Shown: positions 1 through 40,202 of the stretch, one piece after another
Position numbering within the stretch: position 1 is the first letter of the stretch
Layout: every line of letters begins with the position of its first letter
Assembly (NCBI GenBank): GCA_051453625.1
Contig: JBOZIK010000001.1
Coordinates: 39,058,728 to 39,098,929, forward strand
Direction of reading: 5' to 3'
From: Welwitschia mirabilis
Taxonomy: Eukaryota
Length of the DNA: 40,202 bases
Made by a program: the position numbers and the translations under genes
The notes under the pieces: generated by a model
What the model was told of the DNA's origin: nothing
Seen by the model: the letters and a program-made list of their open reading frames with translations, nothing else
The model's database searches: none

Positions 1-513
1 GCGTATTAGATTCCAACCAAGCTTCTTCCATGGAATTTAGATGCTTAATTTTCTAGTGATTCCTATACAACATGGAAATCAAGAAAATGACATGGAAAAA
101 CAAATAGCACATCCTTTATCCTTATAATAAATCATGTTTTTTAAATTTAGAAACTTGGAAAAAATAATGAATATAGGCAATTCATAATTATACACTAATT
201 GCAACCAAAAAAGTTTGATAATTAAACCACTTGCCTTTATGAATTGTAAAATGTAGTTGCAGATAATCAAAAGCTTCTAACACCAGTTTCGCTTTCTCTA
301 ACAAAACATCTCCTGTAAAAGAGTATCAGTAAAGCACACTTATGAATTGGTAGAATTTAAACTAAATTCATATTATAAATACATTAATACATGCAATTAC
401 TTTAATTTTATCATACCTCTAAGCATGTTGAACCAAAACTATTCCTTCTATAAATCTTTGATATATTTTCCCAAGTAACGTACTAGCAACTGATGAACTA
501 AACCCTTAAACAT
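1..513 (-). pseudogene. VPS13: Pseudogenised 5' fragment of a VPS13 (chorein N-terminal domain; VPS13S/SHRUBBY-like) gene; exons 513-417, 312-235, 62-<1
   Basis: Spliced translation: MFKGLVHQLLVRYLGKYIKDL*KE*FWFNMLRG|DVLLEKAKLVLEAFDYLQLHFTIHKG|ITRKLSI*IPWKKLGWNLI. This matches the recalled plant VPS13 N-terminus (MFEGLVRQLLLGYLGRYIKDIQKEQL...VLLENVELILEAFDYLQLPF...GKLSIKIPWKKLGW). Donors are GTATGA and GCAAGT; acceptors are TTACAG and GTATAG. There are three in-frame stops. It continues off the window edge. Confidence 0.88.
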
Positions 514-1219
514 CTTGAAAGGATACCGCTGACTCCCCTTTAGAATGTAAATTAGAGTATTTTAAGATGCTACAAGGGTTTGGTACGCTCATTAGAGTAA
601 TGGCTATTACCTAAATGGTTTTCGTTTTGTTGAATATTTGCTCTATACCTCCTAAATATTGCTCCTCCTATTATGTATTCCTTTTTAAACACCGAGTTTT
701 ATTCATCCTCCATGGAGAAAATTTGTATTTTATCAATAAATATATGTAAATGTTTTTTACAATTGTATTCTATTAATGCAACACTAAAAGAAATGACACC
801 AAGATTAGGGCCAGTGTATATAGAAGGGGGAAATTGAACATGTAAAGTTACAAAGCATCTATAAAGGAATGTAATTTTCTAAAGCTAGATAGCTGAAAGA
901 GCTTCATCCATGGCTATCTCTATGCATACAAATCCTTTTTAGAGTAATGCAACAAAAAATGTGATACCTGCTGAGTGATTTAAGGCATACAAATGATGTC
1001 GAATAGTAGACATCAATTCTTAAATGCAAAAGAGCCATGACACAGGAGAGTCGGAGAGCTGATTCTAAAATGTAGAAGAGTTGCAATGTTGGATAGTTGA
1101 TTGTGTTTTTGATAAAAACACATGATTCTAAAATGAGAGAAAGGGTTCGATGTGCCAACAGCTGATAGTTGAGGGTTTTAAAAGCAGGAACATGGAAATT
1201 TTAATCTTAAAAAGAAGAG

Positions 1220-1443
1220 ATGATTTTAAGGCATTTGTTTACACATACGCCTTAAATAACTCACCACATTTTATTTGAAATAAATGCTTTAAAAACATGA
1301 AATTTTTTAAGAATTACCAGAGTACTTTAAATATATTTCCTTAGCTTTATTTAAGTCGTTTATTAAATTAAATGCCTTAAAAAGCTTTATATTTAAGGAA
1401 TTTACTAAAATAAATCCCTTGAAAGCCAATATTTCTAGTAGTG
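1220..1443. mobile_element. Right terminus of a CACTA (En/Spm) DNA transposon: terminal inverted repeat (TIR) plus subterminal repeats
   Basis: Ends ...ATTTCTAGTAGTG at 1443 (reverse complement CACTACTAGAAAT). It is preceded by clustered direct and inverted TTAAGGCATTT / AAATGCCTTAA-like motifs at about 1226, 1246, 1282, 1371, 1393 and 1412. Confidence 0.75.
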
Positions 1444-1756
1444 AGTATTTTCAATTATAATAGTAAGTTGTAATGGATAATTTTTGTCTTGATAGCTAGC
1501 TATGTCTCAGACTAATTCTGGATCATAATAGTTCCTTAACTCATTATTTCCAAAATCTATTATTTACCCATAATGAGGAGAGTGAAAAAACTATTAAAGG
1601 AGTAAGAACTTGCAAGATTTTCCTAATCTAGATCAAAGCCAACTAACCCCCCAGTGGAGTTCTTGTAGTTACCATATTACACTACCAAAGATCCATTTTA
1701 TGGATATTTACGCCATTGTGCTTGTAAGAAAACATTATGATATGCTTTTTTTAATG

Positions 1757-1776
1757 TATATATATATATATATATA
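1757..1776. repeat. (TA)10 microsatellite
   Basis: Directly visible. Confidence 0.9.
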
Positions 1777-2521
1777 GATTTTAACATGTTATGAAACATG
1801 GATCTTTGGCCCTCTTAGTGTGGTTGATGTTCATTCTCCTATTGAATACTTATCAAGCTAGGTTCTTAGTCTAAAAATCACTCTGGATTGCTTTGAAAAA
1901 CTGATAAATCATCAATTTGANNNNNNNNNNNNNNNNNNNNNNNNNNNNNNNNNNNNNNNNNNNNNNNNNNNNNNNNNNNNNNNNNNNNNNNNNNNNNNNN
2001 NNNNNNNNNNNNNNNNNNNNNNNNNNNNNNNNNNNNNNNNNNNNNNNNNNNNNNNNNNNNNNNNNNNNNNNNNNNNNNNNNNNNNNNNNNNNNNNNNNNN
2101 NNNNNNNNNNNNNNNNNNNNNNNNNNNNNNNNNNNNNNNNNNNNNNNNNNNNNNNNNNNNNNNNNNNNNNNNNNNNNNNNNNNNNNNNNNNNNNNNNNNN
2201 NNNNNNNNNNNNNNNNNNNNNNNNNNNNNNNNNNNNNNNNNNNNNNNNNNNNNNNNNNNNNNNNNNNNNNNNNNNNNNNNNNNNNNNNNNNNNNNNNNNN
2301 NNNNNNNNNNNNNNNNNNNNNNNNNNNNNNNNNNNNNNNNNNNNNNNNNNNNNNNNNNNNNNNNNNNNNNNNNNNNNNNNNNNNNNNNNNNNNNNNNNNN
2401 NNNNNNNNNNNNNNNNNNNNNNNNNNNNNNNNNNNNNNNNNNNNNNNNNNNNNNNNNNNNNNNNNNNNNNNNNNNNNNNNNNNNNNNNNNNNNNNNNNNN
2501 NNNNNNNNNNNNNNNNNNNNN

Positions 2522-2830
2522 CTTTTGTTAATATTCTATTAATTTCTCTATTAGTTTCTTTAGCTTAGTCATTTAATTATAAATGGTAACTAGTAGAATG
2601 TTTGTAATGGGTTCCATGCTTAGATAGATTTTTTTTGAAAGCTTTTCTAGTAAAACAAGTTTCTCTATTAGAAATAAGACTTAGGATTTTTAAACCTATA
2701 GATGATGTTCTTAAGAAAAATGCAACTATTACTTGGAAAGAATAATAAGATATAGTCTTAGCTTAAGCTCACTTAGTGAAGTAATCAAAATAAACCAAAA
2801 TATTTTTTTTAAATAAAAAGGGGGTTAATA
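2522..2830 (-). pseudogene. Integrase core (rve) remnant
   Basis: The translation aligns by eye with YILVAVDYVSKWVEA...IISD.G.HF...TPYHPQTSGQ.E.SNREIK.IL. It is bounded by N gaps. Confidence 0.85.
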
Positions 2831-3229
2831 NNNNNNNNNNNNNNNNNNNNNNNNNNNNNNNNNNNNNNNNNNNNNNNNNNNNNNNNNNNNNNNNNNNNNN
2901 NNNNNNNNNNNNNNNNNNNNNNNNNNNNNNNNNNNNNNNNNNNNNNNNNNNNNNNNNNNNNNNNNNNNNNNNNNNNNNNNNNNNNNNNNNNNNNNNNNNN
3001 NNNNNNNNNNNNNNNNNNNNNNNNNNNNNNNNNNNNNNNNNNNNNNNNNNNNNNNNNNNNNNNNNNNNNNNNNNNNNNNNNNNNNNNNNNNNNNNNNNNN
3101 NNNNNNNNNNNNNNNNNNNNNNNNNNNAATAGCATCTTATCATGCCACATGTAAGCTCTTTCTTCTCTTAACAACCTCTTTCTTTCATAGTAAATCATAA
3201 ATGATAGTAAGTTTTTACTTACAATAAAA

Positions 3230-4400
3230 TTGACTATGTCAGCATACTAAAGATTTCTTCTGATTTAAAAGAGGTATTCATTAGGAAAATCACTTCTTAT
3301 ATTTATTTGTTATTCATCCAAAAATATCCTTTCTTATCAATAATTTTTAAGTAAATTCTTACATTAATAATGTCTATCTCATGATTCTTAAGAATATGAT
3401 TGTGCTATGATGCATATTGATTTTTACTTCATATTCTAAAATATAATGTCTAAATTTTTCTATTATTATTACTATTTCTAACAGTTCATTTTTAGTAACT
3501 CTGTAATTTTATTAATATTACTTAAAATTCTTATTAATTTAGGTAATAGCATATGGTTTGTTCCATCGTCCTTTTATCACAACATATCTCCCATAGCATG
3601 ACTAGATGCATTAGCCATAATGCAAAATGATTTTGTCTAATTAGGTTCTTGTAAAATAGGTGAAAATAAAAGTTTATTTTCTAAATCCTAGAAAGCACTT
3701 TAGCACTCATCAATCTAAGTATACTCTATACTTTTATTCAAGAGAATACTAAGGGGTTCACTAATTTTACTAAAATTTTCTATAAATCTTTTATAATATG
3801 CTACGTGCCCTAGGAAGGATCTTATCTTAATTAATTTAGTTGGAAAAAGTATGTTTTTTATAACCTTGATTTTATATTCTTTAGCCTCAATTCCTTTGTG
3901 AGATATTTTATGTCCTAAGACTGTACCTTTTGTCACTATAAGATTACTTTTAAACCAACTTAATCTTATCCTTTTCTACCCACAACTTTTTAATACCCTT
4001 TTAAATATGATAAGTGATTCATCAAAGTCATTTCCAAAAATTGAGAAATCATCCATAAACACTGTAACAAACCTCCCTATTATATCTTAAAAAATTTTAT
4101 TTACTAATATTTGAAAGGTGACAAAAGCATTACACAATCTAAAAGGCAATACTTTATAAGAATAGGTGCCCTAATGATAGGTAAAAGTTATTTTGGCTTA
4201 ATATTATAAAGCTATTGGAACTTGGTTATAATCATTATATTCATCAAGATAAGTATAGTATTGATTCCTAGAAATTCTCTTTAAATCTTAATCTATAAAT
4301 GAGAGAGGAAAATGATCTTTATAAGTTGTTGAATTCAACTTTCAAAAGTCTATACACACCCTCCATTTATTTCTCTTTTTTGATACTATTATGATAGGAT
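3230..4400 (-). pseudogene. Reverse transcriptase / RNase H remnant of the Athila-type element
   Basis: The FMDD catalytic motif and the KDHFPL, PFxLCNA and IRSFLGH motifs are recognisable but interrupted by stop codons. Confidence 0.9.
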
Positions 4401-7400
4401 TAACCCATTTGAAATATCATATGGAATAGATGAATTTAGCTCCATGAGATTAAAAATTTCTTATTTAATTAGTTCTCTCATATGTGGATTTCATCTTTGT
4501 TTTAATTGTCTATTTGGTGTAATGGCAATATTTAAATAAATCATATGTTAATAGCTTTGTGAATATATTCCTTTAATATTAAGACAATCGAAAGCAAAAG
4601 CCCCTCTTCTTCTAATCAACATTCTTTTAAGCTTCGTTTTCTAGGAATAGGTTAAATTAGTATTTATAATTAAAAGTTTGTTTAGAGATATCTTAATATA
4701 TTATAATCCTTTTTTAAGTAGGGATTTTTCGATTTCTTAAGATGTAAAACATTCTTATCTATACTCTTCTTTATTTTTGTAATTTAACATCATGTTAACT
4801 TCTTGCTTTAGAATGACATTAGTTCATGCTTCTGTATCATGTCTTATTTCTTCTAAAACTATTGCATTAGATAATCTAATTTTCCTTTTAAGATCTCCTA
4901 GGCTGATTTTCATGATCCCTTTTTTAGAATAAATGATAACACCTACTAAAATCATTCATAACCTTCCTAGAATTACTGCATAACTATATCTTTGGGTTTT
5001 CATTACTAAAGAGTATAGCAAATAAATGAACCCTTGAANNNNNNNNNNNNNNNNNNNNNNNNNNNNNNNNNNNNNNNNNNNNNNNNNNNNNNNNNNNNNN
5101 NNNNNNNNNNNNNNNNNNNNNNNNNNNNNNNNNNNNNNTTTGGGTTTTCATTACTAAAGAGTATAGCAAATAAATGAACCCTTGAAGTTTAATAGGTATA
5201 CCTTTTAAAATTCATTTTAGTGTTACTGTAAAACCATCTATTAAATGCAGTTTTCCTTGGTAAAGTAACAACTTTGGTTTTTCCAATTTCTCATAAGTTT
5301 CATAAGTCATTAGGTTAACATGTCCTCCTAGATCTAGGAGTGCTTCCACCTTAAGTTTTTCATCAACCTTCATATCTATCATAGGTGTTCCTAGATTACT
5401 ATACTTTTCATTTTTCTTATTTTAAAGAATTCAGATATAAAACCAANNNNNNNNNNNNNNNNNNNNNNNNNNNNNNNNNNNNNNNNNNNNNNNNNNNNNN
5501 NNNNNNNNNNNNNNNNNNNNNCTTACACAAATACATACCACAACATCTTAGCGCTATTGCTAGGGAAGATTATTGCAGAGTACAAGGGTTGTCATCATTT
5601 GGATGAGTATATAGGACTTTTATTTGATTATTTGTCTATCTAATATTGTATTTTATTAGGAGCTGTAGGTTTTTTTTATGCAGTATTTCAGTTTTGGTTT
5701 TTCAGTTTTAGTTTTCTGTAAAAATTTGTGGTTGTCCCCTCTGTCATTCCCACAAACATACAAGATGAAAATGTGCAATTTTTGTCCTCGATTTTATTTT
5801 TGTATTGTAATTTTTCTAAAATAAATTAGTTTCTATCATCTCTTATGACATTCATATGACTTTTCTATTCATTTTGATTTGCCTCTCTTTCTTACTTTTG
5901 TTTCTATTCTTTTATTTTGAACACATGCTTTTCATTTTCTTCCAATACATGGATACATCTTTTAATAACTTTAAGAGGCATAAAGCTATGATGGTATCTT
6001 CTAAGAATATTGCTAAATATTTTATGTTTTTTCTACCTTAGGATGATCTATTTATTTACTTCTTAATGGAAAGAGTAAAGATTTAATTATTCTATCTATT
6101 ACCTCATTTTTTTAGTATTGGTTTTCTTTTCCATAGGGATATCACATAAGCCCCCTTCCCACCCCCCTCTTTTTTTTATTCTTCAATTAATACTGTTCAT
6201 TTTCTAAAACTTGTAGTCACAACTTTACTTATTAATTTTCTTGGATTTGATTAAGGTTTGGTAGGAATCATTTTTTCTTTCCTATCTACTTTATGTTTTT
6301 CTTTTATATCTTTTTGATCTCTATTCCTTCAATTTCTATGATAATTGTATTATTATTGCCTTTTTTAATTAATGTATTTTTGTAGATTTTTTTTGTTTTA
6401 TTATCCATTTCCTAATTTTATAAGAATATGGTTTCTTTCTTGCTCTAGGTTGGTTTTTTATGCTTAAATCTAATCTAATTGATGTCTAGCCAGTGAACAA
6501 GTTCTTGTATCTATAAATATTCTATTCCTTCATGATTATTTTCCCCTAGTATTCATACATAGATTCTTCTTTATCTTTGAAATGCTAAATGGCTAATTGA
6601 TTAAATTTTTCTACCATATTATCAATTACTTTTTTAGCTACTTATTCCATAAGACTAATATTCTTTAAATTTCACATACTATCCTATGCTTTTGAGGTTA
6701 CTTCATTTATTTTCTTTTTCTTTTCATCTTCTTGATTCCATCCTTAACTTATGTTACAAAACTGAGTAATAGCTTCTCCCATCTCTTGTAAATTCTTAGT
6801 CTTGATACTTCCTCTACATAACAAATTTAATTCCTTTAAAGTTTGACTCTGTAATCCTATAGGTAATACTTTGATTCTTTCTCTAGTTGAAATCCCATGA
6901 TTAGAACATTTATCTAATAGTTTATTATATCATTTCATGAATTCATCTAATCTTTATTATCCTTTTGCTTAATATTTAGAATTTGTTTCCTTAAATATTC
7001 TTCTATTTTGATAGGTTGAAATTTATCCAAAAAATCATTCTTAAGGATTTCTGATGAACTAAAGGCATGATTAGGATTCCTATGGTATCATAATTGATCA
7101 TCCCCTTTTAAAAATATTGGAAAATACCTCAAAAACTTAGATTTATAATCAAGGTAATTTGCCTTATAGAAGGCATTAAATAAACTCAGATTTAATAAGG
7201 GTTCTTTTGTTTTTTTACTCTGAAAAGTGGGTATGGATGTTATATTTATCTTTCTTACTTTATTAGGATGTTTTAATGAATTATGATTAATAGAGTTCAA
7301 ATCTTCTAATCAATGGATATCATAGTTTAAAGATCTTGAGTCTCCATCATGTCTCTAGTAAAATTCTACTATGAATTTTCTTTTATAATTATAGGTTTTA

Positions 7401-8759
7401 GTTACTTGGGAAGACTCTTCTTGCATGATAGTTAATTTAAGAAGAGTTAATAATCACTATTCTATTTCATTCGGTAGTTCAGAAAAGATTTATTTCTTAA
7501 CAAGTTTCTCGATGGTAGTTTCATCTATGATAAAATCCTCATATTCTATTTCTAGCTTAATCTTANNNNNNNNNNTTTTTATTCATCTAAATCATATTTT
7601 TTAGGATTTTCAAAAAACCTTCCTCTGTCATCTCACCATTTCCATTAGCTATCCTCTTGAACTATAGACTTTTTCATCTCTACAAAGTTAGCTTTAGATG
7701 ATTTTCCTTTAAGTCCCAAAATGGTGAAAGATTATTTTTGAAATAGATATTAAAAACACTATAAAAAATGATTAAACATTCAAAAACCTAAGATGGTATT
7801 TAACCTAAAGTAAGCTCAAATCATTAAATTTAAAAAATAAAATTTTACTAAAAAGCTAGTAAAGATCATCAAATCTCCAACCATCTTAGTTCAAAATGCA
7901 TCATCAACATCTACTCTTGATGAACTTTACTTGAACTATTTAGGTTGAAGATTGATATATAAAGTTAATATGAATATATTATACATTATGTGGAATGATT
8001 AAATTTAAATACATAATAATAATTGTATTGTATCTTGAAACAATCCCTATTTCTAAGTATTACCAAATGTCCTTGTATATGTTCAGCTATACAAACAGGA
8101 GCAAGTCAAAGTAATGTTGCTTTATCAAATAGTAAAACATAATACTTTTTAGTATGTGAATAAAGTAATTTATTCATTTATAAGATTATATTTTTAGCAT
8201 TAGATTGAAATACATCAAATTTTTACAAAATGTATTAATGAGAAAGTGTTTTTCCTTTGTAGGTAACACTAGAGATTTGGAGATGCTAACTACATCATTT
8301 TTAGGATGTGTTTAAAAAAACTTTTTCCTTGACCCTTTAGCTTTTCTTCTCCTTGCAATATTTTTGCCAAAAGATCCTTTTAACTTCATTCATTCCTTTT
8401 TATTCCCTTCACTCTACCTTTTCGCTTAGGTAGTTTCCTTTCTTTGCTTCCTAAAAATAGCTTATAGTAGGGGTTATTGCTTGGTCTCCACCACTTGTCC
8501 TTCTCTTTCATCCTTATACCAAGTGATATTTTGCACTTACTATGTAATGGATAACATATATGCTAAACTATTAACATTTTAACTTGCTAATACTAACATA
8601 TTAATCTAAATATTTTAAAAAATAAGTATTAAATAACTCATTAAAAGATATAGTTCTAGGCATAAATAAATACTATTATCAATGAAAATTTACATCATTA
8701 TTTTTACTCATCAATTACTTTTGATAAAATAAGAAAAATAATAATGTAAAGCCTTTTTT

Positions 8760-10087
8760 TAAAAGTAGTGTAAGATGAAGAGAGTGACTTTTTAAATGAG
8801 CATGTATTTCTCCTATCATTTGTGATGATACCTTAAAGTGATTACTTTGAAATTGCTAATCTAAATTGAAAAGAGGATGGATAAAGAAATACATAAATGT
8901 AATGGTAAAAATTTTTAATTTTTGCAAATCAAGATGAAATTATTATTAATTAACAAATACATATGTAAAGCAACTAGTGGCAAGGTTCTAAACCCTAAGG
9001 ATGCTAAATAAATTAATGAATAAAAAGAAGCAAATCAAGAGGAACTCTTGCTTATTGGTGTCACCTTTAAAGATGATTATTTTCATGAAATTAGTTTAAC
9101 CAAGATAACAAAAGTAGTTTTGAATGATTGAAGAACATTTTTAAATTAAGAGAAAATAAAGCCAAATAAAATCTTAAATGTCAACTTTACAATTAAAGTT
9201 AGATAAGTATAAAGGCATGAATTAGCATATCAATCACTTCAAGTCACTATTACTATAGTAATCAACTTTAAAATTGATGATGATGATGCTAAGAACATAT
9301 TCATAGTTAGTCTTCCTTCATCATACAAACATATTATCTTTACCTTAAATAATATTTAATGTTCTCTAAAAATTACAATTTCAACTTTACTTAATGAAGA
9401 AGAGAAAATGAATTAAGATGAACAAAGTAAAGCATCATTTTCTATTAAAAGGGAAAAAAATAATTTCATCATAGGAAATAATTCTTGAATTTATTATTAC
9501 CTTAAAAGGAGAGGACATAAAGCCATTAAATATTATGACCTACTAGGTGGCAAACTAAAATAATATTCATTTGTAATATAAACTAATGCAAATGATCCAT
9601 AAAAGTATCAAAATGATGATACTAACATAGAATGAGGTGGGTTTTAAATTAACATTAATTAAGTGATTTTTAAACTTAATGCTAATTAAGGTTAATTCTT
9701 TCTTAAACTTAGTGCTTTACCTTATTACTTCTTTAGCTTGATGCTTATCTTAGTGCTTCAAAATTTAGTATTAATGCATTCACAAGATTTAGGCCTAACA
9801 TGAAGGATTTGAAGAATGTATTTTTGTTATATGTTTTATTCCATTAACTAATTTAGTTCATTTATTTTTAGTTTGATAACACTACCAATTATTATTTTTG
9901 GATGTAGTCTACATTGTGTGGATTTAATTGTATTTCTTCTTATTAGATTTTTTATGATTTATTTATTTGATGATTCTTTAATAAAAAATTGAGATTTTTA
10001 TTTTACTATGAAATCCTTTGAAGCTCCTTTTTTCTTACTTCTTTCTTGTGTTTTTTTTTTTTTTTTTTTTTGTCTCTTACCTATTAG
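8760..10087 (+). mobile_element. Copia-gag-containing repeat, copy C1 (decayed gag with zinc-knuckle remnant, no pol)
   Basis: Homologous to 18900-19680 and 25130-26310. Shows degenerate UBN2-type gag and YYYLKRRGHKAIKY at ~9492-9533, which fits an eroded CCHC spacing. Confidence 0.7.
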
Positions 10088-11376
10088 TATAGAATCAGAA
10101 TATTTTAAAAATAGGATTTACTACCTTATAGTAATCCCTTCTTTTCCTATCTTATAAATTATCAATCATAGAAGAGGAGTAAATATTTAGAAAGCTTAGA
10201 TGCTATTTGAATGAAATTAAACTATAATAAAATTGAGTGAGACTGAGTTATCTTTTTTTCCATAAGGACAATAGAAATAGTTAAAATAGAAGAAAATACA
10301 TAACTAATTATGCAAAAAGACAAAGTTGCAAGATCAGAGAGTGTTCAAGAAAACATTTACTGATGAAATTGGGACGCAAATTAACCCTCCAACTGATCTA
10401 AATCATCTAATAAATGAAATTCAATTTAATAATATAGTGATATTTCCTTGTTTACCTTAAAGAAATGTCAATTTATGGAGCCTCAAATTGTGGTGAAGTA
10501 ATTTCATTCATTACATGAGGCATGGTAAAACCTATATGTCCCTTTATCTATTATATCTTAACTGTAAGCATGAAAGGTAAGAAAGTTTAACCTAAGAATC
10601 ATTAGACACTTATAAAGTACTAGTGGATACATTAGCATAAACATTAATTAAAAAAAATTAAGTATTTAACATGAAGGTAGTTAAATTTAAGTATTAGAAT
10701 TTTAAATGAAATAAAACTNNNNNNNNNNNNNNNNNNNNNNNNNNNNNNNNNNNNNNNNNNNNNNNNNNNNNNNNNNNNNNNNNNNNNNNNNNNNNNNNNN
10801 NNNNNNNNNNNNNNNNNNATTAGAATTTTAAATGAAATAAAACTTAAAATCAAAAGTAAAACCGCAACTATATTAATAATAAAGAAATGCCTTACACTCA
10901 AGAAAGAGCTACATCTAGTATAGACTCATCAAGCTAGCATTGAGACTAGCCCACTCCAAAAGGGATCTCAGAATAAGATGATGAAAATAACTTCAATCCA
11001 ACATATCTAATCTTTTTGCATTGGAGATTGTTTACCATGAGAATTTCTTGAATCATATTAGAATTTCTTTAACTCATATAGACAGGTAAGATGGATAGGA
11101 TTTTGCATTATAGCATTAAGTAAAATCATTAAGATTACTCATTCTATAGGATTAGGCAAAATATTCTTCATGTAGATTTAGGTAAAATCTTCTTCATGGG
11201 GTATTCGGTAGAATGTTCTTCATGTAGTGTTAGGTGCGAAATAATTGTAATAGTTTCAACATATAGCCTTAAGCTTAGATGTTTTTAACTAATGTTATCC
11301 CCTTGTGTGATGATGTTATCACCACATGTCACCATCACTAGTCATTACCAATTTACTTCCATGTCACTGCTATGTG

Positions 11377-12076
11377 TGTTATAACCCACATCTTGTAAGC
11401 TTTAATTAATAGGGTTTCTAAGGTATGTAAAACATTTTGATATTAATTTTAATGAAAATCCCTTTTTATTCTTAGTGAAGATTTATGCANNNNNNNNNNN
11501 NNNNNNNNNNNNNNNNNNNNNNNNNNNNNNNNNNNNNNNNNNNNNNNNNNNNNNNNNNNNNNNNNNNNNNNNNNNNNNNNNNNNNNNNNNNNNNNNNNNN
11601 NNNNNNNNNNNNNNNNNNNNNNNNNNNNNNNNNNNNNNNNNNNNNNNNNNNNNNNNNNNNNNNNNNNNNNNNNNNNNNNNNNNNNNNNNNNNNNNNNNNN
11701 NNNNNNNNNNNNNNNNNNNNNNNNNNNNNNNNNNNNNNNNNNNNNNNNNNNNNNNNNNNNNNNNNNNNNNNNNNNNNNNNNNNNNNNNNNNNNNNNNNNN
11801 NNNNNNNNNNNNNNNNNNNNNNNNNNNNNNNNNNNNNNNNNNNNNNNNNNNNNNNNNNNNNNNNNNNNNNNNNNNNNNNNNNNNNNNNNNNNNNNNNNNN
11901 NNNNNNNNNNNNNNNNNNNNNNNNNNNNNNNNNNNNNNNNNNNNNNNNNNNNNNNNNNNNNNNTAATGTGTTAATAGAGTCTAATTAGGATTTGATCCTA
12001 GGTTCCGTTGTGCATAATAGTTAATAACGAAAAAAAAATTATGGTTAATTAGGGTAATTAAACTTGGGGTGTTACA
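11377..12076 (-). mobile_element. Nested LTR insertion (probable solo LTR, Tekay/Del-like termini) with 5-bp TSD ATGTG
   Basis: Reads ATGTG[TGTTATAACCC...GGGGTGTTACA]ATGTG, with the TSDs at 11372-11376 and 12077-12081. The empty site (TGTCACTGCTATGTGTCTA) is visible in the sister LTR at ~17152-17170. The middle is an N gap, so the true length is unknown. Confidence 0.85.
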
Positions 12077-15000
12077 ATGTGTCTACCACATAATTGCCAT
12101 GAAATTCTAGTGTTGCTGTGACATGTTACTAAAGATCATAACTAATCAGGATGTAGTAACTGATAGGGCCTATAACTGTAATTCAATTTAACTTCATGGT
12201 GAATTTAGTAGGTAATTTTTTAGGTACTTTTCAAAAAATAACTAGTACTATTATTTAGGGATGCTAATGCTATTGCCATTTTCTATAAGACTACCTTCAT
12301 ATTTTTACATTATGCTTCATTATCTTGTTAAATACTCGAATTTACTATGGAAAGGTGCATAACTTCATAAATGGTCTTAAAATTAATAAAAAATGCAATT
12401 TTATAATTAAAATATTTAATTCAATGTCTTCCATAAGTTAAAGTGCCTAATAATACTTGATCTAAATGTTAATTTTTACATGTTATCACGTTCCCAAATT
12501 AGACTTTATTAGGCTCTTAGTAAAAAAGTGAAATAAAAGATGACTAACATGAAAATATTCTAAGAAAAATATTAAAGTGCATAGAAATCCTAAAAAATTT
12601 GAGGTTAATTTTTGAAATAAAATAAGGCATCAAAATCAATAATTTTCTCAAAAATGTAGATGCCATACCCACCAACCAAAATCAAACTTTATCCTAAAAG
12701 TTTTAATATAGAAATAGTTAAATTCAAAATTTGGAAACAAGTTAATGAAATGTTAGAAGAAATATCCTTTATTTCATTTTACTTTATTGCAACTAGAAAA
12801 AGTGAAAATGCAAAGCAATGCAAGCTAAGCTATAATGTAATGGCTAAGCTATAATGTAATGAATGGCTATTTCACAATGAGAACATTTATGAATTTTTGG
12901 TGTTCTTTCTTATGGAATGGGATTGGAGTAAAAATAACAACCTGAATGAAAATATAATTATAACTCTTCCATGCATGCTAAAAATAAAACATATAAGCTA
13001 CCTAAGCTAATGGACTTATCTATTAAAATTTTTATGGTTTCTAAATTTATTTAATGGATATAGCTATCATACAACTAAGGTATTAACTAAGTAAACTCAT
13101 AAAAATTAAAGAGTTAGTAAGCAAAGCTCAAGTATAATTATTAAAGAAATTAAAATGCAAAAGGCCTTTAATTTTCACCTTAATTTTCTTTTTTACTTTA
13201 TCCTTCTATAATGATGTGCACCTTTTGTTTCAAACATTTTGATCCTACTGGTCATCTAGTATTATGGCACTTCTTGCAATAGAGTTAAGCATGTTATTCT
13301 TAAAGAATTCAGTGTTGCATTACCATCAAACATTTATAGCCCTAATATAGTTGAATGTGTTATAAGTAGGTCATTAAAGCTACATTACTAACAAGCATCT
13401 ATAGCCTTAATGCAGTTAACTAAACCCAATAATAATGATTAACAAATTCACATGTCCTTTTTTTGAGAGAGATTTTTTTTAATTCTCCTTTTTAGTTACA
13501 TTGATTTAAGCACATAGAATAATTTATTAGATCATTAGCCTAATTAAAAATTGATATTATCCCCATAAATGCTTGAAAATAAGAATTATAGCATGAAAGT
13601 GGATTTTGCCTTTTTATTTATTTTTCTTTTTCTAAATTAAAGATATTAAGTAGATGATAACCTTAACAACATAAATTAAAATAAGCAAAATATCCTTTTA
13701 AAAAACATAAGTACAACTAATCTTAACCAAATCTTGAAATGACAAAAAGATGACTTATTATCAATTTATTATTGAAGGTCATCAATAAGGGTTATTAAGT
13801 CTCAAAACTTTATAAATGAATGAGAGGGATTGATGACTAATGAATCTTATGAAATAGTGCCATAATGGAAGAAGTATGTTATGAGGCTTGAAAATGTGAT
13901 GACTAATTATATGGTATACATGAAATTTGGAATTACCTATGTAAAAGGATTTAAGACAATGATTATATAGGTGAGATGTTTGGGCCATTTAAGGAAAAAA
14001 GAAACTAACAAGTAATAATATTTTAATGTTTAATCTATAAGGGAAACAAATCTATACTAGGACTATGCAATAAAATGAGGGTTTTCTCTTAATGGAATTT
14101 TTCTTTGCAATGCATGAAAAGAAGCTCAAGATGATAATGAGTATTTGGATTAGGAGTGTAATGGTCTTACTTATATGAAGTTCCCTGAATCTAGAGATTA
14201 TCTATGAAGATTTACACATATGCATTCATAAAATCAGAAAGAACACCATTCATGCAAGTGGTAAAGCCTATGCATGCAAAGCCTAAAAGAGACCATCCTT
14301 TAGCTTGTTTCTTTTTTTCTAATAAATCACGTGAAACATTATTATAAGATAAAGATGAAGTTGGATTGTTAATCACTACGTAAAATGTATTTTTATTAGA
14401 AGAGGCATGAGTAAGATCCTTAGTGATTGTAACTTAGTGAAAGGTTCATCTTCTACATTAATGCTTAAATATTACTTAAGAGAAAATTATGGAATGAAAT
14501 TATTGTTCTCATGGAAATATTTAGAAGAAGGTAAGAATTCCTTATGTGTTTAATTTTGTGAGAGTTATACTTCCTCTTCTTCATAAATATTATCAAAAAT
14601 TCATCTTTATGTGGTTGTTCATGAGAAAAATATGAAGTGGAGAGGTCTTATTTATGAAAGTTTTAAGAAGGTTAGGGTTCTTTATATAAATAAACTTGTA
14701 TGATTTCTTCAACTTCTTCTTCCTTACAAGATTTGTTAAGTAACTCCTCCTCATGTAGTTTTTGAAACTCTAGTTTCTTGATGCATTCTTCTTTAATCCT
14801 AAATAATATAGCTTAGGTATCTTCCATAGATGTACCCTTTAATTCATATTGGTTGAATGAAGGAAGAAGGAAAGGGTTACTAAAGATTTTTATTATGCTT
14901 TTCAAAAATCTCTAGATTATGCCTTTCAAGGAATTTAAGATAGATAAATGATTATTAGAAGAAAAAGAATAATGTTAAAGTATGGAGGATATCAATGATA

Positions 15001-16818
15001 TTCATGATAAAGTGAAGGATATGAATTAGAGAGTACAAATTCATAAGTCTCTCAGTCAAAGTAAGGATTAATCTAATTGTACTAGGTGGTTAAACAAAGC
15101 ATGCAAGGTTGTATAAGTATTATGATTAACAACAATCCCTTATAGTTCTTTTAGGCTAATGGTAATCATCTAAAGTTTTTTTACATTACAAGCTACATTG
15201 ATGGTGATTAGCAAAGTTATAGGGGTCTTCATGGCTTTAATAAAAAGGATAAATGCCAATGTTAGAGTTTATTTTAAGGTTTAAAGAATGGGACATACTA
15301 TTTAAAAAGATAAATTAACCAAAAAATGAAATAGCTTATGAAAAAGATAAACTATACTATGAATTTTTCTTCCCTTTTAAATTTTTTTTAAAAATAAAAT
15401 TAAAATCTATTCCATTAAAAAATTGAAACTAGATAAATAAATTTTAAAAATACATGAAATAAAAGAGAAGAGAGAGAATGATCTTGTCTATTTCATTAGT
15501 TTTATTCAATTATTTTATCCTTAATGTTTTATCTTTTATCTAAAGAGAATACCAATGAAAACCTATAAAACCAGATAACTGAAAACATAAATGCAATAAT
15601 ATATTTCTTAGTTAGGATTTAGAAAACTTAACAAAATCCAAAAAGAGCCATACAAGTTTAGGATTCACATAAAATAAACTAGTACCCATTACTAGAAAGT
15701 AGAAAAAAGAAATGCAAAGAAAAGAAAAATAAAGTAGTTCCAATGTTGCGGTGTGTATTTATGCAATAGTTCACGTTTCAATTTCAATCCTGTTAATTAT
15801 CAATGAGATGTAAAATACAACACGCTAGTANNNNNNNNNNNNNNNNNNNNNNNNNNNNNNNNNNNNNNNNNNNNNNNNNNNNNNNNNNNNNNNNNNNNNN
15901 NNNNNNNNNNNNNNNNNNNNNNNNNNNNNNCACTAGAAGGGACGAGTACTAATCATTGGAAATGAAAGAAAAGTGTAACTAACTAAAATGAAAGGGAAAA
16001 AAAAATTTTGCACGCTTACTGATGAAACTAGTATTTTATCATTCCCAACAACTACACTAAAACTATGTTTAAATGAAATTAAACTATAATAAAACTAAGT
16101 AAGACCTAGTTATCGTTCTTTTCACAAGGATGATGGAAATAGCCAAAACATAAGAAAACATAAAAATAGTTATGTATATACAAATATAAAGCTACAAGAT
16201 GAGAGACTATTTAAGAAAATGCCTAAGAGTGTTTAAGAAAATGTCTAATGATGAAAGTAAAAAGTAAACTCACCCTCCAACTAACCTAACTCATCTAATA
16301 AATGAAATTCAATTCACAAATATAGTGTGCTTTCCTTATTATCTTAAAGTAATGCTAAGTTATAAAGCCATAAATAATGATGACATAGTCTCATTCATCA
16401 CATAAGTCATGGTGAAATCTCTATGCCCCTTTATCCATGATAGATTAAGTTTAAGCATGGAAAGTATGAAATTTCTATACAAGAAGCATCAAACAGTTAT
16501 AAACTACTAATGAAAATATTATCATGAATATTCATTTGAAAAATAATAAGTACTTAGCATGAAGGTAGTTTTTTTTAGAAGTACTAAATAAACTGAAATT
16601 TGAAAAATAGAAAAAAAGGCGAAACTAGAATTATATTAATAACAAGAAAATGTCTTACATTCAAGAAAGAGCTACATCTGGTACAAATTCATTACGCTAG
16701 TTTTGAGGTTAGCTCACTCCCAAAGGGAGCTTAAAATGACATGATAAAGACAATTGCACTCTAACATATTCAAGATTTTACCATTGAATATTATTCACAA
16801 TGAGAGGTTCTTCCCCCT

Positions 16819-16825
16819 TTTTATA
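16819..16825 (-). promoter_or_regulatory. Putative LTR TATA box
   Basis: The minus strand reads CCTATAAAAAAGGGG, downstream of tandem U3-like motifs. The equivalent TTTTTTATAAG is at ~33883 in copy A4. Confidence 0.4.
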
Positions 16826-17669
16826 GGTAACCCAAAAGTGGGAGTAGTTAGATTTCTTTGGCTTGTAGTGGTAGGTGAGGTGGATAAGATTTTATCCTAT
16901 AACACTAGGTGGAATATTTAAAACTCCTTATCCTATAAAGTTAGGTGGAATCTTTATCATATAGTGTTAGTTGGAATCTTCATCATATAGCATTAGGTGA
17001 AATCTCTGTCATGCCACATTAAGTGGAAAATCATCATAATAGTTTTAACATGTGGCCTTGAGTCTAGATGATTTTAACTGATACTATCACCATGTTTGAT
17101 AAAATTACCACCACATGTCATTATCATAAGTCATTTCCACTTCATTGATGTGTCACTGCTATGTGTCTATCATGTGGTTTCCCTGAGGTTCTTGCATCAC
17201 TGCCATGTGTCACTAAAGATCATGACTTACTAGGACATAGTAACTATTAGGGTCTACAACTATAATTCAAATTTAACTCTATGATTATTTAATATGTAAG
17301 TTTAGAGGTACTTTTACAGAAATGACTAGCACCACCATAAAGGAATACTATCATCATTGGCATTTTCTATAGGACTGTCTTCATCATTTTGCATTATGTT
17401 CAATTATCCTATAAAGTAACTAAATTTATCATGGGAAAGTGCATAATTTCATAATTAACCTTAAAATTCATGAAAGATATAGTTTTATAATTAAAAATAT
17501 TAATTTAATATATCCCCTAAATTAAATTAACCTAAAATACTTAATCTAAATGTTAATTTTTACATGTTATAAAATGTTATTGCTTACCTTCATTTAAATT
17601 CATGAATAATGGAGGAGTTTAAGCATGGAAAAATTTGACATATCAATCATCTAGCTAATCTTTCCTATA

Positions 17670-19690
17670 ATAAAAATCACTTTATGAATCCATATTAAAT
17701 CTATGTTAGCAAGGCCATAATATAAAGTCAATTCAAGATGTGCTTATCCTTCTATTTGATTAAAGGATTCTATTAACTTGAATCTCTTGAATTACCTCTT
17801 ACCCTTACAAATAATAATAGCTAATCTAACAATCATTTGTATGTTATTTGCTTTGCCTAAGTATCATTTTATTTGTAATGTAATATTTGCAAATTAGCAA
17901 AACTCCTTTATAGTAGATTTTATAACAACTATGCAAATAATAATCTATCATGTGTGGTCTTGAGTTCATAAATGAATTTGAGTTATAACTTAAGGCATAG
18001 ATTAAGTTCTAAATAAGATTAGATTAAGTTCTAAATAAGATTACCTACTTTAGGTCTTAAAAATATCCAAATTTGATAATCTAGAACATAATTTATTTCT
18101 CTTCTTCTCTCGTCTTTATTCTTTTTTTTAATCTTTTATTCAAACTATCAATTCTTTGCAGACTATTTAAACTAATGCTAGAGCCTTAATCCTAGATTTT
18201 GCTTAAGGCAGAAAAGATAAGTTTCTATAATTGAAGTTGTTTTTCATCTTTATTTCCAATTATCTCTTGATAAGAGAGGCCTACAAGGATTGGAAGTCTA
18301 TTACTAGTTCTTAACTTCAAAAATCCCAAGGACATCAAGATACTACCTTTATTCTTTGACACTGTAACCAAAATAACTTAATAAATTGTATTTGATAAAT
18401 AGTCACAAAAACTAACCTCATTTGTTAATTTATATTTATTTTTATCTATAAATAAGATACGTTTAGGTACAAAATGTGAGCAATAGCTTTGTTTGAAGTC
18501 GATGTATTAAAAACAAGAAAAGAATCAAGGATCATTTAAGAATATTAATCATATGATAAATGGATTAACAATGAATGATTAATGCTAGAATGTCTTCCAA
18601 TGAGCACAAGGACATAAGAAAGAAATCCATTGAATCCTTTAATTGTTGAGGGTTTTTTTCTTAAAAGGCCTTCTCTAATATTTGTTTGCTTATATTTTAT
18701 TCAATATTATCTTCCCTCAATTCCTTCCATTTTTTATTTTTCCCTTCTTCATACAATATTTATTTGGTTTTTGCTATTCATTTCATTAGTTTTCCTTTGT
18801 TTCCAATTTTAATTCTTTTCTTTTATAAGTTCTTTTTGTAAGAACCTAATACCAATAGAAACTTTATTTAAGGAGTGTGAGATGAAGAGAAATATTTTTT
18901 AAATAGGCATGCATTTTTTCCTACCATTTATGGTCATACTTTAAAATTTGAACTAATTACTTTGAAATTGCTAGTCCAGAGTGAAGAAAGGATGGATTAA
19001 TAGAGAAATTCAATGATAAAATTTTTCATATTTGGCAAGTTAAGATATAATTAGTATTAATCAACAAAGATGTATGAAAAGTAACTAGTGGTAAGATTCC
19101 ACAACATAAGGATTCTAATAAAATTAATAAATGGAAAAAAAAAAAAAGAAAGTAGACTAAGAGGCACTCTTACTCATTAGTCTTGGCTTTGAAAATNNNN
19201 NNNNNNNNNNNNNNNNNNNNNNNNNNNNNNNNNNNNNNNNNNNNNNNNNNNNNNNNNNNNNNNNNNNNNNNNNNNNNNNNNNNNNNNNNNNNNNNNTGGC
19301 TTTGAAAATGATTATATTCATCACATTGATTTAATAAGGACCAAAAAAAAAAATTTGGGATGGCTCAAACAAGATTTTTAGATCAAGAGGACATGAAGCA
19401 AAACAAGATATTAAACATTAGCTTTACTATTTTAAATTGAACAAATTGAAAGAGATGAATTAATACATCAATGACTTCAAGTTACTATTAACAAAATTAT
19501 AGCAATCAATACCAAGGTTGATGATGATGATGCTAAGACCATCTTATTAAGCAATCTTACTTTATCATAGAAACATATTATCTTCAACTTAAAGAAGATA
19601 ACATGTTCTCTAAAAATTATAATTTCCAATTTAATGGATGGATAAAGGAAGACAAACCAAGGTGAACAAACTCCTCCTTCAACCACCGTC
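17670..19690 (+). mobile_element. Copia-gag-containing repeat, copy C2 (truncated after gag)
   Basis: Colinear with 23790-25730. Contains the gag start IEKFNDKNFHIWQVK near 19000. Confidence 0.75.
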
Positions 19691-19704
19691 ATATACGAAC
19701 ACCA

Positions 19705-22700
19705 ATTCTATTGGTATTTTCTATAAGATTCCCTTCATATTTTTTGCATTATTCTCCATCATCTTGTCAAGTACTTGAATTTACTATGGGAAAGTACATA
19801 ACTTGATAAATAACCTTAATATTAATGAAAGACATAATTTTATGATTAAAATGATTAATTCAATGCTTTTTTTTCTAAGCTAAAGTGGTATACAATACTT
19901 GATCTAAATGTTAATTTTTATATGTTATCACATTCCCAAACTGGAATTTATTAGACTCTTGGTAAAAAGTGCAATAAAAGATGACTAACATGGAAAAATT
20001 CTACGAAAAATATTAAAGTGAATAGGATGCTGAAAACTTTGAAGTTGATTCTAAAAATAAAAAATATGTTATCAAAATTAGGAATTTCCTCAAAAATGCA
20101 GATGCCATATCCATCAACCAAAATCAAACTTTGTCCTAAATGTTTTAATATAGAAATACTTAAATGCAAAATTTAGAAACAAGTTAATAAAGCCTTAGAA
20201 AGAAGATGATTTATGTCATGTTACTTTATTGTAACTACAAAAAGGAAAAATGCAAAGCAATGCAAGCTAAGCTATAATGTAATGAAAGATCATTTTACAA
20301 TAAGAACATTTATGACTTTTTGGCATTCTTTCTTATGGGATGGGGATGGAGTAAAAATGGTAATATGGGTGGGTGNNNNNNNNNNNNNNNNNNNNNNNNN
20401 NNNNNNNNNNNNNNNNNNNNNNNNNNNNNNNNNNNNNNNNNNNNNNNNNNNNNNNNNNNNNNNNNNNNNNNNNNNAAGAACATTTATGATTTTTTGGCAT
20501 TCTTTCTTTTGGGATGGGGATGGAGTAAAAATGGCAATATGGGTGGGTGTGAAATGATAATGTGAATGAAAATATAATTAATATTCTACCATGCATGCTA
20601 TCAATAAAATATACAATCTAACTAAGCTAATGAACTTGTTTATTAAAATTTTTATGGTTTTTAAATTTATTTAATGGATTTAACTATCATACAAGTGAGG
20701 TATTAACTAAGTAAACTCATGAAGATTAAAGAGTTATTAAACNNNNNNNNNNNNNNNNNNNNNNNNNNNNNNNNNNNNNNNNNNNNNNNNNNNNNNNNNN
20801 NNNNNNNNNNNNNNNTTTTGATCTTACTAAGCATCTAGTATTATGGCACTTCTTCTAATAGAATTAAGCATGTCCTTGTTGAAGAATTCAATGTTGCATT
20901 ACCATTAGACATTTATAGCCTTGATGAAGCCGAATGTGTCATAAGTAGATCATTAGAGCTACATTGCCAGTAACCTTCTATGACCTCAATTTAGTTAACT
21001 AAACCCAATAATAATGATCAAAAATTTCACATGTGCTTTTGTGAGAAGAGATTTTTTTTTTTTCTTTTTTGATTCTACTTCTTATATACATTGTTTTATG
21101 CACATAGAAGAATTCACTAGATCATTAGCCTAATTAAGAATTAATTATCTATGTAAATGCTTGAANNNNNNNNNNNNNNNNNNNNNNNNNNNNNNNNNNN
21201 NNNNNNNNNNNNNNNNNNNNNNNNNNNNNNNNNNNNNNNNNNNNNNNNNNNNNNNNNNNNNNNNNNNNNNNNNNNNNNNNNNNNNNNNNNNNNNNNNNNN
21301 NNNNNNNNNNNNNNNNNNNNNNNNNNNNNNNNNNNNNNNNNNNNNNNNNNNNNNNNNNNNNNNNNNNNNNNNNNNNNNNNNNNNNNNNNNNNNNNNNNNN
21401 NNNNNNNNNNNNNNNNNNNNNNNNNNNNNNNNNNNNNNNNNNNNNNNNNNNNNNNNNNNNNNNNNNNNNNNNNNNNNNNNNNNNNNNNNNNNNNNNNNNN
21501 NNNNNNNNNNNNNNNNNNNNNNNNNNNNNNNNNNNNNNNNNNNNNNNNNNNNNNNNNNNNNNNNNNNNNNNNNNNNNNNNNNNNNNNNNNNNNNNNNNNN
21601 NNNNNNNNNNNNNNNNNNNNNNNNNNATAGAATAATTCACTAGATCATTAGCCTAATTAAGAATTGATTATCTACATAAATGCTTGAAAATAAGGAGTAT
21701 AACATGAAAGTAGATTTTACCTTTTCATTTCTTTTTCTTTTTCTAAATTAGAGACCTTAAGCAAATTAAAATATTAACAACATATATTAAAATAAGTAAA
21801 ATATCTTCTTTTAAAAAACATAAGTATGCCTAATCTTAACCAAATCTTGGAATGACAAAAAGATTACTTATTATCAATTTATTATTGAAGGCCATCAATA
21901 TGGGTTACTAAGTCCCAAAAATTCATAAATGAATAGGAGGTATGGATAGCTAATGAATCTTTTGAATTAGTGCCATAGTGGAAGGAGTTAGTTGTAAGGC
22001 TTGAAAAGGTGATGGCTAATTCTATGGTATGGATGAAATTGGGGATTACCTAAGTGAAAGTTTTTAAGGTGATGATTGTATAATTGAAATGTTTAGGTGG
22101 TTTTGGAAAATTAAAAAAAACATCAACAAGTAATAATGTTTTTGATTTTTTCATTCTAAGTTTAATCTACAAGGGGAACAAATCTGTAATAGAAATATGC
22201 AATAAATCTAAGGCTTTATCATGATGGAATTTTTCTTTGTAATGCATGGAAAGAAGCTCATGATGATAAAGGCTATGTGGATTAGGAGTGCAATGGTTTT
22301 GATCAGATAAGTTATCGTGAATATAGAGATTATTTATGAATATTTGCATACATGCATTTATAAAAATAGAAATAACACCATTCATGCAAGTGGTAAATAA
22401 TATGTATGCAAAGTCTAAAAGAGTCCATTATTTATCTTGTTTCTGATTTTCTAATAAATCATGAAAAACATTATTCTAAGATAAAGATAAAGGTGGATTG
22501 TCAACCATGAAGTAAAATGTATGTTTGTTAGAAGAGGCATGAGTAAGGTCCTTAGAAAGTGGTTGTAACTTAATGAAAGATTTTTTTTTTACATTAATGC
22601 TTGAAGCTTTCTTAAGAGATAATAATGAAATGAAATTATTTTTCTCATGAAAATCTTAAAAAGAAGGTAACAATTCCTTATTTATTTAAGTTTGTGAGAG

Positions 22701-23770
22701 TTATACTTCCACCTCTTCACAAAGATTCCTAGGGGATTCATCTTTATGTGGTTGTTCATGAGAGAAGGATGACATGGAGAAGTAGTACTTGTGAAAGTTT
22801 TAAGAAGGTGAGGGTTATTTATATAAAGAAACTTGTATGATTTCTTCAACTTCTTCTTATTTATAATATTTGTTAAGTAACTCCTCCTCATGCAGTTTCT
22901 CAAACTCTAGTTACTTATTAGTTTCTTTCTCACTCCTGAAGGATATAGCTTAGGTATCTTCCATAGATGTATCCTCTAATTCATGTTGGTTGAATGAAGA
23001 AAGGAGGCAAAGGGTAGTAAGAATTTTTGTTATGCTTTCCAAAAATCTATAAATGGTTTCCTTCAAGAAAGTTAAAATAGGCAAAAAGAAGGATATTACT
23101 AAAGGATGAAGGATAGGAAGAATATTCATGATGAAGTGAAGGATAGGTATTAGAGCATACAAATTCATAAGTCTCTTGGTAAAAGTAAGGATTTAATCTA
23201 ATTGTACTAGGTGATTGAACAAAGCATGGAAGGATGTCCAAGTATTATGATTGACGATAATCTCTTATAGTTCTTTTAGTTAAAGGTAATCATCTAAAGT
23301 TTGTTTAGGTTGAAAGTTGCATCGATGGTAATTAGGAAGTTATAAGGATATTCATGGCTTTAATAAAAAGGTAAAATTCCAATGTTAGAGTTTATTTTAA
23401 GATTTAAAGAATGGGAAAGACTATTTAAAAAAATAAATTAACAATGAAAAAGATAAACTATACTATGAATCTTTTTCTTCCTTTTTAAATTTTTTCTAAA
23501 ACTAAAATTGAAATCTATTTCATTGAAAAACTAAAACTAGTTAAATAAATTTTAAAAATTCATGAAAGAAAACAAAAGGGAGAGAAGGCTCTTATCTATT
23601 TCATCAGTTTTAGTCAATTCTTTAATTCTTAATGCTTTTTCTTTCATCTAAAGAGATTGCCAATGAAAACTTGTATAACCAACTAACCAAAAAAATTAAT
23701 GCAACAATATGTTTCTTAGTTAAAATTGAGGAAACTTAACAAAATCCAAAAATAGCCAGACAAGTTTAGT
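19705..23770 (-). mobile_element. Non-autonomous Athila-like element, copy A2 (partial LTR 19705-19930, PPT, internal region)
   Basis: Colinear with 12270-15660 along its length. The junction TGTTATCA|CATTCCCAAAC is at 19930. Confidence 0.75.
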
Positions 23771-23789
23771 ATTTAGAAAATTGTAAGAC

Positions 23790-26310
23790 AATCTATTACT
23801 TTATGAATCCATTTTAGATCTATGTTAGCAAGACCATAATATAAAGTTAATTCAAGATGTGCTTATCCTTCTCTTTGAATAAAGGATTCTATTATCACTA
23901 ATGTGGATCACTTGAATGACCTCTTATCCTTGCAAATAATGATATATAATCTAATAATCATTTGTATGTTTTTTGCTTTACCTAAGTATCATTTTATTTG
24001 TGATGTAATATTTGCAAATCAACAAAACTCCTTTATAGTAGATTTTATAACAACTATGAAAAAGATAACCTATCATGTGTGGTCTTAAGTGCATAAATGA
24101 GTTTAACTTTCAACTTAAGGCATAGATTAATTTCAAAGTAAGACTGCCTACTTAAGATTCAACTTAGAGCAAGAAGTGCTAGGTCTTAAACTTCTCTAGA
24201 TTAAATAATCTAAGACCTATGTTCTTTATCTTCTCCTCTTCTTGCTATTCTTTTTTTCATCTTTTATTCAAACTCTTAATTCTCTATAGATTATTTAAAG
24301 TAATTCTAAAGCCTTAGTTCTAAGTCTTGCTTAAGGCAAAAGGGACAAGTTTCTAGATTGGAAGCTATTTTTCATTTTCATTTCCAATAGGGTTTTGATA
24401 AGAGAGGCCTACATGGATTAAAAGTCTATTACTAGTTCTTAACTCCAAAAATCCCAAGGACATTAAGATAATACCTTCATTCTTCAACAGTGTAACCAAA
24501 ATAAATCAATAAATTTTATTGGAGAAAGAATCATAAAAATTAACCTCAATTATTAATTTATATTTATTTTTATTTATAAACAAGATACTTTTAGGAATAG
24601 AATGTGAGCAAAAGCTTTGTTTAAAGTAGATGTATCAAAAAAAGAGAAAATAATCAAGGATCATCTAAGTGTATAAATCATGTGACAGATGGCTTACAAA
24701 TGAATGATTAATGCTAGAATGTNNNNNNNNNNNNNNNNNNNNNNNNNNNNNNNNNNNNNNNNNNNNNNNNNNNNNNNNNNNNNNNNNNNNNNNNNNNNNN
24801 NNNNNNNNNNNNNNNNNNNNNNATGTCTTCAACTGAACACAAGGATACAAGAAAGAAATTGATTAAAGCCTAAGAGAATGGTTAAGGGTGTTTATCTTAA
24901 AAGGCCTTCCATAATATTTGTTTTCTTATATTTTATTCAATATTTTCTTCCCCTTAATTCCTTCCATTCTTTGTTTTTCCTTTTTTAATAGAATACTTTA
25001 TTGGTTTTTATTATTCACTCCATTAGTTTTCCTTTGTATCCAATTTCAAGTTCTTTCTTTCTTAAGTCCTTCTTGTAAAAAACTAATACCAGTAGAAACT
25101 TTCTTTGAGAAGTCTGAGATAAGAAGAAAGATTTTTTAAAGAAGCATGCATTTTTTCCTACCATTTATGATGATACTTAAAAATGTAAACTGATTACTTA
25201 AAACTTGCTAGCTTAGAGTGAAGAAATGATGGATAAATAAATAGAGAAATTCAGTGGTGAAATTTTCCAATTTTGGCAAGTTAAGATGCAATTAGCATTA
25301 ATCAACAAAGATGTATGAAAAGTAACTAGTGATGAGGTTCCACAACATAAGGATTCTAATAAAATTAATGAATGGGAAACGAAAAAAAAAGTAGACTATG
25401 AGACACTCTTACACATTAGTCTTGGCTTTGAAGACAATTGTCTTCATCACATTGATTTATCAAGGACCAAAAATAAAATTTGGGATGGTTTAAGTAAGAT
25501 TTTTGGATCAAGAGAACATGAAGCAAAACAAGATATTAAACATCAACTTTACTATTCAAAATTAAATAAATTGAGAGAGATGAATTAATACATCAATTAC
25601 TTCAAGTCATTGTTAACACAACTTGTAGCAATCAACACCAAGGTTGATGATGGTGATGATACTAAGGCCATCTTATTACGTAATCTTCTTTCATAATATT
25701 AACATATTATCTTCAACAAGAAGATAACATATTATTTGCCTTGATTCATCTAGTACCAAAAAAAAAAAAAAAAAAAAAAAGGAGGTTCATTATAGAAAAC
25801 AATGCTCAATGCTCATAGGAAAGTCGAGTGCTATTTTAAGCTCAATACTTCATCAAGCTTAGTGCTTTATCCTAGTGCTTCTTTAGCTTAGTGCTTAGCT
25901 TTGTGCTTGAAAATTTAATGTCAAGGCTTCACCACGCTCTAGTCTTGACATGAACTGTATGAAGAGTGTGTTTTTATCATGTATGTCGTTTTCTTTAAAT
26001 AAATGGTACAATAAGAATGCCCACATACCAATTTAGTTTGTTTATATTTAGTTTGACATCATTGTGGACATGATCCACATTTTGTAGATTCACTTGTATC
26101 TTCTATTATTAGATTTGAGTGATATCTTTATTTGATGATTTTTCATCTATTAATAGATTTGAGTGATATATTTATTTGATGATTTGTTAATAAAAAGTTG
26201 AGCTTCCTTGTTTTGTGAAATGATCTTAAGCTCCCCTTTGCTTACTTCTTTCTTATGCTCCCCTTTGCTTGCTTCTTTTTTATGCCTTCTTTTAGCCTTT
26301 TACCTATAAC
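23790..26310 (+). mobile_element. Copia-gag-containing repeat, copy C3 (best-preserved gag remnant ~25240-25720)
   Basis: Translation IEKFSGEIFQFWQVKMQLALINKDV*KV...HISLGFEDNCLHHIDLSRTKNKIWDGLSKIFG...YFKSLLTQLVAINTKVDDGDDTKAILLRNL matches the Ty1/copia gag N-terminus and UBN2 pattern. It is followed directly by non-coding sequence shared with C1. Confidence 0.8.
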
Positions 26311-26923
26311 TAAGACCATATATACATAGCATGAAGAACATTAGTAAAAATGCAGTTTATAGAATACAATAAATAAACAAGAAAGCATGCCAAACCTTTT
26401 GGAAGAAAAAGCATACATTGTGGTATTGAGAATCTCAAAGAATGCATAAGATGTGTTGCAAAATGTAAACCTATGACATTTGTCATCATAACTTCTATCA
26501 ATGCTAATTGAAAATGTTTCATTTTGCATCAAAAACAACAGTTCCTTGATAAACTTTCCTTGGAGAGATGAACATAGGAGTTGGTAAGATGTCGTTAAAG
26601 TGTGAGAACCATATAAAGCCTTTGATAACTAGAAAAGTAATCCTTTAATAGTTTAGGCCACCTAGCATATTGGATATCCACTTTCTGGCATCTCTGATAA
26701 TTCAGGTACATTTTGCGACTAACATGATCCTTCCATAGCTGTGTCACTTAATCAGAACACAACATATTAACATCATAAATCAAAACAGCCTTTTTTTTTT
26801 AATTGGAAAATCTCTGCATTATGCTTTTGAAAACTTGTTTCCGTTATGCAAACTAAACATTAATCTAATAAAGGAATTGCTACATTACGGTAGTAGCTTA
26901 GGGCCTCCCACTGAAATCGCCTC

Positions 26924-26961
26924 CTGGCTTCTGGCTTCTGGCTTCTGGCTTCTGGCTTCTG
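26924..26961. repeat. (CTGGCTT)5.4 perfect heptamer tandem repeat downstream of the peroxidase stop
   Basis: Five exact copies plus CTG, about 130 nt past the stop codon. Confidence 0.95.
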
Positions 26962-27090
26962 CAGGGTGCTTAGAAAGCCCAACGAAGCGCCAAAAAGCAT
27001 TTGTAGTCTACGACGCATTAGTTACGACAGTAGTTATTATGTTTGATGTGATTGTTTAAAGCAAAACACAGGCAGTTCTGCCAAACTCAA

Positions 27091-28335
27091 TTAAGAGGGA
27101 TTGACGACCCTGCAGTTGAGACGGATCTCCCCTTGGTCTGCACTTGTGAGAACGCCAATGTCGCCCATTCTGATCATGGCGGAGGCAAAGTTTTTGGCCC
27201 AGAGCATTCCATCAACGGAGTTTTGCAGAACCATATTGGCGGTGGACGCATCCGACATCAAAGTCTGATCAGAAGTGAAGAGGCCTCTGTTTTCCACAAC
27301 TCCGCTGTAGTAAAGATTGTCAAGTAAGGTTGGAGTCAGAGGCTCCATGGACACCTGTGTGTTAGAGTTGGAGGAGGTTCCCTGGGGACATCTGGTCTTC
27401 AGGATTGTTGCGTATGAGAAGTCCAGCGATGGATCTTCCTTTGTTGTCTCACTGAAGTTGTACAGCCGATTTGCGAACGACGAGCAAAGGGATTTTCCTA
27501 TGCTGTGTGCCCCTGAAATTTTGAAAACCATTCATAATTTCGTCGTCTTGTCCAAGCTAGATCGAAACGTAAAACAGAACGCAAAACTAGTTAATGTTTG
27601 AGTTCCAGGGACCTGAGAGAGTGACCATTTCTTCTTGAGTAAGACCCTTCTCTGCAAATCGCTTCGTCAATTGGTTAACGTCGAAAGTTGGCGGAGGAAG
27701 ATTCGTGGCAACGTCCGGCGCCCTCGAGATCCGTCCGTCTCGTCTGCCTCCTTTCACGTCCCAGCTTATCCCACCCGCCTGGTTATAATGCTTTTTAGGC
27801 CAAAAAGTTCGACTATATGATACTGTAAATAAGTAGATAAAAGTGGAGTTTTTCATTCTTTACAAGTTTGGAGCTGTCACGCGCAGCGAAGGCAAGAATA
27901 TCGGCACAAGAAACGACGCCCGGGCAAATGGCTTCAATACTCCTCTTGGCTTCATCGATGATGTCATAACCAGTAAGGCTCGGATTGTTTGCTGGTGCGT
28001 CTTTCTCTGCTGTGTTTTCGGGCGTGGAGTCGATGAGAATGGATCCGTCGCAGCCCTGGAGAGGGAAACCACAAAACTTGTGAATACAAGAGAGAAGAAA
28101 TGAATTTGTCGCTAAAGCTTAGTTCATTAATTACTTGCACAAAGCAATCATGGAAATGCATTCTGATGAGCGATGCAGCGATGGCAGGGTTGCTTCGGAA
28201 GGTCTTGAAAACCACTTGATGAACTATGGACTCTGCTTCTGCACAACTGCTGCTGTAGTATCCCACCTGCAACTCACACTTAACCATCATCTTTGTTATC
28301 AGAACAAACATCAAAGCCAATAAAAGCCTTGCCAT
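27091..28335 (-). CDS. Class III secretory plant haem peroxidase, 4 exons (28335-28135, 28055-27864, 27778-27613, 27512-27091), 326 aa, apparently intact
   Basis: Manual splicing gives 201+192+166+422 = 981 nt in frame, with GT-AG introns of 79, 85 and 100 nt. The 192- and 166-nt internal exons are the classic class III peroxidase sizes. Motifs: hydrophobic signal peptide [12 protein letters not shown]; distal [43 protein letters not shown]; proximal [30 protein letters not shown]. All eight conserved Cys are present. There is no C-terminal vacuolar extension. Confidence 0.97.
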
Positions 28336-28399
28336 TGTAGCCTACTCTACTCTTTTCTCTCTTTGATTCTTTCCCACGACGCAGAGATCTCCATCATTC

Positions 28400-28406
28400 T
28401 TATATA
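28400..28406 (-). promoter_or_regulatory. Probable TATA box of the peroxidase gene
   Basis: The minus strand reads CTATATAAGA about 65 nt upstream of the ATG at 28335, followed by an AG-rich leader. Confidence 0.6.
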
Positions 28407-30239
28407 GACCAAGCATGAGTTGCTTCTCCTTGGCTGTAATCATGTCACCTGGCTGTTCTTCCGTCGCAGCGAAATGATTATGACGGTAATATGGAGTAGT
28501 TGCGGAAATGTCGTGGAGCAGCAGATGAGATATCGTTTTCAGAAGAGAGGCGATAATTGCTACGAAGAATTAGCCATGCATGTAAGACCTTTTCTGCAAC
28601 ACATGCACTAATTCTTATACGCTTGGGTCCTCTGCCTTTTCAAATAATCAATCTTAGGAAGCCCAAAAGACGTGATACTTCCGAAAACCCATCCGATAAC
28701 CAAACTCAAACTCAATTTTTGTCATCTCCATGATCCAGCACGGTTTAATTCAGAGTGACATATGGCTTATTGATCAGGAGATCAGAATCCGATTACTTTA
28801 AAAAAGAATTCTGTAACGAAGTCTTTGTTCAGTAATTATGGCTCCACTTGCATAAGTCTAGCAGTAATGGATCGGGTGGCGGTGGAAAAGAAGTAGACTT
28901 CCAAAGGAAAGCAAGAGAATCCTGAAAAGCGATGAGCAGAGACGAGACAAAGCGGTGGGTGGAGCAGATCACTTTCGAATTTCAACTGAATTTTTCGCAG
29001 CAAAACAATGTAACTGCTGCCGTTGCTGTCTCATGTCTCGTGTCTCATGTGTCGCCATTGATTTAGTCAATTCCTGCTTTTGTCTTCAATGCAAGAATCT
29101 AGCTCGCTTTCCATTTTTAGTATTCTATCGCAGAGCCAGGAAGGTTTCCATGACATGTCTCTGCAACTTTTCGTAGCTTTTGCTGTTTTCCAATGCAAGC
29201 AGCTCCCCTTTGCCATCTATAGTCCATGTTTTATAAGTTGTAATATTTTTCCAAAGAATGTCGAAGTTGGAGGACTTGTATAGTCACTTGTGCTGTCTTC
29301 CATTTTTGTTTGGTTCGGTAATAGAGTTGTTGCATGCTATGAAAGACATTATTTAAATCCTTACCAAATATGTTAACGTTTCATTTCAATTAGTGTGATA
29401 TAACTCAAACCATTTTAGCTAATGGCATATCCATATTATCCCGTCCCTTTATTACATTAGAATATCTCAGTTAGTCTTTTCATGCTTTTGTTAAATTTTG
29501 AGGTTTAGTTTTGTAGTGGTTAGTATTGGTTTTAAAAAAACATTGGAGGAGTGAATATGTCAAATCATTTTTTTGCTGTAAGGAAATGCATCATCTGTCT
29601 TCACCATGTACATTTTTAGCATATTTACTCATAGTCAAGCTTAAACAACATAAATACAGGAACCCTATTGATTTGGACCAAGGTGGTTTTGCCTTAAACC
29701 ATCCTCGAACTTAACCCACATTTTAGATATTCTATAAAGATCGTAAGCTAGAGGACCATGAATCTAGTGCAATTTTGACGCAGCGCGAAAAGTGTTCAAA
29801 GAGAAAACCCTTGAAAAGGGAGAGAAATCCGAATAACTTCTATTTCAAAAATTGTTGTCTATAACAGTACNNNNNNNNNNNNNNNNNNNNNNNNNNNNNN
29901 NNNNNNNNNNNNNNNNNNNNNNNNNNNNNNNNNNNNNNNNNNNNNNNNNNNNNNNNNNNNNNNNNNNNNNTTTTTATGGAAGTAACAGTAACGGCTAAAT
30001 ATAAAGATGGGAGTTACATCACTCTACCCCCACTAATATAAAAGTAATAAATGCTAAAAAATAAATATGGAGGTTACACCACTCCATCCTTCTTAACTAG
30101 GCTCGGCCCCAGCAGTACATTCCACGTCAAATTTAAAGGCCATTAAGAAATATCCCTCATTAAAAAGGAAAGGATATTTTCTCAACAATAGCCATGGCAT
30201 CCTCTATGTTTGTGGGTAATTTTTACGAATTAACCAAAA

Positions 30240-33030
30240 CTCTCATTATAGCAAGTCCTGATATCGTTCTTTTCATAGTGATATACTCAGATAGAACAAC
30301 AACAAAATTACAACATAATTCTAATCTAGTAAAATATTAAAGTAAAGTATGAACTAAGAAAGTGATAATAAGAGATTCCAAATGATGCAAGTATGGAAGC
30401 GAACTATCACTCTAAGAATTAACTTAAGTTTTCTAATAAATAAATACCTCTATTCAACTATATAATAAAAATTCTTAATTAATCCTTAAAAATGCCAAGT
30501 TGTTATGGCTCATATTATGGATTAGATCATGGTAACATAATCTCCTTCACCACATGAGTAGTAGTGAGACCTCTTAGGCATGTTGGTCTGTCATAGCCTA
30601 AATCTGAGCATGTTAAGTAGGAAAATACTACATAAAGACAATCAAGTAAAGGTAAACTATAAACCAAAACATGAGCAAAAGAGACTCACTTAGGAAATAA
30701 GGATAACCTAGCAAATACATTGTTTCAATCAAGCATTAAAAGTACAATATGTTCTAAAACTTAATATCAAGAAGGAAGAACCACTAGCTTTTATTAACCA
30801 AATAATAGGAATTATAATACATTGAAGAACAAAATCTAATTAAACTAGCCTTGAGGCTAGTTCACTCTGAAAGGGAAAGCTTAGAAAGACATGTTGAATG
30901 GATCCTTCACTCTAAGGATAGAATGCTCTCTTCAAGTGATGATTTACAAAGTGGAGCATTTGGCCCTTTTTACAATGAAGGCTAGGGTTTAGATAGTTAG
31001 GGTTCATTATTCTTTTATATTAGGTGGGATTGTTGAGATTTTATCTTGTAGCACTTGATAAAGTGATTCCGCTCTTCATCTTGTATCACTTAGTTGAGTG
31101 GTGGAAATCTTCATCTTATAGCATTTTATTGAGATTGTTATGATAAGTCCAACATGTAGCCTTTAAAGCAGGAATCCTCCACCAATTGGTGCCATTGTCA
31201 CATATCTCTAATGCCACTGTCACGTATGACCAAAATGTGGCTAAAGACTTGAAAACATAATGGGTAAACATATAAATTCACATATGTTAAGAAAAAAAAA
31301 TAGAAAATATATNNNNNNNNNNNNNNNNNNNNNNNNNNNNNNNNNNNNNNNNNNNNNNNNNNNTTGATATAACTGTTAATTTTTACTTGTTATCACACCC
31401 TCCAACCAGACTTTTACTAGTCCCTTAGAAAAATTATAATAAAGAATAATTAATAGAGAAAATTTTCTAAGAAAGACATTCAAGTACAAGAATGATAAAC
31501 TTGAAGAATTTAGCTAGTTTTTCAAAAAATGAAGTTTTAAAATAAAAAATATGAAGTTCATATCCCAACCAAAGTGAAACTGTATCCTTAAAGTTTGAAG
31601 ATACAGAAAGAAACAAATGTAAAATTTATGAACAAGTTGATACAACCTTAGAAGGAAAATTTTTCATTACATGCTATTTTATTTCAAAGGGAAAAAAATA
31701 TTCAAGTCAATGTAAGTAAGATATAATGCAAAGGAAATCTTAACTAACAAGAAATTACTATCTGTATCATCTAACCAATCTCTTCTCCCTAATAATTCAA
31801 GCTTACTTTTCATGAAGTGAAAGGTCAGTCCATAATAAAAACATTTATTTCTCATGACCTTATTTGTCATAAAATGAGGATGAGGTGAAAATGATAATGG
31901 ATGGATGTGAAATGGAGAATGGCAATATAAATGAGACTCAACCATGCAACTTATGAATTAAAAAAATAATTTATATAAGTTAATAGCCTTTTTTAATTAT
32001 GAATTTTTGTAATTTTTAAGTTTATTTAATGGATATCAATGCTAGATAAGTATAGTATTAACAAGGTAACTTATGAAAATTAAAAAATTAGTAGTAAAAT
32101 ATCAAGTATTAAATTAAAAAAAAATAGAGAAGGTCTCCAATTCTAATCTTAATTTTAATTTACTTTCCTTTCTACAATGATAAGTACCTTTTCATCAAGC
32201 ATTTTGACTTTATTGTGCATCTAGTATTATGGCATTTGTCTTTTAATGGAGTTAAGCATGTTGGTTTTTGAATAAATTAGTATTGCATTACTAGCAAGAA
32301 TCCATAGTCTAGATGTAGTTGAGCATGCCATAAGTAGATTGTTAGAGATGCATTAATAGTGAGCATCCATAGCCTTAGTGTAGTTAACCAAACTTCATAA
32401 AACCAATTAAAATAAAATGTGTTTTTAGATAAGAGATATTACCTTTCTTTTTATTTTACCTNNNNNNNNNNNNNNNNNNNNNNNNNNNNNNNNNNNNNNN
32501 NNNNNNNNNNNNNNNNNNNNNNNNNNNNNNNNNNNNNNNNNNNNNNNNNNNNNNNNNNNNNAAACCTAATAAGACCAATTAAAATAAAATTTGTTTTTAG
32601 ACAAGAGATATTACTTTTCTTTTTATTTTACTTATATTATATTTTACTTACATAAAAAAGGGTCATTATCTCATTAACCTAGTTAAGACATAACTTATCG
32701 ATATAAAATGCTTGAAAATAAAAAGTATGATATTAAAGAAAACTCCAACTTTTCATCCATTTTTCTTTTTCTAAATTGAAGGCCTCAAGTGAATGTGACC
32801 TCAACAACATAATTCGAAGTAAGCATAACTTTCTCTTAGAAATCATAAGTACACATAATCTCAACCAACACTTGAAATGATAGAAAGATCACTTACTATC
32901 GGTCTATTTATTAAAGGCCATTAACCAAAGTCTCTAAGTCTCATAAATTCATAGGTAGATAGGAGGAGTGAATGGAAGTACTTAAGGTGATGATCATTGA
33001 CTTTGAGTATTTAGTGATTTTTGGGATTTT
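30240..33030 (-). mobile_element. Athila-like element, copy A3 (LTR ~30240-31395, PPT, partial internal region)
   Basis: The minus strand reads CTAAGGGACTAGTAAAAGTCTGGTTGGAGGGTG|TGATAAC, an Athila-style PPT/LTR junction. It shares blocks with A1 and A2, e.g. CATCTAGTATTATGGCA and GAGTTAAGCATG. Confidence 0.72.
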
Positions 33031-33059
33031 ATATGAGAAATACACATTCACTACAAAAT

Positions 33060-36000
33060 AATGTTATTCATCATAGTAAAAACTATGAATGTCAAATAAA
33101 CTAGTAAGGACTTAATATCATTCCTCCACAAGGAAGTTTGTAATAAACTAATCAAAAGTGATACAATAATCCAATCCTACAATGAGATCAAAAAAATGTA
33201 AAATCAAAGAGTTTGAGATATTTTTGATAAACTTTGATTAGTGGCATAGGGAAACAAACATGATCTATAGATTTATCTTAACAATCCACCTTCGCTCCAA
33301 TGATTTCTTATAATTCATGAAACATAAGCTTTGGATCATCAAGTCATGGTGGCTTGGACATGGTAACATAATCTCACTTACCACCTTGGTATTAGTGAAT
33401 TCAACAGTTAGTTTGATTATTCATAACCCTTTATGAACATAGAAAATAAGTACATTTGTCTTTAAGATTTATAACATAATAACAACTATAATCAAAAGCT
33501 AAATTTAGATAGTTCACTCAACATGAAAGATCTTAATGGTATAGTCTCACCTAAGGATTAATAGTATAATGTTAATGTACACTAGAAATTAGAGAATAAA
33601 CAACTACTATAATATTAACAATAAGAAAGAATCTCACTTAAGAATTACTAGTACCATGTTAATGTGCACTAAATATAAAAGAATGAATAACTATTCCTTG
33701 TATTAATTCATAAAATACATTACATTGGAAGACAAAGATTAAGCTAAAATAAATTCCTTAAACTAGCCTTAGAATAAGCCTACTCCCAAGGGAGATGCTT
33801 AGAAAGCCATGTCGATGTAACACTCCAAGTATTCTTGCAATGTTTGGCCAACCAAATATGTTTACAAATAAAGGCTCAAGGATTTTTTATAAGAGAGGAT
33901 AAGGTTAAGGTAGTTAACGGAATTTGTCTTATAGTGGTAGATGATGTAGGGGGACTCTGTCCTATAGTGTTAGATAGAATCTTTGTCATTTAGCATTAGG
34001 TAGATAAGATTTAATCCTATACTATTTGGTGGATATTGTCATGTAGTGTTAAGTAAATAAGATTTTAATCTTTATTATTTAGTGTGTGGTGGAGGTTACC
34101 TTATTACATTTAATGAAGGTTATCATATAACATTAGGTAAAATCTTCATTATGATGAGTTTAACATATGGATTTTGAAGCTAAAGTCCTCTACCAACTGA
34201 TGTTATCACCACATGTCTTCAGTGTCATCTCCACATGCCTCTGCCACATGTCTTCCAATGTTACTACTATATGTCACCACCCCATGTCTCTATTTCCATC
34301 ATTGTTTTAAGTAGAATTATGTCCATCTTCATTCCTATGTTCCAAAATATGGCTAAAGATTTGCAATTGTTATGAAGAAAGGCATAAAATTAAGTTTTAT
34401 TTTAAAAATAATAGAAAACATACTCTATAGTTAAAGAATTAAGTTAGTATCTTTATTTATAATAAATTAGCCTAAAACATGATACAAATATCATTTTTTA
34501 ATGTTAACACCCTCTCAACTAGAATTTCACTAATTCCTTAGTAAAAAAGCATGTTAGAGAATGACTAAAATGAAAAAATATCTAAGGAAAAACATTCAAG
34601 TACGCAAGGATAATGAGAATCTTTGAAAAATATTAGCCTAGTTTTTAGAAAGGTACTAAATCAAAAATATTTCTTCAAAAAATCAAATGCCATGCGATAC
34701 CCTCAAATCAAAATTGAACTCTGTCCTAAAAGATAAAAATGTAGATAATTTTATACAACTTTTAAGAACATTCTAAAAGATAGAATATGATTACATGGCT
34801 TCTCATTACACTACAAGATCAAAAAANNNNNNNNNNTTTGATTTAAACACTTCAAAATTTATGAGAAACTTTAAACTAGCATACAAAAGATTTTATCACA
34901 ATACATTTGAAAACATTACAATGCAACACACTTGAATGAATCATGATGTTAAAAGATGAAAACCAATCCAAACACTTATAAATGCAAAACACAAAAAAAT
35001 GCCTAGGATGATGGCCAATTTATTAAATTTTTGTGAATTCTATGTTTATTTAAATGATTATGATGTCAAAAAAATAATATATCCTTTAAGTAAACTTGTA
35101 AAAATTCAAAATTTAATACAAAAACTCTTAAGTACACAAGTTAAAGAAAGTTAACATGAAAGTATCCCTAAATTTCATCTTTTCATTCCAAATTCTAACT
35201 TTTCTACAATTACATATATTTTTTTGTTTTAAGCATTTAGATCAAATTGAACATCTAGTATTATAAGATCTTTTTCCAATAGAATTAAGCATGTTATTTC
35301 ATGAAAAAGTCAATGCTATATTGCCAGTGAGTGTCTATAGCCTTAATGCAATTGAACACATCATAAATAGATTATTAGAGTTGAATTATTAGTGAGATCC
35401 ATAAACCTAATACAATTAATTAAACCTAATTTAATTTATTAAAATATAATTTTTTAATAGAGAAGATATATTATTTTTTTATTCTTCTTCTCATATTTAA
35501 TTTTTTTTATGCACATAAAAGGAGTCATTGGCTTATAAGCCTAATCAAAAAAAAAAAAGTACCTATAAAATGTTTGAAAATAAAAAGCATAATATAAAAG
35601 TATATTTCATCTTTTTCAACCATATTTTCTAAATTTTGAGACCTTAAGTAAAATAGACTTAACAAGTTAAGTCAAAAGAAGAGAAACCTTTTCTTGAAAA
35701 ATACAAGTAAAATTAAATTCTACCTAAATTGTACTAACAAATTGATCATTTATTAACAATTTATTTGTTATGAGCTATCAACCAGTGTTATCAAGTCTTA
35801 AGAATTCATACACAAATGGGAGGAGAGGGTGGCTAGTGATTTTTATTAGGTAATGCCAAAGTAGAAGGGATGGATTATGATGTTTAAGAAAATGTTGACT
35901 TATTTTATGCTATGGATAAAATTTGAGATTTTCTATGTGAAAGGATTTAAGTTGACAATTGTACAAGTGGTAATACTTTGGTACTTTTAAGCGAGATAAG

Positions 36001-38204
36001 CCATCAAGCATAAATGTTTTTATCATTTTTATCTAAATGTAAATATAATCTAAAGGAAAATATAATTTGAATAAAAAATATAATCTAAAAGCAATAATAA
36101 AATTAAAATTTTAAAAGGGATTGTTCAAGGTGATGCATGGAAAGTGGCTTATGAGTGTAGAAATGAAGGTTGAATGATTCAAAACTTTATGAAGCATTTT
36201 AAATTAGGAGAGATTCCATGTAAATTTTCATGCATGATTCCATCAAATCATGAATAACTTTAACAAAAATAGTATAATTTATGTGTTCAAATTCAGAAAT
36301 AGTTCATCCTTTAGCTTGTTTATCTTTATTCAATAATTCATGCAAGACATCATTTCGACATTGAAGATAAAGATGAGTTGGACATTACTTAATAGGGCAA
36401 ATGTTCATCAACAAAATTATTATAAAATGGTTTTAATGATAGAGAAGGTTTATCTCTTTCATTAAGATTTGGATCTTTCTTAGAAGATAAAGATAAAAAT
36501 GAAATGATTGGATCTAGAGGTTGTTGAGAAAAAAGTTCTTCATACGATGGATTATGTATGAACTCTTTGCTAATGTTCTTTTCTTCAATAAGTTTGGTAT
36601 GGTATTCTTCCTCATATTGTTACACAAGTAACAATGACTATAATTCAATGTTATCCTCATTAATGTCACTTAATAACTCATCCTTTTTTGTGTAAAGAGT
36701 TTAGCCTTCTTTAAATGGTTACTCATATTCTAATGATTGTTGATCTTATGACATGTTTAATCCTCTATAAAAATATAACTTTTTTGTAAATAATAAATCA
36801 TTATTTAGTGAATTCTTAAACTTGAGATCCTCATGGATTTTATTAATATTTTCTTCCTCATTCTTAAAGGATAGAACGTGTGTACCATTGATTTCACTAA
36901 TCTTAATCTTTTTAAATTTTTTAAGCCTCTTGTGTTCATGGAATGTAGGAAGGTTTTTCTCTTCTTATTAACTAGGTTCAATTTGATTATCAGGTTTACT
37001 ATTATTTAAAGAAAAGAGAATTTGTTAAATAATTTTAATATTGGTTTGGACAATTTGTTTAAGATTTTATATCATTTATTATGAGGTTCTATGATTTCTT
37101 CAATGTTTTATTCCATAGAATGTAAAGATGATTGATGCAAAGGCATGTTAGAATAGNNNNNNNNNNNNNNNNNNNNNNNNNNNNNNNNNNNNNNNNNNNN
37201 NNNNNNNNNNNNNNNNNNNNNNNNNNNNNNNNNNNNNNNNNNNNNNNNNNNNNNNNNNNNNNNNNNNNNNNNNNNNNNNNNNNNNNNNNNNNNNNNNNNN
37301 NNNNNNNNNNNNNNNNNNNNNNNNNNNNNNNNNNNNNNNNNNNNNNNNNNNNNNNNNNNNNNNNNNNNNNNNNNNNNNNNNNNNNNNNNNNNNNNNNNNN
37401 NNNNNNNNNNNNNNNNNNNNNNNNNNNNNNNNNNNNNNNNNNNNNNNNNNNNNNNNNNNNNNNNNNNNNNNNNNNNNNNNNNNNNNNNNNNNNNNNNNNN
37501 NNNNNNNNNNNNNNNNNNNNNNNNNNNNNNNNNNNNNNNNNNNNNNNNNNNNNNNNNNNNNNNATTACTGAGTGATTAGTTATAAATTACTCAAGAAAGA
37601 GAAATACGACTTAGTTTATTTGAGACTCCATAGAGTTTCTTAATGATTCCTCCAACAGGGTAGATGAGGGAGGTTGTTATTAGTTGTATAAGTAAGGGTA
37701 AAAGAATGAATAAAATGGAAAAGAAGATGAATGATATTGATTAAAGAATAAAGGATTATAAGAGGTGATGAAAGGCATGAAATCAAACTCTTGTTATAGA
37801 AAATAAGGCTTTTCAGACTTGGGGTAAGGAGGCTGATTTGTATACAAATGGTGTTCTAATCTTTTAAAATATTCTCCAAAGATTTTCTTAGTTTTAAAAG
37901 AGTCTTAAAGTTTGAAATGGTATGAGTTTCATTAAAGGTAACCTCTTAAAGTTTCGTTGGGTTGAATGTAATCTTCTATAGTTTATTTAAGTTAAACATG
38001 ATTAAATGAGCTGTAGGGATTTTCATAGTTTTCATAGATGGATTATAGTTTAGATGGGACTTTTTAAATTCTACCAAATGGATCACATTCCCAACTCATG
38101 TTAAGTTCTAAAAAATGGTTTATGTAATTCATTAAAAGGTTATGTTTTTATAGTTTTTTGAGGTTTCAAAGGAGGCCTCATATCAGAAAGGTATCAAGAG
38201 GTTT
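33060..38204 (-). mobile_element. Athila-like element, copy A4 (LTR ~33060-34509, PPT, longer internal region with decayed ORF)
   Basis: Shares the LTR motif CTAGCCTT..ACTCCCAAGGGAG..CTTAGAAAG..ATG. The junction TGTTAACA|CCCTCTCAACTAG is at 34509. Internal blocks are homologous to A1-A3. Confidence 0.68.
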
Positions 38205-38886
38205 TGTCACGACTCAGTTTTTAGGTTGGATTTAAAGGCATTAATTTTTTTAAATTAATTTTATTACATGATAAAACATCAATTTACATGATAAGATTAG
38301 ACATTGCAACAGAATAATTAGGTTATGGCTGAGAGACTTACCTCTTAATTACTGATATGATCTATGTCAAGTGAACTATGTGATGATAGCTTACCTAACT
38401 AATACCATAATCAATCTTAAGGTTAATTAGAAATATTTATTAAGAGCACATAAAGTAAGTTTGTAGGTTGTGGTCGAGGGGTTGGTTTCACCAGTAGCTA
38501 AACAAACACACCTACATAATCCTCATCTAGATGAGTTCAGGCCACATGTAGTTCTATCTTGGACCTCATTATATAAAACAAATTAGTCTCCGCTAAAATA
38601 CATAAGTATAAGATAGAACAAATTAGTCTATATTAGTGGCATGTAATAATCCTAGACATGAAGGAATGCAATGAATAATGAGATAACTCAATATTCAAAT
38701 TAACATCAATAAATATCACATACAAATATATGTACATATGCGTAACGGTGATATATAAAAGTATAGGAGGTAGCTGAGCAAGAATTCTCAAGGTTATAAC
38801 ATCTAGTCCTATTTAGGAATTCTAATGTACAAATTATGATAATACACATGCATATTAATATAAATCAAATATATGGGTACCTAAAT

Positions 38887-38961
<75 letters not shown>

Positions 38962-40202
38962 NNNNNNNNNNNNNNNNNNNNNNNNNNNNNNNNNNNNNNN
39001 NNNNNNNNNNNNNNNNNNNNNNNNNNNNNNNNNNNNNNNNNNNNNNNNNNNNNNNNNNNNNNNNNNNNNNNNNNNNNNNNNNNNNNNNNNNNNNNNNNNN
39101 NNNNNNNNNNNNNNNNNNNNNNNNNNNNNNNNNNNNNNNNNNNNNNNNNNNNNNNNNNNNNNNNNNNNNNNNNNNNNNNNNNNNNNNNNNNNNNNNNNNN
39201 NNNNNNNNNNNNNNNNNNNNNNNNNNNNNNNNNNNNNNNNNNNNNNNNNNNNNNNNNNNNNNNNNNNNNNNNNNNNNNNNNNNNNNNNNNNNNNNNNNNN
39301 NNNNNNNNNNNNNNNNNNNNNNNNNNNNNNNNNNNNNNNNNNNNNNNNNNNNNNNNNNNNNNNNNNNNNNNNNNNNNNNNNNNNNNNNNNNNNNNNNNNN
39401 NNNNNNNNNNNNNNNNNNNNNNNNNNNNNNNNNNNNNNNNNNNNNNNNNNNNNNNNNNNNNNNNNNNNNNNNNNNNNNNNNNNNNNNNNNNNNNNNNNNN
39501 NNNNNNNNNNNNNNNNNNNNNNNNNNNNNNNNNNNNNNNNNNNNNNNNNNNNNNNNNNNNNNNNNNNNNNNNNNNNNNNNNNNNNNNNNNNNNNNNNNNN
39601 NNNNNTTTTCATCACCAAGTATAAGAGACCCCTCATATCTTACTATAACATCCTGGTGGGAGCTAATGGTAGGGAAGTATCATAATAGAATGTCATCATA
39701 GTAAACTCATGCCAAAATATGATAACACACACACATGCATACACACAGATGTACACGTTATTTTAGTAGGGTCCCTCTTAGTTGATCCTTTAATAATGTA
39801 ACATAATTAACCTAATAATATATAAATATAAAATGCTAAGGTGAATAGCCCATATNNNNNNNNNNNNNNNNNNNNNNNNNNNNNNNNNNNNNNNNNNNNN
39901 NNNNNNNNNNNNNNNNNNNNNNNNNNNNNNNNNNNNNNNNNNNNNNNNNNNNNNNCCTAATAATATATAAATATAAAATGCTAAGGTGAATAGCCCATAT
40001 GCAACTGATTAAGTAGGTATTTAGCTAGCTATCTTTACTCTTTAACTTCTATCGTATTAAGTCCTATTAAGACTAGTAACTTATTTTTTAATGAGCATCA
40101 TAGAAAAGTAATAATTTTATATCCATTTGTGGTGAAGATAACAAATAACTACTTGAAACATTCAATTCATATGCCTAAACATGTAAGAAAATACATTTAA
40201 CA
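38205..40202. mobile_element. Possible further LTR (TGTCACGAC start) interrupting copy A4
   Basis: The sequence character changes abruptly at TGTCACGACTC, a common gypsy LTR terminus. The other end is not in the window. Confidence 0.35.
38889..38961. repeat. (GT)n microsatellite, at least 36 units, running into an N gap
   Basis: Directly visible. It explains the spurious CVCV/HTHT ORFs. Confidence 0.95.

Follow-up and report, generated by a model that had tools for sequence, protein, structure and literature searches.

Subterminal repeats in transposons of the CACTA (En/Spm) superfamily bind the TnpA protein, and the Tgm family includes members that are rich in gene fragments. Among described systems, FbCACTA1 from Flaveria bidentis is a non-autonomous element of 2820 bp with the 13-bp terminal inverted repeat (TIR) CACTACTAGAAAA (PMC13369971). 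The TIR of the CACTA end analyzed here, CACTACTAGAAAT, agrees with that of FbCACTA1 at 12 of 13 positions, one base being different, and FbCACTA1 resembles the present locus further in having subterminal repeats, which are 9 to 11 bp long and lie no farther than about 300 bp from the ends; it is without a transposase, none being seen in the visible part here either, and is positioned upstream of a gene (PMC13369971). In contrast to the locus described here, both TIRs and a TTT target site duplication (TSD) are shown for FbCACTA1, which carries an enhancer and no gene fragment; moreover, its subterminal motif TTG(T/A)(C/T)GCA(A/T)N is unlike the motif TTTAAGGCAT found here, and the two elements were compared by TIR alone (PMC13369971). 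The TIRs of En1/Spm from maize and Tgm1 from soybean each agree with CACTACTAGAAAT at 11 of 13 positions (PMC3193017 Table 2). En1 is an autonomous element, whereas nothing coding was seen in the part of the element visible here.

A second group of relatives is formed by the Pack-CACTA and Pack-TYPE elements such as Pack-CACTA1a of Arabidopsis, with which the locus shares a CACTA terminus, subterminal repeats and an intron-containing host gene fragment (PMC6379663; PMC8903248). The lack of a transposase in the visible part, the low copy number and a repetition of the termini that greatly exceeds that of the interior are likewise features held in common with Pack-TYPE elements (PMC8903248). How such elements acquire host DNA has been described by a capture model in which two neighboring elements become a single mobile unit once their inner TIRs have been deleted or mutated (PMC6379663; PMC8903248 Fig 3A legend), a route presented there as a model that was deduced from the structures of the elements (PMC6379663; PMC8903248). 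A possible relic of an inner TIR at position 782 of the DNA analyzed here fits this two-element fusion model (PMC6379663; PMC8903248). By contrast to the Pack-CACTA elements, only one end is visible at this locus, and the copies of its family are old, the listed pieces being diverged by 9-17%. Literature searches combining VPS13 with CACTA, judged for relevance by title, or with transduplication returned no relevant report; gene capture by CACTA elements is itself well described, and the 5' end of VPS13 as cargo of such an element may be unreported.

The window, i.e., the whole stretch of 40,202 nucleotides that was analyzed, is a gapped, A+T-rich plant scaffold with 20 N runs totaling 4003 bases. 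Its minus strand from 513 to 1 corresponds to exons 1-3 of plant VPS13, residues 1-78, with the introns retained, and is followed on the right by DNA that was copied together with the exons:
1-62, minus strand: start of VPS13 pseudo-exon 3, matching residues 59-78 by tblastn, with the stop TAA at 39-37; it continues beyond the left edge of the window.
63-230, minus strand: intron 2, 168 nt, GT..AG, the splicing of which shifts the frame of exon 3 by one base.
231-312, minus strand: VPS13 pseudo-exon 2, residues about 33-59, matching residues 34-60 by tblastn.
313-416, minus strand: intron 1, 104 nt, GT..AG, 78% A+T, phase kept.
417-513, minus strand: VPS13 pseudo-exon 1, with the ATG at 513-511 and the donor GT at 416-415, matching residues 1-24 by tblastn and VPS13_N in Pfam.
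514-781, no strand assigned: DNA upstream of the pseudo-ATG, co-copied with the exons as seen from diverged contigs spanning 513; parental promoter or transposon filler.

The identity of this piece was established by comparison with plant proteins, as the original prediction had proposed. When VPS13 N-termini from plants (P0001, P0002, P0003, P0005, and P0007) and a VPS13 of 2985 amino acids (P0008) were compared with the window by tblastn, three collinear minus-strand matches were obtained, namely residues 1-24 at 513-442 (67-71% identity), residues 34-60 at 310-230 (56-62%) and residues 59-78 at 63-4 (65-72%), which together span 56-72% identity and E values of 1e-6 to 1e-3 for a search space of the 40-kb window. 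Elsewhere in the window no comparable VPS13 match was detected by tblastn, the next best having E values of 0.038 and above and at most 35% identity, with the exception of one 15-residue match (E 3.8) exceeding that identity. The Pfam family VPS13_N matched exon 1 only (E 1.9e-4) and, since no more than 41 of the 1317 profile positions are represented, its score of 19.7 bits lies far under the cut-off of 80 bits. A search with the read-through frame against 1.84 billion representative proteins yielded seven matches (E 1.3e-4 to 6e-4), all of them plant VPS13 N-termini and, where named, chorein-N or vacuolar proteins (Vitis, Datura, Musa); the 2985-aa VPS13 of Withania clusters together with one of these seven. 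A further search for homologous proteins with the same frame gave no match in a length range of up to 2000 amino acids, full VPS13 proteins being longer than this range, nor were any homologs matched between 95 and 303 amino acids. In the PDB sequence search, only the fungal Vps13 N-terminus 6cbc_A was returned (E 1.4), which is not significant. The annotated short proteins P0002, P0006, and P0007 (Asimina, Musa, and Datura) consist of a VPS13 N-terminus fused to unrelated sequence; such short fused proteins may be mis-annotations or additional relocated VPS13 5' ends.

The homology to the VPS13 (chorein-N) family is not accompanied by an open reading frame with an N-terminal chorein motif, owing to three in-frame stops (TAG at 450-448, TAG at 441-439, and TAA at 39-37) and a frame error of 1 nt at the joint of exons 2 and 3: splicing of intron 2 at its GT..AG boundaries (230-63) shifts exon 3 by one base, while the homologous frame would require exon 3 to start at 61. 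The original prediction of three spliceable exons that encode a VPS13 chorein-N start with three stops was thus upheld as regards the exons, their GT..AG introns and the stops, but needs correction at intron 2, the splice of which does not leave exon 3 in frame. From the retained introns, the stops and the frame error it follows that the fragment is a dead genomic copy, as had been suspected from its introns; on the evidence of its sequence it is a pseudogene fragment that is unable to make protein.

The pseudo-ATG at 513 lies 930 bp from the end of a TIR of CACTA type at 1443, in agreement with the distance of about 930 bp to a TIR with subterminal repeats given in the original prediction. 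The features of this end are the following:
782-794, plus strand: TIR-like sequence CACTAAAAGAAAT, a candidate mutated inner TIR, 11 of 13 positions identical to the right TIR and starting with CACTA.
979-1430, no strand assigned: CACTA subterminal region with six TTTAAGGCAT-type motifs in both orientations, 42-nt direct and 36-nt inverted repeats, and depth climbing toward the end.
1431-1443, minus strand: right TIR CACTACTAGAAAT and end of the element, recognized by contig break-offs, depth and TIR likeness.
1444-1446, no strand assigned: AGT next to the right TIR, the candidate TSD by its position, its partner lying outside the window.

A TIR start of about 13 bp of the CACTA type was found at this right end, CACTACTAGAAAT being the reverse complement of 1431-1443. 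With at most one mismatch, the motif TTTAAGGCAT occurs six times in 979-1401, on both strands, not once in 1-978 and seven times over the remainder of the window. The region additionally contains a direct repeat pair of 42 nt at 1348-1431 and an inverted pair of 36 nt at 1224-1259/1347-1382. When 1-1920 was compared with the whole window, neither the element nor VPS13 turned up a second time. All Rfam families stayed below their gathering scores in the window, the terminal 20-mer had 0 matches in a metagenome scan, and Tandem Repeats Finder reported only (TA)10 at 1757-1776.

In order to view the locus beyond the single copy in the window, 1-1920 was compared at a likeness of at least 80% with contigs from the same species (two samples, X1 and X5) and from a second species (X9), as well as with raw reads from the first species (X13). 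Directly after 1443, 47 contigs in X1 and 21 in X5 depart from the window into unrelated DNA (flank agreement 0.42-0.44), although these break-offs are dominated by a very abundant terminal family and not specifically by the 7-13 VPS13-linked copies. The depth in X1 amounted to 3817 in 1345-1408 and 1511 in 1409-1472, as compared to about 3 for own-locus contigs, a roughly 500- to 1300-fold excess for the terminal ~95 bp. The abundance of these last ~95 bp and the breaking of contigs after 1443 therefore identify 1443 as the true end of an element that lies to its left; it is a genuine CACTA transposon terminus.

To the right of this end, a second and unrelated high-copy repeat was observed at 1568-1690, with a depth of up to 5884 in X1 and 8280 in X9 and sharp boundaries at 1568, 1609, 1638, and 1690. 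Other copies of this repeat show a conserved consensus beyond 1690 and before 1638 (agreement 0.64-0.86), and hence the copy in the window is rearranged or truncated. Farther to the right, a "peroxidase 5-like" gene for a secretory plant peroxidase of class III occupies 27091-28341 on the minus strand; its four exon-sized ORFs, with PF00141, lie in an island richer in G+C, the closest database match reaches 61% identity, and the relatives are scattered over monocots, eudicots and conifers. A copia-type gag ORF at 25319-25585 on the plus strand, whose match to PF14223 (E 8.6e-6) narrowly misses the cut-off, is probably a retrotransposon remnant, and the long microsatellite of (GT)n/(CA)n at 38800-38961, next to an N gap, appears as CVCV.../THTH... 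in the ORF translations.

The same comparison revealed that the VPS13 region is itself repeated. At eight listed positions in 56-480, a letter differing from the window was found in 7-13 contigs of X1, 3-6 of X5 and 3-11 of X9, numbers that are contig counts and not copies per genome, since contig runs and X13 coverage conflict. The listed diverged pieces are 83-91% alike overall (83-85% in X1) and cover introns as well as exons, as in X1 record 1 (4-392) and X9 record 16 (12-379). Hence, the VPS13 fragment is no lone duplicate: it is part of a repeat with diverged copies that is also present in the second species, and its contig counts show related copies and no singleton, in keeping with the clustering by which packFinder recognizes Pack-TYPE elements. 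In the raw reads, only one of the 3852 aligned reads in X13 was at least 99% alike to the window, and the depth over 1-1344 was about 2-32 (both orientations summed), i.e., 0.3-5 times that of the flank 1793-1920 (6-8); raw-read depth alone does not set the VPS13 region apart.

The other copies also inform on the history of the piece. In 13 contigs of X1, the exchange 480 G>C turns Arg12 of the window into Gly12 as in working VPS13, and in 12 contigs of X1 252 T>G turns His53 into Pro53, again as in working VPS13. The parental residue is thus retained by most other copies at the two positions that were listed within exons 1 and 2. This points to independent decay of the copies from an ancestor closer to the gene. 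Of the 40 best-supported disagreement positions in 1-1100, 20 are T>C or A>G (732 further rows exist beside these 40); the presence of T or A in the window where other copies have C or G would be expected if the window copy had lost methylated cytosines by deamination.

Continuity between the VPS13 piece and the CACTA arm was found in individual contigs. Among the pieces listed, the pseudo-ATG at 513 is spanned by X1 records 2, 4, and 5 and by X5 records 11 and 12. In X1 record 5 (477-1135) and X5 record 11 (311-903), exon 1 and its upstream DNA are joined to the arm across 782, these two being the bridging contigs among 23 listed pieces, with 5216 more pieces beyond those listed. The interior of the arm is in turn joined to the terminal repeats, with deletions, at the joints 1144>1392 and 1255>1348 in X5 and 1144>1390 in X9. 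From cargo to terminus, the depth in X1 rises from about 30-70 to 27-196 and then to 1511-3817, with a dip in 513-768 (29-39 in X1, 10-16 in X5); Pack-TYPE elements have been described with a depth profile that rises in this direction (PMC8903248). That a solo CACTA end fragment and an ordinary duplicated VPS13 pseudogene are chance neighbors with no common history we consider very unlikely: 28 and 54 contigs of X1 do share just 1346/1350-1443 with the window, the terminal piece thus often occurring without this interior, but the subterminal motifs and the inverted pair at 1224-1259/1347-1382 bind 979-1344 to the terminus, diverged contigs link 311-1135, and 7-13 intron-containing copies are unlike an ordinary duplicate of a gene of ~3000 residues.

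We therefore prefer, at a probability slightly better than even, to read 1-1443 as the right-hand part of a non-autonomous Pack-type transposon of the CACTA (En/Spm-type) superfamily. The diverged multi-copy VPS13 piece, the contigs across 782, the mismatch between CAA and AGT described below and the parental codons fit an amplification of VPS13 as CACTA cargo, and this reading of the VPS13 copies, with a non-autonomous CACTA element as their carrier, is probable. The right arm of this element would extend from 782 or 979 to 1443, with the TIR CACTACTAGAAAT at its end and the subterminal repeats within, and its cargo would be a genomic, intron-containing piece of host VPS13, made up of upstream DNA and at least exons 1-3 and pointing away from the arm. 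The composite would have been copied to about ten places with transposase supplied in trans, after which all copies would have decayed independently. We infer a position of the cargo between two TIRs, the non-autonomy of the element and its capture route from the visible part. The original prediction of a mobilized Pack-CACTA cargo is accordingly supported in part: the piece is multi-copy and, in other copies, continuous with the CACTA right arm, and the step from there to a Pack-CACTA element is the one made here with the stated reserve.

TIR matches with at most two mismatches, such as CACTAAAAGAAAT at 782, number 5 in the window versus 1.88 expected; for the 1.4 kb on the correct strand, where CACTAAAAGAAAT accounts for one of just two CACTA sites, about 0.04 would be expected by chance according to our own estimate. 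The reading that survives best besides the preferred one takes 782-1443 as a short non-autonomous CACTA element of 662 bp that lies merely beside the VPS13 fragment, the latter having been copied, once the short element had landed, by some different carrier such as a larger transposon not of the CACTA kind or a segmental duplication. In its favor are the 11 of 13 positions shared with the right TIR from the initial CACTA onward, and the step in depth between 779 (23.5, 10.4, and 23.5 in X1, X5, and X9, respectively) and 832 (59.1, 83.2, and 78), seen in all three contig sets; this step could mark the start of a commoner short element near 782. However, no TSD was found for 782-1443, CAA at 779-781 standing against AGT at 1444-1446, 782-978 is without any TTTAAGGCAT-type subterminal motif, and no ends of another carrier are visible in 1-1443. 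Since the TSD does not match, the motif is absent from the first 200 bp and diverged copies (the two listed contigs) cross 782, this position is not a working left end, and it was rejected as functional left end of the VPS13-bearing family; the original prediction had named a left end at 782 as the arrangement that would leave VPS13 outside the element.

The right flank bears on the same question. In X1, the flanks are likewise multi-copy, with a depth of 67 at 1473-1536 and of 22-32 at 1793-1920 versus about 3 for the own locus, and repetition alone is therefore not special at this locus. The similar depth of 1473-1536 and of the VPS13 region speaks for a short element beside an independently copied VPS13 piece. 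On the other side, the X9 joint 1509>1605 connects 1473-1509 with the unrelated repeat at 1568-1690 and not with the VPS13 family, which suggests that 1473-1509 belongs to this second repeat. In view of the repetitive flank, a larger repeat unit that holds the VPS13 piece together with a nested CACTA element may also be considered. Altogether, we regard a short element with a separately copied neighbor as unlikely, though the foremost of the alternatives to CACTA cargo.

Returning to the preferred reading of a Pack-type CACTA element with VPS13 cargo, the two-element fusion model would account for a TIR-like sequence with 11 of 13 positions at 782 that is without a TSD. A small CACTA element would once have been located upstream of a VPS13 gene, with the motif at 782 as its inactivated inner end, and capture would have followed the published route, the two neighboring elements moving as one through their outer ends. 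We put forward only tentatively, and as a possibility clearly short of even, that CACTAAAAGAAAT represents, in mutated form, the inner end of one member of a pair of neighboring CACTA elements; mobilized together via the outer ends, this pair would have taken with it the first exons of VPS13 along with the promoter-proximal portion, in a family that survived in two species.

It might also be asked whether VPS13 is the cargo of a large autonomous CACTA element with its transposase genes farther to the left, which would be gene capture as well, but not of the Pack type. Only the final 1443 bp of the element are in view, the candidate cargo-bearing element being cut by the window edge, and the window begins inside pseudo-exon 3 with the copy continuing to the left of base 1, both of which are compatible with such an arrangement. 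Nevertheless, the scan of 43 ORFs in the window detected no Pfam domain, transposase included, in the three ORFs of at least 65 amino acids in 1-1443, and published gene-carrying CACTA elements are mostly non-autonomous (PMC6379663; PMC8903248). An autonomous carrier hence appears distinctly improbable, still more so than a short element beside the VPS13 fragment.

Pack-type gene capture is an established source of pseudogene families, of chimeric transcripts and possibly of small RNAs in plants, and the VPS13 locus, if it is a Pack-CACTA element, is one more case of this known event. The sole point that is special to it is the possible relic of an inner TIR, which, together with the left end, could reveal the capture route; if the relic is real, the locus would be a natural fossil of capture by "mutation of the inner TIR". 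For the annotation of this genome, the message is that VPS13-like N-terminal matches are probably for the most part transposon cargo and not genes.
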